DNA of 63,929 bases from the IMG/VR virus record IMGVR_UViG_3300034117_000797, positions 1 through 63,929 of that record. The stretch is one strand, 5' to 3'. Source of the DNA: a virus. Its lineage: Duplodnaviria; Caudoviricetes. The notes beneath the pieces were generated by a model. That model saw only the letters and a program-made list of their open reading frames with translations. It was not told the origin of the DNA and made no database searches. This document shows positions 1 through 63,929 of the stretch, piece after piece (position 1 is the stretch's first letter; each line of letters begins with the position of its first letter). Made by a program: the position numbers and the translations under genes.

Positions 1-127
1 TTGGCAATACCAATTCCTTAATAACCAACTACTTAACATTCTTAATCCCTATAAGTGTTCCTCTGCTATACGGGGTGCATGCGACTACGCCTGTGGGAGC
101 GACCCCCTTTTCCATATCCCTCCACCT
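1..127. repeat. Terminal direct repeat, copy 1 (circular/complete genome signature)
   Basis: Identical to 63766-63892. Confidence 0.95.
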
Positions 128-356
128 GTATATGCACGTAGCTACCCATCCACGGTACTACTATCCCTCCCCCTTTTTATTTCCGACCCCTATTCCTAAT
201 TAAACTTTTCTTTGGAGTTGGGCAGAAAACCGTATGTATACTGGGGGGTCTTTACCACGATTTGATATCCCCACCACTTTGCTGACCGAAAGTCAACTTC
301 CAAACTCCAACTGCTCCTTTAGTTTAACTATCTTTTTCGTCATTAACTAGTTCATT

Positions 357-497
357 CGTTCAACGGCTTTCATCGTTCAACTATTTTCTTCGTTCAACTA
401 ATTCGTTCGTTCGTTACCGATGACAAACTATTTATTTCGTTCAACTATTCATTACGTTACAACTAAATAATACGTTCAACTATTCGTTTCGTTCACC
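357..497 (+). repeat. Array of CGTTCAACTA direct repeats
   Basis: Exact copies at 374, 391, 438, 473; variants at 357, 455, 490. Confidence 0.85.
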
Positions 498-566
498 GGC
501 ACTACATAAAAAAACTTTATGACCTGCATAAGATTATTTTATTATGCACGCATAACTTATCCCTCA

Positions 567-619
567 TTCCCATTATGGGAAACTTTCCAAATATGGGAAC
601 ATCATTCCCGAAATGGGAC
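567..619. promoter_or_regulatory. Three tandem TTCCCAnnnTGGGAA-type palindromes (operator-like)
   Basis: TTCCCATTATGGGAA (567), TTCCAAATATGGGAA (585), TTCCCGAAATGGGAC (605). Confidence 0.55.
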
Positions 620-769
620 ACCGGTTTTCCTTACTACAAAATAAAAACTACATTTCCAAATGTTTTGCTGTTTTTTTCAGAAAATACGTATTTATACTTA
701 GTCATTTGCCTTTTTTTCTACGTATTTATACGTAATTTGCTACTTTTATCGAAAAAAATTAAAAAAAAG

Positions 770-800
770 TTTGGTATTGTTCAAAGTATCCCTACCTTTG
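770..800 (+). promoter_or_regulatory. Bacteroidota housekeeping-sigma promoter driving the early region
   Basis: TTTG (770) - 19 nt - TACCTTTG (793) matches the -33/-7 consensus. Confidence 0.8.
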
Positions 801-977
801 TAATGTCAGCGAACGAGCTGTGAATGTAGCGAATAACGTCACAAAGTGACATGGGCAAGATACGCCCTTTTGAGAGCAACAATATCACATTGAGTAAATG
901 TGACCTTAAATTTAAGGACTGCAGGATAAAGGGATAATTGTGCCTTGTTAGTAAGTAACCAATAAAACAAATATAAC

Positions 978-1532
978 ATGAATGCAATTTTTGTAAAATT
1001 AGAGCAAGTGAAAATTAAGACAATTACACTTGAAGGTGGTATCGCAAAGCTTGACAATGAAGGTAAAAAAGTCAAGGATGAAAGCGGTAAAGTAGTTTAT
1101 ACAATACCGCCTGTTAAAGAGAAGGTAAAAGAGTTAATATCTATCTCAACCAAACCAATCGAGGCGGACAAATTAACCACTATTCAAGGGCAAATTGAAG
1201 CCGTTACAAATGTAATGAAAGGCATTTTCAATGTACTTGATTATGCTAAACAAAGCGGTAGTTTAGTGGTAAATTTCGGTGGTAGTACTTTCAATTTAGG
1301 CGGAAAGTTTACTTTGTACGTGAACATTGATGGTGCTGATTATTCTTTTTTAACAGACGTTGACGTAACTTTTAACGGCTACGGAACAAATGCGGACGGA
1401 AGAAATGAAGTTAGCTTCAAAAAATTAGGCGACCTTCTTAACCAATTCTTCGCCGTTGTCCGCTCATCGCAAGGGCAAAGCTATCTTTTGCCCGAATCAA
1501 TCAAGAAAGAAATGTTAACACTTAAAGCGTAA
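978..1532 (+). CDS. First early hypothetical protein
   Basis: 184 aa ORF with an A-rich start region, downstream of the promoter. Confidence 0.85.
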   Translation: MNAIFVKLEQVKIKTITLEGGIAKLDNEGKKVKDESGKVVYTIPPVKEKVKELISISTKPIEADKLTTIQGQIEAVTNVMKGIFNVLDYAKQSGSLVVNFGGSTFNLGGKFTLYVNIDGADYSFLTDVDVTFNGYGTNADGRNEVSFKKLGDLLNQFFAVVRSSQGQSYLLPESIKKEMLTLKA

Positions 1533-1536
1533 CATT

Positions 1537-1764
1537 ATGAGATTAGTAAAAATAACGGAACAAAAGCGATACATTGACCTTCAATGTACGCCCGTAGTAA
1601 CTGAATCAATCGAACGCTACAAACTAAAAAAGAAGGGCAAAAGTTCTTTGCGAATGAGACAAGCTGAAATGACTAACTTTATTCAAGGCGAGATAATTGA
1701 CCTTCGAGATGAGCGCAAAGCAAACCGCAAAAATGAGAAGCGTGCAAAGAAACGCTTTTACTAA
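1537..1764 (+). CDS. Basic hypothetical protein
   Basis: 75 aa, 4 nt after the previous stop, followed by a terminator. Confidence 0.75.
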   Translation: MRLVKITEQKRYIDLQCTPVVTESIERYKLKKKGKSSLRMRQAEMTNFIQGEIIDLRDERKANRKNEKRAKKRFY

Positions 1765-1783
1765 AACAGGACACAACGAAAGG

Positions 1784-1811
1784 AGGGAATCGGAAACGGT
1801 TCCCTTTTTTT
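1784..1811 (+). terminator. Intrinsic terminator
   Basis: AGGGAATCG-GAAA-CGGTTCCCT followed by a T run. Confidence 0.85.
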
Positions 1812-1828
1812 GTGAAAAAAATTCACTC

Positions 1829-1839
1829 TCACTCTCCAC
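1829..1839 (+). promoter_or_regulatory. TCACTCTCCA intergenic motif, copy 1
   Basis: Same 10-mer at 3209 and 6908, always intergenic and upstream of an ORF. Confidence 0.55.
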
Positions 1840-1884
1840 AGCAAACGGAATTGAGGCAAACTAAATTGTAGAAAATTCAGTAGC

Positions 1885-2133
1885 ATGAAATCAAATAGAG
1901 AAAAAAATAATCTTATCGCAATGGGCTTGTGTTCCGTTGTGTTTTTAATTGCAAATCAAATCGCAGTCGAGGCAAATATAATCGACCCTTTTATATACTT
2001 CCTTGCTTTATTGGGCGGAGGAGGTGCGCTCGTGTTAAGCGTAGGGGAAATAATAGCACAGAAAGCCGAGCAAAGGCTAAATGAAATTGAGCAGGAAGAA
2101 TCGAAAGAAAATAGTTACACACCTAAATTGTGA
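1885..2133 (+). CDS. Small membrane protein (2 TM)
   Basis: Two hydrophobic segments, charged C-terminal tail. Confidence 0.75.
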   Translation: MKSNREKNNLIAMGLCSVVFLIANQIAVEANIIDPFIYFLALLGGGGALVLSVGEIIAQKAEQRLNEIEQEESKENSYTPKL

Positions 2134-2137
2134 AATA

Positions 2138-2287
2138 ATGAGAACAAAGAACCAACCAGCAACAACGACTAAGGTAGTGCGTACCAATGTAAAGTACGTC
2201 ATCGTAGACAAAGTAGGGTTTTACGACATCATCGCAAAGATTGTAGATGGTCGTGAGATTAAACGATTCAAACAACGCAACTTCTGA
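2138..2287 (+). CDS. Hypothetical protein
   Basis: ATG at 2138 inside track ORF 2081..2287, 4 nt after the upstream stop. Confidence 0.6.
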   Translation: MRTKNQPATTTKVVRTNVKYVIVDKVGFYDIIAKIVDGREIKRFKQRNF

Positions 2288-2445
2288 TGAAGACATTTAG
2301 AATTGAGGTAACTGCCGATGACGGCACGGCCTCAACACACAAAGTAATGGCGTTCAATATTTGGCACGCCATAGACCTACTGTACTACAAATATGGTATG
2401 GAGAAAGTGCAACCAAATAGAAACAAATACAAACAAGCGAAATGA
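2287..2445 (+). CDS. Hypothetical protein (52 aa, MKTFRIEVTADDG..., not in the ORF track)
   Basis: TGATG coupling upstream and ATGA coupling downstream. Confidence 0.6.
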   Translation: MKTFRIEVTADDGTASTHKVMAFNIWHAIDLLYYKYGMEKVQPNRNKYKQAK

Positions 2446-2657
2446 AAGATTTTTTAGTAAGTGGACGCACTCAAAACGTAGTAAATGTGGTAACTGGAGG
2501 TTATACACTATTAGGGATAATGGTGTTATTTATTGGCGGAAACCTAGCACCACTGTGGTGTGGGGTTTCAACACTATTCACGCTAATAACATTTCTAGTA
2601 TATAACATTTGGGTGTCAATGGAATTGGATAAGAAAAGAAGAGAACGAACATTTTAA
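2442..2657 (+). CDS. Small membrane protein
   Basis: Two hydrophobic segments, basic C-terminus. Confidence 0.65.
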   Translation: MKDFLVSGRTQNVVNVVTGGYTLLGIMVLFIGGNLAPLWCGVSTLFTLITFLVYNIWVSMELDKKRRERTF

Positions 2658-2668
2658 TAAGATAGATT

Positions 2669-3064
2669 ATGTCAGAGAAAATTAAATCTTGGAGAGGTAG
2701 ACACGTTCGCCTCAAGCCAGAATACGTTGTAAGAAAAAAAGTATTTGATGGGGACTACGATGATGACGGCAACTGGGTAGAGGATAGAAGTCTACCTATG
2801 TTAGAAGAAGTAGAAATCAACTGTCCTTTATGTAATTTCATTGATGACCCAAACGAAGTATTTGGAGTATCCGCAGAAATATATGGAGTAGACCTATATA
2901 GATACTATAACAGCGAGTTTGAGATAGGTTCCGCAGAGCCTACACATCAAATTATCCTCAGACGTAATAGTGGAGAAGACTATCCGTATATATGGGACGT
3001 GAAATACTTTGAGGTGTTGAAGCGTACCCAAGTATGGGTAAAAGACGAAGAGTTTAACCAATAG
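2669..3064 (+). CDS. Hypothetical protein
   Basis: 131 aa ORF within the early operon. Confidence 0.75.
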   Translation: MSEKIKSWRGRHVRLKPEYVVRKKVFDGDYDDDGNWVEDRSLPMLEEVEINCPLCNFIDDPNEVFGVSAEIYGVDLYRYYNSEFEIGSAEPTHQIILRRNSGEDYPYIWDVKYFEVLKRTQVWVKDEEFNQ

Positions 3065-3208
3065 TGTAATCAATAATCTAAAATAAAGTGAACAAGTTAA
3101 AAAACACAAAAAAAGAATGGGTACTATGGACGGTCTATGGTACTACAATGGTAACCATCCTTGTTGTGCTTGCATCGTGCGGGCTAATCGGGAAAAATTG
3201 AGTGTCAA

Positions 3209-3218
3209 TCACTCTCCA
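3209..3218 (+). promoter_or_regulatory. TCACTCTCCA intergenic motif, copy 2
   Basis: About 30 nt upstream of ATG 3248. Confidence 0.55.
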
Positions 3219-3247
3219 AGCAAGTAAAAAAATTTAATTCAACCAAA

Positions 3248-3583
3248 ATGCAACAAGAACACATCAAACAAGTTAGAAGTATCGTAGAAGAACTTCAGTC
3301 AAGTACAAGGGAGTATAATATTTATGTGTCCCATAAAAGCATTGCCGTAGACTCATCATTCTCTTCGTCAGAATATGTGGTAGCAACAAGCCCAACACGT
3401 TTAGTTTCTATATGCTACGGGTATGACATAGGCTTTACAAAGTGGCACGAACTGAAGGGATGCACTTTATTATTGTCCGAAATACACAACCCTGATAGCG
3501 ATGATTGTTACGAAAAACTGTTCTTATCAATCGACCTAGACACGATGGAGTTAACAAAATTAGATATAAAAATAAAAGATTAA
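3248..3583 (+). CDS. Hypothetical protein
   Basis: 111 aa, AACCAAAATG start context. Confidence 0.75.
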   Translation: MQQEHIKQVRSIVEELQSSTREYNIYVSHKSIAVDSSFSSSEYVVATSPTRLVSICYGYDIGFTKWHELKGCTLLLSEIHNPDSDDCYEKLFLSIDLDTMELTKLDIKIKD

Positions 3584-3603
3584 ATCAATTAAAAACAACC
3601 AAA

Positions 3604-3801
3604 ATGGAACAAGGAACAAACTTAAAAAATGAAGTACTAACAAAGCGTGAATACTTCGCTGCCATAGCTGTACAAGGGATGATTGAGAAAGCAACACTTA
3701 GCTTGCACGGAAATGTATGGATAAATGAAGACAACAAAAAGAATATGGTAAGAATTGCCGTAGAGATAGCAGACAAGTTAATAGAAGAATTAAACAAATA
3801 A
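3604..3801 (+). CDS. Small phage protein of the LTKREYFAA..A.QG type
   Basis: Widespread phage motif; true ATG is likely 3604. Confidence 0.7.
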   Translation: MEQGTNLKNEVLTKREYFAAIAVQGMIEKATLSLHGNVWINEDNKKNMVRIAVEIADKLIEELNK

Positions 3802-3812
3802 ACCAAAGAACA

Positions 3813-4121
3813 ATGAGAAATCTATTTACCTATGGGACACTGCAAAAGCACTATGTCCAAGAAGAACTAATCGGAAGAATCCAAGAAGGAGATGTTGATG
3901 CAATCGAAGGATTTGTAGTAACAAACGACTACTTTGTAGACGATGACTTTTACCCACGACTTATCCCCTTCTTAAACGGGATTGTGTATGGTAGAGTTAT
4001 GCAATTCACTGACGAGGAAATCGCAGTGCTAGATGAGTACGAATCCGAAGCATACGAGCGAGTAGTAATCAATACAAAAATGGGCAGAGAGGTAGAGGTC
4101 TATATGCCAGTTCAACAGTAA
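3813..4121 (+). CDS. Gamma-glutamylcyclotransferase (GGCT/AIG2-like)
   Basis: N-terminal LFTYGTL, VYG, LDEYE..YER motifs. Confidence 0.9.
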   Translation: MRNLFTYGTLQKHYVQEELIGRIQEGDVDAIEGFVVTNDYFVDDDFYPRLIPFLNGIVYGRVMQFTDEEIAVLDEYESEAYERVVINTKMGREVEVYMPVQQ

Positions 4122-4152
4122 TCAATTAAGTACAACCAATAAAACAACCAAA

Positions 4153-5883
4153 ATGGAAACAAAAAATTTCTTCGTAAAAAATGAGTTCTCTAACAGCGAT
4201 GCAGAGACATTAGCAAATGACAAATGGTCTAAGTTCATTCGCTGGATGAATAGCCTAAGTAGCACACAGTTCAGTGGCAATGTTCTTAATGACCACTATG
4301 GGGTTCGTGCTGACGGCTCAACAAACTCACGCAGTTGGATTAACGCAGGTGAAGAAGTGGTCTCGTTAGATGAAGCTTTATTGCGTATCAATTACGAACG
4401 ATTCAATCGTCGTAAAAGCTTTGTAGTAGAATGTACTGACACTACGAACACAGATTGGCGTAGGTTCATTGACCTACTTAATGACGCATACAATGTTAGC
4501 TATGACGGAGATTTGTTAGGGCATACTTATGGTCTAATAGAAAGCAACCCTAAGTGTCTGGGAGCAGTTGGTATGTCTAGCCACTGCCCTATGATATTGC
4601 CTGTAGATGAGGGCATAGCACTTCTTGAATGTATTGTAAACAAAAAAAGAATAGATATGGAAACAATGGTAACAACTTACAACGGTGATGAACACCCAGC
4701 ATCAGATTGCGTGGTGTTAGACAATGAATCAGGCAATGGCGGTGAGTATGCGCTCAAAAGCGAATGTTTATACAGCCGTGTACACAGCGGGTATATCTTG
4801 CAGTCTGAGGCCGTAGAAGATGCACGAGGTCACTTCTTCGTCGAAGACAATGCAGATGACCTAGATTATGTGTGGTCTGACTTCAACGATGCGTGGATTA
4901 ACACGAATTGGAATGATACTGTTTACGGTTACACTGGACACAGCGAAGAGTATTTTATGTCAGACGAATACGTCTACATCAATGGCACTTACTTCGTCGA
5001 CTCAGGTGTGGCCAATGACCACGGATACCACTACGACAGCGACGAGGATGAGTGGTACCACGAAGATGATGAGCGACCTGCTCGTGTGTCTAGATGCAAT
5101 AGTGGTTATCACTCAGGTCGTGGGCGTGAGTTCCGTGCAGGTAACGCCAAGTTCACGATAGGTGTAGAGATTGAGAAAGAAGATGATGTAGCAGGCCTCA
5201 TTCATTGGAGTAAGGTGTATAGCAATACTGGTTGGATTAAGGAGAATGATGGTTCTCTTGACTGCAATGGGTATGAGTTAGTGTCGCCTGTATTCGACTT
5301 GTTCAACGATGGTATGGACAAGGAGATTGACGGCTCAAGCGACCTTCAAGAGTTGATTGATGCAGAGTATTCAGACAACTGCGGTGGTCACATCAACCTT
5401 GGTGCTACTGACTATACTCCGGAGCAACTGTTCGAGGGTCTATCATCCTTTATGCCTCTATTGTATACGATGTATCCACATCGCATTGATAGAAGCTACT
5501 GCCAAGCCAAGAAGAAGTACAACTATCGCTCACCTGACAAGTACTCAGCTGTGTACATCAAGCACAATGTAGTAGAGTTCCGTATCTTCCCTGCTGTACG
5601 CAGTGTCAAGAATCTATTGTGGAGACGAGACTTGATTCGCATTATGTGTGACAACATCAACAAGTCCGAGCTTGATGTACTCAAGATGCTTGTCAATCAG
5701 AACAGCAAGTTGTACAAACATCTGCGTAAGATTTACTCGCAAGATGTACTACTTGAGCGCACCAAGCAGTTCATTATGTACACTGAGCGCTTCAATGACA
5801 AGAAGTTGCCACCTATTGACCCTAAGAAGTTCAAGAAGGGCGAGGACAATATCACTGATTCAACTGAAGACCTAGGGGCATAA
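4153..5883 (+). CDS. Putative COOH-NH2 amidoligase (glutamine synthetase/GCS-fold) with a long N-terminal extension
   Basis: C-terminal TIGVEIE, DGSL, YELVSP, CGGHIN, VEFR motifs. Confidence 0.85.
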   Translation: METKNFFVKNEFSNSDAETLANDKWSKFIRWMNSLSSTQFSGNVLNDHYGVRADGSTNSRSWINAGEEVVSLDEALLRINYERFNRRKSFVVECTDTTNTDWRRFIDLLNDAYNVSYDGDLLGHTYGLIESNPKCLGAVGMSSHCPMILPVDEGIALLECIVNKKRIDMETMVTTYNGDEHPASDCVVLDNESGNGGEYALKSECLYSRVHSGYILQSEAVEDARGHFFVEDNADDLDYVWSDFNDAWINTNWNDTVYGYTGHSEEYFMSDEYVYINGTYFVDSGVANDHGYHYDSDEDEWYHEDDERPARVSRCNSGYHSGRGREFRAGNAKFTIGVEIEKEDDVAGLIHWSKVYSNTGWIKENDGSLDCNGYELVSPVFDLFNDGMDKEIDGSSDLQELIDAEYSDNCGGHINLGATDYTPEQLFEGLSSFMPLLYTMYPHRIDRSYCQAKKKYNYRSPDKYSAVYIKHNVVEFRIFPAVRSVKNLLWRRDLIRIMCDNINKSELDVLKMLVNQNSKLYKHLRKIYSQDVLLERTKQFIMYTERFNDKKLPPIDPKKFKKGEDNITDSTEDLGA

Positions 5884-5944
5884 GCCATTAGGTTCACCTT
5901 AATTAACCAACCAAATAATATCAACCAATAAACAAATAGAAATT

Positions 5945-6907
5945 ATGTGCATTGCGATTCTTAACACGAAGGGAGCTACCCTTAAAAAGCAACTATTGAA
6001 GAACTGTTGGGACAATAACAGTGACGGAGCAGGTATGCTCTATATCAATGACTATGGAATGATGGAGGTATTCAAGGAGATGAATTCCTTCGAGTCATTC
6101 TATGCTAAATACAGCGAGGTCAAGCGTATGTATGGTAAGCGCAATATCGTATTGCATTTCCGTATCAGTACACACGGAGGTGTCACAGAAGGTAACTGCC
6201 ACCCGTTTATGGTACACCAAGACTTGGGATTCGTTCATAATGGTATGATTTACAATGTGCCTACTAGCAAGGTTCATTCAGATACCTATATGTTTAACGA
6301 AGTTATACTTAAGAAACTCAAGGAAGGCTTCGAGTATGACGAGGATATCCTTGATATGATTGAGGTGTATATCGGTAGCGGCAGCAAGCTTATCTTCCTC
6401 AATGCTCAAGATGATTGGGCTATCGTTAATGAGAAGGCAGGTCATTGGGCTATGGATTGCTGGTTCTCTAACTCATCTTACAAGCAGGTTAACGATTGGG
6501 TTGACTATGGTGGTACGAAGAAGTACAAGTCTAATGTATATGGATATGGCTCGTATGGCTATGGTACATACAATACTAAATCATATTGGGGTGATATCCA
6601 TATGGATGAAAAGCCTGCTAGCAAGTCTTACTCATTGACTGACGACAACGATAGCAAGCTGTATGACCAATGCTCTGAGTGTGGCTGTCATCTATACGAT
6701 GCCAAGGAATTTACAGCAGGTAAGTGTGAATGGTGCATCGAAGAAGAATTGGTATTGGCAAATAAGCTTGACATAGACGAGATAGAGCATACCTGCGAAT
6801 GCTGCAGTACTTGGGCTAAGCTTAACTACAACGAGAACTATGATGCGTTCATCTGCCGTAAATGCGATGATGAATTGAAAAAAGAAATGGGTGACTACGG
6901 AGCGTAG
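5945..6907 (+). CDS. Class II (Ntn) glutamine amidotransferase with C-terminal CxxC zinc ribbons
   Basis: Cys2 nucleophile (MC), DGAG, HFRISTHG, NCHPF, HNG, SDT; four CxxC-type motifs at the C-terminus. Confidence 0.92.
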   Translation: MCIAILNTKGATLKKQLLKNCWDNNSDGAGMLYINDYGMMEVFKEMNSFESFYAKYSEVKRMYGKRNIVLHFRISTHGGVTEGNCHPFMVHQDLGFVHNGMIYNVPTSKVHSDTYMFNEVILKKLKEGFEYDEDILDMIEVYIGSGSKLIFLNAQDDWAIVNEKAGHWAMDCWFSNSSYKQVNDWVDYGGTKKYKSNVYGYGSYGYGTYNTKSYWGDIHMDEKPASKSYSLTDDNDSKLYDQCSECGCHLYDAKEFTAGKCEWCIEEELVLANKLDIDEIEHTCECCSTWAKLNYNENYDAFICRKCDDELKKEMGDYGA

Positions 6908-6918
6908 TCACTCTCCAC
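6908..6918 (+). promoter_or_regulatory. TCACTCTCCA intergenic motif, copy 3
   Basis: Immediately after the GATase stop, about 20 nt before ATG 6938. Confidence 0.55.
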
Positions 6919-6937
6919 GAACTAAATTCAAAAATTT

Positions 6938-7417
6938 ATGAAAAACTATTTTGTAAAAATGGAAGGCAAACTATTTCTAATGTACCGTGACAGATTCTTC
7001 CATTTTGATATGAATGATGTAGACCCAGACGATTTTTGGGACTCATTCACATACAATGGTGAGGAGTTAGATATTTACTACTACCCCGTATTAGATTCGT
7101 TGACGATATACAATGTACACGATGAGACAGGTCAAATAGACACATCTCAATTCGAGACGGCTGAATATCTTGGCAATCTAACTAATAAGTATGTAGTCAT
7201 AGATGTGGCACAAAGGTCTAATAGCGATGAATACATAAGAAGGTACAAGGACAGCGGAGACATAATTATGTATGATAGTTACACTTTGGCTCGTACAAAT
7301 GTTATCCCTACCGAAGCAGTAGTACTTGTAGCAGGTCTATATGAATTGAACTTAGAAACATTATTAACACAAATGAAAAACAATTATGAACGAGACAACG
7401 CATTTAGAGGTGCTTAA
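6938..7417 (+). CDS. Hypothetical protein
   Basis: 159 aa ORF. Confidence 0.75.
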   Translation: MKNYFVKMEGKLFLMYRDRFFHFDMNDVDPDDFWDSFTYNGEELDIYYYPVLDSLTIYNVHDETGQIDTSQFETAEYLGNLTNKYVVIDVAQRSNSDEYIRRYKDSGDIIMYDSYTLARTNVIPTEAVVLVAGLYELNLETLLTQMKNNYERDNAFRGA

Positions 7418-7568
7418 TGTAGCAGCATCTATTCGATACTCACTGATTGAGGCTCAGATTGAGTATGTAATCCAAAACTTTGACGAAATGGCTCAGAGAG
7501 ACCCGTCTGGAGATAGGATACTATGGATTGAGCAGTTAATTTATGAATTTGACGACCACTGCAGATGA
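7386..7568 (+). CDS. Hypothetical protein
   Basis: 60 aa, ATGA-coupled to the next gene. Confidence 0.6.
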   Translation: MNETTHLEVLNVAASIRYSLIEAQIEYVIQNFDEMAQRDPSGDRILWIEQLIYEFDDHCR

Positions 7569-7846
7569 AAAACTTAGACAAAGCAATACTAGATACTTAT
7601 AGGCAACTGTATGCTAACTCAACTCCTCCTGCTGACTTCGATAAGCTATTAGATGAAGCACCGTTGAATGAACACGGACAAAAAGTAATAGACTTTATGG
7701 CTTACGAAATAGAGGAGGAGGTACACGATAGGATAATGCAGGATGCTATGAAGAAGTATAAGATTAAGCATAAGATATTGAAGAACGCATTCAAGTTTAC
7801 AATAGACTTAGGTTGTTCACCACGAATTAAAACAAATGAATTATGA
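7565..7846 (+). CDS. Hypothetical protein
   Basis: 93 aa, coupled on both sides. Confidence 0.75.
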   Translation: MKNLDKAILDTYRQLYANSTPPADFDKLLDEAPLNEHGQKVIDFMAYEIEEEVHDRIMQDAMKKYKIKHKILKNAFKFTIDLGCSPRIKTNEL

Positions 7847-8058
7847 GACAGACAGCAGTAGAATGGCTAATTGAACAATTTGAAACCACAGAATTTATGT
7901 TTCATGATAGAAGCTCAATTATAAATGAAGCCAAAGAAATGGAGAGGCAACAAGTTATTGACGCTTATCAGACAAGTCATATATCAATGATGACGGCAGA
8001 GCAATACTATAATGAAACATTCAAACAACAACAAGATGGAAGTAATACTAACGAGTAA
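7843..8058 (+). CDS. TAVEWL-family small protein, paralog 1
   Basis: MRQTAVEWLIEQ...AKEMERQQ...YYNETFK. Confidence 0.8.
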   Translation: MRQTAVEWLIEQFETTEFMFHDRSSIINEAKEMERQQVIDAYQTSHISMMTAEQYYNETFKQQQDGSNTNE

Positions 8059-8254
8059 AGAGTCACTGCTCAACGAGCTGACTAAGATGGACATTGTAAT
8101 GTATCGCAAGCGTGGGCTAGCAGACATAGGTAAGTATGCTCACGAACCACCAGGGTTTAGGGTAAAGCTGTACGATATATATAGCAAGTTGTCGCTCGAA
8201 GACTTACAAGTAATGTACGATATGAAACGTGAACGATATCAAATTAAAAAGTAA
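8036..8254 (+). CDS. Hypothetical protein
   Basis: Likely start MEVILT within track ORF 8012..8254. Confidence 0.6.
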   Translation: MEVILTSKESLLNELTKMDIVMYRKRGLADIGKYAHEPPGFRVKLYDIYSKLSLEDLQVMYDMKRERYQIKK

Positions 8255-8258
8255 AATT

Positions 8259-8597
8259 ATGGGATTTTTTAGTTGGAAAACACAAGACACAAACCGTTCT
8301 ATATGCAATAACACATCTGGCCGAAATACATTTGTTGTGTTTATGATAGACGATAAAGGAAACTATTGGGTAGAAGATAACTACAATGGGTACGGTGATT
8401 TTGGAGGCAAAGATTTCTATGAATTGATTGCTGAAATGAATGGGTTAGACTCAGATAGGGAGCTAGGAATTAACTTAGCCTTTAGTGGGAATCCGTACAA
8501 GAGTCCAAATCTAATAGAAAGAAAGTCTGGCTGGACATACACAGAGAAAGAGCCTGATGGCTGTGATTATCAAGGATTCTTTTATGATGAAGATTAA
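8259..8597 (+). CDS. Conserved-looking phage protein (MGFFSW...YGDFGGKDFYE)
   Basis: ATG at 8259 with A-rich context. Confidence 0.75.
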   Translation: MGFFSWKTQDTNRSICNNTSGRNTFVVFMIDDKGNYWVEDNYNGYGDFGGKDFYELIAEMNGLDSDRELGINLAFSGNPYKSPNLIERKSGWTYTEKEPDGCDYQGFFYDED

Positions 8598-8625
8598 ATA
8601 AGTAACCAAGTAAACAGAGTAATAT

Positions 8626-8823
8626 ATGAATGAAAAAGAAGAAGCTCAATGGATTTTCGACAATATGTTGGAAATCATAGGCGATGAAGAGAAGGCTAGG
8701 GTAGCATCAGCTTTCCTTGCAGAGCAGATGGTATATGAGATTGTGGATAACGCAGGCGTAGCTGAGCGCTCACAAGGATGGCAACACATCTATCAGATGC
8801 TAATGAATAACGAAATCAAATAG
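8626..8823 (+). CDS. Hypothetical protein
   Basis: 65 aa ORF. Confidence 0.65.
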   Translation: MNEKEEAQWIFDNMLEIIGDEEKARVASAFLAEQMVYEIVDNAGVAERSQGWQHIYQMLMNNEIK

Positions 8824-8945
8824 TATGAGCAAAGACAAAGAACAAGCAAGTGTGAGAATGTGCGTAGGCGCAACACACGCAGACAGAAAGTATTGGTGGA
8901 CACAAGGTCGTGGAAGCTACAATACAGCGTTAATTAACAGAATAA

Positions 8946-9590
8946 GTGAAATCAAAAGAAACTATTATGACAACACAAAGAATCAAGCAGCAAGTAAGTA
9001 AGTATGTATTCGCACTAGAGTATGTGCGTGACAAATGCGGTAAGAACGGTGGCAAGTTAGTCACCGCAGAGTTTAGGCGTGAGACTGGCCTCAATGCCGT
9101 AGCCGTCAAGGGTATGTTAGGCTTCGGATACATCAAGAAGATTAGTAGGGGTAAGTATATGTGGACAGCGCCAGATGTTGTTCAACCTATTATGGCTAGG
9201 AATGTGTACGAGTATGTCAAGGAATACTTTAGGAGTAACCACGACAAGCGTAACGGCAATGTAGTAGAGCAAGAAGTAGAGCAACCTATTGAAGATACAC
9301 ACGAAGAGCCTGACTATGTAGCAGGACTCATAGCAGAAGTTCAGATGCTTGAGCGTATGAATCAAGACTTGAGGGATGCATTCGAGAATGTTTCTAAAGA
9401 AAAGGATATGTACTGTTCATTGTATGATGCAGTATTTGAACAGCTGAGCGAGATGAAGGACAATCATAATGCTATTGTGAAAGATATTATGGACACACCA
9501 CAACTCATCTGCACATCGCTTGACAATGAACATACGTCTAGGACTTATTACTTCTTTGGATTGCCTATATGGTCAATTAAATTCAAATAA
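8946..9590 (+). CDS. Hypothetical protein, possible winged-helix plus coiled coil
   Basis: GYIKKISRGKYMW wing-like motif; heptad-rich C-terminal half; start may be 8967. Confidence 0.7.
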   Translation: MKSKETIMTTQRIKQQVSKYVFALEYVRDKCGKNGGKLVTAEFRRETGLNAVAVKGMLGFGYIKKISRGKYMWTAPDVVQPIMARNVYEYVKEYFRSNHDKRNGNVVEQEVEQPIEDTHEEPDYVAGLIAEVQMLERMNQDLRDAFENVSKEKDMYCSLYDAVFEQLSEMKDNHNAIVKDIMDTPQLICTSLDNEHTSRTYYFFGLPIWSIKFK

Positions 9591-9720
9591 TATGCTAGAT
9601 AAAATAGCGTTTGCAGTGGTAATCATATGTCACATTGTATTAGATGTGACTATGGTTGCTTTCTTAGTAACTTTATTCTGGAAGTTGATTGTTTAACATT
9701 AAATTAGATAGAAAAAAAAT

Positions 9721-10104
9721 ATGACAGTACTCGAATTGTTGGTAGACAATCTACCCGATGAATACATTCAAGCAGTAATCAACAACATCAAGGATAAGTC
9801 ATCGCTTCATAACGAGGCGACCAATATATCAGCTGAGTTGTTGTCGCTGTTTGATTGGGAATCATCGAAAGAGGGGTACGACTTTTGGGAAGAGGTATTG
9901 GAAGCCATACTGATAGCAGGTGAGCTTCCACCCTTACCCATAACGATTGGATACGCCCCATCCACAATGTTTTATTGCAAACATCAAATCTATTTGATGA
10001 ATGTCGGTGACACTGGCATTCACGTATCATTTGGATTACCAACCGACGCAATCAAGCACCTAGAAGGTGAAAGAAAAGAAAAAGTTTTAGCATTTATTAA
10101 CTGA
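9721..10104 (+). CDS. Hypothetical protein
   Basis: 127 aa ORF. Confidence 0.75.
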   Translation: MTVLELLVDNLPDEYIQAVINNIKDKSSLHNEATNISAELLSLFDWESSKEGYDFWEEVLEAILIAGELPPLPITIGYAPSTMFYCKHQIYLMNVGDTGIHVSFGLPTDAIKHLEGERKEKVLAFIN

Positions 10105-10119
10105 TATGAAAAATAATAT

Positions 10120-10233
10120 TACATTTGTACGTCTCACGCTACCAAGTTAGACACACAGACTAAGATTTTACTTGTTCTATTGGTTGGAACGAACCCTCAG
10201 TTGTGGCATGGTAGCGTGGACTGAGGGTTTTTT
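10120..10233 (+). ncRNA. Promoter plus three-hairpin kissing-loop leader/sRNA ending in a terminator (copy A)
   Basis: TACATTTG at 10120; loop CACGCTACCA (10135) is complementary to TGGTAGCGTG (10209) in the loop of terminator AACCCTCAGT/ACTGAGGGTT-TTTT. Confidence 0.7.
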
Positions 10234-10503
10234 ATTGCCCTTAACATAGGGTGTTGTATGCCATTGAACATCATTATCAAAAACAATGTCTCACAATGAA
10301 CGCTTGTTCCGAACAACAAACCCTGCTCTGTCTAACGCTTGACAACAGGTACTGCATACCGAAAGGTAATGGAATCAAGTGAGCCAAATAGCCCATTGCT
10401 TAGGCAAGAATAAATAAGAAAGGGTCGCAGAGGGAAGTGTCATTGGTTGGGAAATCTTAATTAAATGCTGTGTATGGTATATGCAGTATAAAAGCGAAGC
10501 TAT

Positions 10504-10743
10504 ATGAAGAAAGAAAGAATAACAGTATGGGTAATGCTATGGGAATTAGTATGGTTCTCATCAGCAATGGTACTAGGAGCAATGTTAATGCTTATGTACC
10601 TTAAGACAAAAGAAAAGAAAGAAGATGCTAGACAATCAGCTTATCTCTTTGAGGAACCTAGGGACTGGTCAACAGACACCACTCTCCACAGAGACAAGCG
10701 TGACTACATCGAATATTTATTTAACAAAACAGAAGAACAATGA
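10504..10743 (+). CDS. Small membrane-anchored protein
   Basis: N-terminal hydrophobic segment; coupled to the next gene. Confidence 0.65.
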   Translation: MKKERITVWVMLWELVWFSSAMVLGAMLMLMYLKTKEKKEDARQSAYLFEEPRDWSTDTTLHRDKRDYIEYLFNKTEEQ

Positions 10744-10958
10744 AGACAGCAGTAGAATGGTTAGAGCAAGAGATTGGCAAGAAGAATATGGGAGCATTCC
10801 TAGAGGATAAGATAAAGATTGCCAAGGAAATGGAACAGAATCAAATCGGGAGCGCTTTCCTAGCAGGAGGTCAATCAGCCTTTAGCTTTAAGGGTAATGG
10901 AGAATTCAAAACAATAGAAGAGTACATTGAAGAAACCTATAAAAAAGAAGAGCAATGA
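10740..10958 (+). CDS. TAVEWL-family small protein, paralog 2
   Basis: MKTAVEWLEQ...AKEMEQNQI...YIEETYK. Confidence 0.8.
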   Translation: MKTAVEWLEQEIGKKNMGAFLEDKIKIAKEMEQNQIGSAFLAGGQSAFSFKGNGEFKTIEEYIEETYKKEEQ

Positions 10959-11233
10959 CCGTAGCAAAATTTTTAGAACACGTAGCAAGCAAAGTTCCAG
11001 TGGAATGGGATAGGTATGTGGAAGATGAAGGTTCATACAGTGTGTATGGATGGATACAGCGTAGCGATGGTAAGAGAGACTTCGTGTTGGTCAATATAAA
11101 GGAAGACCTTGGAACTTATGTAAGTTTCGTCACATCATCAGCTAAGTACAGCAGAACATTAACCGAAGTCATATATGGAGAAACATCAGACCATATTGAC
11201 TGTAAAAAAGTAGAAGATTTATACAAAGAATAA
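10955..11233 (+). CDS. Hypothetical protein
   Basis: 92 aa, ATGA-coupled. Confidence 0.75.
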   Translation: MTVAKFLEHVASKVPVEWDRYVEDEGSYSVYGWIQRSDGKRDFVLVNIKEDLGTYVSFVTSSAKYSRTLTEVIYGETSDHIDCKKVEDLYKE

Positions 11234-11572
11234 TGAGAAGACTAATGATACTAGAGAAAATTGTAGCGTGGGGATTGGTAATCCTACTCGTTATGGGGTT
11301 TATTACAATGACAGCGCTAATGTTCTTCGGAGCATACACCGCATTTGAATTACTAATGAGTGTTAAAAATCAGTGAAATGGAGAAATTACAAATGGAAAT
11401 TGAGAAGACTAAGCAGAAGATTAAACACTGCAAAGTCAATGATATGCTTTATGACCTTGAGAGTTATGAGGCTAAGCTAGAGATACTAGAAGAAGAATTA
11501 AAAAAATATATTCAATAAATCTTTTGGTAATCAAAAATATATTATTAACTTTACGGACAAATCAAATGAGTT

Positions 11573-11881
11573 ATGAACAAGGCGAAAGGAATCAAAGACT
11601 TAATGGAGTCTCAACGCTACAAAATCAAGCACCTATCTAAAGCATTAAAAGAAGCGAATATCCCTGGCAACTGGGACTCCACACAGAACCTATACAATCT
11701 AACTAATGGCGAGGTTGTACCAAAAGATGCATATGTATATGTAGTAATGTCAAACCTATTGAATGTAGACATTAAAACAATCCTTAACAGGTACACAGCA
11801 GTAACACAAGTAGAAGAAGAAAGGTTCACACCAACAATAGTCGAGTCATCAATCACAAGAGACATTGAACTTGACTGGTAA
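11573..11881 (+). CDS. Putative XRE-like HTH DNA-binding protein
   Basis: Helical pattern IKHLSKAL...LYNLTNGEVVP...MSNLLNVDI; promoter-like TTTG..TAACTTTA upstream. Confidence 0.55.
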   Translation: MNKAKGIKDLMESQRYKIKHLSKALKEANIPGNWDSTQNLYNLTNGEVVPKDAYVYVVMSNLLNVDIKTILNRYTAVTQVEEERFTPTIVESSITRDIELDW

Positions 11882-11907
11882 TTAGTAATCAATAAAAGCA
11901 AATAAGT

Positions 11908-12948
11908 ATGAATTTTAATGAGTTATCAAGACCATTGGATATTTCCGATGTAGACTTCCGTGTCCAATCTATTAACAATGGTGGCTATGCTACAATCCTT
12001 GCGTACAAAGACGCTAGGGTAGATATGAATAGACTAGATGAGGTATGTGGCATAGGCTACTGGAAGCGAGACTTCAAGGAAATCAATGGCAAATTGTATT
12101 GCGGTGTAGCCGTGTACAACAAGGAAATCTCTGAGTGGATATGGAAATGGGACGTAGGTACTGAGTCAATGACTGAGGCAACCAAAGGTCTAGCGTCAGA
12201 TGCATTCAAGCGTGCGTGCTTCAACCTAGGGATTGGTCGTGAGTTGTATGACTACCCAATCATCAGCGTTAAGCTTAACGAGAACGAGTGGACTAAGGAT
12301 GGTGGCAGGCCTAAGCAGACCTACAATCTACATATCCGTGATTGGAAATGGTATTCAGAGTTTACTGATGGTCGCATTACATTCCTAGCGGCTAAGGATG
12401 AGAACGGAAAGGTTCGATTCAAATGGGGCGTTATGAAGCCGAAAGAAGAAGAACCTGAGTACAAGGCTGCAGCAGCACCAGAAGTAGCAGCAGAACCTAT
12501 CGTAGAGGCTCCTGTAGAGGTTGTGGCAGAGGTTACACCTACACCAGTAGTAGAGGAAGGGAATGTGCAAGGTATGTTGAAGCAAGAAATTGAGGTGCTA
12601 AATGATACCGAAAGACAACAAGCAATCACTTATTACGAAGAGATGTTTGGTAAGAAACCACACCACAAGATGTCTACACTTCGTATCATTGAAGAGTATC
12701 AGCGTGAAGCTGAGAAGCGTGAAGCTGAGTTGAAAGAAGAAGCTACGGTTGAAGAGGCTGAGATTGTTCAGAATGAAGCATCAATCCTTGACTACTTGGA
12801 TATGGTAGATGATTTCAAAGACCCTGCTGAGTTTGTTAAGTGGGCTAAAGATATTGTCGCTCATTTTGATGGGGTAGACAGCGAAGCTGCTATTCAAGGC
12901 TTCAGACAAGTATGTAACGAACATTACTCAAAATTAGTTAAGAGATAA
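11908..12948 (+). CDS. sak: Sak/Rad52-like single-strand annealing protein
   Basis: LAYKDARVDMNRLDEVCG, WKWDVG, KGLASDAFKRA..LGIGRELY. Confidence 0.85.
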   Translation: MNFNELSRPLDISDVDFRVQSINNGGYATILAYKDARVDMNRLDEVCGIGYWKRDFKEINGKLYCGVAVYNKEISEWIWKWDVGTESMTEATKGLASDAFKRACFNLGIGRELYDYPIISVKLNENEWTKDGGRPKQTYNLHIRDWKWYSEFTDGRITFLAAKDENGKVRFKWGVMKPKEEEPEYKAAAAPEVAAEPIVEAPVEVVAEVTPTPVVEEGNVQGMLKQEIEVLNDTERQQAITYYEEMFGKKPHHKMSTLRIIEEYQREAEKREAELKEEATVEEAEIVQNEASILDYLDMVDDFKDPAEFVKWAKDIVAHFDGVDSEAAIQGFRQVCNEHYSKLVKR

Positions 12949-13424
12949 TGGATATATTCAAGGAAGATAATGATGTGCTGTCTATCGGGATAGACACCAT
13001 CACGAAGGCTAATCTAAATCAGATGGCTTCAAACATAATCCACAATGTATTGAATGGAAATGCTGACGCACTGCACGAGTATATCAAAGCAAAGGCATTA
13101 GCAGAGCTAGCATCAATAATGGTTGATGGATTGAAGGAGTCAGCTGTCGAAGAGGCAGATAAGTACGCAGGTCAGGAGAATATCTTCGGTTGTAAGGTGG
13201 TAGTTAAGTCTACCCCTACAACTTATGACTTCTCACACGATGATGAGTGGCGCATACTGAACGAGAATGTAGAGACTATGAAGGCTAAGATGAAGGAGCG
13301 AGAGGCTCAGATGATTGAGGCAACTAAGTATGCTGAGTTAGTAACCACGAGTGGAGAAGTTATACCGCCTGCGGAGGTAAAGAAACAAGGAGGTTCAACA
13401 TTATCTATAACAATACCAAGATGA
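12948..13424 (+). CDS. Hypothetical recombination-module protein
   Basis: 158 aa, TAATG-coupled to sak. Confidence 0.75.
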   Translation: MDIFKEDNDVLSIGIDTITKANLNQMASNIIHNVLNGNADALHEYIKAKALAELASIMVDGLKESAVEEADKYAGQENIFGCKVVVKSTPTTYDFSHDDEWRILNENVETMKAKMKEREAQMIEATKYAELVTTSGEVIPPAEVKKQGGSTLSITIPR

Positions 13425-13954
13425 GTGAAGACAAAGATTTAAGAATGGAAACTGTTAATTTGTTGAGGGCCGTTATGAAACTATCATCGGCCCTTAATAA
13501 TCTTGACAACTTAAGTACACCAAAGAACAAGTACTTGAAGTATAATTTCAAACGGAAAGCCAAGGATTGGTCTACCGTTATGGAGAAGCAAACATCAGCA
13601 TTGATGATTGAGTTATTCAAAGAAGATGAAACATTGCTAATGGAAATCTATGACGCATTTGAAAAGTGTGATACGGTATGCGTATCTGACGATGAAGATA
13701 GACAGAACTTAGTTATCTTCTATGTCAAACTCAGGAGTGCTATGTGGGATATAGAGCAGATGAAGGAGTACAAAAACACTATGTATCCGTACATCATCTC
13801 TTTCTTCACAGGTGAGTTGCTTACTCAAATAGAAAAACAATACGCAGACATTCCTTTACTGCGAGATGCTGAAGGAAAACATATCAATGAAGTAATAAAA
13901 TATTACAATGAAGTTGGGGAAAAGATTATGCACTATGCTGACAGTGCTGAGTGA
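13421..13954 (+). CDS. Hypothetical protein
   Basis: 177 aa, coupled. Confidence 0.75.
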   Translation: MSEDKDLRMETVNLLRAVMKLSSALNNLDNLSTPKNKYLKYNFKRKAKDWSTVMEKQTSALMIELFKEDETLLMEIYDAFEKCDTVCVSDDEDRQNLVIFYVKLRSAMWDIEQMKEYKNTMYPYIISFFTGELLTQIEKQYADIPLLRDAEGKHINEVIKYYNEVGEKIMHYADSAE

Positions 13955-14001
13955 TACTGTAGCGATACTAATTATTTATTTAGTTTATAGGGATATGTAG
14001 T

Positions 14002-14322
14002 ATGGAAGAATGGGTTGAGTGGATTGATAGAGCCACATATGAACACACAATGACCGTCTATGATAAACTTGCAGAGCTGGCTGTATCAAGCTATGATTTG
14101 AGCCGTAAAAGCCGTAAGGCTGAGCTTAAAGACCAGTGCCAGTATTTTTTCAAATGGTGGTATGCGAACCGAAATAGAATGGCTAAGTACAAAACATACG
14201 AGAGAATTGCCGAACTACTTAGGAAAGACCATACCACCGTTGTTCACGCTCTCCATTATCGCAAGCCTACATTGTTCTATGATGAGAACGTAAGATGTTT
14301 AAGGGATTTTTTAAGAAGCTAA
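14002..14322 (+). CDS. DnaA C-terminal-domain-like HTH protein
   Basis: IAELLRKDHTTVVHA resembles the DnaA domain IV signature IG..F.RDHTTV.HA. Confidence 0.7.
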   Translation: MEEWVEWIDRATYEHTMTVYDKLAELAVSSYDLSRKSRKAELKDQCQYFFKWWYANRNRMAKYKTYERIAELLRKDHTTVVHALHYRKPTLFYDENVRCLRDFLRS

Positions 14323-14323
14323 T

Positions 14324-14734
14324 ATGGAATGGGTAAATTTGAACGAGACAATAGAGAAATACTTTGGCCCTTTTTGCGACGACAAGGTTCGTAATGATTT
14401 TATGAGGGCTGCCTCTGTAGACATTAAGAGTTTTGAAAAGACAGACAAGGAATGGATAATCAGCACATATAATTCTATCTTTGGCAAGAAGTCAAGGATA
14501 ATTAGTGCCGCTGTCAATAAGAAGTACAACACTGTACTCAAAGCTTTTAGTCGTGATGAACTTGAGAAGGCAATGAAAGCTGCGAAGCGGGATGACTTTC
14601 ACAAGAACAGCAACTACAAGTACTGCACCTTGGAATACTTCTCAAGAGTAGACCAAGTGGATAAGTGGTTGAACGCTTTCACCGAGACCGATAAAGAGCA
14701 ATTCGTTTTGCCTAAGTTTAACATTAAACAATGA
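14324..14734 (+). CDS. Putative replication initiator / helicase loader
   Basis: Directly upstream of DnaB; D.FH....Y..LEYF.R...DKW motif typical of phage initiator C-terminal domains. Confidence 0.55.
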   Translation: MEWVNLNETIEKYFGPFCDDKVRNDFMRAASVDIKSFEKTDKEWIISTYNSIFGKKSRIISAAVNKKYNTVLKAFSRDELEKAMKAAKRDDFHKNSNYKYCTLEYFSRVDQVDKWLNAFTETDKEQFVLPKFNIKQ

Positions 14735-14738
14735 GTAT

Positions 14739-16136
14739 ATGAATCAAATGCAGATGCGTTCAGAGCAACTGGTAATCAATGCCGTGCTGACAGACCCAGA
14801 TACTATTCATGGTATTATGTCTGCCGTTTCTGCTGATATGTTTCATTTTCCTGTTAACCAACTAATCTTTAAGACGATTAGTGAGTTGTATATGGACAAC
14901 GAGCCAATCAATTTGCTCACCGTTTACAAAGGTCTTAGGTCATCAAAGTCTCTACATAAGACAGATGCATTGAGCGATGTTAGTCGAATACATTCAATGT
15001 TTACATCTGCTGAGAGGCTTGAGACTTCTACCGCAATATCAATGCTTATAGCCGAGAGTATTCGTCACGAGCATATTGATTTGGGTAAACACATTATGGA
15101 TGATGCAAACTCAGACTCGTACTCACCAGACAAGACGCTTGCCCTAATGCAAGACCACCTGCTTGACAATAAGTTCAAGGCTATACTCAACAAGAAGGAA
15201 TATTCTAACGAGTCATTGCTTGATGAACTTGACAAGAAGATGGAGCAAGCGGCATCTCAGGACGGTATCAACGGAATACGAACTGGATACGATAGGTTCG
15301 ACACTGTTACCTCCGGTATGCACGCCACGAACTTAATCATTGTGGCAGCGAGACCTGCGATGGGTAAGACACAGTTTGCATTGGGAATAATGAAGGCGGC
15401 TAGCATTCGTGATAACTACAAGGGATTGTTCATCTCCTGTGAGATGGATGAAGTTCAAGTAATGAAACGGATAATTAGTGTAGACAGCGGAGTGAAAGGT
15501 TACTCAATAAAGCGAGGAAGATTACAGCGTGATGAGGTTCTGAGATTTGAAAAGTCAAGGAAGCGAATTGCTCAATCAAAACTAAAGATTGTGGCAGGCT
15601 CATTCACGATATCAGATGTGCTTTCATTGGTGTACAAGATGAAACATTCAGAGGGCTTGGATTATGTTGTTATTGACTACATACAAAAGATAACATCGCC
15701 AGGCACACAGAATAGAACAAACGAGGTCGGAGATGTTTCTAGGAAACTCAAGGATATGGCAAATGAATTGAAGATACCCGTCATTGCATTAGCTCAGCTC
15801 TCACGAGCAGTTGAGCATCGTACTGATAGGAAACCTATCCTCAGTGATTTGCGTGAATCAGGAGACATAGAACAAGATGCAGACATTGTAACTTTCCTTT
15901 ATCGCCCAAGCTATTATATGTCAGTTGAGGAACGGGATAACAACCCGATGGCTCAAGATGGCTACTTGATAATAGCTAAGCATAGAGATGGAGAATTGGA
16001 GGATATACAGCTGAAGTTTGACTCAGATATTCCTGCGTGGTTAAATCCTAATAGAGATGACTACAAGGAAGAATATGTTCAATCAGCACTTACCCCTAAC
16101 ACTGGATTCGATTACCAAGGTTCACAACCATTTTAA
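14739..16136 (+). CDS. dnaB: Replicative DNA helicase DnaB
   Basis: AARPAMGKT Walker A, VVIDYIQ, LAQLSR, SDLRESGDIEQDAD, IAKHRDG. Confidence 0.97.
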   Translation: MNQMQMRSEQLVINAVLTDPDTIHGIMSAVSADMFHFPVNQLIFKTISELYMDNEPINLLTVYKGLRSSKSLHKTDALSDVSRIHSMFTSAERLETSTAISMLIAESIRHEHIDLGKHIMDDANSDSYSPDKTLALMQDHLLDNKFKAILNKKEYSNESLLDELDKKMEQAASQDGINGIRTGYDRFDTVTSGMHATNLIIVAARPAMGKTQFALGIMKAASIRDNYKGLFISCEMDEVQVMKRIISVDSGVKGYSIKRGRLQRDEVLRFEKSRKRIAQSKLKIVAGSFTISDVLSLVYKMKHSEGLDYVVIDYIQKITSPGTQNRTNEVGDVSRKLKDMANELKIPVIALAQLSRAVEHRTDRKPILSDLRESGDIEQDADIVTFLYRPSYYMSVEERDNNPMAQDGYLIIAKHRDGELEDIQLKFDSDIPAWLNPNRDDYKEEYVQSALTPNTGFDYQGSQPF

Positions 16137-16137
16137 T

Positions 16138-16671
16138 ATGAACAAGAGATTTTCAAAAGAACTATACGACGAATCAAACACAGTGGCTATGAGTACAGCT
16201 GTCACAATTTTAGAAACAATTTGTGACGGAAAAGCTTATAGACTTGACGTACCACTGCACATGCAGGAGGAATCATATAAGTCCCACGACTTTGTGATAA
16301 GCAGGCTACACGACACAGGAACTACCAATGTCTATGTGGAGGTTGAAAAGAAGCGTGTGTGGGGTACATCAGGTAAGTGGGAAGGGTTTAGTACGATTGA
16401 TGTTCCTTATAGGAAGTCAGAATCAAAGGCTAATCTATTTGTTATGGTAAACAACAATAATGATACTGCAGCCATAGCAAGAATGAGTGATGTAGTATCG
16501 TCTCCAATCGAATCAAAGCGGACCATTTATACAGACGATGAAAAGTTCTTCAAGGTTGGGCTAGACAAGTTCAAGTTCTATTACAACGTAGCCCCGAGAG
16601 GGAGTCACTTGTATATGCTTAACTATGTAGATAGTTGGATTGAGATTAAACCTAATGGAGATATATTCTAA
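16138..16671 (+). CDS. PD-(D/E)xK-like nuclease
   Basis: HDFVI...VEVEKK motif; likely start ATG 16138. Confidence 0.55.
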   Translation: MNKRFSKELYDESNTVAMSTAVTILETICDGKAYRLDVPLHMQEESYKSHDFVISRLHDTGTTNVYVEVEKKRVWGTSGKWEGFSTIDVPYRKSESKANLFVMVNNNNDTAAIARMSDVVSSPIESKRTIYTDDEKFFKVGLDKFKFYYNVAPRGSHLYMLNYVDSWIEIKPNGDIF

Positions 16672-16711
16672 TGTATAAGAAAAAGCATTATCTATACGTG
16701 ATTATATGCAT

Positions 16712-16765
16712 TTGCATATTATATGTATCACAATGGGTGTATTTATATGCTTTTGCATATTATAT
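16712..16765. repeat. Duplicated AT-rich palindrome TTATATGC(A/T)TTTGCATATTATAT
   Basis: Copies at about 16712 and 16743. Confidence 0.7.
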
Positions 16766-16852
16766 TGTCAGGTTATAGGCTGAAAAAAAAGCTGAATTAA
16801 CCTTAAAATTGAATTATTTTTTGTATATTCGTAAGGCTAAAACCTTAAGTAT

Positions 16853-17326
16853 ATGATATATTTAATTTCACACGAAAACAAATTTTTGAAGATTGGGTAC
16901 ACTAAAAATATCCATAAACGATTAAGTCAACTACAAACTTCAAATCCAGTCAAATTAGAAGTCTTACACCTTATAGAAGGAAACACTGATTTAGAGAAAG
17001 AACTTCATCAATCATTTGGTCATTTAGTTGTAAGTGGTGAATGGTTTGAATTTCATGAATCTATACTAGATTACTTTAAGGATAAAGAATGCTTGATGTG
17101 GTCAGCAGGATTTACTATTAGTGAAAAAGTGTCAGTTACAGGATTGATAAAAGCAGAAAGATTAAAATTAAATATGTCATTAGAAACCCTTGGTGATATG
17201 TATGGATGCACAGCACAGTCAGTTCGTGAAATAGAACAAAGAGAAATTCAAGGCTCATTGACTCTAGGGATATTGTATAAGATGGCAAAATTATTTAACA
17301 AGAAGTTTGAATACAGATTCAAATGA
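16853..17326 (+). CDS. GIY-YIG (T5orf172/MUG113-like) nuclease fused to an XRE HTH
   Basis: MIYLI..LKIGYT..RLSQLQT.NP...GEWF; C-terminal LIKAERLKLNMSLETLG...QSVREIE. Confidence 0.85.
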   Translation: MIYLISHENKFLKIGYTKNIHKRLSQLQTSNPVKLEVLHLIEGNTDLEKELHQSFGHLVVSGEWFEFHESILDYFKDKECLMWSAGFTISEKVSVTGLIKAERLKLNMSLETLGDMYGCTAQSVREIEQREIQGSLTLGILYKMAKLFNKKFEYRFK

Positions 17327-17406
17327 CCCTTAAAAAGTGCATTATGATACACTTTAACGTAAAATACTGTTTACAAAAACGAGTAAAAATGTAAAAACTA
17401 TTTAAC

Positions 17407-17619
17407 ATGAAGAAACAAACAGCAGTACAATGGTTGATTGAGCAATTAGAAAAAGAATATAATTCATTTCCATTACTTAATTCAGAAGCTTGTATTCAAG
17501 CTCTAGATATGGAGAAAGAGCAGATAAGAGATGCTTGGAAAAATGGAGATGGTGAATTTGATAAAGCCTCAGATTCATTATCTGAATTATACTACAATGA
17601 AACATATAAATCAGAATAA
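17407..17619 (+). CDS. TAVEWL-family small protein, paralog 3
   Basis: MKKQTAVQWLIEQ...ALDMEKEQI...YYNETYK. Confidence 0.8.
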   Translation: MKKQTAVQWLIEQLEKEYNSFPLLNSEACIQALDMEKEQIRDAWKNGDGEFDKASDSLSELYYNETYKSE

Positions 17620-17620
17620 C

Positions 17621-17851
17621 ATGGAAGCAAAAACAGCAGTTCAATGGTTAATTGAACAAATCAAAGAAGACCAAAATGTAAAGGCAAAGTCAGGTTCAGA
17701 ATGGAAAAAGACATTTGACCAAGCATTAAAGATTGAGACTATACAGAGCCAACAGTACGCTGAGTTCTGTGTAAGGTGTGATAGAGACAAGCTACCACTA
17801 CTAGAGTTTGAATCGTACATTAACATTGAAGAAAAAGGAGAAGATGTTTGA
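17621..17851 (+). CDS. TAVEWL-family small protein, paralog 4
   Basis: MEAKTAVQWLIEQ; ATG lies 1 nt after the previous stop. Confidence 0.75.
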   Translation: MEAKTAVQWLIEQIKEDQNVKAKSGSEWKKTFDQALKIETIQSQQYAEFCVRCDRDKLPLLEFESYINIEEKGEDV

Positions 17852-18155
17852 TATTTTCGCAGAGAAGGAGCCTCCCAAGTTGTACATAGCTGACCTTGAG
17901 ATTCAAGTTGTAATCCCTGGAAAGGCAAGGACATCTAAGCCTACGATTAGGAACATCAAGTTACCGAACAATCCTATTGTTCTTACCGACGGAAAGTTTC
18001 CTACAAGCAGGAGTGAGACAACCTTCTTTAGAAAGATACACTCAACACACATAGGAAGAGGAGAGTTTGATAAAATCAGATTCAAGATTACTAAGATGGA
18101 CAATGTTAGGTTCTCCTCAAACCTTATGTATAAATTCGATTACGACAAACATTGA
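17844..18155 (+). CDS. Hypothetical protein
   Basis: Likely start MFDIF within track ORF 17808..18155. Confidence 0.65.
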   Translation: MFDIFAEKEPPKLYIADLEIQVVIPGKARTSKPTIRNIKLPNNPIVLTDGKFPTSRSETTFFRKIHSTHIGRGEFDKIRFKITKMDNVRFSSNLMYKFDYDKH

Positions 18156-18167
18156 TAATAAATTTTG

Positions 18168-18175
18168 TATATTTG
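18168..18175 (+). promoter_or_regulatory. Bacteroidota -7 promoter element
   Basis: TATATTTG, 16 nt before the MazG-like gene. Confidence 0.6.
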
Positions 18176-18191
18176 TAACAATAAATAAAGT

Positions 18192-18803
18192 ATGGAAAAG
18201 CAATTACTGCAAGTAAGAGATTTCCAAGCGGCATTTGGGGCAGAGATGCCAGATAAGCCTAAGATGCTTGGGAAAAAGAGAGCAAGACTTCGACAAACAT
18301 TACTACAAGAAGAAGTAACAGAGTTAGCCGAAGCAAAAGATTTAGTAGATGTGGCAGACGCATTGACTGACATCTTATACATCACCTACGGAACAATCCA
18401 TGAGTACGGATTAGCTGACCGAGCTGTGATGCTGTTCGATGAAGTACATCGTTCCAATATGTCTAAGCTTGACTTTGATGGTAAGCCTATCTTCCGTGAG
18501 GATGGAAAGGTCCTGAAGCCTGAGACATATCTTCCACCAAAACTTCAACCAATCCTTGAACGTGACTTCACGGTGTATAAGGAAAGCGAAGTGATGAAGG
18601 AGATTGCTGAAATCCAAAAGAAAGAGACAGAGAAGAGAATCATAAAAAGAATATATAACAAGTTAAATCTTTTTGATAGACTATTGTTCTGGCTGTACAA
18701 CAAGGCTGAGGATAAGCTCAAGAATAAGATTGAGGTTAAGTTCCCCAAGACGATTGACGGAGAGATAGTAGTCCGTGTCTATCACAAGGAGTATGGGGTT
18801 TAG
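18192..18803 (+). CDS. MazG-like / PRA-PH nucleotide pyrophosphohydrolase
   Basis: LLQEEVTEL, VADALTDILYITYG, EVHRSNMSK, REDGKVLKP. Confidence 0.9.
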   Translation: MEKQLLQVRDFQAAFGAEMPDKPKMLGKKRARLRQTLLQEEVTELAEAKDLVDVADALTDILYITYGTIHEYGLADRAVMLFDEVHRSNMSKLDFDGKPIFREDGKVLKPETYLPPKLQPILERDFTVYKESEVMKEIAEIQKKETEKRIIKRIYNKLNLFDRLLFWLYNKAEDKLKNKIEVKFPKTIDGEIVVRVYHKEYGV

Positions 18804-19176
18804 CAAAAGGAAATACGGAAACAAGAAGATAGAAGTTGACGGGGTTAAGTTTGATTCTAAATTAGAGATGAAATGCTATAACCTCCTTAAAGAGATGGGG
18901 TTCTCTTTTGAATTTCAGAAACAGATAACACTAGTAGATAAATTCAGATACAACAAGGAAGCAATCAGGGCAATAACAATAGTAGTAGACTTCGTTTTAG
19001 ACCACGACGGACATACAATCTACATAGACACCAAAGGATTCGCAACGGAAGTATCAAAGATTAAATACAAGATGTTACGCTATATACTGAAAGACGAAGA
19101 GAACACCGATGTGGTTTGGCTTCACACACAAAAAGAAGTCAGTGATTATTTGATTAAGTTAAAAGAAGAAAAATGA
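18793..19176 (+). CDS. DUF1064-like PD-(D/E)xK endonuclease
   Basis: KYGNKKIEVDGVKFDSKLE, VDF...IDTKG. Confidence 0.8.
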   Translation: MGFSKRKYGNKKIEVDGVKFDSKLEMKCYNLLKEMGFSFEFQKQITLVDKFRYNKEAIRAITIVVDFVLDHDGHTIYIDTKGFATEVSKIKYKMLRYILKDEENTDVVWLHTQKEVSDYLIKLKEEK

Positions 19177-19574
19177 GTAGTTTGAACAAAGTGATGTTGC
19201 TTGGCAACGTCGGAAACGTAGATGTAAAAGACCTAGAAGGAGGTCGTAAATTAGTTCAGTTGTCATTGGCAACATCTGATGGTTACAAGAAAGATGGCGA
19301 ATGGGTAGACAAAACTGAATGGCACAAGTGTGTGTTTGCTATCCCAACTCTTGCTGAACGTGCTGCTAACATCAGCAAAGGAGACAAGATTTATGTTGAA
19401 GGAAGTATCAACACAAACAGTTGGACAAATAAAGAAGGAGAAAAGAAAGAGTTCAAAGAGATTTCTTGCGTGTCATTCAAGACATTCTCTAAGAACAAAA
19501 GCACAGAAGCGCCAAATGAAGCTCCTCAAGTAGCTATTAAATCAGCTACAGAGCCTGAGGATTTACCATTCTAA
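19173..19574 (+). CDS. ssb: Single-stranded DNA-binding protein
   Basis: LNKVMLLGNVG, TEWH, KGDKIYVEG, C-terminal DLPF. Confidence 0.95.
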   Translation: MSSLNKVMLLGNVGNVDVKDLEGGRKLVQLSLATSDGYKKDGEWVDKTEWHKCVFAIPTLAERAANISKGDKIYVEGSINTNSWTNKEGEKKEFKEISCVSFKTFSKNKSTEAPNEAPQVAIKSATEPEDLPF

Positions 19575-19638
19575 GTATCTGCTGCAACCCAGATAATCAA
19601 GTGGCGTATCACTGACGAGAGTCATAAGTACACACTGG

Positions 19639-19707
19639 ACTCATGTAGCTTAATTGGAAAAGCAGATGCGATAGTTTCCGTTGTAGGTTCGAGTCCTGCC
19701 ATGAGTA
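19639..19707 (+). tRNA. tRNA-like RNA with a shortened, poorly paired anticodon arm (identity unassignable)
   Basis: ACTCATG/CATGAGT acceptor stem, TAGCTTAATTGGAAAAGC D arm, GTAGG-TTCGAGT-CCTGC T arm. Confidence 0.7.
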
Positions 19708-19824
19708 CGAGGGGTGAGGACCAACCACGCAGCCCCAATAGATAAGAGAGATAGCTTTTAGGAAGCAAACTCAAATTGATGCGCAAAGTTGCGAAAGGTG
19801 ACAAACGGGGAAAGACCCGTACAT

Positions 19825-19910
19825 AGTCAGGTGGCGGAATTGGTATACGAGTGCTTCCCTTTAGAACAGCACGCCTTTAACGGTTGCAGGTTCGAATCCT
19901 GTCCTGACTA
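19825..19910 (+). tRNA. Type II (Leu-like) tRNA-like RNA with an expanded anticodon loop
   Basis: AGTCAGG/CCTGACT-A acceptor, TGGCGGAATTGGTATACG D region, GTGCT/AGCAC stem with a 12-nt loop, long variable region, GCAGG-TTCGAAT-CCTGT T arm. Confidence 0.75.
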
Positions 19911-19962
19911 CCGCTTTCATAAGCGCATATAAATAGTTTAAGTTTAGGTGATAGGTAAGGTG

Positions 19963-19987
19963 GCCACTACGGCTAGTGGCATTTTTT
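19963..19987 (+). terminator. Intrinsic terminator closing the ncRNA cassette
   Basis: GCCACTA-CGGC-TAGTGGC-ATTTTTT. Confidence 0.8.
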
Positions 19988-20000
19988 AACAAACATTAAC

Positions 20001-20231
20001 ATGGAGTACGAAGTAGAATTGACAGCAGAAGACATTGGAGAAATGGTAACAATCATTCGTGTACAGCATTTACGCATGCACGTTCAACCATTTGCCGAGA
20101 AGATTGGTATGATGGAGAAAGTTCTACTTGCTGTTGAGGACGGTAACGGCCCTCACGGCTTATTGGCTCTAAAGAAGATAGCGGCAGCATTTCCTAGCGT
20201 GCGAATCACAGTTAATGTTGACTTGAAATGA
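20001..20231 (+). CDS. Cro/C1-type HTH protein
   Basis: IGEMVTIIR...FAEKIGM....LLAVEDG pattern. Confidence 0.7.
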   Translation: MEYEVELTAEDIGEMVTIIRVQHLRMHVQPFAEKIGMMEKVLLAVEDGNGPHGLLALKKIAAAFPSVRITVNVDLK

Positions 20232-20357
20232 AAGGAAAGGTAAAGAAGAATCAATTTAGGATTGACAGAATCCAAAATAGGAACACAAAGTTCACAAGCT
20301 ATATCTATAATCGGTACTTTAGAACCGAACTGACGGCTCTTTTTGATGATGAACATG

Positions 20358-20651
20358 TTACGATTTCACACGGAAGAAGATTCGCTTCTTATCAGAACGA
20401 TTTTGACTTTGCTTCTGCTTCTTCGTTTTGTTCTTTGTTACGTGAGCTTCATCTATCCCGTCAAGATTCCCATGAGTCCCCTTCTTTCGGTTGATAGCTT
20501 GTAAGATAGACCTGTGCTTTTGTTGCTCAGGATGCTTATTGAAATCAGCATCGTACTTCTGCTTCTTATCACGAGCCTCTGGATTACTATGGTAATATTT
20601 AGCGCTCTTGCTCTTACCTACTTTAGTGCCTGCCAATCTATTGCGTGCCAT
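20358..20651 (-). CDS. Basic protein, possibly a degenerate HNH-like domain
   Basis: K/R-rich; GNLDGIDEAH...QSQNR motif. Confidence 0.65.
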   Translation of the reverse strand: MARNRLAGTKVGKSKSAKYYHSNPEARDKKQKYDADFNKHPEQQKHRSILQAINRKKGTHGNLDGIDEAHVTKNKTKKQKQSQNRSDKKRIFFRVKS

Positions 20652-20657
20652 CTTTTA

Positions 20658-21335
20658 TTACTTTAGGGATTTCAACATCTCTACCATCTTAGGATGAGGG
20701 TAGACATCAGACTTATCTTTTCGATACGAGTTATGAGTAAACAAACCATTTTCGCCTTTCAACGCACGGTCAGTAACATTCCAAATGTCCTCATTGTATG
20801 TGATATCTATGCCATACTTTTCATGAAGATATATGACCAACTGACGTGTTGATTCAATCTGAGCATCGCTATAAGCATGATAATGCTTAAACCCTTTGAA
20901 AGGTTTATCAAGAGTACATACCTCATCAGGATGAACCTCTCTATCTACATAGTTGTAGAACTTCCCATTTTTCTCTTCTAGCGGCCCCCAATTACATATC
21001 TCTATCCCAATGGATAGTTTGTCAAGGTTCTGCCATTTAATGTCTCTAGAGGCAAATACTTCAGCCTTTACGCCTAAGTGGTATGCCCAATTCTTAGAGC
21101 TAAAGCATTGAACAATCTCTCCATCCTTACTATTAGTAGAATTCTTTCCAGAAATGCAAACAAACGTAGCAATACGACCACGGCTATCAGCGTTCCAAGC
21201 GTTGATTGTACTTACACCTGACCCATTACCTGCCGTGTGATGCAATACAATCTGTTTCTTGATTGTTGTCTCATTGAAAAACTGCCCATCCTTTAACGGA
21301 TATTGGCGAATAGTTGATAAGTCTAAATTTCCCAT
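20658..21335 (-). CDS. Endolysin, N-acetylmuramoyl-L-alanine amidase (Amidase_2 type)
   Basis: IVLHHTAG, WAYHLG, SIGIEICN, FTHN..RKDKSD. Confidence 0.9.
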   Translation of the reverse strand: MGNLDLSTIRQYPLKDGQFFNETTIKKQIVLHHTAGNGSGVSTINAWNADSRGRIATFVCISGKNSTNSKDGEIVQCFSSKNWAYHLGVKAEVFASRDIKWQNLDKLSIGIEICNWGPLEEKNGKFYNYVDREVHPDEVCTLDKPFKGFKHYHAYSDAQIESTRQLVIYLHEKYGIDITYNEDIWNVTDRALKGENGLFTHNSYRKDKSDVYPHPKMVEMLKSLK

Positions 21336-21775
21336 CTCTTTGCGATTCTACTGATGATGTAAATGATTGCTGCTATAAAGATAAGCCAAAATGTTATCTT
21401 AACGTATTGACCTGCCTCAGCCCAAAATCCTTTCTTCTTCTCGTAGTATCTAACAGGAACCTTCCTTTCAACAATCTTGTCTACATACACAGTGTCACAT
21501 TCACCTGCAATGTAAACCTTATTGTATCTGTCTACATATACCTTAACTTTTAGTTGGTCTTTCTCCAAATAAACTGTGTCAAATAACTGTTGATAAGAAA
21601 CAACAGTGTCTATCTTAACCCCTGGCACATAGATGCGGATAGTATCATGCATTATGATAGTATCATTTGTTAGTAGATAAGGATACTTCTCTATTAACTT
21701 GGTAAATCTTCTTTGCGGAGAACACGATGCTGACAACATCAGCAACACGAACAAGAATTTATACAGTGACTTCAT
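21323..21775 (-). CDS. Putative unimolecular spanin
   Basis: N-terminal lipoprotein signal (LSASC), beta-rich middle, C-terminal TM; adjacent to the endolysin. Confidence 0.6.
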   Translation of the reverse strand: MKSLYKFLFVLLMLSASCSPQRRFTKLIEKYPYLLTNDTIIMHDTIRIYVPGVKIDTVVSYQQLFDTVYLEKDQLKVKVYVDRYNKVYIAGECDTVYVDKIVERKVPVRYYEKKKGFWAEAGQYVKITFWLIFIAAIIYIISRIAKRWEI

Positions 21776-22247
21776 TGAAATGATTCATTTTACACCACTC
21801 ATACACGTCTTGTGGTGACATTCTATACGACTTCTCTACTCCATATACCCAAGCAACGAATTCAGAGCAGTACATGCGCTCCTGTTCGTTCTTTTTAATC
21901 TTCCATTTACCCGTAAGCAATTCGATTGGTTGCTTAAATATAAGGCCTTCGATGTCATATCCAGTGTGACCTACTCTTGTAAGCGCACGCATAGACAATT
22001 CTTTTTCATCAATGGATTCAGGTCGGCTTACCTCAAAGTCATATCCGTACATATCTTTCCACGCATCAAATGGTCTTACGTTAACGCCATCCTTTTGAGC
22101 ATCTATAATGTATGGCTGTCCCCAAATCTCTATGAACAGAGCAGTATGAGAGAACTTAGATTTAGTGACCTTTCTGATTATCTTGCTCAGGAGTTTCTTT
22201 CCCGTGCAGTGAAGAATGTCACCCGTTTTCAAATTTGTTGGATTCAT
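21759..22247 (-). CDS. Permuted papain-like NlpC/P60 (YiiX/YebB-type) hydrolase
   Basis: LKTGDIL, FSHTAL (His first), YCSEFV (Cys late). Confidence 0.85.
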   Translation of the reverse strand: MNPTNLKTGDILHCTGKKLLSKIIRKVTKSKFSHTALFIEIWGQPYIIDAQKDGVNVRPFDAWKDMYGYDFEVSRPESIDEKELSMRALTRVGHTGYDIEGLIFKQPIELLTGKWKIKKNEQERMYCSEFVAWVYGVEKSYRMSPQDVYEWCKMNHFNEVTV

Positions 22248-22482
22248 TGTCTTTCTTTTCTATTTTTTTACTCCAAGCGTCAGTGACCTTGATGCCCAAA
22301 GATACACAAACGAGCGTTACCCACACATCGAATGATAATCCATTTACAAAAAAATCCCAAAATGCCATGAATAAAACTGCCCCCCAAGCAGTGAACATAG
22401 TAAGGAATGTCTTTGACCACTTGCCGTTTCTCTTGAGTGTATCGGCTAATATATTCTTAAACAGAAAGAATGTGGTCGTCAT
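22219..22482 (-). CDS. Putative holin
   Basis: Two TM segments and a charged tail; in the lysis cassette. Confidence 0.6.
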   Translation of the reverse strand: MTTTFFLFKNILADTLKRNGKWSKTFLTMFTAWGAVLFMAFWDFFVNGLSFDVWVTLVCVSLGIKVTDAWSKKIEKKDNESNKFENG

Positions 22483-22708
22483 CGGATTCTTTTTTAATCT
22501 CTATTTCCTTGGGTAGTATAGCAATAAGTTTGTCTCTTGATGTAATCACTTTGTTTGTTGAAATATCTGCCTTCATATGAGTGGCATCATCATAGCAATC
22601 GTAAAGCCTTGCTTCAACATCAGATAGCCTTGAGTTCATCCAAAAAAGGCATACACACAATAGTCCAGTGATGCCATGTTTGCTTATCAAATTAACAAAG
22701 TCTGTCAT
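22457..22708 (-). CDS. Single-TM holin/antiholin-like protein
   Basis: N-terminal TM; first gene of the lysis cassette. Confidence 0.5.
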   Translation of the reverse strand: MTDFVNLISKHGITGLLCVCLFWMNSRLSDVEARLYDCYDDATHMKADISTNKVITSRDKLIAILPKEIEIKKESDDDHILSV

Positions 22709-22779
22709 AATATCATAACGATTGTGTTACTACATCAATTTCCGATTGTAAAAATACGGATAAATTGAAAACTATTTTG

Positions 22780-23019
22780 TTAGGTCGTTGGCACTTCGTA
22801 TTTGGTCAATTCGACAAAAGTCCAAACCTCTACCTCCTCATCGTTCCAATCATCAGTATAAGTAAACCCTGATAGAGTTATACCAAAGTTTGCTGTTGGA
22901 GTAGACAACAACACATCAACGCTACATGTCTTCTGTGCGATTGTATCGTGAATTGTTATCACTTGGATTGTAGGATTTACAATCTCTACGTTAAACTGTT
23001 CAAATTTATATGTTGCCAT
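22780..23019 (-). CDS. Small tail-associated protein
   Basis: 79 aa, directly after the fibre-like genes. Confidence 0.6.
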   Translation of the reverse strand: MATYKFEQFNVEIVNPTIQVITIHDTIAQKTCSVDVLLSTPTANFGITLSGFTYTDDWNDEEVEVWTFVELTKYEVPTT

Positions 23020-23022
23020 GTC

Positions 23023-23613
23023 TTATGATATTGTTGTTCCTGCTACTGTACATTCTCTTACCCACATTCCATATAGTCCACTTGTCTTTGGTGATGAACT
23101 AAATGGATTAACTCCTGCTAAATCAGTGATTACACCTGATGCCCCTGCGGGCTGTGTGCCTACCCAAAAGTAACGAAGGTTTGTATTGAAGGGTGGATAT
23201 TGTAATTGATAGTTTGCTAATCTACCCCAATCTAAAATATTTAACATCTCTTGCATGTTGGTTAAATGCCATCCAGTTAACCCATCAAATGTGCTTGAAA
23301 GATATTGAGTCATTTGAGTAGCAAGAGGTCTTGTAGCTGCCATGTCACCAAAGTAATATGCTAGCACAGTTTTACCATCATATGTAGACCAATCAAAAGT
23401 AACTGAAGTAGCATATGTGCTGCCTCCTGTTTTATTGGTAAAGCGATTGGTATTCCCAAATGGATTATTCTTTTCAAGAACTAATCTGTTTGTTGCTCTA
23501 CCACGTTGCGTATCGCCATCGTCACCTGTAGAATATGAAGTCGTTTGTCCCGTCTTTAAGAGCTTCATTCCTACTGAGGCACCATCTGCTTTTAATTCAA
23601 TCCTTGTACTCAT
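23023..23613 (-). CDS. Putative tail fibre tip / receptor-binding protein
   Basis: KTGQTTSY.TGDDG motif; GWHLTNMQE..YFW C-type-lectin/DUF1566-like pattern. Confidence 0.6.
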   Translation of the reverse strand: MSTRIELKADGASVGMKLLKTGQTTSYSTGDDGDTQRGRATNRLVLEKNNPFGNTNRFTNKTGGSTYATSVTFDWSTYDGKTVLAYYFGDMAATRPLATQMTQYLSSTFDGLTGWHLTNMQEMLNILDWGRLANYQLQYPPFNTNLRYFWVGTQPAGASGVITDLAGVNPFSSSPKTSGLYGMWVRECTVAGTTIS

Positions 23614-24167
23614 TAGTAAATCTTATTTAAGACAAATGTGTCAGAGTATATGCTATTGTTTGCATTGTTAGAACTCCATTCAACAGTTACGTCTAATGTG
23701 TTTGGAATAGTAGTATCAAACGTAGTGTTGTTGATTGTATTAAACCCAAAGCCTTCTTGAGTACCACTTGCTGCTTTTAATACATGAAAGTTACCCAAAG
23801 TAACAATCTCTGCTGTTCCTGCTGCACCTATTGCTCTAATGTTAAAGTTAATGCTTAGTAACCAAACTTGATTTGTAATCCCAGGCATTGTAAAAGCGGG
23901 AGTTTGACATAAAATAGTAGAACCTGCTTTTACTCTTATCGTAATAGTGTTTCCGCTGTGAGCAGAAATAAGCCCTCCAAACTCTGCTCTAAATGCATCT
24001 CCTAACTTAAACCCATTTGCAGGAACAGATAGAGTACCTACCCCACCATTTATCAATGTTCCTTCAGTTGTCGTAGCCGCAATAGGTGTGCTGTTTCCTA
24101 ATTGAGAAAACAACCCATAGTTAGTCGGTAATAACTGAAATGGATTTATGTAGATTGAGGTACTCAT
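23613..24167 (-). CDS. Virion tail/fibre protein
   Basis: G/T/S/N-rich beta composition, tail module context. Confidence 0.6.
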   Translation of the reverse strand: MSTSIYINPFQLLPTNYGLFSQLGNSTPIAATTTEGTLINGGVGTLSVPANGFKLGDAFRAEFGGLISAHSGNTITIRVKAGSTILCQTPAFTMPGITNQVWLLSINFNIRAIGAAGTAEIVTLGNFHVLKAASGTQEGFGFNTINNTTFDTTIPNTLDVTVEWSSNNANNSIYSDTFVLNKIY

Positions 24168-24170
24168 CTA

Positions 24171-24800
24171 TTAAATGTTGTAAGTGATAATCAACTGTGA
24201 CCCTGCGTTTGTTGTCGTATCCCAATAAAATAAAGCGGCAGGATATTCATTAGCTATCCCACCTGCGTCCATGTTGATAGAGGTTCCTGCTGGAAGATTA
24301 ACATAAGTCAATCCACCATTAAAAGAAACTCTCGCATCAGCAGTACCATTGCTTGCAAAAGAAATAGAGCGACATGCAACCCCTAAGTCTCCATTTGCAG
24401 ACCCAACAGAAATTATATTTGGAGTTATACTCTGAGTCATTTGCTCGTAAGAAAGAGCTACAGATACAGAGCTAGCTAAATCTTGAGAACCAAATGGACC
24501 TGTAATAGTCGCACTAGTTATGTAGAGGTCTATATTTCTTTGTATATCTGCAGCAGCTGCGTATGAGCCAGAAGAATCATTTGTCCAAGTTGGCTGATTA
24601 GTTACTTGAGAAAGATTTAATCTTAAAGGATTCAATACGTCATTAGCAAAGAAATTGATAATCACATACCAATTTCCATCTGTATGTAAAGAACGACCTA
24701 CAGATTTGATTGCTCTATATTCAAAATATTCTAAAACGCTGTTTGCACCTCCGCCAACAACAATTGAAGCTGTTGTAAAATTTACGTCAAAATTTGCCAT
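24171..24800 (-). CDS. Virion structural protein
   Basis: 209 aa, beta-rich, tail module context. Confidence 0.6.
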   Translation of the reverse strand: MANFDVNFTTASIVVGGGANSVLEYFEYRAIKSVGRSLHTDGNWYVIINFFANDVLNPLRLNLSQVTNQPTWTNDSSGSYAAAADIQRNIDLYITSATITGPFGSQDLASSVSVALSYEQMTQSITPNIISVGSANGDLGVACRSISFASNGTADARVSFNGGLTYVNLPAGTSINMDAGGIANEYPAALFYWDTTTNAGSQLIITYNI

Positions 24801-24812
24801 TTTTTTATATTG

Positions 24813-25493
24813 TTAATTTGTTAATCTAATTACAGGAACTGAGTCTAACATAAGGATTCCTGCCGCTCCATAAGGGCCTATATAAGACATAACTCCTGAT
24901 TGCACTCTAATCTTAACTGCACCTATCGTAGAGAAGTTCTCATAACACATAGTCTCAATAACACGAGTTATGCCAGCCATAGGAACTGAATTCCAAATTA
25001 CTGCACTCATAGAACTTAGCTCATCTGTTGCAATAGTCCCCTTCAAATACATTAAATCGTTTTGAATTGCATATTGTGGTGGATTATTCAAAAGGTCTGT
25101 CGCTTCCCATCCATATGCTAAAGGAATATCGTTCCATACAAGGTCATTGTTAGCTTCCAGCTCTAGCACTTGAAGCTCAAGTGATGTATATGAAGAATTC
25201 AGTGCGCAAAGAACAGAGATTATAGCATCAATCATTTGTTGGTAACTATAAGTCCCAGCATCTAACCCTAAACAGTTAGCATATGTAAGCTCATAATTAA
25301 CATTCAAGTCCCCAATGGAGTTCATTGTGAACGTCTCCATTAGCAACAACACCTCATTCAGCGTAGACCCTGGGGGTACAGGAATTGATGAGAACACCCC
25401 ATCAAACGTAAATTCAGAAGTCTTAGTAGGGCAGTTGTCTACGCACCCACAAGAACTCAATGAATTACCACCGTTACAACTACTACAAGCCAT
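24813..25493 (-). CDS. Tail fibre-like protein with a Cys-rich N-terminus
   Basis: MACSSC...CGCVDNC, coiled segment, W..IPL..GW...PQY....MYLKG receptor-binding-like C-terminus. Confidence 0.6.
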   Translation of the reverse strand: MACSSCNGGNSLSSCGCVDNCPTKTSEFTFDGVFSSIPVPPGSTLNEVLLLMETFTMNSIGDLNVNYELTYANCLGLDAGTYSYQQMIDAIISVLCALNSSYTSLELQVLELEANNDLVWNDIPLAYGWEATDLLNNPPQYAIQNDLMYLKGTIATDELSSMSAVIWNSVPMAGITRVIETMCYENFSTIGAVKIRVQSGVMSYIGPYGAAGILMLDSVPVIRLTN

Positions 25494-25494
25494 A

Positions 25495-26067
25495 TCAATA
25501 ATTACATTTATCAGTTAATTTTCCAATCAAACATTTTTCCTTCTCAACGGAAAGAACACCCGTAGGCATACATGATAGAGTATGAATAATCAAGTTCCTC
25601 ATGAATATATTTTCCCAAGCATCTCCACACTTGAATCCAAATATCTCTTTTTTACTTACTCCTGCAATATCCTCAGCCAACGCTCTTTTTTGCTTGTTCA
25701 ACAAGTTCTTATTTCTGCAAGCTTCTTGTAAACACTCCAAAGGATATTCTATAGTTGGAATATCGTAAGGCTCACCGCAAGGAACTGAATAAACTGTATA
25801 GGAATAAGTAATGTCGCCTTCATTTACAATGTTAAGACCACTTGGACATTCATTGTTTCCTTCATACGTTGAGCTACCAACAAAAACATCGCCAGCAAAT
25901 ATCTGCCACTCAGATGTCTCTTCATTGAAAACCAAGGAAAGGGTATCTACTTCTACTTCAAACGAAAACGAAGGGTACGCTCCAGTAATAGGAGATGTCC
26001 ACTCAAACACTGGGGCTTCAGAGCCTATAGTGCCTGACACATACATATTCAAACAGCAATTATCCAT
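25495..26067 (-). CDS. Cys-rich virion protein
   Basis: 190 aa with many Cys; tail module context. Confidence 0.6.
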   Translation of the reverse strand: MDNCCLNMYVSGTIGSEAPVFEWTSPITGAYPSFSFEVEVDTLSLVFNEETSEWQIFAGDVFVGSSTYEGNNECPSGLNIVNEGDITYSYTVYSVPCGEPYDIPTIEYPLECLQEACRNKNLLNKQKRALAEDIAGVSKKEIFGFKCGDAWENIFMRNLIIHTLSCMPTGVLSVEKEKCLIGKLTDKCNY

Positions 26068-27571
26068 TACAACAGCATATACTTTTTAATATGTCAATTT
26101 GCTCTTGAGCAGATACCCAATCGCTAGCGCATACAGCGAACTCTAAAGCATCCAATGTAACTCGGAACTTCATCGCATTCATAAACGCTTTATTGTCACA
26201 CATACTCTTACAAGGATTGTTCTTCATTCCGCAGAATGCATCAGCAACTAATTGCTTGTAGCACTTAAGCAGCGATACACATAGGACAACAATCTTTTCA
26301 GTCGTACAATAACGTGTATCATCACAAGTACCAGTACAAGTATAAAGCGTCCAATAATCAGCATTAGCAATATCAGCAGGGTCAAGATTCGTGCTGGAAG
26401 TTGTACACTTATATAATTTGCCATCTCGTCTTACTATTGTACCTAAGAATGATTCATAATACACTTCATTGCTCCAATCAGGATAAGTACAGATTTGGAA
26501 TGAATAGATACCATCCTCATCTATATTTGTCAATGTGTACTGAAATGTATTTGTAGAGTTGTAGTGCGGTTGAATCACCTGATTAGAAGGTGTCACATCG
26601 GCAGTCGCCCAAATGTATTGCTCTCCGTTCGGCTTTGTCATCGTAATCGTTCTACTCGTGAACAACTCTGGGTCATGCCCTGGCAAGTCATTCGTGTAGT
26701 AATTAGATGTGTCTGAGAACGTAATCGTTTTACAATCGCAAGAAATGCTCATAGTAGAGCATCCATCTGTTGATAGTGAAGATATGAATGGTACTGTATA
26801 TGTAGGACAAGATGTAATCTCCTCAATGGTATCGTAATCAAAGTTATACGACAAGAATGAGCTTACCTCTTGATATTGAGGCGCTCGTACAGGCTCTATG
26901 TCAATGATATTTATGCCATCAACGAAATGAGTAACAGTATCACCGTCAAACACATATCTATTTACCTCAGTAAAAGGACTTCCGTTATTGTCATAAACTA
27001 TTGACAATGTAAATTCAAAATTGTCGTTATAGTACTTCTCGAAAGCCAAATTTTCATATCGTGCAAAATCGTCAATTAACCACCAAGAAGGGTGGGATTT
27101 AACAACCTTTACAGGAATATCGTATAAATTAACAACCGACTCAACAAATACATATATATTGTTAACTCCAAACCCAATTTCAACATTACTATTAGCTATC
27201 GTTATGGCGTTTGCTACGTTGTTTGTGTATAGATATTCATTACCAAGAGTATATAATGGAAAAGCAGTTCTATTAAGAGTAGAATCTTGGTCTAAAGTTA
27301 AATTAGCAGGGGCAGAAATTACCTCGAATCCATTGAACTTCATTGAAGTAATGGAGTAAGTTCCAGAATATGAAAATCCTTCTTCTTGCTCTACTCCTGG
27401 ATGATAAAAACGACTTTGAACATTCCGCTTTACTTTGTATGACTTAGTAATGTCATCATCAAATCTTACGGTCATTCCGTTATACGAGAATAATGCAGCA
27501 GGATTTACGCTCGGAAGCGTAGGATATATCCTATTACATTTTATGAGGTCGTGGGTTGTGATTGTAGCCAT
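26060..27571 (-). CDS. Tail hub/fibre-docking-like structural protein with a Cys-rich C-terminus
   Basis: 503 aa; has its own promoter element at 27588-27595; ends in ICCCNG. Confidence 0.6.
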   Translation of the reverse strand: MATITTHDLIKCNRIYPTLPSVNPAALFSYNGMTVRFDDDITKSYKVKRNVQSRFYHPGVEQEEGFSYSGTYSITSMKFNGFEVISAPANLTLDQDSTLNRTAFPLYTLGNEYLYTNNVANAITIANSNVEIGFGVNNIYVFVESVVNLYDIPVKVVKSHPSWWLIDDFARYENLAFEKYYNDNFEFTLSIVYDNNGSPFTEVNRYVFDGDTVTHFVDGINIIDIEPVRAPQYQEVSSFLSYNFDYDTIEEITSCPTYTVPFISSLSTDGCSTMSISCDCKTITFSDTSNYYTNDLPGHDPELFTSRTITMTKPNGEQYIWATADVTPSNQVIQPHYNSTNTFQYTLTNIDEDGIYSFQICTYPDWSNEVYYESFLGTIVRRDGKLYKCTTSSTNLDPADIANADYWTLYTCTGTCDDTRYCTTEKIVVLCVSLLKCYKQLVADAFCGMKNNPCKSMCDNKAFMNAMKFRVTLDALEFAVCASDWVSAQEQIDILKSICCCNG

Positions 27572-27622
27572 ATGCTCTTAATTGTTACAAATTTACTTTT
27601 TTTATTGATTGATATTTTTTAG

Positions 27623-30600
27623 TTAAAAATTGCGTCTGAATCTGCTCCTTGCTTTTATCACATCACCTTCTTCTGCTGAAATTCCAGATTCATCTTCAGT
27701 GAACATATCAGGCTCTTTATCTTCGTCTGCAGGAGTATAGCTAGGCTCTCCATTCTTTTCAATGTATGGAATACCATAGAACATTTCAAATATTCTGTCG
27801 TTTTTACCTCTCTCTTTATTTTTCTCCATGTAATCCATATCCCAATTCATGATTGCATTTGTGAAGTCTTGCGCTCCATCCATCCATTCACCTATATTGG
27901 AAACCAAATCACTGACATTCTTTAATCCTATAGCTTTAGTTATATCGTCGTACTCTTTTTCTGTAGTCTTATTTATCCAAAATCTATCATTAAATTGTTC
28001 TGCATATCTATCGACGTTCTCTCCAGAATCAAAAGTCTTCTCACCTTCTCTTTCTAAGAAATCTTTTCTTTGAGCCGTTGTCATATTACCCCACCAGTCT
28101 CTTTTTGCTGCATCATACATTATTGGAGTAGTCTCCCAAAGACCTATCAATGTTTTTAAGATTGGAACATTATCCTTCCAGTCATCATCTCTCATGTGAT
28201 TTAAGAATCCATCTATTACAAATCCAGGCATTCCGTATCCTTGGAACATTGAACCTAAAGCATCCATTCCTGTGTCGTGAAGCGCTCGTTTCTTAGCATC
28301 TTCGTCGTCTCCCATAAGCACTGAAATAGCTCCATTGGCAATCACAGAGAACAACAGTGAAGCGGCAAGTGTATAGTATGTAATATCAACTGATGCTTTT
28401 ACAATCTCTCTATCAGATATTGCTTCTCTTCTTGCCTCAACGCCTTCTTCTTTTTGCATTCTATTTGCTTGATAAATAGTACGCATTCCTGTAACTACTT
28501 TCTTAGCCGCAGCCATTTGCCCTGTTCGGTACATACCAAGCATTCTAAATGTTTCATCAAGCTGTATGTTACTCGTTAAGTCAGCACGAGTAGACTGCTG
28601 AGACAATTCAGTCTCTGTGATGAATTGCTCTAATGCATAGGCTTTTGCTTCCTCATGAGTCATACCCTCTGATAAAGCATGTCTATAAGATGCAGTGGCA
28701 AAAAATAAACCACCTCCAGGCCCGTACAACAAGGCAAATTTATCACCATATCTTACTGGAGCCATTGCTGCTTGAGAGAACTTAGACCATACTTTAGCTG
28801 ATGTGCTATTTTGAGCCTGCTCCATCAATCTTTTCATTTCAACGTCAATATGCTGACCTGTCAATCGCTCTTTAACATAATCGCTACCAATTATGTCTTT
28901 TACAAGTTCTAATTCGTCTTTATTGACTGGCGCACCTTTCCATATTTGAAGAGGGTCTAATCCCTTATCTATACCAGCTACCCAATAGTGAGTAAATCCA
29001 ACAAACTGCTTAGCTAACGAGGAAGGCTTAAATCCAAGAGTAGTTACAACGGTATAATTCCTAATTCCCATCAATATGTTTCTTACCGAAGAACTTGGAG
29101 CTGAAATCCCCTGATTGCTAAGTACTCTTGCTGTATGTGTTTTGATGTCGTTGTAGTCATCAATTCCTAAATTCTTTATTAAATGTGGTGCATTGATTGC
29201 ACTAAATAATTCGTTGACTTTTTTGGCAATGGGCATAAAGTTTTTAGCATGCTCCATATTTTTTACATAGTCAAGATATTTAGCATGAGCGTCCATACCA
29301 ATATTGAAGTTACCTTGATAATTCTTTTTTGCCTTCATGTTATTAGAAGTGGCATTCATCATATTGAATGACCCATCATCCCCCATTAAGCTTCCTTCAT
29401 CTACAAAATTTTGAGTATAATCAGATGCATTAGCAGGGTAATAAGGAAAATCTCCAGAAGGGAAAGGAGTTCCTGTATATGCCACATATGTTGGCTCATA
29501 CTCAACTCCAAGCTCTTTGTATTTTTCCATTAAGAAATCAGCGTATTTTTTTAGCTGAGCATCTCCTTCAACATGAGCAATAACTGCATCTACATCAACA
29601 CCAGAATTTGTAAGTCTCTTAACTCCATCTTTAGTTTGAGCAAGATTGTAGTAATCAATAACGTGACCATTTGTTATATTGACTCCTTTTGCAACCTCAG
29701 AAGTAACAATTCCATCTACCGACTCAGATAACTTATCAATCGCCTTAGAGCCACGCTTGGCTACACCTGCTCTTTCCTTAGCTTTCTTAGCAGGATATGT
29801 TCCGAATATCTCATCTAATTTTTCGTAGTACTCGTTTACCTTTTTGCTATAAGCAATATCCCTAGCGACATAAGCCTTTTTAACTGGCTCCATTATATTA
29901 TCTCTAACAAATCTAGCTACAGCTGGGCTTTTAGACCAAGTTTTAGTGTATAATGAATACAAGTCGTTTATTGCTTTTGTTGGAGTAAGGAAATTGATTA
30001 CTCTATTGATTAGCTTCTTACTTTTTGCTCTTTCATTTAGCTTAGCCAATTCAGAATTTTCTTGCTTATATCCAGTCGCTCCAACAACTTCTACATCTGC
30101 ATTAGGCATAGAATCATATTTCGCTTGAGCCGTGCTTAATTGTTTATTTTTAGCGTTAATCTTTTTTGAAATAGCCTTCAAATCAGGGTCAGTAGATTCA
30201 TTACCTCCTTCGACTATAACCTCTTCCAGTCGAGTTTCATAATCTCTTTTTAGGTCAGTTATCTCCTCTTCAATATCTGCTATTTTCTCACCTTGCTTTC
30301 CTTTTTGAGTGTCTTTATTTATTAGTTGCGTAAATGAACCCTTATCATATAGTTTACCATCAACGACTACTTTTCCTCCCTTATCAAAGAAATCCATTAT
30401 CTCATCAACAGAATTAAGGGTAGTCCCCTGACCCTTAGCAAGACCTTGTATCAATGCAGCAGCACGTTCTCTTTTAGCATTATCGTCTAATGCTTTTAGT
30501 CGCTTGTAATCAGCTTTACCTTCAGATACTATTCCATCAATAATGTCATTTATCTCATCAAGCTCTTCTTGTGTCTTTCCATCAAGCTCATCCATGTTTA

Positions 30601-33600
30601 TGTTGTTGATAAACTTGAAATATTCCTTCTGAGCTTCCACAGTAGTCTTTCCAACCCATTTATTCCCTTGACGGCTAAGGATAGTTCTTTTACTTTTGGC
30701 CTTATCTCGAATTTCCTTGATGGTCGCCTTTCTATTTCTCTCAGCAGTCTTAGCATCACGCTTAGCTGTGCTTTCGTTTTTCTTGGCAATAATAGCATCA
30801 ATTCTATCCAATGCGGCCTCAAGGTCCTTAGCTTTTAGAGCTGCTGTAATCTTATTAAATTCAGCATTGGTATATTCACCTTTAGGAAGATTCTTCTTTG
30901 CATAGTCAAGGATTTGATTGCGCATTTTATTCATCCATATGCGAGTCTCTTTACCTGCCTTTTCCTTGTCTCTCAACTGCTTTCTTAATGCCTCAGATTC
31001 AGTCATCTGAATAGTCTTTTCATCTTTAGCAGTTCCTGTTGACTCAGCGACTTTTTTACCAAACTCTTTAGCCGCAGCTTTCTCAGCAGAAGTCATCTTG
31101 CCCTCGTCGAACAAGTTGTTCATTCCTGCGTTGTAATCAGCTGCTGCTTGTTGTTTTTGCGCTCTATTCAATCCTTTATACCAATCAGAATTCTTAACTA
31201 CCTTGAATCCTGCGTCTATTGCTTTTTGAACCGTTTCGGCAGACATACCTGCGGCTTCAACTACTTTGGCTGCAGCCTCTAATGACGTGTTCCATACAGC
31301 ATCAAATCCAGGGATAGATGATTTCAGTCCTTCACCGCCTAATTTACCTGCTCTAATCTTATTGGCAAAGTCCTTAGCAATTTGAGAGATAGTTCTTCCT
31401 TCTATTACTGGCTCAGCTGTTGTTTCAGTTTGAGTTTCCGTAACAGGCGCAGTCATTTTAGTTTCATCAACAGACGTATTTTCTAGCAACCTCTTTCTAA
31501 TGTCCTCCTGCATTTGATTGTATGCAGCATCAGGTATAGCATCAAATCGAACTTCATACTTGCTTCCTTCATTGTACTTATTATTGAAGTCATTAAGTAC
31601 TGCCTCAATGTCTTTCTTTGCTGCGTCAATATCCGTTCCTTTAGGAACAGAAATACTACCACCTATATATCCAGACCTTCCGCCTTGTCCTCCTCTTGAT
31701 TTTTCTAGGGCGCCTAACTTAAAGTGTATTATGTTTTCGTTCTCTTTTGTGTCATCTACAGCAAATCCTTTTTCATCAAATGGTATATCAACAGAGTTCT
31801 TACCGCCTTCAGTTTCTACTCTTACGAAAGGCATTCTGATGTCAGGTGCTTCTCCCTTAAAATTAGAGTTAGCCAAATCTTTTCGACCATCTGGAGTTCC
31901 ATGTATTGCAATTCCAACCTCTTCATCTTTTATTTTTCTCTTCTTAGCTGGAGCTTCAGCTGTAGGCTCAGTAGGAGTAGGAGTAATTGTAGGTTCAGTA
32001 GCTGTTTCAACCGTAGGAGTTTCAACGGTGCCTGTAGATGTAGGAGTTTCAGCTACTGTTGTTTCTGCTATTGGTGCGCTCGTTGCAGCTTCAGCAACAG
32101 GAGCCTCAGCGGCAGTTGTTTCAGCGGCAGGAGTTTGCTCAACCTTAACCATGTTAAGCTTTTTCCTTGTGTTAAATATGTTACCTAGAGCTGTTGAGCT
32201 GAGAGATTTATCAGCAGGAACATAACCCTGCTTAGCTAATTCTTGAGCTTCTTCTAGGCTTCGAGCAGTAGCCTTTTGTGGTTTAGGCGGTTTAGGAGCT
32301 TCAGCAGGTGTTTCAGTAGTTGCTTCGGCAGCAGGAGCTACTTGTTCAGCTTGCCCTTGTTCTTCTTGAACCACTCCACCAGTGCTAGGCGCTTCTTCGC
32401 TTGTCCCAGCGACAGGTTGTCCTTCGACAGGTTCTTGCCCTTCTCCGACTTGACCTGATACCCCTTCTTCGTCTTTTTTATCATTTTCTTCGATTGTTTG
32501 TTCTACCGCTTGTTGCTTACCCTTATTCTCAGCAAACTCTTCAACCTTGCTATCTGCCTCATTTAAGTCAGCTCTGATAGCTTCAATAGCAGCGTCTACT
32601 TGTTCCTTTGATTTTGGAGGTAATTTTTCATACGCATCTTTAGCACCTTTAGATTCAGTAAGACCAAATCCTGCCCCCATAATAAACGATGAAATCAAAA
32701 ATTCTTGAACTTGGTCAAAAGTACCAAACTGCTTACCCAATTCAGCCTTCATCTCTCCCCAACTATCAGTTCTTTGGTAGATTCCAACAAGCTCCTGCAT
32801 TGTTTCCTCCCCTGTCTCACCAATACCACGAGCAGTAGCTTCTCCTCCTTTTTTAATTACATTGATGGCCGCATCAACTTTGTTCCCAAATATACCTTGA
32901 AGATATTTGTAAACTTGGTCTTTAGGCATCTTAGAGAAAAATACTCCAAGAGACTCAGAAACCACTCCTCCTGCCATGAAAGACAAGAAGTTTAGTTCAT
33001 CTTCCTGAGAGGTAAAGATGTCCCCTGCAATCTCAGCTTTTACAGCCGATTCGATTGTTGGCTTTAGGAATCTACCAAATCGTGTAGATTGAAGTGCGCT
33101 ATTGTATATCTTCTCAGCAGTGCTTACAATCTTTGCTGTCTTCGTTACATTTGCGCCAGTGATAAGGCCTTCAATTCCTTTAACCACCCTAAGAGCTGTA
33201 GATGGAACTCCTGCGGTTAAAACCATTGGCGCTATGATTGCGGCAGTAGTACCAGTCATGCTACCCCATTTCTCCATGCTCCAAAAGTCAACCTTAGATT
33301 GCTCCTCCAATTTCTTAGCCATCTCAGGAGTAACAAAGTCATCTTCCTTGAATCCGAACTCTTGCAATTTCTGAGCAGTTACGGCAGAAGCCTCTGACAA
33401 GTTAGCAAAACCTTCAGCCTTAGCTGTATTAGGGAATAAAGTTGAATAGAATGAATTAGTAAATGATTCCCAAAATCCAGTACCATCATTTGATAGCATG
33501 TCGCTATTGTTGAAGTATAGAGGAGCCATTTTACTCAATGTCGCCTTATTCTGCAACCATTGTTTTTCTACTTTTGACAACGCATAGAATCCATCCCAAT

Positions 33601-36157
33601 CCACCATGTCTTTAACCTTCATGTTGGCATTGCCAAGTCCTTCGGTGTTTAATCCGTTCTCCTTAGCTATTCTGTCGTTCTCAGCGGCCAATCGCTCATA
33701 TATCAAGTCAAATTGTTGCTTAGGAGTAATATCCTTTGGTATAGCAGCTATGATGTTGTATGCGTCTTCTGACATGCTCAGAGCAAGTTGCTGAGCAGTT
33801 TTCTTAGGCTCAGTTAAGAACGCTGCATCCGTTGCGTATATCTTCTTGTCAATCAGCGTTTCATAATCATCTGCTTGGCTTTTCGACTTTTCAAGTTCAG
33901 AAACTACAGCTTGGTACTCAGTAGATTTCTCATCCACTCCATTTCGCTTCATCTCAGATAATGAACTCTCAAGCTTAACGATATTACGTTTTTCAGCGGC
34001 AAGCTTTTGTCTATCATCCTGTATCTTAGCCTGAGATTCTGCGTATTTCTCTCCTTGTAAAGCTGTATATGTATTAACATATTCAGCAAGTTTGCTTTCA
34101 AGGTATTGTCTTTCCGTTCCACTGATGTTTGGAGAGATTACATATTGACCTGCCTCTGGGTCGAATCGCATCTTTCCATTGTCGACATTACTCAATACAA
34201 AATCAGCCATCTGAGATGTATTGTTAAAAATCATTACATCTTCAGAAAATATATCAGTCTTCCCACTAGCAAGCAAATCATCAGCCATCTCCATTTTCTT
34301 CTCAAGCGAAACTCTTGATAAGCTTTTGTTTTCTGCTCTTGCCTTGTTTATCTCAGCGTTGATTTGTTTAGATTCGTTGAAATACGTTTCGGCTTGCTTA
34401 AGAACTTCTTCTACTTTTGATGCCTTAGCAACGGTATAAGAGCCGTCCCCAATGATGTCCTTAATTTTATTTTGGTACTCTAGGAAGGAAGTCATTTGGT
34501 CTCCAGTCAAAACTTGAATTGGCGAACCATCAGCAGCTTTAATAGTAAGCTGACTCATTATGTCAGTATTAGCAAAATTCTGAGCCTTATTAAATGATGC
34601 TTTCTTTTCTTGAGAAACAGTTGCTTTTTTCTCCATCATCAACTGCTCAACGGAAGGTGTAAGCGAATATGTACCTGGGATTACACCCTCATTAAGAACA
34701 CCTTGTCTTTTTATGATTGCACCTAAATCATTGTAATCCGAGGCTTTTACCGCTTCAAATGCTCTTAAGTCAAGCTGAGCTTTTCTCTTAGCCACATCCC
34801 CCTCTGTCATTTGGACATAGTTAGAACCACCCTTAGGGTCTATAAGCCAATCGCCGTTTTCACGTTTATATGAGGCTTTGCTTCCAGGATATATATAAAT
34901 ACCATCAGGTTTGTATTGTAATATAGCGCCAGTATTAAGCTTAGCTTTTCTGTACGTTACATCGCCTTTCGTCATAGGCACAAAGTTGGTTCCTCCTTTA
35001 GGGTCAATAAACCAATCTCCGTTCTTTCTCTGATAAGTCGCATTTGAATCAGGGTATCTATACACACCATCAAGCAACTCTCCTGCTTTTTTTGTCTCTA
35101 CACCAAATGTTTCTTTAGCCTTTGCAGTTTTAGGGTCGTAATTAAAGTTAATCGTACCATCTGCGTTATATTGCTCTGTATTACTCTTAGCTCCGCCCTT
35201 GGTGAAATCATCAAAAGTAAAGTTGTTTTCAGCAACTCTATTGCCCTCAACCTCTTTTCGCATATCACCAAATCTTTGATTGATGATTTCGTTTGCTTTT
35301 TTCTGTGTTTCAGATACAGTTGCTTGGGCATTGGACTCAAGATATTCAGCTCGAGACTCTAAATTATCTCCACCTATCGGCTGATAGTCTCCAGTCAAGT
35401 TAGCATCCTTGTACCATTTACCATCTATCTTTTGATAGTTAGCTGATTTACCTGCCAATCGGTAAGAACCATCAGGTAATCCTTGAGCGTCTTTCTTCTC
35501 TTCTGCACCTACAGTTATTTTCCCTAAGTCATCAATCTGAATACCTTCATTTTTGTATTTAGCATTGACATCTGCAAGGTTGATTTTTGGCTCAACATCA
35601 ATACCACCAACAGGTACTCCATCAGGAGTTTCATTAGGAATTATAGGTTCCTCAACAACTTCGCCTTCTTCGTCTTCTTTAATTATAGGCTGTTTTTCTT
35701 CTTTCTTTGGAATCTGAGGAGCAGCCACAGGAACTCCATCAGGAGTTGTTTCTGGTATATTTAAGGTTGGAGTTTCTACTTTGTCTTCGTCAAAAGCAGG
35801 CTCTACATTTTCCAATCCAAGCCTGTTGATAACATCTGTTTCTGTCTCAATAGGAGACTCAGGAGTAATAGGTTGACCTTCTGCAGGCTGTTCTGCATTA
35901 GGCTCTTCAGTTGGAACCATAGGAATAGCAGGCTGTTCCTCAGCAGTAAGTGGACCTTCTGCTGGAGGTGGCTCCTCATTTGCGACTTGCTCAGCAGGAA
36001 CCTCACTTGGAACTTCTGTCTGCGGAGTCTCTGCTTGTACTGGTGGTATATTCGCTTGGAATTCTTCTGGAGTTGCTTGAGTACTATTCTCAGCTTGAAT
36101 TGTCTCGCCTACTCCACCCGTCTGAGTAGACATTAAATTGTTAGAACCTGCGCCCAT
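27623..36157 (-). CDS. Giant (2844 aa) internal virion / DNA ejection protein
   Basis: Size, position, P/E-rich linkers, hydrophobic Gly/Ala helices, helical C-terminal half; promoter element at 36173-36180. Confidence 0.7.
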   Translation of the reverse strand: MGAGSNNLMSTQTGGVGETIQAENSTQATPEEFQANIPPVQAETPQTEVPSEVPAEQVANEEPPPAEGPLTAEEQPAIPMVPTEEPNAEQPAEGQPITPESPIETETDVINRLGLENVEPAFDEDKVETPTLNIPETTPDGVPVAAPQIPKKEEKQPIIKEDEEGEVVEEPIIPNETPDGVPVGGIDVEPKINLADVNAKYKNEGIQIDDLGKITVGAEEKKDAQGLPDGSYRLAGKSANYQKIDGKWYKDANLTGDYQPIGGDNLESRAEYLESNAQATVSETQKKANEIINQRFGDMRKEVEGNRVAENNFTFDDFTKGGAKSNTEQYNADGTINFNYDPKTAKAKETFGVETKKAGELLDGVYRYPDSNATYQRKNGDWFIDPKGGTNFVPMTKGDVTYRKAKLNTGAILQYKPDGIYIYPGSKASYKRENGDWLIDPKGGSNYVQMTEGDVAKRKAQLDLRAFEAVKASDYNDLGAIIKRQGVLNEGVIPGTYSLTPSVEQLMMEKKATVSQEKKASFNKAQNFANTDIMSQLTIKAADGSPIQVLTGDQMTSFLEYQNKIKDIIGDGSYTVAKASKVEEVLKQAETYFNESKQINAEINKARAENKSLSRVSLEKKMEMADDLLASGKTDIFSEDVMIFNNTSQMADFVLSNVDNGKMRFDPEAGQYVISPNISGTERQYLESKLAEYVNTYTALQGEKYAESQAKIQDDRQKLAAEKRNIVKLESSLSEMKRNGVDEKSTEYQAVVSELEKSKSQADDYETLIDKKIYATDAAFLTEPKKTAQQLALSMSEDAYNIIAAIPKDITPKQQFDLIYERLAAENDRIAKENGLNTEGLGNANMKVKDMVDWDGFYALSKVEKQWLQNKATLSKMAPLYFNNSDMLSNDGTGFWESFTNSFYSTLFPNTAKAEGFANLSEASAVTAQKLQEFGFKEDDFVTPEMAKKLEEQSKVDFWSMEKWGSMTGTTAAIIAPMVLTAGVPSTALRVVKGIEGLITGANVTKTAKIVSTAEKIYNSALQSTRFGRFLKPTIESAVKAEIAGDIFTSQEDELNFLSFMAGGVVSESLGVFFSKMPKDQVYKYLQGIFGNKVDAAINVIKKGGEATARGIGETGEETMQELVGIYQRTDSWGEMKAELGKQFGTFDQVQEFLISSFIMGAGFGLTESKGAKDAYEKLPPKSKEQVDAAIEAIRADLNEADSKVEEFAENKGKQQAVEQTIEENDKKDEEGVSGQVGEGQEPVEGQPVAGTSEEAPSTGGVVQEEQGQAEQVAPAAEATTETPAEAPKPPKPQKATARSLEEAQELAKQGYVPADKSLSSTALGNIFNTRKKLNMVKVEQTPAAETTAAEAPVAEAATSAPIAETTVAETPTSTGTVETPTVETATEPTITPTPTEPTAEAPAKKRKIKDEEVGIAIHGTPDGRKDLANSNFKGEAPDIRMPFVRVETEGGKNSVDIPFDEKGFAVDDTKENENIIHFKLGALEKSRGGQGGRSGYIGGSISVPKGTDIDAAKKDIEAVLNDFNNKYNEGSKYEVRFDAIPDAAYNQMQEDIRKRLLENTSVDETKMTAPVTETQTETTAEPVIEGRTISQIAKDFANKIRAGKLGGEGLKSSIPGFDAVWNTSLEAAAKVVEAAGMSAETVQKAIDAGFKVVKNSDWYKGLNRAQKQQAAADYNAGMNNLFDEGKMTSAEKAAAKEFGKKVAESTGTAKDEKTIQMTESEALRKQLRDKEKAGKETRIWMNKMRNQILDYAKKNLPKGEYTNAEFNKITAALKAKDLEAALDRIDAIIAKKNESTAKRDAKTAERNRKATIKEIRDKAKSKRTILSRQGNKWVGKTTVEAQKEYFKFINNINMDELDGKTQEELDEINDIIDGIVSEGKADYKRLKALDDNAKRERAAALIQGLAKGQGTTLNSVDEIMDFFDKGGKVVVDGKLYDKGSFTQLINKDTQKGKQGEKIADIEEEITDLKRDYETRLEEVIVEGGNESTDPDLKAISKKINAKNKQLSTAQAKYDSMPNADVEVVGATGYKQENSELAKLNERAKSKKLINRVINFLTPTKAINDLYSLYTKTWSKSPAVARFVRDNIMEPVKKAYVARDIAYSKKVNEYYEKLDEIFGTYPAKKAKERAGVAKRGSKAIDKLSESVDGIVTSEVAKGVNITNGHVIDYYNLAQTKDGVKRLTNSGVDVDAVIAHVEGDAQLKKYADFLMEKYKELGVEYEPTYVAYTGTPFPSGDFPYYPANASDYTQNFVDEGSLMGDDGSFNMMNATSNNMKAKKNYQGNFNIGMDAHAKYLDYVKNMEHAKNFMPIAKKVNELFSAINAPHLIKNLGIDDYNDIKTHTARVLSNQGISAPSSSVRNILMGIRNYTVVTTLGFKPSSLAKQFVGFTHYWVAGIDKGLDPLQIWKGAPVNKDELELVKDIIGSDYVKERLTGQHIDVEMKRLMEQAQNSTSAKVWSKFSQAAMAPVRYGDKFALLYGPGGGLFFATASYRHALSEGMTHEEAKAYALEQFITETELSQQSTRADLTSNIQLDETFRMLGMYRTGQMAAAKKVVTGMRTIYQANRMQKEEGVEARREAISDREIVKASVDITYYTLAASLLFSVIANGAISVLMGDDEDAKKRALHDTGMDALGSMFQGYGMPGFVIDGFLNHMRDDDWKDNVPILKTLIGLWETTPIMYDAAKRDWWGNMTTAQRKDFLEREGEKTFDSGENVDRYAEQFNDRFWINKTTEKEYDDITKAIGLKNVSDLVSNIGEWMDGAQDFTNAIMNWDMDYMEKNKERGKNDRIFEMFYGIPYIEKNGEPSYTPADEDKEPDMFTEDESGISAEEGDVIKARSRFRRNF

Positions 36158-36218
36158 TCATTAAAGTTTTGACAAATATACCAATAAACGAGGTACATTC
36201 TTATTAAGTAGATACAAA

Positions 36219-36247
36219 GAAAAAGCGACCCATTGTGTAGGTCGCTC
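36219..36247 (-). terminator. Intrinsic terminator after ferritin
   Basis: AGCGACC/GGTCGCT stem followed by a T-rich run on the - strand. Confidence 0.7.
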
Positions 36248-36264
36248 ATCTATATATAGGCAGG

Positions 36265-36732
36265 TTACTTACCCAATTCTTGGTCAACAAGAATCGGCTC
36301 GCTTGTTCTACTGAGTCGAGCGATTAAATCACCGTACTCACCAACGCTCTGAACCTGAATATCAATTAGCTCTTTTAAGAATGCTTTCATCTTTGGAGAT
36401 GATTTTTCCCATGCGAACTCATACTCTTCAAGTAGGTCTGATTCCATCTCTACAGCGTGAGTAAATGCCTGCATAAGGTCTCCAATTTCATCGTCAACGG
36501 CATCTAAAGAACGAACCTCTAATTGCTCGTTCATGTCATTCATAAATGCTTCTAATTTATCGTAATGTGAAAGTTCAGATAAGCATTCTGCATTGAAGAA
36601 TTTCTCAGCTCCAAAGAAACCGATTGTCTTCATGCTGTTTGCTAAATGTTTGTAAGTATGGCTTGCGACCATTTCTAAATTACCAAGATTGTTCATCATC
36701 TCAACTTCTTGGCTTGTAAGTAATTTCTTCAT
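36265..36732 (-). CDS. Ferritin (non-haem FtnA-like)
   Basis: E..AS.TY, G.FGA..FF, E..H, A.EME, Q pattern of the ferritin four-helix bundle; 155 aa. Confidence 0.85.
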   Translation of the reverse strand: MKKLLTSQEVEMMNNLGNLEMVASHTYKHLANSMKTIGFFGAEKFFNAECLSELSHYDKLEAFMNDMNEQLEVRSLDAVDDEIGDLMQAFTHAVEMESDLLEEYEFAWEKSSPKMKAFLKELIDIQVQSVGEYGDLIARLSRTSEPILVDQELGK

Positions 36733-36744
36733 TTCTTCTGTTTA

Positions 36745-39387
36745 TTATTGATTTGATGAATTGATAGTAGTCGTACTTGTAGTAGGAACTCCTTGAGCTT
36801 CCGCAGCTTTTGGAGCAGTGTATCCAAGAGTTCTGTCAAGGTACTGCTGACCAGCTGCATTGGCAATGTTTATCGTTTCCCCTGTAACAAAACCTGGAAC
36901 AGGTGAATAATAAATGACTTCATCTCCAGTGGCTTTATTCTCTATTGACTTTTGAATATACGCTTGATGCTGTATTGTTGCATATGTAATTCTTCCTGAT
37001 TCTGCTGATGCTTCATATGCAGCATTGTTTGAACCATCTGCCTTAAGATACTCCTGTTTCCCTGTCTGTCTATTTATGAAGGCAACACGAACCTCTGTAT
37101 TAACTGGCTTCAGTTTTATGTTTGCGTAATCAGTATTCTTTATAGGCTTTCCACCCATGTAATAATTCTCAGAAGATGATGCAATTTCAGAAGCGGTCAA
37201 TGTCTTATATCCCCAAGAGCCATCCGCATTCTTTACACTAACCCCAATCTTAGTAGTTCTAGGGTCTCCTGGTTCTGAAGTCGCACCCCTAACAGGAACA
37301 TATGTAACATAAGTGCCATTTCCGTCAATCTCAATCTTCCCATCTTGAACACCAAAGTAAAGTTTATACAAAGCTTCTTGTCTTCTTTTAAGCTCTGCTC
37401 CAGTCACTCCAGAAGCATTTAAGGCAGCTATCTCTTGATTAAATGTTTTTCCTGTACCAGGGTCTCCAATACTACCCACCTCATGAATTGTTCTTGCGTA
37501 GCTTTCATTTTCTTTTTTATCTTGACGATTCAAGTTGAACTGTCTTCTTCTTTCGGCTAACTCCGCCTGAGCCATTGCATTATTGTCTATAGACTTGTAT
37601 TTAAGCTCAATGCTTTCCTTAGGAATTCTACCCTCAAAGTACTTGATGGCATCTTGAGTCTGTTCTTCGCTAACATTTTGAGCAGCACATATAGCGGTAA
37701 TAGATTTGACGTAATCCCCCGTAAAGTACTTCTTAATTCCCTCAACGTATTCATTAGAGCCTTCTTGAATACCACCATTTTTAACCATAAGGAAAAAGTC
37801 TTCACGCTCAGCGACAAATTTATCGCTGTCATATTCTCCTCCAGTTTTGAGGTTAATAGGCATTTGAGTCAAGTTAGCAGGCTTCAATGCTTCTGTTGCA
37901 TATTCCTCAATCTGAGGCATGACATTCACATAAGACAACACTGCATTCAAACTGTTTATCAAAGAACCTTCTCCGTTCATTGCCTTTTTCCAATCATCAC
38001 CCGTAGCATACAACACCTCTAAACATTTGTCTCTCATGTTATCAGGAAGGTATGTTTTATTGTCAGAATATGTCTTAAGAGTAGATTCAGCCATTGACAC
38101 AGCCTTCGTGTAGTCACGGGCTATAGCATTGGCATTGGCGAAAAATCTTGCTCCTTCTGGGCTTGATAATATAGCATTAGGGTCATCTCCGTATTTTTCA
38201 CGAAGACCTTCTACTCCACTAAAAAAGTAATCATCAAACACTTGTTGATATTGTTCAGCAGTTTGTGGAGCAGTAAGAATCTTGTCGATAGCTTTCTGTC
38301 TGTCTGCGGCAGCCTCTTTCAATGAGCGCATATGGGCATCAAATAACCCAAAAGGTATTCTAGCTCCAGGCGCAGCAAATATCGTAGCATTACCAAGGTA
38401 CTTACCACTATAGCTCCCCACGTTTATGTCTTTCCCTGCGTTTGGAAAGTAATCTATAGCATCAAGTTTTTCAATAGCAGTTACAGGTGTATTAGAGAAA
38501 CCAGTAAAAGCTCCATTTGTTATTTGATTCTTGACATCATTCTTTGTCATGTTCTGAGCAAAGCCATAACCACCGCCTTGCATCTGCTGAACAGCAGTAC
38601 TTCCGTCTCCACCAACAGGAGCGCTTACAGCTCCTTCAGTTCCCGTAGCTCCTGTAGCTCCTGTAGTTCCTGCCGCAGGAGTTACACCCCCATCAACAGC
38701 ACCCTCAGCTTGAGCCGCAGTATTATCTACTTGTTGTTGACCTATAGCATTTCCAACTTGAGCGGCATCAGTAGCAGACTCAGCATCAATACCATTATTG
38801 GCGTTTACCGCATTATTAGCAATAGCATTATCATCTTGCTTTTCAGAAGCGTTTACCGCCGTAGCGGCATCTGGAAGCTTCTTCATATCAGTCATAGTAG
38901 CATTACTATTATTGCCTATAGCTGATATTATTGCAGCTCCTGCAGTCGGAGCAGAAGTTGCTTCAGATTTTATTGCTCCATTAGCTAATTGAGTGTTGTC
39001 TTTAGCATCAATTTCACCCAGACTTGCCTTATAGTCTAATTGGGTTCTGACAGCTTTATCGACAGCCTCTTGTGTATTATCTTTAGAATAAGCTTCTACA
39101 GAACCAGGGTCAAAAGATAGACTACCGTCATTAAGTCTGGTAGCTTGTTTATCCCTCATGACAACCGTTATAGGCGCTTTCTTTTTATAGCCTGGGTCTT
39201 GAAGGTTTTTATCAAGGTCGTATTCTTGTTTCTTGAAACCAATCTTCTTATCGTCCTCAGCTATAACCTCGCTTATCTTTCGACCTCTACGTTCTCTTTT
39301 ATTATCATATCGCTCAGAGCGTCGTGTATCCTGCCTAACGTCTCTATCAAATCGACGTTCTTCTCTTGTGCGTTTCTCTTTAGCCAT
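36745..39387 (-). CDS. Internal virion / ejection protein
   Basis: 880 aa with a basic N-terminus and A/G/T-rich linker; between the muzzle and the giant protein. Confidence 0.6.
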   Translation of the reverse strand: MAKEKRTREERRFDRDVRQDTRRSERYDNKRERRGRKISEVIAEDDKKIGFKKQEYDLDKNLQDPGYKKKAPITVVMRDKQATRLNDGSLSFDPGSVEAYSKDNTQEAVDKAVRTQLDYKASLGEIDAKDNTQLANGAIKSEATSAPTAGAAIISAIGNNSNATMTDMKKLPDAATAVNASEKQDDNAIANNAVNANNGIDAESATDAAQVGNAIGQQQVDNTAAQAEGAVDGGVTPAAGTTGATGATGTEGAVSAPVGGDGSTAVQQMQGGGYGFAQNMTKNDVKNQITNGAFTGFSNTPVTAIEKLDAIDYFPNAGKDINVGSYSGKYLGNATIFAAPGARIPFGLFDAHMRSLKEAAADRQKAIDKILTAPQTAEQYQQVFDDYFFSGVEGLREKYGDDPNAILSSPEGARFFANANAIARDYTKAVSMAESTLKTYSDNKTYLPDNMRDKCLEVLYATGDDWKKAMNGEGSLINSLNAVLSYVNVMPQIEEYATEALKPANLTQMPINLKTGGEYDSDKFVAEREDFFLMVKNGGIQEGSNEYVEGIKKYFTGDYVKSITAICAAQNVSEEQTQDAIKYFEGRIPKESIELKYKSIDNNAMAQAELAERRRQFNLNRQDKKENESYARTIHEVGSIGDPGTGKTFNQEIAALNASGVTGAELKRRQEALYKLYFGVQDGKIEIDGNGTYVTYVPVRGATSEPGDPRTTKIGVSVKNADGSWGYKTLTASEIASSSENYYMGGKPIKNTDYANIKLKPVNTEVRVAFINRQTGKQEYLKADGSNNAAYEASAESGRITYATIQHQAYIQKSIENKATGDEVIYYSPVPGFVTGETINIANAAGQQYLDRTLGYTAPKAAEAQGVPTTSTTTINSSNQ

Positions 39388-39393
39388 TGTGAA

Positions 39394-40269
39394 TTACTTA
39401 ATTTTTTTCATAGTAAGACCAATCATATCATAGTAAACGGCCAAGTGTCCATCTTTAACGGTAACAGCATCAGGTCGACTTATCGCTACCTCCTGCGCCA
39501 TTACACCTCTGTATCGAGATGATGGGTCATTCTTATAGTTATATTCGTAAATGTTAAATCCATTTTCAACTCCTACATGAGAGATGTTTTCTTTAAGGTT
39601 TATGTCGGATGCAGCTGATGCGCCTTTGGCTATCATTGGCCCTACTTTCTTAATTATTCCAGAAAGCATTTTACCTTTACCTTTCATTCCACCGCCACCG
39701 CCGCCGCCGCCTGAGCCACCTCCGCCTCCAGCTGAACGGTCAATGCCTTTGATACCCGAACTCTTACCTTCAGCGGCCATAGCTGTAAGACCTGAGGCAA
39801 GATTGTCTTGACCTGCAGAAACATTCTGCTCAGCACGAGCCGCCATAGTTTGAGAACGATACATACCAATGTCAGACTTTCTTTGAGCCATTTCACTAAC
39901 TTGCGCAGCTTCTTGCTGAGCTAATTGACCCATTTCCTGAGCATTAGCAGTACGCATATTCTCTGCTTGTTGAGAAAGTAATTGTGATAGCACACCCGTG
40001 TTTACTTGTCCTCCCGCTTGGAATCCCGCATTACCCATGCTCTTCATTAACTGACGAACAGATGCACGGTCAGTATTGTTGGCTGTACCAGTTTGTAAAG
40101 CTCTGCGTCGACCTTGAATCATATTCAAGTATCCACGACTTAGCCTATCCTCTGGAGTAGGAAGCATTGCATCAGCTTTCTTGCGTTGTCTGAGACCTTG
40201 CGCCAACTGCGCACCCCCAGCGGTTACTGCCGCTGCGTTCTTAATAATTTTCATCCAAGGAACTGCCAT
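39394..40269 (-). CDS. Ejection/pilot-like protein with a C-terminal intramolecular chaperone (peptidase S74) domain
   Basis: Q/A/G-rich helical body, poly-Gly linker, SDINLKENI...Y.YNY...GVMAQEV....PDAV...VYY; promoter element at 40284-40291. Confidence 0.75.
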   Translation of the reverse strand: MAVPWMKIIKNAAAVTAGGAQLAQGLRQRKKADAMLPTPEDRLSRGYLNMIQGRRRALQTGTANNTDRASVRQLMKSMGNAGFQAGGQVNTGVLSQLLSQQAENMRTANAQEMGQLAQQEAAQVSEMAQRKSDIGMYRSQTMAARAEQNVSAGQDNLASGLTAMAAEGKSSGIKGIDRSAGGGGGSGGGGGGGGMKGKGKMLSGIIKKVGPMIAKGASAASDINLKENISHVGVENGFNIYEYNYKNDPSSRYRGVMAQEVAISRPDAVTVKDGHLAVYYDMIGLTMKKIK

Positions 40270-40295
40270 AATGTGCTTTTTTACAAAAATATGAA

Positions 40296-43200
40296 TTATT
40301 TCAATGCCTTATATTGAACTCCAGTGCTTACCACTAAGAACTCTTCGTCTGTAGTGCTAACAACCTTGAAGATAAGTACACGGCCTTGTTGTCTATAATG
40401 TGGTGCTAAATCCTTTCGTGGGATATAACACTCGTATCCGTAGTAGTCTTTAATCGCTATTGGATTGGCAACTGCATCTACCATGGATGAATAGTTGTCT
40501 GACTTGTAGTCATCATAGCTATCGTAGAAATATATCTGCTCTGGCTTTGAATTTGAGTTAACCCTAATGCGAATAAACTCTTTATCAAAGTAAGCGTCTT
40601 TATCTGATACTCCTGTGATATAGCATGTAATGTCACCATCAAATAACGTGTTTCCAATCCCAAGCTCAAACGTCTGAGCATCACGCATACCGTATAACTT
40701 ATGCCCAAGCTGAAGGTACTTATCGTAATTGTATGAACTTTGACACTGTAGAGCTTTTTGGTCTACACCGTAAATCATAGTTGAATGATTGAGTTCAAGC
40801 TCAATGTTGAATATGTACTCTTTGTTTTTTACATTGTAAACGCCACATAGATTGCTTTCGTATAGAGGGTTAAGCTTAGATAAGAATTGTCTTTCAAACA
40901 GCTCGTAGAAGCCATTACGGCTAAGCTCAACAAGCTCATTCTCTGCGAATGCAAATACACCTCTATCGTTCATGAAAAACAATGAGTTTGAGTACTCCGC
41001 CCAACTTCTCCACGTTTCATCGGTCATTCCAATCGTTCTATCAATCCATAACTGATTAAGAATACCCCCAACGTCTGAACCAACTGTAGCTAGTTCATTT
41101 GCATTGATTTCGTGTATAATCCTTTTATCAACTAACAACAGGCATACTCCGCTGTCTGTAATAGCATAAAGGTTGTTACCCTTGTCGTTAGATAAACAGC
41201 TAAATGCAAACTTGATTTCTCCTGTATCATCAGAGATGTCATAGAAATTCTTAGCAGCAAAAGTCTTTACAGTTGGAGTATTCTGAATGTTTATTGGTCT
41301 TCTTTCTGACCAAATGATTCGTGTACAATACTCCGTCTGTTCTGTAAAGCCAACGGCAGGCGTTGATGTATATATGGTTGTGGTCTGACTCTTTGTGTAA
41401 TCAATGTTTGTTTGAGGGCTAAATCTAAAGCCTCCAAATGACCACCAATTCCATTCGTATCCGTACTTGCTATAGTACAATGGATTTATCTTATTGTTGT
41501 TTTCAAATGTAGTTCTATCATCTTCACTACCCGTCTGCCATTTGTAAGGACGAGTAATATAGTTGATTAACGGGAAATGCTGGTCTATATTTGCCTTCTC
41601 AGGAGATTCATTGTTAAACGCAAAAGACAAGTTAATTCGTGTCTCCGCTGTCCACATGGTAATCATTTGACGAATCCATGCCCCACGAATACCCGTTTCA
41701 TTGAACTTAAATTTATCCGAGTTGGATGCATAGTTCCATATCGAGCCTGCCTTCTGCCAAACTCTATATCCATCAGCGTACTCATAACTCTTAAAAGGGA
41801 ATGGAATGTTCCACTTGAATGTAGCTAAAGAATCTTTAGGCTCTCCTGCCGCACCATACTCATTGTCCATTACCGCCCATATAGACTCATTTACATAGGT
41901 ATCTCCATTGAATATACGAACAGGGATTCTATTGTCATACTTCACATATACTTTTGAGCCTAATGGTATTGTTGTGAATGGTATATAAGGGCCACTTACA
42001 AAGTTGAAGTTCAATGTAAATACAGGACACATATCTTCTTGTGTCTGAGTGTGCGTGTATATACCATAGATTTGATAAGTACCTGATGGGTCAGTAACGC
42101 TGTAAGAGCCTGAAGAAGCTAATGTCGATAAAATCGCAGCAATAGTGATTGGAGACTCATTCGTTACGTTTAACCATCTTTTTTCTATCAAGAATTCATC
42201 AACAACATATACAAATCTGTAATAGTTAGAATACATGTTGTTCACCTCCCCATTAAATGTAGGGATGCAATCTTCCCATCGCTCAGACACAAGTTTTGCT
42301 GACTGCGAAAGTGAACCATCAGAATCAAGAATTAAAGACTTGAATTTGATATAGTTAGCGCAGTACTTGTATTGAGTAGTAAGCCCAGGGTTTATGTCTG
42401 AATTTTTAATTAAATTAACCACATACATTGGCTCTCTCCATTCCATAACTCCAGAATCATCTGCATTTAAGTTAGGATTAAATCCAGAGTTAGGACCTGT
42501 TTCATTATATATTTGAGCATCTACTTTAATGTTCAAATAAGATTGTGAACCAGAATACGTAGTAACATTGCTTGTTTGTAAAATATCAAAAACTGCATTT
42601 CCGTTTGTATTAAAAGGAAACGCTGGAGTAGAGCTATTAGCTGTGTTAGTAAACTTACCGTATGGAATGTAGTTATATCCAGTGAACGGGTCTGTAATTC
42701 CAGTATTATTCTCTAATACAGGATTAAATATAGGCTTACCATCGTCTAAGTCTATTCCGTCACGAATAATTCGTGGATATACAATCATATCAGCTCCCTT
42801 ATCTCTAATGTCCAATACATCATTGATGTGAGAATACACCTCTGTAAAATAACCTAAAGGAGACACAAACTGTATTTGATAACTTGTAGGATTATTCAAT
42901 ACATCTTCATACACCTCAGGGTACAATAAATCCAAATCTGGGAAATATGCCCAAATTGAATCCGTACTCTTAGCTCCATCTGCCTGCCCAAGCTTCTCCG
43001 CTTCTGACAATGAATAAAAACCAAATCCTTGAGCTACTACACGCATAGCAGGGTCTGTTTGAACAACAGAGAATCCATCAGCCCATTGCGAAGGATAGTC
43101 TTGAATTCCCTTGAAGGCATACCCCATTGAGTAATAGTCTAATCCAAATGCTTTAGGATTAAAGTCTTCACTTGGAGTTCCATTTAATCCTACTTGTTGA

Positions 43201-44810
43201 TTTATTCTATATTGATATGTAGTGTCAGTGTCATTTTGAGAAGTAGGAGTCAATACATTAAAAGGGTCATTTTCTTTAACAGAGATTAAATAGTCTCCGT
43301 TGCTGTCATCAAAAACCTCTCTTCTTACTGAATCATAATGGTCAAATACCTCATGCGTTTGATTCATGTTGCCATCTACGTCACGAGCGTACACAGTACC
43401 CATATAAGACATACCAAGAGACTCTGATGATAGTGGCTCTCGTCTGTTAGGAAATTGATAGTTTACAGCATTCCCAGGGATTTGCTCTGCGTATGTTGAG
43501 CTATGTTTTTCATCAAACAATACAACTGCAAATGCATGCTTTTCTCCACGCATATAACTTTTGTATATAGCAGAGTTATACACGTTCTTATGCCCTGCTT
43601 TGAATAACTTCTGAAGAACAGGGAACACAGGCTCTGTATCATCAACAAATGTTATAGTTCCACCTAAGTCTTTAGGTTTATATGCAACATTCATTAAGTA
43701 CAGCCTATCATTAAAATAACGAATAGACTTAGCACGTTCAACTGAATTGAACTGATTTGTTTGCTCTTCTAAGTCAAGAATTACTGCGCCCTCAAATGTT
43801 CCACTTGCTCTATCAAGAACATCTATGATATTTAAGCCTGCGACAATCGGAACACTTCCGATTATCTCAGAGATTGGTGGCACATCTATGGGTGTGCCAG
43901 TGTACCAAGAGTCTCTCCTAATTTCTATGTATGAGAATTCAGCATTATTTTCATACTTAATTCTAATATGGTTTCCGTATGGTGTATTACTGTTTATATC
44001 AGGAACAGAAGAAAATGTCCGTGTATTTGGAAAGTACGGAGAAAAGGCGGTGCTGTTATTTCTCACAACGGGAATCAATTCTGTAAACGGAGAGAATGGC
44101 GTTCTATCCCCCTGCGTTGTTACATAACGGTACGAGTAAGAATAGCTACCAACAGGAACACCTGTACCACCAATTACTGAATCATAAAGTCCTGATACTG
44201 ATGAAGTCTGTTTGATAAATGATGGTTTATGCAATATACCAGTTGACTGAATAGTGTACTTTTCTATATTGAATAAATCAAAGTATGTAAGGTCACATTC
44301 CGTATCAGGCAGCATACCAGAGTGCGTCATCAAGTCTTTCAACGAGAACACCATCGGAGGTGTGTTGTTGTTTGTGATATAGAACTCACCACTCACGCAG
44401 TTTTCATTTTTATGATACTGCAACGGGTAGTCAAGGTCAACAGGAAAGTATTCGCTCATCAACACAATCTGACCATCTACACGCATAAATGGTGGATAGT
44501 CTTTGGGGTCTGGGTGCGCCCATATTTCAATGATGTGGTCATCAATTTCTTGAGTCATCATACAAACATATCCTTCATCAATGATTCCTGGAACTTCCAA
44601 GAAACATCTGTTGTCTATGTTTGGGTAGTTAAGGTCTTCTCCTTTGATTTTCTTGGCAGCAAGGTTGTTTCCATCCATAGGCATACTACGCATATTCAAT
44701 GCGTCTACATGTCCACCTTCCTCACTTGCTCCAAGGATTTCCTTGTTTGTATCAGAAGATATTCCCTTTTCGTATGTCTTAGTATCTGTAGGATGGTGCT
44801 GTTGCTTCAT
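40296..44810 (-). CDS. Tail muzzle/stabilisation protein (crAss-like)
   Basis: 1504 aa, beta-rich; N-terminal KG...D...DALNMR pattern; YSYSYRYVTTQG; follows the ring-protein genes. Confidence 0.7.
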   Translation of the reverse strand: MKQQHHPTDTKTYEKGISSDTNKEILGASEEGGHVDALNMRSMPMDGNNLAAKKIKGEDLNYPNIDNRCFLEVPGIIDEGYVCMMTQEIDDHIIEIWAHPDPKDYPPFMRVDGQIVLMSEYFPVDLDYPLQYHKNENCVSGEFYITNNNTPPMVFSLKDLMTHSGMLPDTECDLTYFDLFNIEKYTIQSTGILHKPSFIKQTSSVSGLYDSVIGGTGVPVGSYSYSYRYVTTQGDRTPFSPFTELIPVVRNNSTAFSPYFPNTRTFSSVPDINSNTPYGNHIRIKYENNAEFSYIEIRRDSWYTGTPIDVPPISEIIGSVPIVAGLNIIDVLDRASGTFEGAVILDLEEQTNQFNSVERAKSIRYFNDRLYLMNVAYKPKDLGGTITFVDDTEPVFPVLQKLFKAGHKNVYNSAIYKSYMRGEKHAFAVVLFDEKHSSTYAEQIPGNAVNYQFPNRREPLSSESLGMSYMGTVYARDVDGNMNQTHEVFDHYDSVRREVFDDSNGDYLISVKENDPFNVLTPTSQNDTDTTYQYRINQQVGLNGTPSEDFNPKAFGLDYYSMGYAFKGIQDYPSQWADGFSVVQTDPAMRVVAQGFGFYSLSEAEKLGQADGAKSTDSIWAYFPDLDLLYPEVYEDVLNNPTSYQIQFVSPLGYFTEVYSHINDVLDIRDKGADMIVYPRIIRDGIDLDDGKPIFNPVLENNTGITDPFTGYNYIPYGKFTNTANSSTPAFPFNTNGNAVFDILQTSNVTTYSGSQSYLNIKVDAQIYNETGPNSGFNPNLNADDSGVMEWREPMYVVNLIKNSDINPGLTTQYKYCANYIKFKSLILDSDGSLSQSAKLVSERWEDCIPTFNGEVNNMYSNYYRFVYVVDEFLIEKRWLNVTNESPITIAAILSTLASSGSYSVTDPSGTYQIYGIYTHTQTQEDMCPVFTLNFNFVSGPYIPFTTIPLGSKVYVKYDNRIPVRIFNGDTYVNESIWAVMDNEYGAAGEPKDSLATFKWNIPFPFKSYEYADGYRVWQKAGSIWNYASNSDKFKFNETGIRGAWIRQMITMWTAETRINLSFAFNNESPEKANIDQHFPLINYITRPYKWQTGSEDDRTTFENNNKINPLYYSKYGYEWNWWSFGGFRFSPQTNIDYTKSQTTTIYTSTPAVGFTEQTEYCTRIIWSERRPINIQNTPTVKTFAAKNFYDISDDTGEIKFAFSCLSNDKGNNLYAITDSGVCLLLVDKRIIHEINANELATVGSDVGGILNQLWIDRTIGMTDETWRSWAEYSNSLFFMNDRGVFAFAENELVELSRNGFYELFERQFLSKLNPLYESNLCGVYNVKNKEYIFNIELELNHSTMIYGVDQKALQCQSSYNYDKYLQLGHKLYGMRDAQTFELGIGNTLFDGDITCYITGVSDKDAYFDKEFIRIRVNSNSKPEQIYFYDSYDDYKSDNYSSMVDAVANPIAIKDYYGYECYIPRKDLAPHYRQQGRVLIFKVVSTTDEEFLVVSTGVQYKALK

Positions 44811-44811
44811 G

Positions 44812-45036
44812 CTATTTGTTTTTGTATGGGAACGCTTTATTCAAAGTCTCTGCTCGGCCATCACAGCCACAGTCTTCAGCGCCCACTGCCTTAGCTGCAA
44901 ATTTAGCAACTTTATCAATACCTGTCGCTTTAGTGAATTTCGCTATAGTATCCCCTAATCCACGAGAAGGAGTACTCGTAGGTTTATTCCTTGAGTCTTT
45001 TCCTGCGTTCATAGCACCAGTTAAACTTCTTCTCAT
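44812..45036 (-). CDS. Small protein with a GLGDTI..CGC..R..LN motif
   Basis: Motif I recognise from Bacteroidota phages. Confidence 0.75.
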   Translation of the reverse strand: MRRSLTGAMNAGKDSRNKPTSTPSRGLGDTIAKFTKATGIDKVAKFAAKAVGAEDCGCDGRAETLNKAFPYKNK

Positions 45037-45371
45037 GACATTGCTTTTTTAATTGCTTTACCTTTCTTTGCAAATCGTTCTCCTTTACCTGAGCTTTTGC
45101 CTTCACGATATACAGTTGAACCTTTGCTCCATAAATCATGGAACGCCCACCATCCTGCTGTCAGTTTAGATGAGTTCCCTTCACTTGCATGTCTTCTTCT
45201 GTATTGCTCTCGTGCCTCAGGGCTGTAGTTTGAACTGTAACCCTTAGCTCCGTATCGAACAATCTTTTCCTGCCCATTAGCGCAAGCCTTTACAACACGT
45301 TTATGCTTACCATCATTAGCAGGCCTTGGGCTATTACAAGGCATTGAGTCTTTATTAACTTTTGAAGCCAT
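45033..45371 (-). CDS. Small basic phage protein (RYG...RH...AGWWA motif)
   Basis: 112 aa, coupled on both sides. Confidence 0.75.
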   Translation of the reverse strand: MASKVNKDSMPCNSPRPANDGKHKRVVKACANGQEKIVRYGAKGYSSNYSPEAREQYRRRHASEGNSSKLTAGWWAFHDLWSKGSTVYREGKSSGKGERFAKKGKAIKKAMS

Positions 45372-45763
45372 TATTTCCTGTATTTAGCTGTTTTCTCTTT
45401 AATGCTTTTTGGCTGTGGTACAAATTGTTTCCCCATTGCCATACCCAATCTCTTTGCTCTAGATGTTCTGCTGTATTCTTTAGAAGACAATGATTCTCTA
45501 GCCTCCTTTGGTAAATACCTCTCTCCAGTCTCTAGGCTTGGTTTACCACTCTTGGTTCCCCACTTTTCTTTAGTCCATTTTGATAAGCTGTTGTCAGAGC
45601 CTTTAGCCCCTTCGTATCCTCCACCTGCTTTCTTGTATTTAGCAACAGCTAGCTGAGCCTTTCGTGCAGACCATTGCCCAGGGTTTCCACCCTTAGAACT
45701 TGACTTAACCTCAGATACAATTCTGTTCCAAAGCTTTGGATTCGATTTCTTAGCAGTACTCAT
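45371..45763 (-). CDS. DUF5872-like basic protein
   Basis: GQWSARKAQL...YKKAGGGY, LSKWTKEKW, GERYLP. Confidence 0.75.
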   Translation of the reverse strand: MSTAKKSNPKLWNRIVSEVKSSSKGGNPGQWSARKAQLAVAKYKKAGGGYEGAKGSDNSLSKWTKEKWGTKSGKPSLETGERYLPKEARESLSSKEYSRTSRAKRLGMAMGKQFVPQPKSIKEKTAKYRK

Positions 45764-46038
45764 TTTACTTTTCTTCCGTATTTAAGTGTAGCCTGATTGG
45801 TCTTTGGGTCATAAGCGTAGTCTTCTGCGTCATTCTTAGAGAATCTAACTCTTCGTTCTATAGCACGTTCTTCTGCGCTCATATTATTTCTTTCAACTCC
45901 CTTTTCAGTAAGCTTAAGAGAATTAGGCTCTATCAATCCATTTTTACGCAAAATTCCTAATGCGTTTGAATAGGCGTTCTTATCACCCTTCTCTCTTAAC
46001 TGAGAGGTCAAGCGAATAAGGATTTTTGGCTTATCCAT
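45760..46038 (-). CDS. Small basic hypothetical protein
   Basis: 92 aa, coupled. Confidence 0.7.
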   Translation of the reverse strand: MDKPKILIRLTSQLREKGDKNAYSNALGILRKNGLIEPNSLKLTEKGVERNNMSAEERAIERRVRFSKNDAEDYAYDPKTNQATLKYGRKVK

Positions 46039-46811
46039 TACTTATGGTACATTGAACTGATATACTCTTCCATGGACTCCTTTTCACGAGTATCCATAGC
46101 TTTAATTCTTTTACGAGCCTTGTTCCAGCTTCCGCTTGTCAAGTCGTTAAGCTTTGTAGAAGCATCAACCCACAATGGTCGGTACATTCTTGGGTCACGA
46201 GATTTCATTGCATTGTAAAATCTTTCTTCTACATAGTCAACTACAGCACGCTCAAAGAATCGTGGTATGATAGGTAGGTCTCCATTCGGAACACCCATTC
46301 CATTTAATCGCATTCTAACGTAAGGAAATTCCTTACACTCCTTGCTAAACATAACAATTCCGTCTCCACTAATGTTATAGTAGTACTTAGGCCCATAGAA
46401 CCCTTGAAGGTTATGTTGCATCAATCGTTGGTTAGGTTGGAACAAATCGACAGCGTTACTTCCGTCGTCCTTCACCTTTGCTGTATATCCCGTTCCATCG
46501 TAGCTGTTGTCAAACAATCGTTTCCAATAAACTACTTGAGTCTTTTGAGGATTACACAAAGTACCATTGTATAGGTAAATTTCACGAAGGTTAAATGTAT
46601 TCTCTGGCATTTTGATACGGCAATTCTCGGGCATCTCAAAGTCATGAGTCACCTTCTGCCAAAACGTATCAAAAGATAGCTCCTGCATCGCATCTTGGAT
46701 ACGAGAGATATACCATCCTTTGCTAAATCCATTTCTAAATTCTGTGTCGTTTACTGTCGCTGTAATCTCAGCAAGTAAGTGGTCTACTGATACAAAGTCG
46801 TGAGATGTCAT
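46038..46811 (-). CDS. Tail ring/adaptor protein
   Basis: One of three consecutive ~250 aa genes between capsid and muzzle. Confidence 0.6.
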   Translation of the reverse strand: MTSHDFVSVDHLLAEITATVNDTEFRNGFSKGWYISRIQDAMQELSFDTFWQKVTHDFEMPENCRIKMPENTFNLREIYLYNGTLCNPQKTQVVYWKRLFDNSYDGTGYTAKVKDDGSNAVDLFQPNQRLMQHNLQGFYGPKYYYNISGDGIVMFSKECKEFPYVRMRLNGMGVPNGDLPIIPRFFERAVVDYVEERFYNAMKSRDPRMYRPLWVDASTKLNDLTSGSWNKARKRIKAMDTREKESMEEYISSMYHK

Positions 46812-47542
46812 TATTCTTCCATTTGTTGTGCTGATGAAGCATCAGGCAAGTTAATAGCTCTGTTTGCGTACATTTGATTATCAAGCTCCCCTCCGTCTTC
46901 ACCATCATTGATATTCTCTGTAGGCATCAACATAACGAATCGACCTAATTGCAATACCTGCATCATTAACTCTTGTATCAATTCATCAGGCAAGTTAACC
47001 TCCTCATCAAGGTCACAAAGAGTTTTGGGGTCTAATGTAGAGCGTATTGCTATCTCTACATCTTCAATGTTTATGCACTCTACCCCTAATAAATAAATTC
47101 TATTCACAGAAACTCCGTCAACAGATTGACCTACACGATAGAAGTAAGGAACCTTCACGCTTGGCTTAGTATATTCATCAAGATATAAATGCTGAACAGA
47201 ACCGATATTTGTAGGTGAAAACCACACTTGAGCAAAGTTAGGACCTTCGCACTTGCATGTGTCCACATTATATGTGATGTAAACTATACCTAAATTGTTA
47301 GGTAAGTCCATTACCTGAGACGGTAAATCTATGTACTTTCTACCTTTTGCATCCGTATGGACAGTAACGCTACTAAACGTAGAAACAAATAAGTCAGATT
47401 TTGTTGATAAATAATGCTGTGTCCGTAATCTATTAGACACAACCATTACCCAATACATAATTTGATTCAGCGTAAAATCGGCATCATCAAATGCTTGACT
47501 AAAATTCTTACTTAAATCGTAAACCAAATATCTATACGTCAT
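46811..47542 (-). CDS. Tail ring/adaptor protein
   Basis: Position and size; C-terminal LPDELIQEL pattern. Confidence 0.6.
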   Translation of the reverse strand: MTYRYLVYDLSKNFSQAFDDADFTLNQIMYWVMVVSNRLRTQHYLSTKSDLFVSTFSSVTVHTDAKGRKYIDLPSQVMDLPNNLGIVYITYNVDTCKCEGPNFAQVWFSPTNIGSVQHLYLDEYTKPSVKVPYFYRVGQSVDGVSVNRIYLLGVECINIEDVEIAIRSTLDPKTLCDLDEEVNLPDELIQELMMQVLQLGRFVMLMPTENINDGEDGGELDNQMYANRAINLPDASSAQQMEE

Positions 47543-47543
47543 A

Positions 47544-48302
47544 TCACAAAGTGCTTATTAGTTGCTGAATGTCTGCATTTGAAACAGAATAAATAGAGGT
47601 CTGGTCTCCTTGCTTGTACGCTATGTAATTCAACGCTTTATCAAACAGCAACTGAAATACGCTATTAGGGTACTCTATGCTTTGAGAAAGAGATGTGATT
47701 ACAGATGGCTTTTTAGCCCAAAATACCGTCAATTCTTGATTCAATTCAGATGGTCTAACTTCAATCTCCGCCATCTTATTTGCGTCAGACGTTCCGTTAT
47801 AGTTATATGGAGCTAAATAGGCATATATTCTAAGGGCTGCACAAAGCTGTGTCCCTTGATACCCAGCTTCAAATGGATTTTCAGATGTTATAGACCATTC
47901 TTCTACATTCAGTCTTTTACACGCACTGTTTGACGATAAGTGGATTCTATTAGGAAGATAATAGCTTCTTGTAGAATCAGGCGTGGCTGGAACAGGAACC
48001 CCTGATGCAGCTTTTGTAACAGGATTTGCATAAACCCCTAATATAGTCCACACTTCATTTGGGAATACATTTAGAGATACTCGTGAGGTGTCACTTGTTA
48101 GAAACACCCCAGAGTATGCTAAATCTCTAAAAAACTCTTCGCTTAATTTATCTTGGCCATATGCAGCATTTACGATATTTGTTAGCCACTTTACCGCTGC
48201 GTTAATTGCAGGGATATAGTCTAAGTCATCCCTATAATGGTCTGACCCCTCCGCATCTAAAGCGAAAGCTAATTGGTCTCGTAAATCTTGCGCCAAAATC
48301 AT
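47544..48302 (-). CDS. Tail ring/adaptor protein
   Basis: Position and size; IEVRP...KKP..I pattern. Confidence 0.6.
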   Translation of the reverse strand: MILAQDLRDQLAFALDAEGSDHYRDDLDYIPAINAAVKWLTNIVNAAYGQDKLSEEFFRDLAYSGVFLTSDTSRVSLNVFPNEVWTILGVYANPVTKAASGVPVPATPDSTRSYYLPNRIHLSSNSACKRLNVEEWSITSENPFEAGYQGTQLCAALRIYAYLAPYNYNGTSDANKMAEIEVRPSELNQELTVFWAKKPSVITSLSQSIEYPNSVFQLLFDKALNYIAYKQGDQTSIYSVSNADIQQLISTL

Positions 48303-48304
48303 GA

Positions 48305-49120
48305 TTACCCGATAGTTTTTTCTGTTATACTTCTTCCGTCTTTATCGAGAACTGAATTTCTCAAATTCCCGTAAAGCATTTTATCTTGTTGGTCAATAGA
48401 CCGTTTTGCCATGTTTTCAACAAGTTGTCGTCTCATAGACTCAGGGCTTTGAGATACAGAGATTCCTTCTTGTTTAGCTCGTGCAATCACTTGAATATCA
48501 GACAATCGTGTGATTGATTGTTGAGCTTCAACCATTTTTTGCGCCCATGTAGCATCTACACTCATAACCGAACCAACGCTCTCATAGAACGCAATTCCAA
48601 ATTGGCTATGGCTTCGTAAATAATTCATAAGCTGCTTGGACTGAACTTTTACCGAAGATACGGAAATTACTTGAATGCCTTTTTGGCCTCTACGCTTTGT
48701 GCGAATCAAAGGTTGGAATTTAACGGCTCCTCCTGGCGGTTCTTCCTCAATACCACGCTTCTTATCACCATGGATAGAGAAGTTAAAGGAGAAGGCAAAA
48801 AACACCACAGGAACGTCCAACCAATCTTCTTCTAATTCTGCAACATACGCAAGGTCTTCATCAAGCTGTTCAACTGCTTTCTTAGTCTTCAGTTTCTCAA
48901 GCTGGTTGGAGAACTTGTTCATCAACTTCTCTTCCATTTCTTTCATCATCTTCTGAACGAGAGACAATGGTAAAGACGTTTCTTTTTCTTCAACTACAGG
49001 CTTAGTTTCAACTACAGCTTCTTCATTCACTTCTTCAAAAAGTGACGTGTTGTGTGATTCCTCAAATACTGAATTTTCAGTTGGGGCAACCACATCTTTT
49101 TTTTCTTTTTTAATCGGCAT
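48305..49120 (-). CDS. Hypothetical protein downstream of the capsid gene
   Basis: 271 aa ORF. Confidence 0.75.
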   Translation of the reverse strand: MPIKKEKKDVVAPTENSVFEESHNTSLFEEVNEEAVVETKPVVEEKETSLPLSLVQKMMKEMEEKLMNKFSNQLEKLKTKKAVEQLDEDLAYVAELEEDWLDVPVVFFAFSFNFSIHGDKKRGIEEEPPGGAVKFQPLIRTKRRGQKGIQVISVSSVKVQSKQLMNYLRSHSQFGIAFYESVGSVMSVDATWAQKMVEAQQSITRLSDIQVIARAKQEGISVSQSPESMRRQLVENMAKRSIDQQDKMLYGNLRNSVLDKDGRSITEKTIG

Positions 49121-49134
49121 AATCTTAATGTTAA

Positions 49135-49166
49135 AATAAAGGGGAGAGTTTTATGCCCTCCCCTAT
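49135..49166 (-). terminator. Terminator after the major capsid gene
   Basis: AGGGGAG/CTCCCCT stem with a T-rich tail on the - strand. Confidence 0.65.
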
Positions 49167-49182
49167 TATATGTTTGTTGTTA

Positions 49183-50421
49183 TTACATTGGAATATCAAC
49201 GTATGCGCAAGCAAGTGGATTGTGGAATTTGATTCCCATGTTACAGTCAACCCATACATCACCATAACGCTTTGGAACTCCGTCTTCAAGTTTCAACGTG
49301 TCTCCAGAACGCTCACCCCAAAGTTGTGTACGCTTGATGTTTTTCATATCAAGGATACAGATACGGTTAGCGAAAGAGCTAGGGAATGATGCAGCATCTT
49401 CAAAACGCTTGTAAGGAACAAGAACGATACGAGAAGAACCGATGTTCACCTCTTTCAAGTTCAACAATGCGATTTCGTCGTTTGGTGCGTAACGAGTCAA
49501 TTCTTCTTTGTAAGCCAATGAAAGCATACGGTGGATACGAGGAGTCATGTACGCCATACGAGCAGCACCATACTCACCATATTCAGAAGAAAGAATCATG
49601 TCCTCGAATGCGTCAACCAAAGTACCTGATGTAGCAAGTGCGTTTGGAGAACCAGCCTCAAGCATAGCAGTGAAAACACCACCTGTTGTTTTAGCAGGAG
49701 TACCATTCTGAGTGATAACTTCACCTTTTTGTCCTGTCCAGAATGCGTTAGAAAGGTCAATACGGTGTTGGTTAAACATCGCATTACGCTCCATTTCAAG
49801 GAAGTTAGAAGTTGTACCCATGTTCTTCAACTTGTGAAGCTCAACCTCTGAGTAGCGGATAGCTTTGTTGAACAACTGAATGTAGTTGTTACGCTCGATT
49901 GTTGAAGCACGGAAGTACTGAGCAAAACCTTCAGAACCATCGTGGTCAACTGTAGATACGTTAGCAAGAACATCGCTGATAGCAACTGCTGGCAAAGTGT
50001 CTCCGTTGTAAGGAGAAACAGTGATTGTCAACAAAGATGTGTCAACAACAGTAACACTACCTTTCTGACCGTTAGGGTAAGAGATGATTGTGTTAGTAGA
50101 GATGTTGTCTACAGAAGCAACAGAGATAGTCTGCGTAGTAGGCCAAGAAACAGCTGCAGAAGCTGCAGTAGCTACAAGTGGCTCACGCTGATAACCCATT
50201 TCCTGATAGAAGAATTCGTCAGAATTCACTTGCTCTGCAGGAACCATGTTAAGGAGCTTCAAATCCATGAACTGCTGTGGAGCAGCATCAAAGATAGCTC
50301 GGTTAGTAAGTTTCTGTACCAACAACGAAATATCGTGTCCGTACAATGAAGCATACTCGGAACCTACGGAGTTAATGTTCTGGTTCGAGAACTTCGTTGA
50401 ATTGTCGTTGTACAATGACAT
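49183..50421 (-). CDS. Major capsid protein
   Basis: 412 aa after the scaffold; NYIQLFNK, AFWTG, TTGG HK97-like motifs; followed by a terminator. Confidence 0.85.
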   Translation of the reverse strand: MSLYNDNSTKFSNQNINSVGSEYASLYGHDISLLVQKLTNRAIFDAAPQQFMDLKLLNMVPAEQVNSDEFFYQEMGYQREPLVATAASAAVSWPTTQTISVASVDNISTNTIISYPNGQKGSVTVVDTSLLTITVSPYNGDTLPAVAISDVLANVSTVDHDGSEGFAQYFRASTIERNNYIQLFNKAIRYSEVELHKLKNMGTTSNFLEMERNAMFNQHRIDLSNAFWTGQKGEVITQNGTPAKTTGGVFTAMLEAGSPNALATSGTLVDAFEDMILSSEYGEYGAARMAYMTPRIHRMLSLAYKEELTRYAPNDEIALLNLKEVNIGSSRIVLVPYKRFEDAASFPSSFANRICILDMKNIKRTQLWGERSGDTLKLEDGVPKRYGDVWVDCNMGIKFHNPLACAYVDIPM

Positions 50422-50451
50422 AGTTAAACAATTAAATTAGTTTACAATTTA

Positions 50452-51621
50452 TTAAGCGTAAGGGTCGTTTTTGAATACTCCACTCAAGTGACCATAGCCT
50501 TCCATTCCGCTAGGATTCATCGAACCCGATGACTTCTGCTTTCTGACTGACTTAGGACTTGAATCAACTATCTTCTGATTCGCCTTACTTTCACCTGACC
50601 TCTCAGCTACCTTCTTGACCGACTCCAACATTTTCTTGCCATAAACCGCATATGCGACTAGCTCTGCAGCATCATCGTTATACGACCCATCGGGCTTCAT
50701 AAACAGACTGTCCACCTTCCCCTCTACCAAGATGTTCCGAATTTTTGACACTTCGGACTTACTGAAGTTAGGGTAAGCCTTACTTAGATTCTCTGCGGAA
50801 AGGAGTGCGCTCTTCTTCATCATTTGAAATTCATTTCTCTGACGCTCAAGGAAATCCTCACGCTCTTCATCTAACGCTTGTTTCTCTCCCGAGAACAGTC
50901 GTCTTGTTGATTTCGCCAACAAAATCATTTTGTCTTCGAGTTCTTCGTCGTCGATTTCGCCATTTTCATAGGCATCAGCCAACTCGTCGTACTCATCAGG
51001 CAAATAGTGCTGAACGAGGCTCTCAACATCTTGGTCTTCAAAACCTGCTGAGAAGTCCAGTCTTTCCGTCATTTCAAATGCAGCCATATGGTCTTCACCA
51101 TTTGCCCACAATTCAACAGCGGTTTTAATCTCTGGTGGTAATGCTTGTAAGTCAGCTGTTAACGCATCAAAGCTCTTCTCAATTTCAGAACCCTGTTGTG
51201 CTTGCTGTCTCCAAGTATCTACCGATGAAAAGAACGTAGATGCATCCTTGATTCCATAATGATTATTTAAGAAACCAATCATCTCCTTGGTAGGCTGAAA
51301 GGTTAATTGGATTTCCTTCTGCTTCTGAGGCTTCATAACACCAAAGATGTCCTCTGGGTCTGAGTCTTCCTCTTCATCATCATAATCCTCTTCATCATCA
51401 TCGTCATCATCCGATGCTGCTTGACGGCTTGAATTCAAGCTTTTCATCAAGTCTTGGTACTCTTGGGAATTAGCGAATGACTCATCCATTCTTGCTAAAG
51501 CCTCAACTTGTCGTAGTTGTTCCTGCGATTCAGCGTCTAAATCAGACACGTCAAAAGAGTTATCATACTCCATTTGACCTGATGCAGCTTCAACTTCTCT
51601 TTCAAAGATGTCGTTGCTCAT
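50452..51621 (-). CDS. Capsid scaffolding protein
   Basis: Very acidic and helical; between portal and MCP; promoter element at 51638-51645. Confidence 0.7.
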   Translation of the reverse strand: MSNDIFEREVEAASGQMEYDNSFDVSDLDAESQEQLRQVEALARMDESFANSQEYQDLMKSLNSSRQAASDDDDDDEEDYDDEEEDSDPEDIFGVMKPQKQKEIQLTFQPTKEMIGFLNNHYGIKDASTFFSSVDTWRQQAQQGSEIEKSFDALTADLQALPPEIKTAVELWANGEDHMAAFEMTERLDFSAGFEDQDVESLVQHYLPDEYDELADAYENGEIDDEELEDKMILLAKSTRRLFSGEKQALDEEREDFLERQRNEFQMMKKSALLSAENLSKAYPNFSKSEVSKIRNILVEGKVDSLFMKPDGSYNDDAAELVAYAVYGKKMLESVKKVAERSGESKANQKIVDSSPKSVRKQKSSGSMNPSGMEGYGHLSGVFKNDPYA

Positions 51622-51650
51622 ACTTATTTATTTTTGACAAAATTACACAA

Positions 51651-53858
51651 TTATTGCATGCTATCTATTTTAGCCTGCTCTCTTTCATTTTTTGCAGCCT
51701 CTTTTAGCTCAATTTTTTCCATGTCTTGTTGATGAGCTGCTTGTTGCATATCCATTGCCATCTGCTGTTGACCTTGTTCCTGTTGAGCCATTTGTTCAGC
51801 TTGTTGAGACTGCATAATGTTGTTTTGAGCTTGAGCTTTAGTAGCATCTTTCTGAGCCATAAAGTCAGCCTGCATCTTATCTCGTTGGAATCTACGAATA
51901 GCATTCGCAATAGAATCAGGTGTAGAGCGATTAAATAATTCAGCAAACATTTGTTGGTCAATCAACTGAGCTTGAAGAAGAGTGAACAGCAATGTATTTC
52001 CGTTGTTTATTCCTTGCTCTTGAGACTCAGCACGCTTAATGAAGATTCTGTAATCTTGTAGCAAATCATCCTCAGTGATATTTATTGTTTGAAAACCTTT
52101 GTCTCCAACAATTTGAGCCAATCTTCGTGGATTGTCATAGTAAACCATTTTACCAACAGTGGCAATATGTTCGTATGCTTGACGAAGGATTGATGTGAGC
52201 GCCCAATAGAACGGCTCTTGAACCAATGAACCACGCTGAATCTGAGCTTCAATAACACCCACAAGAACATCGCTACCACCTTGAGTTCCAGTCATCGCTT
52301 CGTTCACACCTGTAACATCTTGAATACTAGCTTGTACCTGTTGAATAACATTGAACAACTCCATGGTTCCTCCACCAATGTTTGTACCATACGTTCCGAT
52401 GGCATTCTGTACTGAACCAACACGGTCTGTGTCGACAAAGATTGGCTTTGAAGCGTTGATGTTTCTTGTGATGTCCGCCTCTCCATCTCTGTCATCTACC
52501 GCAGACTTAGAGATAACTGTACCTGTTCCACGCATGTTAGCCATGTGTGATTCAACTACAGATAGCGTTCTATTCAAGAATCTTTGTGGGTCAATAACAT
52601 CATCAAGAGGTGTTAATACATCTCCACGGTCATATACCCATGTATAGCATTTGTAAGGGAATCTTACGTTAGCTGGGTCATAAAGATTCTTCTCTTGGTA
52701 AGGAGCAATTCCGTACTCAAGGATAATATCTCCAAGACCATTCCCAATCTCTTCTTGTGGCAATAAGATGCAGTAACGAAGAACATCAACATAGATTGTA
52801 TGCTTCTTCTTATCGCCCATTTCTTTCTGATGCTTGTCTGTCGCAGGCTTAATCAAGTCTTTGTCAGTGTACTTTGAATCAGGGTGATTTACCATGGTGT
52901 AGTAAGGATACCCATATTCATCAAGCACCCATCCGTACTCACGCTTATCAAGGTCTTTCCAATACACTTCGTAAACAGGAACTTTACCTGCCGCTTGAGT
53001 GTAGATACCATTGATGATTTTGTGTACGTTGTGCGTATTTTGATTTCCGTAGTTCTCGATTGCCTCACGCTCTTGATTTGTCAAGTTCTGGAATCGCTCA
53101 AAGATGCTTGGCGCATCCATGTAATACCATTCCCCCATGAACTCAGCATCACGCAAGTCAGGCTTTTTAGCAGACATATCCCAAATGAAGAACAATGGAT
53201 TTACTGCGTCTGCGCAATAAATGTCATTCGCCTCATATCCTTTGTAGATACCTATACCACAAAGAGCAAGGTTACGAGTAATCTGAACCTTTAACTCGTC
53301 CATGTTTACCTCCTGCGCAACGAACTCGATGAGGTTATTTATGTCTTTTTCGTAGTCTTCAACAAATGTGTTATAGAACATCTGCTCTGTTTCAAACTCT
53401 GTATCTTGAATACCTTTATTGTCCTTAATCATATCCTTAAAGAACGGATGTGTGTCGGCAATCTTTTGGTATGTTTTAAGCTTTGCTAATTCAGCCTCAC
53501 GCTTGTTAATTACGAAGTCTGAAATACAAGTGGCTTTAGCGTCATATGCCAAACGAATAGCATTACCAACGTACTGCTGTACCATTGGTTTGATTACGTT
53601 TTTAGTCCACTTTAATCGGTTACGAATGTCACCTGATTCATCAAGAAAGAAGCTCTCGATGTCCTCATCAAAAATCCACTGACCGTCACCTCCTTTGAAG
53701 AATGACCAGTTGATAAGGCATTTGTTTATATATCTTCGGTAGATGTAATTACTCATCGCAGACAGACAGTACTTTGCATAGTCCTTGTGGTACGTCTTGT
53801 CTTTTTTGGAAGTCAACCTATTAGGTCTGATGTTTCCTGTGCTGAAAATATAACTCAT
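51651..53858 (-). CDS. Portal protein
   Basis: 735 aa; NVIKPMVQQYVG, IQDVTGVN.AM.G motifs; Q-rich C-terminal barrel. Confidence 0.85.
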   Translation of the reverse strand: MSYIFSTGNIRPNRLTSKKDKTYHKDYAKYCLSAMSNYIYRRYINKCLINWSFFKGGDGQWIFDEDIESFFLDESGDIRNRLKWTKNVIKPMVQQYVGNAIRLAYDAKATCISDFVINKREAELAKLKTYQKIADTHPFFKDMIKDNKGIQDTEFETEQMFYNTFVEDYEKDINNLIEFVAQEVNMDELKVQITRNLALCGIGIYKGYEANDIYCADAVNPLFFIWDMSAKKPDLRDAEFMGEWYYMDAPSIFERFQNLTNQEREAIENYGNQNTHNVHKIINGIYTQAAGKVPVYEVYWKDLDKREYGWVLDEYGYPYYTMVNHPDSKYTDKDLIKPATDKHQKEMGDKKKHTIYVDVLRYCILLPQEEIGNGLGDIILEYGIAPYQEKNLYDPANVRFPYKCYTWVYDRGDVLTPLDDVIDPQRFLNRTLSVVESHMANMRGTGTVISKSAVDDRDGEADITRNINASKPIFVDTDRVGSVQNAIGTYGTNIGGGTMELFNVIQQVQASIQDVTGVNEAMTGTQGGSDVLVGVIEAQIQRGSLVQEPFYWALTSILRQAYEHIATVGKMVYYDNPRRLAQIVGDKGFQTINITEDDLLQDYRIFIKRAESQEQGINNGNTLLFTLLQAQLIDQQMFAELFNRSTPDSIANAIRRFQRDKMQADFMAQKDATKAQAQNNIMQSQQAEQMAQQEQGQQQMAMDMQQAAHQQDMEKIELKEAAKNEREQAKIDSMQ

Positions 53859-53859
53859 A

Positions 53860-54423
53860 CTATCTCAATACATCGTTTATTCCAACCATGACTTGTTTCT
53901 TCGTTTTTCTGTCCGTAGTCTTGACTCCGTAAGAGGTCTCAAGTCTTTTTACCATATCGGGCAGTTGCTCGTGAACCTTTATCATAAGGTCGGTATATTT
54001 CTTTTTTTCGTCTATGTCCATAGATGCTAATGTTGATGCATCCAATACGACCATGTTGTTTAGCATTTCAAACATGTACTGACTAAGTAATTTTGCCCTT
54101 AATCTGTACTCGGGAGTGTACGTTTCCATACGTTTAATTCCCAATCGAATATGGTCTGGCATTTCTCCTGACGCAAGTAATTTTGCCTCAGAATGTCTGT
54201 CATAGTATTGACCATAAACAAGCTCAAGTGCTTTGCTTAGTCTGTCTCTTTTGCTCAGCTTGTAGATGGGTGATGTTCTATTCCCCAACAACCAACAGAG
54301 TCTTACTTCTTTAACCTTGAGATTCTTGAACTCTTCCGTCTCAGCAAGCTCGGGATATTCAAGTCTAAGGTCTCCTTCTGTTTCTAATCCGAAGAGGATT
54401 ACATCGACTTGTTTCTCTTCCAT
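53860..54423 (-). CDS. Hypothetical packaging-module protein (possible small terminase)
   Basis: 187 aa helical protein immediately upstream of the portal. Confidence 0.55.
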   Translation of the reverse strand: MEEKQVDVILFGLETEGDLRLEYPELAETEEFKNLKVKEVRLCWLLGNRTSPIYKLSKRDRLSKALELVYGQYYDRHSEAKLLASGEMPDHIRLGIKRMETYTPEYRLRAKLLSQYMFEMLNNMVVLDASTLASMDIDEKKKYTDLMIKVHEQLPDMVKRLETSYGVKTTDRKTKKQVMVGINDVLR

Positions 54424-54429
54424 ATTGTT

Positions 54430-54461
54430 AAATAAAGGGTGGAGGAGTTAACCCCCACCCC
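54430..54461 (-). terminator. Intrinsic terminator
   Basis: GGGTGG/CCACCC stem with TTTATTT on the - strand. Confidence 0.65.
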
Positions 54462-54480
54462 GTAAAGGTAATAAAATTTA

Positions 54481-55314
54481 TTACACAGCTGGACAACCAA
54501 GGTATGCTGCTGCATTTGCAACAGAACTTGCGAAAGAACCGTTCAAGATTGAAGTCAATCGAGCAACAGTTGCCGCAGCACCTGCATCACCAGAGTTAAT
54601 GTAAACAAGAGCGTTTACTGGCTTAACAACTTGTAATCCTGTTACAGCGCTGTGGCGAACCATTTTGCGGTAACGAATAATGTGACGGCTGTAAGTGTTT
54701 CCTGTAGCGTAAGGGTTGTTACCTGAGTAACCAACAACCTCATTGTTAGAACCAACTGGAGAAACCCAAGGAAGTGTGTTTGTAAGAGTAGCTCCAGCAG
54801 GTGCTGAAACCTCCAAAGAACCACCAAGAGCAGAATCAGCCATAATCAACAATGTATCAGTTGCGTTAGTGTAAGTCGCAGTGAAAGCAGCATTGTTGTC
54901 AGCGTTGATTTGAGCAGCAAAAGCAGCACCAATTCCATCAACAGTTGGAGGAGTAGTTCCACCATCTCCAAAACCAACTGTGTAAGTACGAGTTTGGTAG
55001 ATAGCTCCAGTTTCTTGACCACCTCCGAAGAAGTTAACAAGGTAAGGAACGTGTACAGTCAAAACGTAAGTTCTGTTAGGAGTCAATGTAACACCTGTCA
55101 ATACAACAGACCAGTTGTTTACTACTCCAGGGCTGTAAGCTGCATAGCTATAACTTAACAAGTCATTTGCTCGTACAACAATAGAAGAATTTCCACCTTC
55201 GTCCAAAACTGTTAAAACTCCCGCTGCAAGAGTAACGTCAACTCCAGAAGAAGGAGTGTTCAGAATCGTAACCGAATCTGCTGTGATTTGAGGCAATCTG
55301 TAATTAAAAGCCAT
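54481..55314 (-). CDS. Putative auxiliary capsid / decoration protein
   Basis: A/G/T/V-rich; stand-alone unit with its own promoter (55392-55399) and terminator. Confidence 0.55.
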   Translation of the reverse strand: MAFNYRLPQITADSVTILNTPSSGVDVTLAAGVLTVLDEGGNSSIVVRANDLLSYSYAAYSPGVVNNWSVVLTGVTLTPNRTYVLTVHVPYLVNFFGGGQETGAIYQTRTYTVGFGDGGTTPPTVDGIGAAFAAQINADNNAAFTATYTNATDTLLIMADSALGGSLEVSAPAGATLTNTLPWVSPVGSNNEVVGYSGNNPYATGNTYSRHIIRYRKMVRHSAVTGLQVVKPVNALVYINSGDAGAAATVARLTSILNGSFASSVANAAAYLGCPAV

Positions 55315-55440
55315 GATAAAAATAAATTAAACACCGATGTTTCCATCTGTGTAGGTTAAAAATATAACCATGCACCGTGCATAGATTGAAGCAAAATTAA
55401 GCATTATTTCATAGCAATTTTTTTAAGTTTTGGCGAATGT

Positions 55441-55590
55441 TCTTTTTTTCTTTTTGGAGTATATATAGAGTATATACGTAGTATATACGAATATATGTAC
55501 TCTTTTTCTTTTCTTTCTTTCTTTTACTCCACTTTTCTTTCTTTCTTTTCTTTTACTTTTTCTTTTTTTCTTAACTCGTAAAAAAAAATG
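55441..55590. repeat. Pyrimidine tracts flanking AGTATATA repeats (origin-like)
   Basis: AGTATATA three times inside a GAGTA/TACTC inverted repeat; TTTC runs; lies between divergent promoters. Confidence 0.55.
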
Positions 55591-55598
55591 ATTAAAAA

Positions 55599-55731
55599 TT
55601 TGGTGGTTAAAAAAATGTGTCTAACTTTGCTACATCAGAATACGGACTGATTAAAGAATTTAGGTTTCGTTCTACCCAACGAAGTAACCCTTGCTCTTAT
55701 GTGCCGTATCACAGAAGAGTGAGGGTTTTTT
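55599..55731 (+). ncRNA. Promoter plus three-hairpin kissing-loop leader/sRNA ending in a terminator (copy B)
   Basis: TTTG-19nt-TAACTTTG; loop ATACGG (55640) is complementary to the terminator apical loop CCGTAT (55704). Confidence 0.7.
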
Positions 55732-55742
55732 ATTTGAAAGAC

Positions 55743-56036
55743 ATGGAAACATTTAGAGTAGTGTGCGTTAACTCAAACGCAAGACCAGCAGACTTCCCTG
55801 CACACCTTTGGATTGATAAAGGAGAAATTTACACAGTAGTAGATGCAAAGTACCTAGCCAAGCAACACATGGCGATGGGATACAAACTGTCAGAGATTGA
55901 ATTGCCTGATGATTGCAAATACAAATTCTTTTTAGCAAACAGATTCAGACCATACACAGACGATGACGCAGAAGCAGAGGCTGCTGTTGAATCATTGTTG
56001 CAAGAGGTAGAAGAATTCCAAGCAGTAGAGCTTTAA
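55743..56036 (+). CDS. Hypothetical protein
   Basis: Likely ATG 55743 (METFRVVC), right after the leader terminator. Confidence 0.7.
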   Translation: METFRVVCVNSNARPADFPAHLWIDKGEIYTVVDAKYLAKQHMAMGYKLSEIELPDDCKYKFFLANRFRPYTDDDAEAEAAVESLLQEVEEFQAVEL

Positions 56037-56038
56037 TT

Positions 56039-56788
56039 ATGTTTGAAGTATTCTCTGAGTTAAATAAGTTCAACGGAATTGTATTTGATGAGTCTGACCA
56101 CTCGTACTTCTACGATGGATTACGATGCACTTCCGTTACTACGTTGCTGTCTAAATTCAAAAAGCCATTTGAAACAGAAATAATCGCCGCAAGATATGCA
56201 ACGAAAAACGGTTTAATCGCCGCAGATGTAATTCAAGAATGGGAAGACATCAAGAACGCATCCACATCAAAAGGTACTGAACTGCATAAATACGCAGAGT
56301 TGAAGTTTACAAATAAGCACTATGAAGTAGACAGAAGCACTGGAGCGCAAGATTTGACTTTCATGATTGATAATTTCTACAAAGATTATATCAACACCCT
56401 ATTGTTAGTAAGAGCAGAGCTTGTGGTCGGAGACAAAGACCTGCGCATCTGCGGAATGCTTGACAAGCTATTCTATAATGTCGTTGATAGTGAGCTTCAG
56501 ATATGGGATTACAAGACAAACAAAGAGATGGCTACTCACAGTAAGTACAAGAATAAAATGACTAATGGTCTTCAACATCTTTCCGAATGTGAGTACAATA
56601 CATACTCACTACAGTTGGGGGTCTATAAAAAAATAATAGAGAAAAACACCAATTTAAGAATTGGAAAATCATATATTTGTTGGGTTAACGACAAGAACTC
56701 TAACTATGTAGTCATAAAGACTGCAGATTTAGATAAGGAAGTCGATATTGTTCTTAACTCATCAATAGACAATGACTACATCTTCTAA
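56039..56788 (+). CDS. PD-(D/E)xK (Cas4/RecB-like) exonuclease
   Basis: H.Y...SVTT, GTELH, E....D..ICGMLD, IWDYKT, YSLQL..Y. Confidence 0.85.
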   Translation: MFEVFSELNKFNGIVFDESDHSYFYDGLRCTSVTTLLSKFKKPFETEIIAARYATKNGLIAADVIQEWEDIKNASTSKGTELHKYAELKFTNKHYEVDRSTGAQDLTFMIDNFYKDYINTLLLVRAELVVGDKDLRICGMLDKLFYNVVDSELQIWDYKTNKEMATHSKYKNKMTNGLQHLSECEYNTYSLQLGVYKKIIEKNTNLRIGKSYICWVNDKNSNYVVIKTADLDKEVDIVLNSSIDNDYIF

Positions 56789-57134
56789 GTACTCAAGCAA
56801 TAAGATTATAGAGGTCATAGAAGACCGCACTCATCATTTTATCATGAAGAGTTATATCACCACAATATTTGAAACAGATAGAAAGAAACCAGAATATCAT
56901 TTGTATTGGTACAATGACAATAAGATGTGGGAAGACACAAGCATGATATACAAAAATCTATCTGCAAAGAAGCTTGGAAAGAAAGAGCTTAAGTACTTCT
57001 TCGATAATCAGGACATATTTGTTGAAGTTAAAACAAACAAACACGGAACTGTTTGGGAACACAAAGACATAGGGTTCGATAAAAGTAAAGTACAAAGAAA
57101 TCAGTACTTTCTTGACTTTAATCAAGAATCTTAA
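56772..57134 (+). CDS. Hypothetical protein
   Basis: 120 aa, overlaps the nuclease stop. Confidence 0.7.
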   Translation: MTTSSKYSSNKIIEVIEDRTHHFIMKSYITTIFETDRKKPEYHLYWYNDNKMWEDTSMIYKNLSAKKLGKKELKYFFDNQDIFVEVKTNKHGTVWEHKDIGFDKSKVQRNQYFLDFNQES

Positions 57135-59184
57135 GCACCTTACCTGTATCCCTATCAACTCTTGCTCTTTTCATTCTGTAGTTTGTCTCTTTACATTGAA
57201 CAAATCTCACAACAACCTTCTTATCTGTACCTTCTCCCTTTATATTCTCTGGCTCATACTTCGCATGTGATACAGCATTGATATATGCAAACGTAATGGC
57301 AAATATGGCATCATCATAATCGTATCGTGAATCGGCAGCTTGGTATCTTGTCTGTCTATGACTATTCGTAGACTTCAAATCTTTCTCAACAAACGTCTTT
57401 AATTGCTCCCACAACCATGGAACGTCAATGTTTGGTCCATACGCATCAATCATCTCCTCTGTTTTAGCCATGATACGTGGCGCTGTGTTAGTTTTATTTG
57501 ATATTCCGAACCATTTACCACCAAATGTCTGTAAGTAGTCAGGAAGCTGAGCATTTGCAGTGAATTTATTCTTGAATCCATGTATTTCCTGGAAGTCGAC
57601 GTGCATATCGCCAATGTTATTCTCCACAAGTTCCTTTACGCCACCTCTTTTCTGTTGGTCGTAGTACAAACTCTGCAATAACACTTGAAGATAGGTGTAC
57701 TTAAACTTCTTATCACGGTGAAATACCACAGACGACACACAATTTGTGTATGAATCCCATATTGCGCTACACATCATGGAGTGTCCTGTTTCTGAGTTGA
57801 TGGGGTCAGTCCCTTGATACCAACGATTCTTCCATATCTCCCCCTCAGGTGGGTGGTGTATGATAATAGCTGACGTTGATACATCTTCTCGTGCCTCAGT
57901 TTTTACCCATCTCGCTCCAATAATCTTAAAATCAGTAATGAGGTCAGGAGTTGGCTGAGACATGTCAAGGATTGGTTCAAAATATCCATATTCAATAGGA
58001 ACATCTTTTCCATATATTTCATTTAGTCGCATGTTGCACATGTGAATTGGGTACAGCGTGCGTGATTTTCTGATGAACATGTCATCTATAGTGATAGGGT
58101 AGTGTTGGTGGAACTGTACCTTGGCTGTTTCACCCTTCTTTGTACCCTCTAATGCTAGATATGCCTTACGCTCGTTCTGAATATGATGGTCTGTAACACC
58201 TCTTCTTGCGTATGCATTGAAGAATATCGGTATAATTCCGTACTGATAGTTTTTTTCTCTCCATTGTTTAAGACACATCTTGAACTCTGACTCGAATACA
58301 GAACCACCCTTGTCCATTTCACCTCCCGTTCCCCAAGCGATGAACTGCTGTTGCATAGTCATTTTGCCTGTTTCTGGGTTAAACTTGAACAATGCAGGTC
58401 GACCTTCACGCATCATCTCACCGAAAATCTCGAATAGACCAATCTCATCCACAAACACTTTAGATGGAGAACCCCCGTTGATTGCATCTACGGCAGGAGT
58501 ATCTACTTGGAAGCGTGAACCACCACCTTCGTCACGACCTTTTCTGTCTCCCTTCTTATCAAAGTTCATGATTTGGTCAGTCCAGTTCTTAACTTCCTGC
58601 GCCATGTAATCAGGAATCTTAGTGTATGTCCACTTTACCTTATCACGGAAGATTTCTATACCCTTGTCTTTTGAGTGGGTAACGAACTTGATGAATAATG
58701 ATTTGTTTAGATTAGCGCTTTTCATTCCTGCAAGACACATGGTAGTGGTAAAACCAATCTGACGGGCCTTACCAATCATCATGGAATATCCGCAGTCGTA
58801 TAAGAATAGAAGAACCTTTTGTGCGTCCCAAGCTCTGTATGGTAACATACCATTCTCGGCACGGTCTTCTTTTATGAATCCATATTTGTTACAGAAGTAA
58901 AGAGTGTTGTCTTTACAGCGTTGAATTTCCGTGAAGAGCCAATCCATTTGGTCTTCTTCATTGTCGTAATCCAGTATCGCAGATGTATCCTCCATCCAGA
59001 GGTCTGCTTGTTTGCAATATAAGTCAAAGGGCTTGAACTTCAATTTGTTTTGCCACCCCGAGTTAATACTGTCTATCCAATCAACAAACTCTTTTGGATA
59101 TTCAAACTCTTCGTGGTTTGGCTTCCACTCCTGTGTAAGCACGCCCTTTGAACCAATATTGTCTTGAAATAAATCAAAACCCAT
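57118..59184 (-). CDS. terL: Terminase large subunit
   Basis: KARQIGFTT Walker A, VFVDEIG Walker B, GTGG coupling motif, GTDP and YDDA nuclease motifs. Confidence 0.92.
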   Translation of the reverse strand: MGFDLFQDNIGSKGVLTQEWKPNHEEFEYPKEFVDWIDSINSGWQNKLKFKPFDLYCKQADLWMEDTSAILDYDNEEDQMDWLFTEIQRCKDNTLYFCNKYGFIKEDRAENGMLPYRAWDAQKVLLFLYDCGYSMMIGKARQIGFTTTMCLAGMKSANLNKSLFIKFVTHSKDKGIEIFRDKVKWTYTKIPDYMAQEVKNWTDQIMNFDKKGDRKGRDEGGGSRFQVDTPAVDAINGGSPSKVFVDEIGLFEIFGEMMREGRPALFKFNPETGKMTMQQQFIAWGTGGEMDKGGSVFESEFKMCLKQWREKNYQYGIIPIFFNAYARRGVTDHHIQNERKAYLALEGTKKGETAKVQFHQHYPITIDDMFIRKSRTLYPIHMCNMRLNEIYGKDVPIEYGYFEPILDMSQPTPDLITDFKIIGARWVKTEAREDVSTSAIIIHHPPEGEIWKNRWYQGTDPINSETGHSMMCSAIWDSYTNCVSSVVFHRDKKFKYTYLQVLLQSLYYDQQKRGGVKELVENNIGDMHVDFQEIHGFKNKFTANAQLPDYLQTFGGKWFGISNKTNTAPRIMAKTEEMIDAYGPNIDVPWLWEQLKTFVEKDLKSTNSHRQTRYQAADSRYDYDDAIFAITFAYINAVSHAKYEPENIKGEGTDKKVVVRFVQCKETNYRMKRARVDRDTGKVLKILD

Positions 59185-59199
59185 ATGGTCTATTTTATT

Positions 59200-59784
59200 T
59201 TATCTTGTTTGGCATTGCCCTTCTTTACAAACCATAACGTCTTTGTTTCGGCTTGTTGGTCCAGATGCATCAGCCATAGCTCTTCTACGACCTTTGTTTT
59301 GTTGTACGTTTAATTTTGCTTGGTTAATAGCATCACCAACCTTACGAACAGCTGATTCAGCTTTGTACAATAATGGGTTAGAGTATTTACCAAAACGACG
59401 CTCACCAGGTTGTCTTTTTGCATAGTACTGTCCTTTTCCTGCTTTGCTTTCTGCTTGTTCGCTGTTGTTTTCGCTTCCAGAAATCCCTTTGATAGTTCCA
59501 TCATAACCGTATTTGTCTGCTTTTCGATTATCTCTACGAGCTTCTCTTCGGTCTTGACGCATATCTCTTCGGTCTTCTCTTCGCTCTTGACGGTCTTCAC
59601 GATTAGAAGCAATATTACTTTTAAGGCTTCGGATTTCACGTTTAACATCACCAGCAAAATTGTGGAGCTTGTTACCTACTTTTCTTTTAATTTCTTTTGC
59701 TTTCTTTTTGATTCGCTTGCCAAGGTATCCGTTACCTGGCCCGCCTGACGCTTGATTAAGCGACATTTTTTCCATTAGTGCCAT
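59200..59784 (-). CDS. Highly basic low-complexity protein
   Basis: K/R-rich with REDR repeats. Confidence 0.7.
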   Translation of the reverse strand: MALMEKMSLNQASGGPGNGYLGKRIKKKAKEIKRKVGNKLHNFAGDVKREIRSLKSNIASNREDRQERREDRRDMRQDRREARRDNRKADKYGYDGTIKGISGSENNSEQAESKAGKGQYYAKRQPGERRFGKYSNPLLYKAESAVRKVGDAINQAKLNVQQNKGRRRAMADASGPTSRNKDVMVCKEGQCQTR

Positions 59785-59785
59785 T

Positions 59786-60040
59786 TTACTTCTTTTTTGA
59801 TTTTTTACTACGGTTAATTGCTGTATTTAGCTTTGACTTAACATCAGACCCTGGAGTCTTAAACATTGCATCAAGATTTTTGTCAATCAGTCTGCCTTGG
59901 AACGCAAGACCATTGCTCTTTCTGTTGTAATCCACATATTCATCCGTAGAGTACTTAGGCATAGGCGGCTTTACCTCGTCCTTGAACGAGGATTTAGGAG
60001 CCGAACATGTGAAGTCTATAGGTTTAATCTTGCGTGGCAT
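59786..60040 (-). CDS. Small basic protein
   Basis: 84 aa, coupled. Confidence 0.7.
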   Translation of the reverse strand: MPRKIKPIDFTCSAPKSSFKDEVKPPMPKYSTDEYVDYNRKSNGLAFQGRLIDKNLDAMFKTPGSDVKSKLNTAINRSKKSKKK

Positions 60041-60453
60041 TATCCTTTCTTTTTTCCTACAACTTTGCTGTACGCTTTTTGCAACTTGCCTTTAACAGAT
60101 GCAACTGTCTCACGAAGATTCTTGCGTGGACCACTCTTAGACATTGATTTGCCAACCTGTGCCATTGACATTTGAGGAGTGTTAGACTTTACTCGTTCAG
60201 ACGGCAAATTAGTTTTGATTGATTCAGCTTTCTTTGGAGCCATTTTAGGTACGGCTCCTCTTCTCTGAAGTCTTGGATTATCGTTTTTCATATCCTCAAG
60301 GTTCATTTTATTTTTAGTAACGCCTGGAAGATTACCCATTTTATTGAAGAATTCTTCATTATATTTCTTCTGATACTCGGCTGCTGTAGACGGTTTTTCT
60401 TGTCTAGGCATGTTGAACTCTCTTCTTTGAATTTTTCCTGCACTTTTTCCCAT
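60040..60453 (-). CDS. Small basic protein (MGKSAGKI)
   Basis: K-rich, coupled. Confidence 0.7.
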   Translation of the reverse strand: MGKSAGKIQRREFNMPRQEKPSTAAEYQKKYNEEFFNKMGNLPGVTKNKMNLEDMKNDNPRLQRRGAVPKMAPKKAESIKTNLPSERVKSNTPQMSMAQVGKSMSKSGPRKNLRETVASVKGKLQKAYSKVVGKKKG

Positions 60454-60463
60454 GACTGTTTTT

Positions 60464-60889
60464 TTATTTGTTTTTTCTTGCAGCTCTTCTTGCTAAGATG
60501 TCGCTATCAGGGCCTTGCTTAGTAACCTTAATTTTCTTACCAGAAGCATCTCTATCTACGATACGTTGACGCTTAAGGTCTCCACCTGTTGTGTACACGT
60601 CAACAATTTTGCGTGACCCAAGCTCAGGGTTTTTCACCTTAACTACAGAGCGCTTTCCAACTTTCTCTGTTCCCGTGAATGTCTTACCATCCATCTCCAT
60701 AGAGATTGTTTTTCTTTTTGTAGCCTTGTTGTACAAGTTCTTAATTTTCTCAGAAACCTCTTTAGCTTTACCTAAGCCTTTAGCTATCTTTCCTACAATA
60801 GGAGATTTGCTGTTTCTTTTTCCTTTGTCGCCACCATTACCTTCGTTGTCGGCGAACATCATTGTTTTTTTTCTTGGAAAAGTTCCCAT
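60464..60889 (-). CDS. Small basic protein
   Basis: K/R-rich, 141 aa. Confidence 0.7.
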   Translation of the reverse strand: MGTFPRKKTMMFADNEGNGGDKGKRNSKSPIVGKIAKGLGKAKEVSEKIKNLYNKATKRKTISMEMDGKTFTGTEKVGKRSVVKVKNPELGSRKIVDVYTTGGDLKRQRIVDRDASGKKIKVTKQGPDSDILARRAARKNK

Positions 60890-60892
60890 AAT

Positions 60893-61072
60893 TTATTCGT
60901 ATTTATTTTTTGTTTTGAAAATTTTCTTCCCGCCAGAAGCCTTACCATATTTATTTGCGTCTGTATCTACAGATACATTCTTTTCAGCATAAGCGCCGAA
61001 TTTCTTAGGGCTATTAGCTGCACCGCCATATACACGGTTTCCCTTCTGAATTAAGTGATTACAATTATCCAT
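60893..61072 (-). CDS. Small basic protein (59 aa, MDNCNHLIQKG..., not in the ORF track)
   Basis: Fills the gap exactly, 3 nt from both neighbours. Confidence 0.65.
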   Translation of the reverse strand: MDNCNHLIQKGNRVYGGAANSPKKFGAYAEKNVSVDTDANKYGKASGGKKIFKTKNKYE

Positions 61073-61075
61073 AAT

Positions 61076-61435
61076 TTATGAGCTTCTTTTTTTGAAAATT
61101 CCCGCTGGATTCAAAGACTTCTTTGTATTTAACACATTACCATCAGAATCAAATTGAGTCTTTATGTATGTTCTGTCTTTTTTGAATGGCCCTCCAGTTA
61201 CAATTTTTTCTACTCTGTAGACTTCTTTTCCATCTCTGCTTCTGGAGGTAGTTTTAACCTTCATATTAGGAGAGACTTTTTTCTTAGAAACAGAGCGTAC
61301 TAATTCAGCACGATTATTTGGATTACGATTAAACATTTTTTCGTAAGCCCCACGAATCTTTTGCTTCAATCCCTTTTTAGCAAATGCATCTGACTTTGGA
61401 GTTTCATCATCAATTTTACCTCTACTTTTTCCCAT
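61076..61435 (-). CDS. Small basic protein (MGKSRGKI)
   Basis: K/R-rich; N-terminus resembles 60040..60453. Confidence 0.7.
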   Translation of the reverse strand: MGKSRGKIDDETPKSDAFAKKGLKQKIRGAYEKMFNRNPNNRAELVRSVSKKKVSPNMKVKTTSRSRDGKEVYRVEKIVTGGPFKKDRTYIKTQFDSDGNVLNTKKSLNPAGIFKKRSS

Positions 61436-61438
61436 GAT

Positions 61439-61609
61439 TTATTTTTTACGAGTTGTGGCGAATCTCGCCTTTACATACAAGTCCCATATCTTTTTTTTTA
61501 GGACTTTATTGTCATTGGCATTGTTCCGTGCATCATCTGCATAGTCCTTGCGAATATCCTTATCCATACTGGCAACAGCATCGTAATATCTCTTATCCTT
61601 TGCGGCCAC
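61439..61609 (-). CDS. Small basic protein
   Basis: Likely GTG start at 61609 within track ORF 61439..61777. Confidence 0.5.
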   Translation of the reverse strand: MAAKDKRYYDAVASMDKDIRKDYADDARNNANDNKVLKKKIWDLYVKARFATTRKK

Positions 61610-61799
61610 GTTTTTTTCTTTTAGAAAGACGCTCTTCTTTAGCCTCTTGTTTCTTTCCCTCTTTCTTTTCATGACGAGCCATAGCTTTCTTAGAAGCATA
61701 CGTTTCTTCAGCCAACGAGCCTTTGTACTCTTTGACTTTTTTGCTACTGTAATCCTTCTTAAGCATCTTAGGGTCAATACCCATCATCTTTCCTAACAT
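61593..61799 (-). CDS. Small basic protein
   Basis: K/E-rich (RHEKKE); promoter element at 61816-61823. Confidence 0.7.
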   Translation of the reverse strand: MLGKMMGIDPKMLKKDYSSKKVKEYKGSLAEETYASKKAMARHEKKEGKKQEAKEERLSKRKKRGRKG

Positions 61800-61852
61800 A
61801 ATAGAATGTTTAGGACAAATGTAATGAATATATTTTTACGAACTTTTTTGAA

Positions 61853-61947
61853 TAAAAAAATGCCCCACCGAAGTAGGGCATCCCTTAAACATGAAAACCT
61901 AAAAAACCAAATATGCGAGAACAAATGCAATGAGGTTTACAAATATA
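61853..61947 (-). ncRNA. Putative ~85 nt small RNA
   Basis: TATATTTG promoter element (61940-61947), no ORF, then terminator ATGCCC-TACTTCGGTG-GGGCAT plus a T run. Confidence 0.55.
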
Positions 61948-61950
61948 CGA

Positions 61951-62835
61951 TTAAATTGGAAATTTTCTACTGTCTATTATTTTTGTTTTTAATTCTGAGC
62001 CATTTGACTGATTTCTTGCGCAGTGTATCTCCAAGATTCTACCTCCCAATGGCTTTGGTGGCGCACCTCTTTCAACGTGCCACCCACTAAATCCTTCACC
62101 GTATTCTTCTTTGTAAGTACCAGTAAGCATGAGGTGTATGTTCTTGTGTTTAACAACATACCCTGTCTTTGAGTGGAAGTAGATTGTTTCACGCACGTCA
62201 TTACGAGAAGAGTTTTCGTGTATATGTCCCATAGTAAATACATCCATATCCTCGTATGTTTCAAGCGCACGGGTCATGTTAATCGCCCCCTTGGTAACAA
62301 CACCGCCACCACCCGAGCCGTGGTAGTATTTAATCTTAGTAGATAGGGAAGTAGTAGTGCTTTCGCCAGGGAACTGATTGATGATAAGCCATCCACCATA
62401 TCCGCCAGTCTGTATATTCGACCCTGCCTTGTAGTTAAGCAAGTCAACGAATCGCTGTACAACGTCCGTCTCCTGCCACTTGATAATCCCCGTCTCGTGA
62501 TTACCGTATCCAATCACAGTTATTATGCGTGCATAAGGTTCAAACCAATCCACCGCAGTCTCAATCACAGAGTCAAGGTATCTAGCGTTGTTATGCTCAG
62601 GTCTGATATCACTTTTATTCCCACGTCTGTCGCCACGCCCCTGCATCAAACAGAATGTATCGCCATTCAGCATCACGGGGATTTCGTTTTCAAGGCAATA
62701 GTCAAGGTGACGTTTAAGTAGGTCTCTATCGCAATGAGGGTTATCCCAGTGTAAGTCCGAAAGCATAGCAATCCGAACTGTCATTCCATGCATCTGCATC
62801 TGATGTACGTTTCTGCTGTGGCGAGTTATCTCCAT
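61951..62835 (-). CDS. Calcineurin-like metallophosphoesterase
   Basis: SDLH, NGD, GNHE, HG, GHIH motifs. Confidence 0.9.
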   Translation of the reverse strand: MEITRHSRNVHQMQMHGMTVRIAMLSDLHWDNPHCDRDLLKRHLDYCLENEIPVMLNGDTFCLMQGRGDRRGNKSDIRPEHNNARYLDSVIETAVDWFEPYARIITVIGYGNHETGIIKWQETDVVQRFVDLLNYKAGSNIQTGGYGGWLIINQFPGESTTTSLSTKIKYYHGSGGGGVVTKGAINMTRALETYEDMDVFTMGHIHENSSRNDVRETIYFHSKTGYVVKHKNIHLMLTGTYKEEYGEGFSGWHVERGAPPKPLGGRILEIHCARNQSNGSELKTKIIDSRKFPI

Positions 62836-63386
62836 TAGAAAATGTTTATGAGTTTACTTTCGATGACATTAAGTTCATAATCCCTCTTGGGCATGTTATT
62901 AAATTCTTTGGTAGAGTAAAGCATCTTCTTCATCGTTCCCTTATAGAACACTGTTGGGTTAACCATGTAATCTCTCCTACCTTTTTCGACTGTAAATCTA
63001 AGGATATCTTTCTCACATAATTGTTTGATACTGCTGATGACATAATCTGTCTTCAACCCCATAGCATTTACAATATCCCTAATCCCATACTTCTTCAAAT
63101 GATTTCCATACGCCATGTTCTTCACGAAAAATCGCAACGTCCTAAATGCCGACGGCTTTAACTCGTCCTGTAAATCAAAGGTGTCTATGAAGGCAACGCA
63201 ATAACGAAGCTTCTTCTTCTTAAGCAACATTCCAATTAGCTCATCGGACTCGTCGCTGTACGCCTCTCCAATAGCTGCGAAGTTACCCTGCGCATCCTTG
63301 TAGTAAAGGTCAAGTTCCTTTCTCCTATAATACGCAATCCTATCGGCCTCCATTAAGACCAAGTCGTAAACAATGTGATTATCCAT
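62835..63386 (-). CDS. Winged-HTH DNA-binding protein (RepL-like)
   Basis: IRDIVNAMG....VISSIKQL.EKDI....YMVNP.VFYKG. Confidence 0.65.
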   Translation of the reverse strand: MDNHIVYDLVLMEADRIAYYRRKELDLYYKDAQGNFAAIGEAYSDESDELIGMLLKKKKLRYCVAFIDTFDLQDELKPSAFRTLRFFVKNMAYGNHLKKYGIRDIVNAMGLKTDYVISSIKQLCEKDILRFTVEKGRRDYMVNPTVFYKGTMKKMLYSTKEFNNMPKRDYELNVIESKLINIF

Positions 63387-63388
63387 AA

Positions 63389-63691
63389 CTATGCTTTTCG
63401 TTTCTCGATAATAACATCAACATTAAGCTTAATCTTCTTCAGATGAGAAAGGCTTTCTTTATGCCTCGTATGCTCATAGAAAATCAATCCGCTTAACGCT
63501 CTGCTAAACTCCGCAACATTCATGTCGCCCTTCATCTTGTTACACTGACCGCAACAAGGTACCTTATTGTCATTGCTTAACTTACCGCCACGACTCTTGG
63601 GATATAGATGGTCTACAGTTCTTGAGTAGTCATCCAACGTGGTCTTACAATAAGCGCAAACACTAAGGTCTACACCACTTTTCGTAATCAT
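63389..63691 (-). CDS. HNH endonuclease
   Basis: CAYC..TVDHLYPKSRGG...N.VPCC..CN..K; start is likely 63691 because the promoter element TATCTTTG lies at 63711-63718. Confidence 0.9.
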   Translation of the reverse strand: MITKSGVDLSVCAYCKTTLDDYSRTVDHLYPKSRGGKLSNDNKVPCCGQCNKMKGDMNVAEFSRALSGLIFYEHTRHKESLSHLKKIKLNVDVIIEKRKA

Positions 63692-63765
63692 AATAATACA
63701 TTTTATATAACAAAGATACACCTTTTCTTGTTACCACTAACCCCTAGAACAGTCTGTACCCCCTT

Positions 63766-63892
63766 TTGGCAATACCAATTCCTTAATAACCAACTACTTA
63801 ACATTCTTAATCCCTATAAGTGTTCCTCTGCTATACGGGGTGCATGCGACTACGCCTGTGGGAGCGACCCCCTTTTCCATATCCCTCCACCT
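63766..63892. repeat. Terminal direct repeat, copy 2
   Basis: Identical to 1-127. Confidence 0.95.
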
Positions 63893-63929
63893 TTATATCT
63901 ACGCCTGGTGGTACCCACCCATAGTACTA

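Follow-up and report, generated by a model that had tools for sequence, protein, structure and literature searches.

A phage amidoligase cassette was reportedly predicted by Iyer et al. in 2009, and Hardies et al. (2013) are said to be the source cited for the idea that such a cassette modifies peptidoglycan. The cassette is widespread, including in phages of the LUZ24 and phiEco32 groups that are candidates for therapy, and has been carried in annotations since 2009 under the putative label of a 'peptidoglycan modification module'. The gp77-gp88 genes of phiEco32 (NC_010324) and their counterparts in LUZ24, PaP3, RIO-1 and PSA-HP1 are described as a 'putative peptidoglycan modification cassette'. 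As the first-pass annotation of the DNA studied here had stated, similar gene sets have been predicted in other phages without a defined substrate: the passages of three papers that deal with the cassette refer to Iyer 2009 and Hardies 2013 for a putative 'peptidoglycan modification' (PMC5498523, PMC11945000, PMC10580990), and our search of the literature for a substrate or a measured activity gave annotation-level mentions only. A two-gene version, amidoligase (PF12224) plus GATase, is annotated as gp06-gp07 in the Methylophilales (OM43) phages MEP401 and MEP402 in the relevant part of PMC10580990. An uncultured spring-water phage, Podoviridae sp. ctfjg026 (MW202828), also carries an amidoligase-type gene, as detailed below.

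Several cellular systems use comparable enzymes. The gamma-glutamyl add-and-remove pairs include EgtA/EgtC, GmaS/N-methylglutamate synthase, PuuA/PuuD and BtrJ/BtrG, in which a ligase of the glutamine-synthetase (GS), GCS or ATP-grasp fold makes a gamma-glutamyl amide and an amidotransferase-like hydrolase or a GGCT-fold enzyme removes it. In Pup/PafA/Dop and LysW/LysX, a carboxylate-amine ligase modifies the conserved C-terminal residue of a protein, and LysW, too, has a zinc ribbon with a conserved tail behind it.

The module analysed here comes from a lake-water phage (Caudoviricetes), and the window denotes the whole 63,929-nt stretch of DNA that was analysed. Compact and strongly diverged, the module is a variant of the amidoligase cassette of phiEco32/LUZ24-type phages and has the following features:

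3813-4121, + strand: GGCT, a cyclotransferase of the GGACT type, 102 aa
4153-5883, + strand: LIG, a divergent amidoligase, 576 aa
5140-5772, + strand: catalytic domain of LIG (aa 330-540), predicted glutamine-synthetase/YbdK-like fold
5872-5880, + strand: C-terminal tail of LIG, Leu-Gly-Ala (..DLGA)
5945-6907, + strand: GAT, a stand-alone class-II (Ntn) glutamine amidotransferase-like protein, 320 aa, ending ..DYGA
5945-6484, + strand: Ntn-hydrolase domain of GAT (aa 1-180), putative nucleophile Cys2
6671-6865, + strand: two zinc-ribbon-like Cys clusters of GAT (aa 243-307)
6938-7417, + strand: ORF4, a partner protein, 159 aa, ending ..FRGA

The four ORFs lie on the same strand with gaps of 30-61 nt and form one operon, the products of which are all soluble and acidic. 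The module is located on the + strand arm, 5' of the genes for Rad52-like, DnaB, MazG-like and SSB proteins, a position compatible, as judged from gene content, with an early or replication region. The findings do not discriminate between the targets suggested by the first-pass annotation (host proteins, cell-envelope precursors and defence signals). None of the four proteins contains a hydrophobic segment; therefore, an envelope target, if there is one, would be a cytoplasmic precursor. As in phiEco32, a class-II GATase comes directly after the amidoligase, the operon also includes a GGCT, and replication genes lie alongside; LIG aligned with gp84 motif for motif (E 0.015, 132 columns), and GAT aligned with gp83 (hhalign probability 82.7, E 9.5e-6). 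Unlike the phiEco32 cassette, the module comprises four genes instead of about 12, GAT has 320 aa instead of 676, LIG carries an N-terminal region of 325 aa and is missed by the Pfam model, and the shared ..GA tails and ORF4 are extras. The window also lacks the ATP-grasp (RimK-like) ligase and the PF14395 COOH-NH2 ligase (phiEco32 gp86 type): nothing in the window matched the latter even at E<=10, and no ATP-grasp or further ligase family was found by Pfam in 76 ORFs of the window, a scan that excluded a 2844-aa ORF, five doubtful ORFs and ORFs shorter than 60 aa. Neither LIG nor GAT was found in phiEco32- or LUZ24-type phages by tblastn (E<=1e-3).

The MEP401/MEP402 phages open their replication module with the same two-gene core, but have no annotated GGCT or ORF4. 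They gave the best GenBank-phage match of GAT (41% identity, residues 1-181, E 8e-35); gp06 of MEP402, at 548 aa, is close to LIG in length and aligned with it over the catalytic motifs (E 0.0017), while tblastn gave no match of LIG in these phages. Among GenBank phages, tblastn matched LIG in MW202828 only (24% identity, E 2e-7). There, a 574-aa LIG homologue is likewise followed by GAT, which is fused to GGACT in a 405-aa protein (GGACT 7.5e-18, GATase_4 6.2e-5), whereas in the window the two are separate genes flanking LIG.

Enzyme assignments of the module

All three adjacent genes described by the first-pass annotation are real, and the enzyme assignments hold, through Pfam for GGCT and GAT and through structure for LIG. 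The claim that all three carry clear motifs stood for GGCT and GAT, and gave way for LIG, which had no family match and needed a structural model. The 3813-4121 product matched GGACT (PF06094; E 6.3e-11, 43.3 bits versus a cut-off of 22.8) over residues 4-98 and profile positions 1-101 of 120, and from its sequence it is predicted to be a GGACT/AIG2-like gamma-glutamyl(amine) cyclotransferase. It has YGTL near the N-terminus and an LDxxE..YxR stretch further on, which we take to be its catalytic motifs. Only two clusters among 5.8 billion proteins contained this GGCT and no IMG/VR relative of it was found; the gene is also present in L083, a 91%-identical relative.

LIG consists of an N-terminal alpha/beta and beta-hairpin region (aa 1 to about 325), the catalytic domain, an acidic linker and the tail, and it is present only once in the virus record. 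It had no family match in Pfam, PHROGs, NCBIfam or PDB sequences. For PF12224 (Amidoligase_2, cut-off 22 bits) there was no match to LIG at E<=0.1 and none to the six-frame translated window at E<=10, and the LIG profile aligned with phiEco32 gp86 at E 0.12 over 61 columns (hhalign). The AF2 model (pLDDT 91.9) placed residues 330-539 with glutamine synthetase, GmaS and YbdK in the PDB at a Foldseek probability of 0.98-1.00, with Z values of 8.9-9.6 and an rmsd of 3.5-3.7 over 172-190 residues (VIA). The first-pass annotation had staked its ligase on a GS/GCS fold, and both programs recovered it. The 1-naphthylamine GS was also among the fold matches, and all four of these enzymes form gamma-glutamyl amides. 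BFVD gave 52 matches to LIG at E<=0.001, many named 'Amidoligase enzyme' (best named match 4.6e-12; best of all, unnamed, 2.2e-19). Across 140 sequences of the family, G411, H413, R444, E475, R477 and R491 were invariant, and E339, E341, K342, E343, E364, D366 and E375 nearly so. Thus, in its predicted structure LIG has the catalytic fold of the glutamine-synthetase/YbdK type of carboxylate-amine ligase, and the acidic, His and Arg positions of that fold are preserved; the identity of LIG as a predicted amidoligase is confirmed from the model rather than from family models. The modelled GS-like fold would be evidence of carboxylate activation, not of glutamate as the carboxylate.

The LIG family counted 880 representatives at E<=1e-3 among 1.84 billion, a large virus-only branch that is invisible to current family models. 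None of the best 120 LIG homologues listed carried a Pfam label. However, among 94 distant relatives (representatives matching the LIG profile at E<=1e-62), 23 reached PF12224 at E<=0.01 (best 9.4e-6) and none matched another ligase family; two of nine LIG homologues from viral loci gave sub-threshold PF12224 matches (E 0.033 and 0.095). LIG is thus linked to PF12224 through intermediate sequences where the direct model match fails.

GAT matched GATase_4 (E 2.8e-6, 26.9 bits versus a cut-off of 23), and GATase_6 below the cut-off (22.6 versus 27 bits). It also matched glmS (2.5e-8) and, weakly, EgtC (0.014) in NCBIfam, and PHROG 25883 (1.7e-13). The protein begins with Met-Cys, and the N-terminus MCIAI(L/M)N was common to 52 distinct homologues; M1, C2, R73, T76, H86, N99, G100 and D113 were invariant in 56 family sequences. 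We assume that R73, N99-G100 and D113 correspond to R73, N98-G99 and D123 of GlmS, by equivalence with the glutamine-binding residues of GlmS/PurF. GAT would then have retained the positions through which class-II amidotransferases bind glutamine, or a gamma-glutamyl head group, by its free alpha-amino and alpha-carboxyl groups. The zinc-ribbon tail proposed by the first-pass annotation is present, with Cys clusters CSEC at 243, CEWC at 261, CECC at 284 and CRKC at 304, and the last (second) ribbon is widespread in the family, with C284 present in at least 90% of sequences. No fused synthase or acceptor domain was found in GAT, the C-terminal 140 aa of which are a low-complexity linker and the zinc ribbons. 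GAT is therefore predicted to be a stand-alone Cys-nucleophile Ntn amidohydrolase with two zinc ribbons.

Conservation of the gene pair and the shared C-terminal tails

GAT adjoined LIG in 68 of 79 viral loci and lay within 300 nt of it in all 68 that had both. The remaining 11 were cut at contig ends: either the contig ran on for less than about 0.9 kb beyond the LIG match, or the locus was broken off by the contig start. The LIG-GAT pair is the conserved core and minimal unit of the module, and it was virus-only, with three MAG contigs among 185,579 species genomes. Co-conservation of the full trio, as supposed by the first-pass annotation, was contradicted: a GGACT gene stood beside the pair in a single locus (L031) and was absent from 78 of 79. 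Nevertheless, GGACT has joined the pair independently at least four times (the window with L083, L031, the MW202828 fusion and phiEco32 gp77) and is a recurrent accessory of it. Since it has been recruited repeatedly, a functional link with the pair is likely.

A conserved C-terminal tail shared by the module proteins is new here. LIG ends ..LGA, GAT ..YGA and ORF4 ..RGA, and these three adjacent genes are the only GA-ending ORFs among about 85 in the window. The best 120 LIG homologues all ended [LMVIQN][GA][ACI], with GA in 88 and exactly LAA in four. Across the 79 loci, GA ends were found in LIG (11/76), in GAT (9/56) and, as background, in 3 of 1134 other ORFs, two of which were small ORFs just upstream of LIG (loci L005 and L006); L007 had four tailed proteins and L015 three. 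In one clade, the same C-terminal tripeptide is thus borne by every module protein and by some small neighbours. The third codon positions in the tail differed among loci, so selection acts on the protein. In LIG, the tail is preceded by an acidic linker of lower confidence (pLDDT 62-64). The GA end occurred in 15 of 139 wider LIG representatives, and 53 of 66 locus pairs were without it; confined to one clade, the tail is therefore dispensable for catalysis. In other clades GAT ended ..PF (7/56), and the SSB of the window itself ends ..DLPF, a similarity of sequence which suggests that C-terminal docking peptides may be interchangeable. Three elements probably serve to direct the enzymes to a macromolecule or hub instead of a free metabolite: the large variable N-terminal half of LIG, the GAT zinc ribbons and the tails common to the module proteins.

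Candidate reactions and targets

We tentatively favour, at somewhat less than an even chance, the ATP-driven, reversible formation and removal of a gamma-glutamyl amide on a candidate amine target. LIG, consuming ATP, would couple glutamate through its gamma-carboxyl to a primary amine of the target, GAT would hydrolyse the gamma-glutamyl amide to glutamate and the amine, and GGACT, where present, would cyclise it to 5-oxoproline and the amine. What the phage would gain is an ATP-driven cycle that reversibly masks or carries an amine early in infection. This proposal is in line with the cellular add-and-remove pairs, GmaS and YbdK being among the fold matches of LIG, and with the retention of C2, R73, T76, N99-G100 and D113 in GAT, which weakly resembles EgtC, a gamma-glutamyl-amide hydrolase; the independent gains of GGACT also argue for it. 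However, those pairs act on small metabolites in longer pathways, whereas the present genes are virus-only and have targeting-like extra domains. A strict pair of writer and eraser would be futile unless a step lay between, and the two-gene core shows no enzyme for such a step. GGACT is missing from nearly all related loci, and the mapping of GAT residues on GlmS/PurF is an assumed correspondence.

The two-gene core alone would be complete if GAT supplied ammonia to LIG and an ATP-activated carboxylate became a carboxamide, for example on the D-iso-glutamate of a cytoplasmic peptidoglycan precursor. GatD/MurT and the asparagine-synthetase-type enzymes are functional parallels of such a two-subunit glutamine-dependent amidotransferase. 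The invariable adjacency of the pair wherever a flank exists, the retention of every glutaminase residue in GAT, the use of ammonia as the amine by GS itself and the overlap of the MEP402 genes (gp06 ends at 3262, gp07 starts at 3253), as is usual for subunits, all speak for this amidation. On the other hand, class-II domains that are known to donate ammonia share a polypeptide with their synthase while stand-alone ones, such as EgtC, are hydrolases, and we know of no GS-fold enzyme with a class-II partner. Amidation also leaves no role for GGACT, which was recruited repeatedly and once fused to GAT. The cell-wall version is the one already in print, as far as the cassette passages of PMC5498523, PMC11945000 and PMC10580990 go; yet no cell-wall precursor enzymes lie near the module, Pfam having given only an Amidase_2 lysin-type match elsewhere in the window. 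We consider amidation the main rival of the favoured reaction, though rather unlikely. Decoration of phage DNA by base hypermodification, or of a replisome component, is highly improbable, although the gene neighbourhoods presented by Lee et al. 2021 (PMC8989533) include amidoligase and amidotransferase genes beside thymidine-hypermodification genes in viral contigs, and the module lies in the replication arm, with zinc ribbons on GAT and an SSB-like ..PF tip in some clades. Neither the 76 window ORFs (Pfam, E<=1e-3; the 2844-aa ORF not covered) encoded a dUMP hydroxymethylase, 5-hmdU kinase, aGPT-Pplase, TET/JBP, DpdA or methyltransferase, nor did any of 129 neighbour families from the 79 loci have a hypermodification domain at the same threshold.

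Two further explanations start from the tails. They may be substrates, in that LIG would activate the alpha-carboxylate of ..[LR]-G-A proteins (LIG itself, GAT, ORF4 and small early proteins) and amidate it with ammonia from GAT or ligate it to an amine, which would amount to modification or tagging of protein C-termini. PafA sets a precedent, being a ligase of the GS fold whose substrate is a protein carboxylate, and PafA/Pup, LysX/LysW and thiopeptide C-terminal amidation are loose parallels. The concentration of GA ends on LIG, GAT, ORF4 and small ORFs upstream of LIG, the constancy of the tail in the best LIG and all aligned ORF4 homologues despite varying third codon positions, and its place behind a low-confidence acidic linker in LIG are consistent with this. 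However, the tail is limited to one clade, enzymes bearing their own substrate tag would be unusual, the GAT and GGACT residues indicate a free gamma-glutamyl head group instead of a protein C-terminus, and the ORF4 tail is basic (RRGA) and at a helix end, unlike the acidic ..DLGA. Unlike in Pup and LysW, the tail ends in Ala rather than Glu or Gln and is part of the enzymes themselves; ORF4, with 159 aa, is folded, resembles neither and ends RGA, not GGQ or GGE, and there is a single ligase instead of a PafA/Dop pair, with no proteasome or lysine-pathway genes found in the window. The tails as substrates therefore appear distinctly improbable. A role separate from the chemistry, in which the tails mark the module proteins for clearance by the host, as ssrA-like degrons, or dock them together on a host hub while the enzymes carry out one of the reactions above, seems to us quite unlikely. 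The ssrA tag ends LAA, which L-[GA]-[AC] resembles when it stands free at the C-terminus behind a flexible linker; a few of the best LIG relatives end in exactly LAA, the tail is borne by functionally different proteins, and the ..PF ends of GAT recall the SSB tip. Nevertheless, Gly at -2 and Cys at -1 differ from the classical degron, and the ORF4 tail is at a predicted helix end.

The shared tail is a concrete handle for finding the enzyme targets, and a four-gene, all-soluble module with a candidate handle or substrate offers a far easier route to the chemistry than 12-gene cassettes. Were the tails substrates, a 17-year-old orphan cassette would become a protein C-terminus modification system, and the substrates of each phage could be read from its own tail-tagged genes.

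ORF4 and RNA hairpins at the stop codons

ORF4 is new here as the fourth gene of the module. Its AF2 model (pLDDT 89.2, pTM 0.82) showed a beta-meander and a long C-terminal helix, and had no fold match (Foldseek best E 0.18; VIA-wide best Z 5.5); Pfam, PHROG and NCBIfam gave no match either. The homologues formed 24 clusters, and all 22 that were aligned ended R-[RF]-[GS]-A. ORF4 and LIG homologues occurred on contigs of matching size (5873, 18213, 10036, 11306 and 19931), and ORF4 was retained in L083. The first-pass annotation included neither this gene nor the shared tails.

Two RNA hairpins were located around stop codons:

5869-5894, + strand: RNA hairpin around the LIG stop codon, -12.4 kcal/mol, z -1.9
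6889-6913, + strand: RNA hairpin around the GAT stop codon, -16.3 kcal/mol, z -3.8

None of 200 shuffled sequences folded as well as the hairpin at the GAT stop codon, which was also detected by the terminator scan, on the other strand.

Gene layout of the module and identity of the ligase

The studied IMG/VR virus record (63.9 kb, with an estimated completeness of 94%) is organized in two arms. The plus-strand arm carries small genes together with replication genes, namely those for a Rad52-like annealase, a DnaA-like HTH protein, DnaB helicase, a MazG-like protein, DUF1064 and SSB. The minus-strand arm is structural and includes a P22-like portal and a crAss-type tail ring protein. The module consists of four consecutive plus-strand ORFs at 3813-7417, with intergenic gaps of 31, 61 and 30 nt:

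3813-4121 (+), ORF1, gamma-glutamyl cyclotransferase (GGACT), 102 aa
4153-5883 (+), ORF2, divergent amidoligase (LIG), 576 aa
5945-6907 (+), ORF3, class-II Ntn glutamine amidotransferase-like protein (GAT), 320 aa
6938-7417 (+), ORF4, 159 aa

All four proteins are acidic (pI 4.2-5.0), a hydrophobic segment is absent from each of them, and they are classed as soluble. The sigma-70 promoter scan returned 20 promoter-like sites compared to 37.7 in shuffled sequences, i.e., fewer than expected by chance, and the terminator count was at chance level. A conserved intergenic motif (TCAC-NN-TC-N-AC-A/G-A) lies directly 3' of the GAT stop codon at 6908-6925. It was also found 3' of the GAT stop in seven related loci (L001, L007, L009, L014, L015, L083 and L085), and in L015 it follows the stop codons of all three module genes; its candidate roles are promoter, processing site and re-initiation signal. 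Elsewhere in the window, a 2844-aa ORF is located within the structural arm (27623-36157, minus strand), a T5orf172/MUG113 (GIY-YIG-like) domain is fused to HTH_3 inside the replication module (16853-17326, plus strand), and matches to HNH endonucleases were observed.

The first-pass annotation had recognized three enzyme genes here, and all three were confirmed: ORF1 by its match to the GGACT/AIG2-like gamma-glutamyl cyclotransferases (Pfam E 6.3e-11), ORF3 by a class-II GAT Pfam match and an N-terminal Met-Cys, and ORF2 by its glutamine synthetase (GS)-like model. LIG, used alone or as a profile, had no match in Pfam, PHROGs, NCBIfam or PDB sequences (phmmer and profile searches), blastn of the 3.1-kb stretch against GenBank phages gave no match that would name it, and neither the PF12224 nor the PF14395 model gave a match anywhere in the window at a threshold as loose as E<=10. 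None of the 120 LIG homologues listed carries a precomputed Pfam domain. The AF2 model of LIG (pLDDT 91.9) resembles, at residues 330-539, glutamine synthetases, gamma-glutamylmethylamide synthetase and YbdK (Foldseek probability 0.98-1.00; Z 8.9-9.6). It also gave 52 matches to viral models at E<=0.001, many of which are named 'Amidoligase enzyme', including those from Cellulophaga, Pseudomonas tf and Salinivibrio CW02 phages. The LIG profile retrieved 880 relatives at E<=1e-3 (684 at E<=1e-10) from 1.84 billion representatives. Among the matches listed, 23 of 94 more distant relatives reached PF12224 at E<=0.01, and none of the 94 reached another ligase family. The conserved core (G-x-E-x-E-K-E, D-G-S-L, G-x-E-L-V-S-P, C-G-G-H-I-N, E-F-R and W-R-R) aligns with the same motifs in phiEco32 gp84 and MEP402 gp06. 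On the basis of the fold matches, the link to PF12224 through relatives and the shared motifs, LIG is a deep branch of the Amidoligase_2/GS-like carboxylate-amine ligases, and the amidoligase assignment proposed earlier was right. As modelled, this ligase has the GS fold and retains all of its catalytic set. The family is almost exclusively viral, with three MAG contigs among 185,579 species genomes.

For the 325-residue N-terminal region, the ESM Atlas returned weak LIM-domain leads (score 0.77-0.78). The window LIG begins with two copies of a small repeated domain (F-x-V-x-N ... W-x-x-F-I-x-x-L-N ... Y-G), and some family members (the ligase homologues P0086, P0094 and P0114, 800-805 aa) have additional N-terminal copies of it.

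The ligase-GAT pairing is obligatory

Co-conservation was evaluated in 79 IMG/VR loci encoding a LIG relative. GAT is encoded in 68 of them, in every case with a ligase gene no more than 300 nt away. It lies just downstream of the ligase in 55 loci, and in the other 13 the nearest ligase follows GAT; ten of these 13 have a ligase-GAT-ligase arrangement, in L058 and L059 the first ligase is further upstream, and L024 has GAT-ligase only. The 11 loci without GAT all stop less than about 0.9 kb past the ligase match or at the contig start, and none of the 79 loci has an intact flank and lacks GAT. The pairing is thus obligatory. The cyclotransferase was identified in a single locus of the 79 (L031, iterated search), and the expected co-conservation of all three enzymes was not borne out. 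GGACT was detected by Pfam in one of 129 neighbour-family representatives (which represent 259 neighbours on the same strand, 75 aa or longer and no more than four genes away), the window protein belongs to a family of only two clusters in 5.8 billion proteins, and it has no close relatives in IMG/VR. GGACT lies upstream of the ligase in the window, in the 91%-identical locus L083 and in L031. In the GenBank entry MW202828 it is fused to the GAT C-terminus, and this fusion adjoins the sole GenBank-phage match of LIG; in phiEco32 it corresponds to gp77. GGACT has been recruited to the ligase-GAT pair repeatedly.

The Pfam GATase_4 score of GAT exceeds the cut-off, and an alignment of 56 homologues shows no variation at C2, R73, T76, N99, G100 and D113. 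By analogy with GlmS and PurF, we take these positions to be the nucleophile, the oxyanion hole and the residues that bind glutamine through its free alpha-carboxyl and alpha-amino groups. Judged from its sequence, GAT is a stand-alone Ntn amidohydrolase whose residues suit it to holding a head group like that of glutamine. The zinc-ribbon tail noted in the first-pass annotation corresponds to two zinc-ribbon-like Cys clusters within the last 80 residues, the second of which is kept in most of the family. The complex prediction for LIG (alignment A2) and GAT (alignment A5) gave a score of 0.00 (mark 0.32), which weighs neither way on binding. One related contig, L084, ends right after the GAT stop codon in a sequence (1932-1952) that is presumably a sequencing adapter, so this contig end is probably an assembly artefact.

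Related gene sets have been described in Pseudoalteromonas phages (PMC5498523), a LUZ24-like phage (PMC11945000) and OM43 phages (PMC10580990), the last with amidoligase PF12224 and GATase in MEP401/402 as well as in over 30 viral genomes. All three papers regard the cassette as a module putatively serving cell-wall modification or superinfection exclusion, refer to Iyer et al. 2009 and Hardies et al. 2013, and give its function as unknown. Amidoligase and amidotransferase genes adjoining thymidine-hypermodification genes are described in a passage of Lee et al. 2021 (PMC8989533). No experimental characterisation of a phage amidoligase cassette was found in the literature searched, the scope of which did not extend to subscription journals and supplements. 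The phiEco32 cassette contains an ATP-grasp ligase and a PF14395 ligase, whereas the window module has neither; the window GAT is half as long as its phiEco32 counterpart, and tblastn cannot link the two modules because of their divergence. One ORF among a set of 52 in the window codes for a ferritin/Dps-like protein, and phiEco32 also possesses a member of the Dps family, gp67, fairly close to its cassette.

ORF4 and the shared C-terminal tails

ORF4 has 24 homologue clusters and no close relatives in IMG/VR. Its homologues lie on contigs whose lengths coincide with those of contigs carrying ligase homologues from the clade at 59-76% identity, and ORF4 is kept in L083. The predicted structure (pLDDT 89.2, pTM 0.82) is a beta-meander with a long terminal helix. 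Foldseek provided no convincing relative (best E 0.18), the VIA-wide search reached Z 5.5 with Rhs-type beta hairpins, under the meaningful level, the ESM Atlas gave nothing usable, and no similarity to the LIG profile was detected.

A Gly-Ala C-terminus is found in only three of approximately 85 window ORFs, namely LIG (..LGA), GAT (..YGA) and ORF4 (..RGA). The 120 best LIG homologues all end in [LMVIQN]-[GA]-[ACI] (78 in LGA, 88 in GA overall), all 22 ORF4 homologues end in R-[RF]-[GS]-A, and GAT homologues of the same clade end in LGA. In the 79 loci, GA is the C-terminus of 11 among the 76 distinct ligases and 9 among the 56 distinct GATs, versus 3 among 1134 other ORFs; two of these three are small and immediately precede the ligase gene in L005 and L006. 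Both tails occur in nine loci, the ligase tail only in three, the GAT tail only in one and neither in 53 (Fisher p 6e-8, shared ancestry ignored). Four tailed proteins are encoded in L007 and three in L015. The tail is clade-specific, with 15 of 139 wider representatives ending in GA; ORF4 and the shared tails are features newly noted here. The Leu, Gly, Ala and stop codons vary at third positions between loci, which indicates selection on the protein.

Small ORFs ending in ..LGA near the ligase in related loci, and predicted RNA hairpins enclosing stop codons in the window
L005/L007/L008, 4116-4647: small ORF, 92 aa
L006, 4350-4811: small ORF, 153 aa
L007, 9865-10017: small ORF, 50 aa
Window, 5869-5894: hairpin at the LIG stop, -12.4 kcal/mol, z -1.9
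Window, 6889-6913: hairpin at the GAT stop, -16.3 kcal/mol, z -3.8
Window, about 7405-7431: hairpin at the ORF4 stop, -8.9 kcal/mol, z -1.85

The 92-aa and 153-aa proteins are barely alike (26% over 70 aa, E 0.42). No hairpin was predicted at the GGACT stop. The idea that an RNA or DNA element gave rise to the tails as a side effect was rejected, since the tail codons differ synonymously and stop-region folding of 20 GA-ending genes equals the background (median -1.8 versus -2.0 kcal/mol, Mann-Whitney p 0.55); the hairpins are particular to the window and not general among GA-ending genes of related loci. In other clades, 7 of 56 distinct GATs (in L012, L021, L025-L028, L063 and L074) end in ..PF, like the SSB tip, and the window SSB (19173-19574) ends in ..EDLPF, which suggests interchangeable C-terminal docking peptides on GAT.

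Possible chemistry and environmental occurrence

Among the readings considered, we place a gamma-glutamyl-amide cycle first, tentatively and at somewhat less than an even chance. The ligase would make a gamma-glutamyl amide on an amine, which GAT would remove by hydrolysis and GGACT by cyclisation. Such a cycle has cellular precedents, and no other reading assigns GGACT a role and explains the GAT::GGACT fusion. The strict two-gene core is best accounted for by glutamine-dependent amidation carried out by a ligase-GAT complex, which we regard as possible, if rather doubtful. The reversible amide modification proposed in the first-pass annotation is broadly the published conjecture; support for it is no more than partial, as the three genes do not form a conserved unit.

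The tails may act as degrons or docking handles independently of the chemistry, an unlikely explanation taken by itself and one compatible with both the gamma-glutamyl-amide cycle and glutamine-dependent amidation; that they are substrates appears less probable still. DNA modification is very improbable, as no supporting genes were present among the 76 window ORFs scanned. The window defines a minimal core and exposes a large unannotated ligase branch, and it offers the tail-tagged proteins as candidate partners or substrates open to testing.

Several lake-water DNA runs, which differ in year and study, contained the stretch at 3600-7600 nearly in full; the runs listed as containing it were all lake-water DNA, with no RNA runs among them. 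In three runs without a possible-source flag, 53-84% of the words sampled were present, which indicates that the phage recurs in freshwater.

What the first reader, a model, noticed from the sequence alone, without database searches (positions are those of the whole stretch)
10120..10233. Kissing-loop attenuator/sRNA, copy A
Seen: promoter element TACATTTG; hairpin 1 (GTCT/AGAC) whose loop holds CACGCTACCA; hairpin 2 (GTTCTA/TGGAAC); then terminator AACCCTCAGT/ACTGAGGGTT-TTTT whose loop holds the perfect 10-nt complement TGGTAGCGTG. The same architecture recurs at 55599-55731 with a different complementary loop pair, which amounts to natural covariation. Inference: a class of pseudoknotted RNA switch I do not recognise, in which 5'-loop/terminator-loop pairing (in cis, or in trans between transcripts as with the P4 CI and P1 C4 immunity RNAs) controls read-through. 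The loop sequence could act as a specificity code.
Basis: partly seen in the sequence, partly recalled or inferred. Interest (0 to 1): 0.8.

Follow-up and report, generated by a model that had tools for sequence, protein, structure and literature searches.

The report
Phage leader RNAs with matched kissing loops
A group of uncultured lake-water phages places a short leader RNA after two or three of its promoters, in which the loop of a hairpin at the start of the RNA is complementary to the loop of the terminator hairpin; the loop sequences differ between phages and between copies but almost always still match, and no catalogued RNA family fits it.

Summary
Copy A (10120-10233) and copy B (55622-55731) have the promoter box, hairpins, terminator and complementary loops as described (10 nt and 6 nt).

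Relatives show that the pairing is selected. Of 45 distinct modules collected from related IMG/VR phage contigs, 43 have at least 6 contiguous Watson-Crick pairs between the 5' hairpin region and the terminator interior, using about 26 different loop words. In one alignable subfamily the stems are nearly invariant. All 7 loop-loop pairs there change on both sides, and 63 of 63 cells stay paired.

Related 60-65 kb genomes carry two or three modules each, with different loop words. They sit in three fixed places:
- before a conserved 97-aa gene;
- before an HNH homing-endonuclease gene;
- before a conserved structured noncoding region of about 270 nt.

Rfam has no match.

Best reading: a promoter-proximal attenuator cassette whose terminator hairpin is docked by the 5' hairpin through a kissing loop, with the loop word acting as an address. 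Whether docking works in cis or in trans, and whether it raises or lowers read-through, is inferred, not shown. No RNA data were available.

The parts
10120..10127 (+). Copy A: Bacteroidota-type -7 promoter box TACATTTG (TAnnTTTG)
   Evidence: Sequence. The same box precedes every homologous module. That this box is the Bacteroidota promoter consensus is recalled, not tested.
10131..10152 (+). Copy A: hairpin 1, stem GTCT/AGAC, loop 10135-10148
   Evidence: In the A-type subfamily the homologous stem is kept, with 2 pairs changed on both sides (helix 1).
10135..10144 (+). Copy A: loop word L1, CACGCTACCA
   Evidence: Exact reverse complement of 10209-10218.
10174..10190 (+). Copy A: hairpin 2, GTTCTA/TGGAAC
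10192..10229 (+). Copy A: terminator hairpin, 10-bp stem with an 18-nt loop
   Evidence: The consensus terminator scan did not list it, because that scan allows loops of 3-8 nt only.
10209..10218 (+). Copy A: loop word L3, TGGTAGCGTG, complementary to L1
   Evidence: Duplex energy -16.5 kcal/mol.
10228..10233 (+). Copy A: U tract (T6)
10234..10503 (+). Conserved structured noncoding region that copy A precedes (its presumed cargo)
   Evidence: No ORF of 50 aa or more before 10504. Sequence conserved in relatives although the next genes differ. Consensus fold of 61 pairs, 14 with compensatory change. No Rfam match.
9721..10104 (+). 127-aa gene of unknown family; marks the conserved position of A-type modules
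   Evidence: no Pfam hit. Its 16 homologues at 34-45% identity were examined; in 14 an A-type module follows, and in 2 the contig ends too soon to tell.
55622..55629 (+). Copy B: -7 promoter box TAACTTTG
55634..55651 (+). Copy B: hairpin 1, ATCAG/CTGAT; loop word L1 ATACGG at 55640-55645
55665..55684 (+). Copy B: hairpin 2
55686..55727 (+). Copy B: terminator hairpin; its 6-nt apical loop CCGTAT (55704-55709) is L3
55726..55731 (+). Copy B: U tract
55743..56036 (+). 97-aa gene (METFRVV...), first gene after copy B; its ATG lies 11 nt after the U tract
   Evidence: 42 homologous loci. Predicted SH3-like barrel plus a C-terminal helix, pLDDT 87.6; only generic SH3 matches, Z up to 5.7. No Pfam hit.

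Best explanation
The element is a portable, promoter-proximal leader cassette of a clade of uncultured lake-water phages of about 60-65 kb, whose promoters look Bacteroidota-type.

How it is built. A host-type promoter (TAnnTTTG) starts an RNA of about 90-105 nt. The RNA begins with a small hairpin (H1), often has a middle hairpin (H2), and ends at a GC-rich hairpin followed by a U tract, that is, an intrinsic terminator. The apical loop of H1 (L1, 6-10 nt) is the Watson-Crick complement of the apical loop of the terminator hairpin (L3), so the two hairpins can form a kissing complex.

What I think it does. The cassette is an attenuator that gates its cargo. The cargo is the 97-aa gene operon, an HNH homing-endonuclease gene, or a structured noncoding RNA. 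Docking of L1 on L3 within the same transcript locks or pre-organises a terminator hairpin whose loop is too large to be efficient alone. Most transcripts therefore stop and leave a compact small RNA. The loop word serves as an address that keeps the two or three cassettes of one genome from mispairing.

Shown:
- the anatomy;
- covariation of the loop-loop pairing;
- multiple copies with different words in one genome;
- the fixed positions directly upstream of cargo;
- the absence from Rfam.

Inferred:
- transcription from the promoter box;
- termination at the hairpin;
- docking in cis;
- that docking increases termination.
For: Anatomy.

Covariation in the A-type subfamily (9 sequences):
- Loop-loop helix: 7 of 7 pairs changed on both sides; 63 of 63 cells are standard pairs, none of them G-U.
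- Whole structure: 98.4% of cells paired, against 87.7% in shuffles (0 of 500 as high).
- With the 3' partners slid by 1-3 columns, only 25-45% of cells pair.
- The H2 stem and the outer terminator stem are each invariant in 5 of 6 pairs.

Wider set (45 distinct modules: 16 A, 26 B, 3 C):
- 43 have 6 or more contiguous Watson-Crick pairs between the first 32 nt and the terminator interior; 35 have 7 or more.
- By my count from that table there are 28 different loop words, or 26 after merging words that sit inside a longer one.
- One single compensated step is visible: GTGTTGGCA/TGCCAACAC against GTGTTGGCG/CGCCAACAC.

Controls:
- Unrelated loci (33 loci, 207,345 bases): 9 promoter-plus-terminator modules, with best helices of 4 (2 modules), 5 (6) and 6 (1); none reaches 7.
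- Seven related genomes: 16 of the 17 conserved positions examined have a helix of 6 or more. Of 13 other promoter-plus-terminator modules in those genomes, 3 reach 6 or more. By my reading, those three are AT-rich strings not placed in hairpin loops.

Leader position:
- The U tract ends 11-20 nt before the ATG of the first gene of the operon in B-type loci.
- The terminator stem ends 9-11 nt before the HNH gene. That gene is NUMOD4 plus HNH_3.
- The terminator leaves no room for another promoter, so the cargo can only be expressed by read-through.

Large terminator loops: interiors of 19-60 nt. The consensus scan, which allows loops of 3-8 nt, misses copy A.

Different words within one genome:
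- G000: CACGCTACCA and ATACGG.
- G002: GTCGCAA, GTGGTAG and GATGCAG.
- G006: GTGGTAG, GCGATG and CCTCAAC.

Closest precedent for the logic: in corrinoid riboswitches a kissing loop between an upstream loop and an expression-platform hairpin stabilises that hairpin and so sets terminator formation (PMC10327014, passages read).
Against: - No transcript data. No RNA run holds the phage, so promoter use, 3' ends and read-through are unobserved.
- Nothing here tells cis docking from trans docking, or whether docking helps or hinders termination.
- The loops are as variable as the unpaired linker (mean pairwise difference 0.50 against 0.48). That is faster than a purely structural cis contact would be expected to evolve, and it fits a recognition code under diversifying selection better. 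This is my inference.
- Three exceptions show the pairing is not absolute:
  - L123 is nearly identical to L118 but carries L1 CCTCACC against L3 GTGTGGA.
  - L060 has 9 of 10 pairs, with an A.A mismatch.
  - The B-type leader of G009 has only 5 Watson-Crick pairs plus one G.U, and L1 is not in a clear hairpin loop.
- In a few modules the nested minimum-energy fold prefers a long-range L1:L3 helix over the terminator. A switch between two folds is therefore not excluded.
- The 6-nt match of copy B is not significant alone (168 of 1000 shuffles).
Confidence: 0.5

Rival explanations
1. The loops act in trans, as a recognition code between transcripts. Terminated leader RNAs, or leaders of a co-infecting relative, would kiss nascent leaders carrying the same word and change their termination. 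That would give autoregulation of each cassette, or RNA-based exclusion or competition between related phages. The logic would be that of P4 CI or P1/P7 c4 immunity RNAs and of plasmid copy-control antisense RNAs.
For: - The loop words vary as fast as unconstrained linker positions while the stems are nearly frozen.
- No G-U or mismatched intermediates occur among the 63 cells.
- One IMG sample id (3300017754) yields three related contigs with different words: ATACGG, GTGCAG and GATGCAG.
- The HNH cassette keeps one word (GTGGTAG) in G002 and G006, although the other cassettes of those genomes differ.
- Fully complementary loops of 6-7 nt closed by short stems are the geometry of known antisense kissing pairs (recalled).
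- P4 CI precedent: an RNA made from a leader pairs with complementary sequences on the same transcript and causes premature termination (PMC4825925, passage read).
Against: - Both partners lie on one RNA, 50-80 nt apart, so intramolecular docking should outcompete intermolecular docking unless geometry forbids it. That is untested.
- The complementarity does not extend conservedly beyond the loops, which strand invasion would need (my reading).
- No processing signals or second target site: in the window the word of copy A has only its one partner, plus four 1-mismatch sites. In all that is 6 matches against 1.92 expected, reached by 3 of 100 shuffles.
- No expression data.
Confidence: 0.25
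2. The product that matters is the short RNA itself. It would be a stable small RNA whose kissing fold protects both ends from nucleases, and which acts on other targets or binds a protein. Attenuation of the downstream gene would be a by-product.
For: - H1 starts within a few nucleotides of the expected 5' end (L1 begins 3-16 nt after the promoter box, most often at 10-11), and the terminator closes the 3' end.
- Short RNAs left by promoter-proximal terminators can be regulators. StxS from the Shiga-toxin phage late promoter is an example (PMC7547250, only the start of the abstract seen).
Against: - After docking, L1 and L3 are occupied, and the remaining single-stranded parts are poorly conserved. 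The AAGAwwTTT-like linker motif is present in only 15 of 45 modules.
- Three different fixed positions immediately upstream of cargo argue for a leader role.
- The host is unknown, so targets cannot be sought.
Confidence: 0.12
3. The complementarity acts at the DNA level. L1 and L3 would be an inverted repeat bound by a protein (operator half-sites), or used by a recombinase to invert the 60-80 bp segment and destroy the terminator.
For: L1 and L3 are by definition an inverted repeat in the DNA. Inverting the segment between them would remove both hairpins.
Against: - The arms are only 6-10 bp.
- Two or three different words per genome would need as many proteins.
- Each arm sits exactly in the loop of its own conserved hairpin.
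- All 45 modules have the same orientation.
- DNA contigs of four runs show no strand-changing joint inside 10120-10233. This is weak evidence, because contigs drop rare variants.
Confidence: 0.03

Closest known systems
Corrinoid (cobalamin) riboswitch L5-L13 kissing loop (PMC10327014, passages read)
   Same: A loop early in a 5' leader kisses the loop of a hairpin in the expression platform, in cis. The kiss stabilises that hairpin and so decides whether a terminator or an RBS hairpin forms. It has been tested by disruptive and compensatory loop mutations.
   Different: There the kiss depends on a bound ligand and a large conserved aptamer. The loops are short (3-4 pairs) and conserved, and the kissed hairpin (P13) is not the terminator itself. 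Here there is no aptamer and no Rfam cobalamin match. The pairing is 6-10 bp, the words are hypervariable, and the kissed hairpin is the terminator.
P4 CI RNA with seqA/seqC, and P1/P7 c4 RNA (P4: PMC4825925, passage read; P1/P7: recalled)
   Same: The antisense element and its target are encoded on the same strand and in the same leader transcript of a phage operon. Pairing controls premature termination, and differences in sequence give different immunity specificities.
   Different: Those RNAs are cut out of the leader and act in trans in lysogens of enterobacteria. P4 has two target sites flanking the RNA. None of them is a kiss between a 5' hairpin and the loop of an intrinsic terminator. 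Here I found no sign of processing, no second site, and no sequence or Rfam relation.
Plasmid antisense control by kissing loops: ColE1 RNA I/RNA II, R1 CopA/CopT, pT181 and pIP501 countertranscript attenuation (recalled)
   Same: Fully complementary hairpin loops of 6-7 nt act as the recognition step. Loop changes create new specificity groups. In pT181 and pIP501 the outcome is formation of a leader terminator.
   Different: There the antisense RNA is transcribed from the opposite strand and is a separate molecule. Here both loops are on one transcript, and the opposite strand shows no matching promoter-terminator module.
phi29-family packaging RNA (pRNA) (PMC4201828, only the start of the abstract seen)
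   Same: A phage RNA of about 100-170 nt carries two loops that are complementary to each other. The RNAs of that phage family differ in how they self-associate through these kissing contacts (abstract). That the loop words differ between related phages while staying complementary is recalled.
   Different: pRNA loops pair between molecules to build a ring on the portal. There is one gene per genome, no terminator hairpin is involved, and it is not a leader of genes. The Rfam search gave no match of any kind at the element, so none to a pRNA family.
Promoter-proximal terminators of lambdoid late operons (PR'-tR', 6S RNA, StxS; PMC7547250, only the start of the abstract seen) and HK022 put RNA (recalled)
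   Same: A constitutive promoter is followed within about 100-200 nt by a terminator that must be read through to express the cargo. The short RNA accumulates. put is a two-hairpin promoter-proximal RNA.
   Different: Those rely on the Q protein or on direct action of the RNA on the polymerase. No loop-loop pairing and no variable address word is known there.

Membership tests
Any Rfam 15 family (4227 models) | Match to a curated covariance model | tested here: not met
   - Window at gathering thresholds: only two tRNA matches, elsewhere in the window.
- Permissive search of 10050-10550 and of 55400-55800: nothing better than E = 0.15, and no family plausible.
- 12 homologous loci: no match at E <= 0.5.
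Intrinsic (Rho-independent) terminator | GC-rich hairpin followed directly by a U tract | tested here: met
   - Copy A: 10-bp stem, then T6. Copy B: 13-bp stem, then T6.
- The same holds in the 45 modules.
- In L054, L056 and L057 the T run is interrupted (GGGGCTTTACTTTT).
Intrinsic (Rho-independent) terminator | Short apical loop (about 3-8 nt), as in typical efficient terminators | tested here: not met
   Copy A has an 18-nt loop and is not listed by the consensus scan, which requires a loop of 3-8 nt. Terminator interiors are 19-60 nt in 17 representatives.
Intrinsic (Rho-independent) terminator | RNA 3' ends at the U tract | not testable with these tools
   No RNA run was listed for this phage.
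Bacteroidota housekeeping promoter | -7 box TAnnTTTG at a suitable distance upstream of the RNA | tested here: met
   Box present in copies A and B and in the homologues. Three leaders carry TTACTTTG instead. The consensus itself is recalled; -33 elements and start sites were not tested.
RNA kissing-loop complex | Watson-Crick complementarity between the apical loops of two separate hairpins, kept by covariation | tested here: met
   (7 of 7 pairs with a change on both sides; 63 of 63 cells paired). (43 of 45 modules with 6 or more pairs). Exceptions: L123, L060 and the B-type leader of G009.
RNA kissing-loop complex | Both hairpins and the loop-loop helix exist at the same time (a pseudoknot rather than alternative folds); cis or trans | not testable with these tools
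   Covariation supports H1, the terminator and L1:L3 separately but cannot show that they coexist. No tool here predicts pseudoknots or RNA 3D structure.
P4 CI / P1 c4 type immunity RNA | Antisense RNA excised from the leader, with two target sites flanking it (P4 seqA and seqC) | tested here: not met
   Each module has a single complementary pair. The word of copy A has no second perfect site in the window. No Rfam match. Processing could not be tested.
Riboswitch | Conserved ligand-binding core of unpaired nucleotides | tested here: not met
   Outside the stems, the unpaired parts are the most variable (5' lead 0.63, linker 0.48, loops 0.50 mean pairwise difference). No motif is shared by all types (15 of 45 modules).

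The most novel reading that the evidence does not exclude
The loop words form an RNA address system. Each cassette's terminator would be conditional on docking by a hairpin that carries the matching 6-10-nt word. Leader RNAs would then act between molecules, so that phages (or cassettes) sharing a word regulate or exclude each other, while those with different words are blind to each other. That would be an RNA-only immunity or incompatibility code in phages that use Bacteroidota-type promoters. It would have evolved independently of P4, P1 and the plasmid systems, and it would be built directly into intrinsic terminators.
Probability: 0.25. Interest if true: 0.85.

Novelty: new variant of a known kind. 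Interest (0 to 1): 0.72.

Why it matters
- **A well-supported new RNA family.** It comes from a phage clade with no cultured relative, and its tertiary contact is backed by unusually clean natural covariation.
- **An unusual arrangement.** I found no described case in which a 5' hairpin loop pairs with the loop of an intrinsic terminator, reused as a cassette before three kinds of cargo with a different word each time. If docking sets terminator efficiency, this is a minimal, protein-free and ligand-free way to make a terminator conditional and addressable.
- **A way into phage early gene control.** It bears on how these phages control early genes, a homing endonuclease and a second, unclassified structured RNA.
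- **A parts list for engineering.** It offers a natural set of about two dozen loop words (their mutual orthogonality untested) for building orthogonal terminators or attenuators.
- **A possible recognition code.** The fast turnover of the words raises the testable possibility of RNA-based recognition between competing phages.

Tried and rejected
- **Rfam.** No relevant match at gathering or permissive thresholds.
- **Known phages.** Megablast of 9000-12000 found nothing. tblastn with the terminase gave only four distant hits at 22-36% identity over 10-29% of the query. tblastn with the 97-aa protein found nothing. There is therefore no cultured relative and no annotation to lean on.
- **Scaffold pattern from copies A and B in viral contigs**. 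Of 17 stretches, 4 are near-identical copies of B (L006, L012, L014, L017). The other 13 are ordinary terminators without the leader.
- **First look for the 127-aa protein** with a single sequence found no relative. A two-sequence profile then found 28 loci.
- **A-type scaffold pattern in 185,579 bacterial and archaeal genomes.** 0 matches, so there is no host or prophage lead.
- **Sequencing runs.** No RNA holder was listed.
- **DNA contigs of four runs laid on 9500-11000**. Copy A is identical in X5 and X6. X8 and X10 do not cover it fully, and no useful variants were seen.
- **MAFFT alignment of all types together** was not in structural register (A3). I therefore measured complementarity with anchored scripts, and used the pair-counting tool only on the alignable A-type subfamily.
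- **A generic test of the longest helix** between the 5' 32 nt and the terminator interior is weak for 6-mers: 96-174 of 1000 shuffles reach them, and cross-pairs between modules reach 7 in 21 of 272 cases and 8-10 in 3.
- **Covariance model R1** from the A-type subfamily finds its own kind at 83-114 bits. It finds copy A of the window, copy 1 of G002, one B-type and one C-type module only at 21-27 bits (E 0.04-0.8). Common descent of the three types is therefore not shown by sequence.
- **A linker motif (AAGAwwTTT)** that looked shared is present in only 15 of 45 modules.
- **Extension of the complementarity into the stems**, which would indicate strand invasion or an antiterminator, occurs in some modules (copy A by 3 pairs; C-type of G009) but not in their homologues.
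- **Extra sites for the word of copy A.** Four 1-mismatch sites in the window; 6 matches in all against 1.92 expected, reached by 3 of 100 shuffles. Not followed up.
- **The 97-aa protein as a possible RNA-binding cofactor.** It has an SH3-like barrel and only generic matches (Foldseek best E 0.095; VIA-align Z up to 5.7), so there is no functional lead.
- **Literature.** Three full-text searches listed no paper describing a 5'-hairpin/terminator-loop kissing leader. Only titles and the starts of abstracts of the listed papers were seen, and subscription journals are not covered.
Full report
**1. The observation**

- TACATTTG at 10120-10127.
- Hairpin 1, GTCT/AGAC, at 10131-10152, with CACGCTACCA (10135-10144) in its loop.
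- Hairpin 2, GTTCTA/TGGAAC, at 10174-10190.
- A 10-bp GC-rich stem (10192-10201 with 10220-10229) followed by T6. Its 18-nt loop holds TGGTAGCGTG (10209-10218), the exact complement of the first loop.

RNAfold returns the three hairpins as the best fold (-33 kcal/mol, z = -2.78).

Copy B (55622-55731) has the same order of parts. ATACGG lies in the loop of hairpin 1, and CCGTAT is the 6-nt apical loop of the terminator.

Within the window alone:
- The 10-nt match of copy A is unusual: 2 of 1000 shuffles reach it.
- The 6-nt match of copy B is not: 168 of 1000 reach it.
- A mechanical scan for a TAnnTTTG box followed within 130 nt by a hairpin and T run finds four modules. The two on the + strand are A and B. 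The two on the - strand have best helices of 3 and 4.

**2. What the window is**

The window is a whole IMG/VR virus record of 63,929 bases, estimated 94% complete.
- It has a long block of structural genes on the - strand.
- Its + strand carries small genes, an Erf-like annealing protein and a DnaB-like helicase.
- It has no near or distant cultured relative in the phage collection.
- Near-identical DNA occurs in lake-water metagenome runs.
- The promoter boxes are of the Bacteroidota type. That consensus is recalled, not tested.

**3. Relatives of copy B**

Copy B ends 11 nt before the ATG (55743) of a 97-aa gene, the first gene after a divergent intergenic region.

A profile of this protein found 42 loci in viral contigs. 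I accounted for them as follows:
- 6 are duplicates (L038, L047, L048, L051, L066, L073).
- 2 are cut by the contig end inside the leader (L041, L063). Their visible terminator loops still carry CTGCAC and CTGCATC.
- L062 and the distant homologues (L065, L067, L068, L070, L071, L072; 30-48% identity) have coding sequence upstream and no leader.
- The remaining 27 loci all have the leader.

Together with the two window copies, these 27 loci give 27 distinct sequences.

Their loop words differ widely but match within each leader. Examples: GTGCAG/CTGCAC, AGCAATAG/CTATTGCT, GTGTTGGCA/TGCCAACAC, TGGTTGG/CCAACCA, GTGCGG/CCGCAC and GATGCAG/CTGCATC.

In several leaders both loops are exactly 6 or 7 nt and fully complementary (L042, L046, L045). 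That is the geometry of classical kissing complexes (recalled).

**4. Relatives of copy A**

Copy A follows a 127-aa gene. A two-sequence profile of that protein found 28 loci.

I looked at the 16 closest (34-45% identity). In 14 of them an element of the same build follows the gene, and in 2 the contig ends too soon to tell (L087, L101).

In most of them the scaffold is almost constant:
- Hairpin 1: TCGAA/TTCGA.
- Hairpin 2: TATATC-ATGGTA-GATATA.
- Terminator: CCCTAG...CTAGGG, with an inner TCG/CGA stem.

The 7-nt loops, in contrast, read CCTCAAC, TCCACAC, CTCCAAC, CTCGTAC, TTCGTCC, CTCCACC, CTCCACT and CTCACTC. Each has its exact complement in the terminator loop.

I counted pairs on a 9-sequence alignment. 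I left out L093 and L100 because MAFFT put a gap inside their L3. I left out the more divergent L092, L096 and copy A because they do not align in register. The result:
- Loop-loop helix: a change on both sides in 7 of 7 pairs, and 63 of 63 cells paired.
- The H2 stem and the outer terminator stem: each invariant in 5 of 6 pairs.
- Whole structure: 98.4% paired, against 87.7% in shuffles (0 of 500 as high) and 25-45% when the partners are slid.

L093 and L100 themselves carry CTCGTAC/GTACGAG.

**5. Copies per genome and their positions**

I fetched seven related genomes of 60-65 kb and scanned them with the same script. Each has two or three modules, all on the strand of the early genes, in three fixed contexts:
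- (A) after the 127-aa gene and before 270-400 nt without an ORF;
- (B) directly before the 97-aa gene;
- (C) with the terminator stem ending 9-11 nt before a NUMOD4 plus HNH_3 homing-endonuclease gene (G002, G006, G009).

Of 17 such positions examined, 16 have a helix of 6 or more. The B-type leader of G009 has only 5 Watson-Crick pairs plus one G.U.

Words differ within each genome. For example, G002 carries GTCGCAA, GTGGTAG and GATGCAG.

Of 13 other promoter-plus-terminator modules in these seven genomes, 3 reach 6 or more. By my reading, these are AT-rich strings outside hairpin loops. The two modules of the more distant G005 have helices of 4 and 5.

In 33 unrelated loci (207 kb), 9 modules have best helices of 4-6 and none reaches 7.

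**6. The whole collection**

There are 45 distinct modules: 16 A, 26 B and 3 C.
- 43 have 6 or more contiguous Watson-Crick pairs, and 35 have 7 or more.
- By my count there are 28 different words, or 26 after merging nested ones.

The exceptions matter:
- L123 is almost identical to L118, but its L1 (CCTCACC) does not match its L3 (GTGTGGA). Its L1 resembles the word of another lineage (CCTCAAC), so it may be a recombinant.
- L060 has one A.A mismatch in a 10-pair helix.

**7. What it is**

It is a leader RNA of about 90-105 nt that starts at a host-type promoter and ends at an intrinsic-terminator-like hairpin. A covarying loop-loop contact joins its first and last hairpins.

In contexts B and C there is no room for another promoter between the terminator and the start codon, and the gene is the first of its operon. 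The cargo can therefore be transcribed only by reading through the terminator. That makes the cassette an attenuator by position.

The terminator loops are much larger than usual (interiors of 19-60 nt), and the consensus scanner misses copy A for that reason. This is why I think docking by L1 is what makes the hairpin fold efficiently. That step is an inference.

**8. Cis or trans**

Physical reasoning favours cis. Both loops are on one RNA, 50-80 nt apart, with linkers of variable length.

The evolutionary pattern leans the other way:
- The loop positions differ between sequences as much as the unpaired linker does (0.50 against 0.48), while the stems differ by 0.04-0.23.
- No G-U or mismatched intermediates are seen in the subfamily.

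That pattern is what recognition codes look like in plasmid copy control and in P1/P7 or P4 immunity (recalled; for P4, PMC4825925). A need to keep two or three cassettes of one genome from mispairing would also select for different words.

I therefore give the cis lock 0.5 and the trans code 0.25.

A switch between two folds is not excluded. In some modules the nested minimum-energy fold uses the L1:L3 helix instead of the terminator.

**9. Comparison with what is known**

No Rfam family matches. Three literature searches listed nothing of this build (listings and the starts of abstracts only).

The nearest known logics are:
- the corrinoid riboswitch kissing loop (a cis kiss that stabilises an expression-platform hairpin; PMC10327014);
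- P4 CI and P1 c4 (sense-strand antisense within a phage leader);
- plasmid kissing-loop antisense control (loops as specificity words);
- phi29 pRNA (two mutually complementary loops that pair between molecules; PMC4201828, start of abstract only).

The element fails the defining features of each as a family. It is a new arrangement of known parts.

**10. Limits**

- There are no transcript data of any kind.
- The host is unknown.
- Common descent of types A, B and C is not shown by sequence.
- The pair counts rest on 9 related sequences chosen because they align.
- Promoter function, termination and docking are all inferred from sequence.
- I did not ask for any supplementary files.

Noticed in passing
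window 10234-10503: The 270 nt between copy A and the next gene are a conserved structured noncoding region.
- Relatives carry one of two sequence types at the same place, although the genes that follow differ.
- Type I (7 sequences, including the window): consensus fold of 61 pairs, 14 with compensatory change, with a long closing stem and a GAAA-capped hairpin.
- Type II (6 sequences): 39 pairs, 7 compensatory.
- No Rfam match.
- The single-sequence fold is not better than shuffles (z = -0.32).

It could be an RNA made by read-through of copy A, or a DNA element such as an origin.
   Followed up: partly
window 10309-10423: DNA contigs of two lake-water runs (X6, X8) replace about 113 bases of the region downstream of copy A with about 100 other letters. 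This is a variable insert inside the conserved noncoding region.
   Followed up: no
window 55440-55572: The divergent intergenic region upstream of copy B holds 3.8 copies of GAGTATATAC (55457-55496) and long CT-rich tandem tracts. Similar polypyrimidine tracts precede the homologous leaders in other phages. Their function is unknown; they might be a promoter-upstream element, an origin or a packaging signal.
   Followed up: no
L123:938-1042 compared with L118:44-148: These are two nearly identical A-type modules from different samples that differ in L1 only. L118 has TCCACAC, which matches its L3. L123 has CCTCACC, which does not. L123 may be a recombinant with a mismatched word.
   Followed up: partly
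L040:1297-1457 (same contig as L028): This B-type leader carries a tandem duplication of about 45 nt that includes the 5' arm of the terminator. The loop words AGTGCAG/CTGCACT still match.
   Followed up: no
G002, G006 and G009 (e.g. L132:3051-3695): A third cassette context sits directly before a NUMOD4 plus HNH_3 homing-endonuclease gene. G002 and G006 share its word (GTGGTAG), although their other cassettes differ. This suggests that the endonuclease gene moves together with its leader. The window itself shows no such cassette.
   Followed up: partly
window 55743-56036: The 97-aa protein that follows B-type leaders is predicted with confidence (pLDDT 87.6) as an SH3-like barrel with a C-terminal helix. 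It has no Pfam family and only generic SH3 structural matches.
   Followed up: partly
window 19639-19707 and 19825-19912: Rfam finds two tRNA genes. ARAGORN reports only the second, tRNA-Arg(CCT).
   Followed up: no
window 16853-17326 and 18192-18803: A T5orf172/MUG113 domain fused to an HTH_3 domain, and a PRA-PH (MazG-like) pyrophosphohydrolase, lie in the early region.
   Followed up: no
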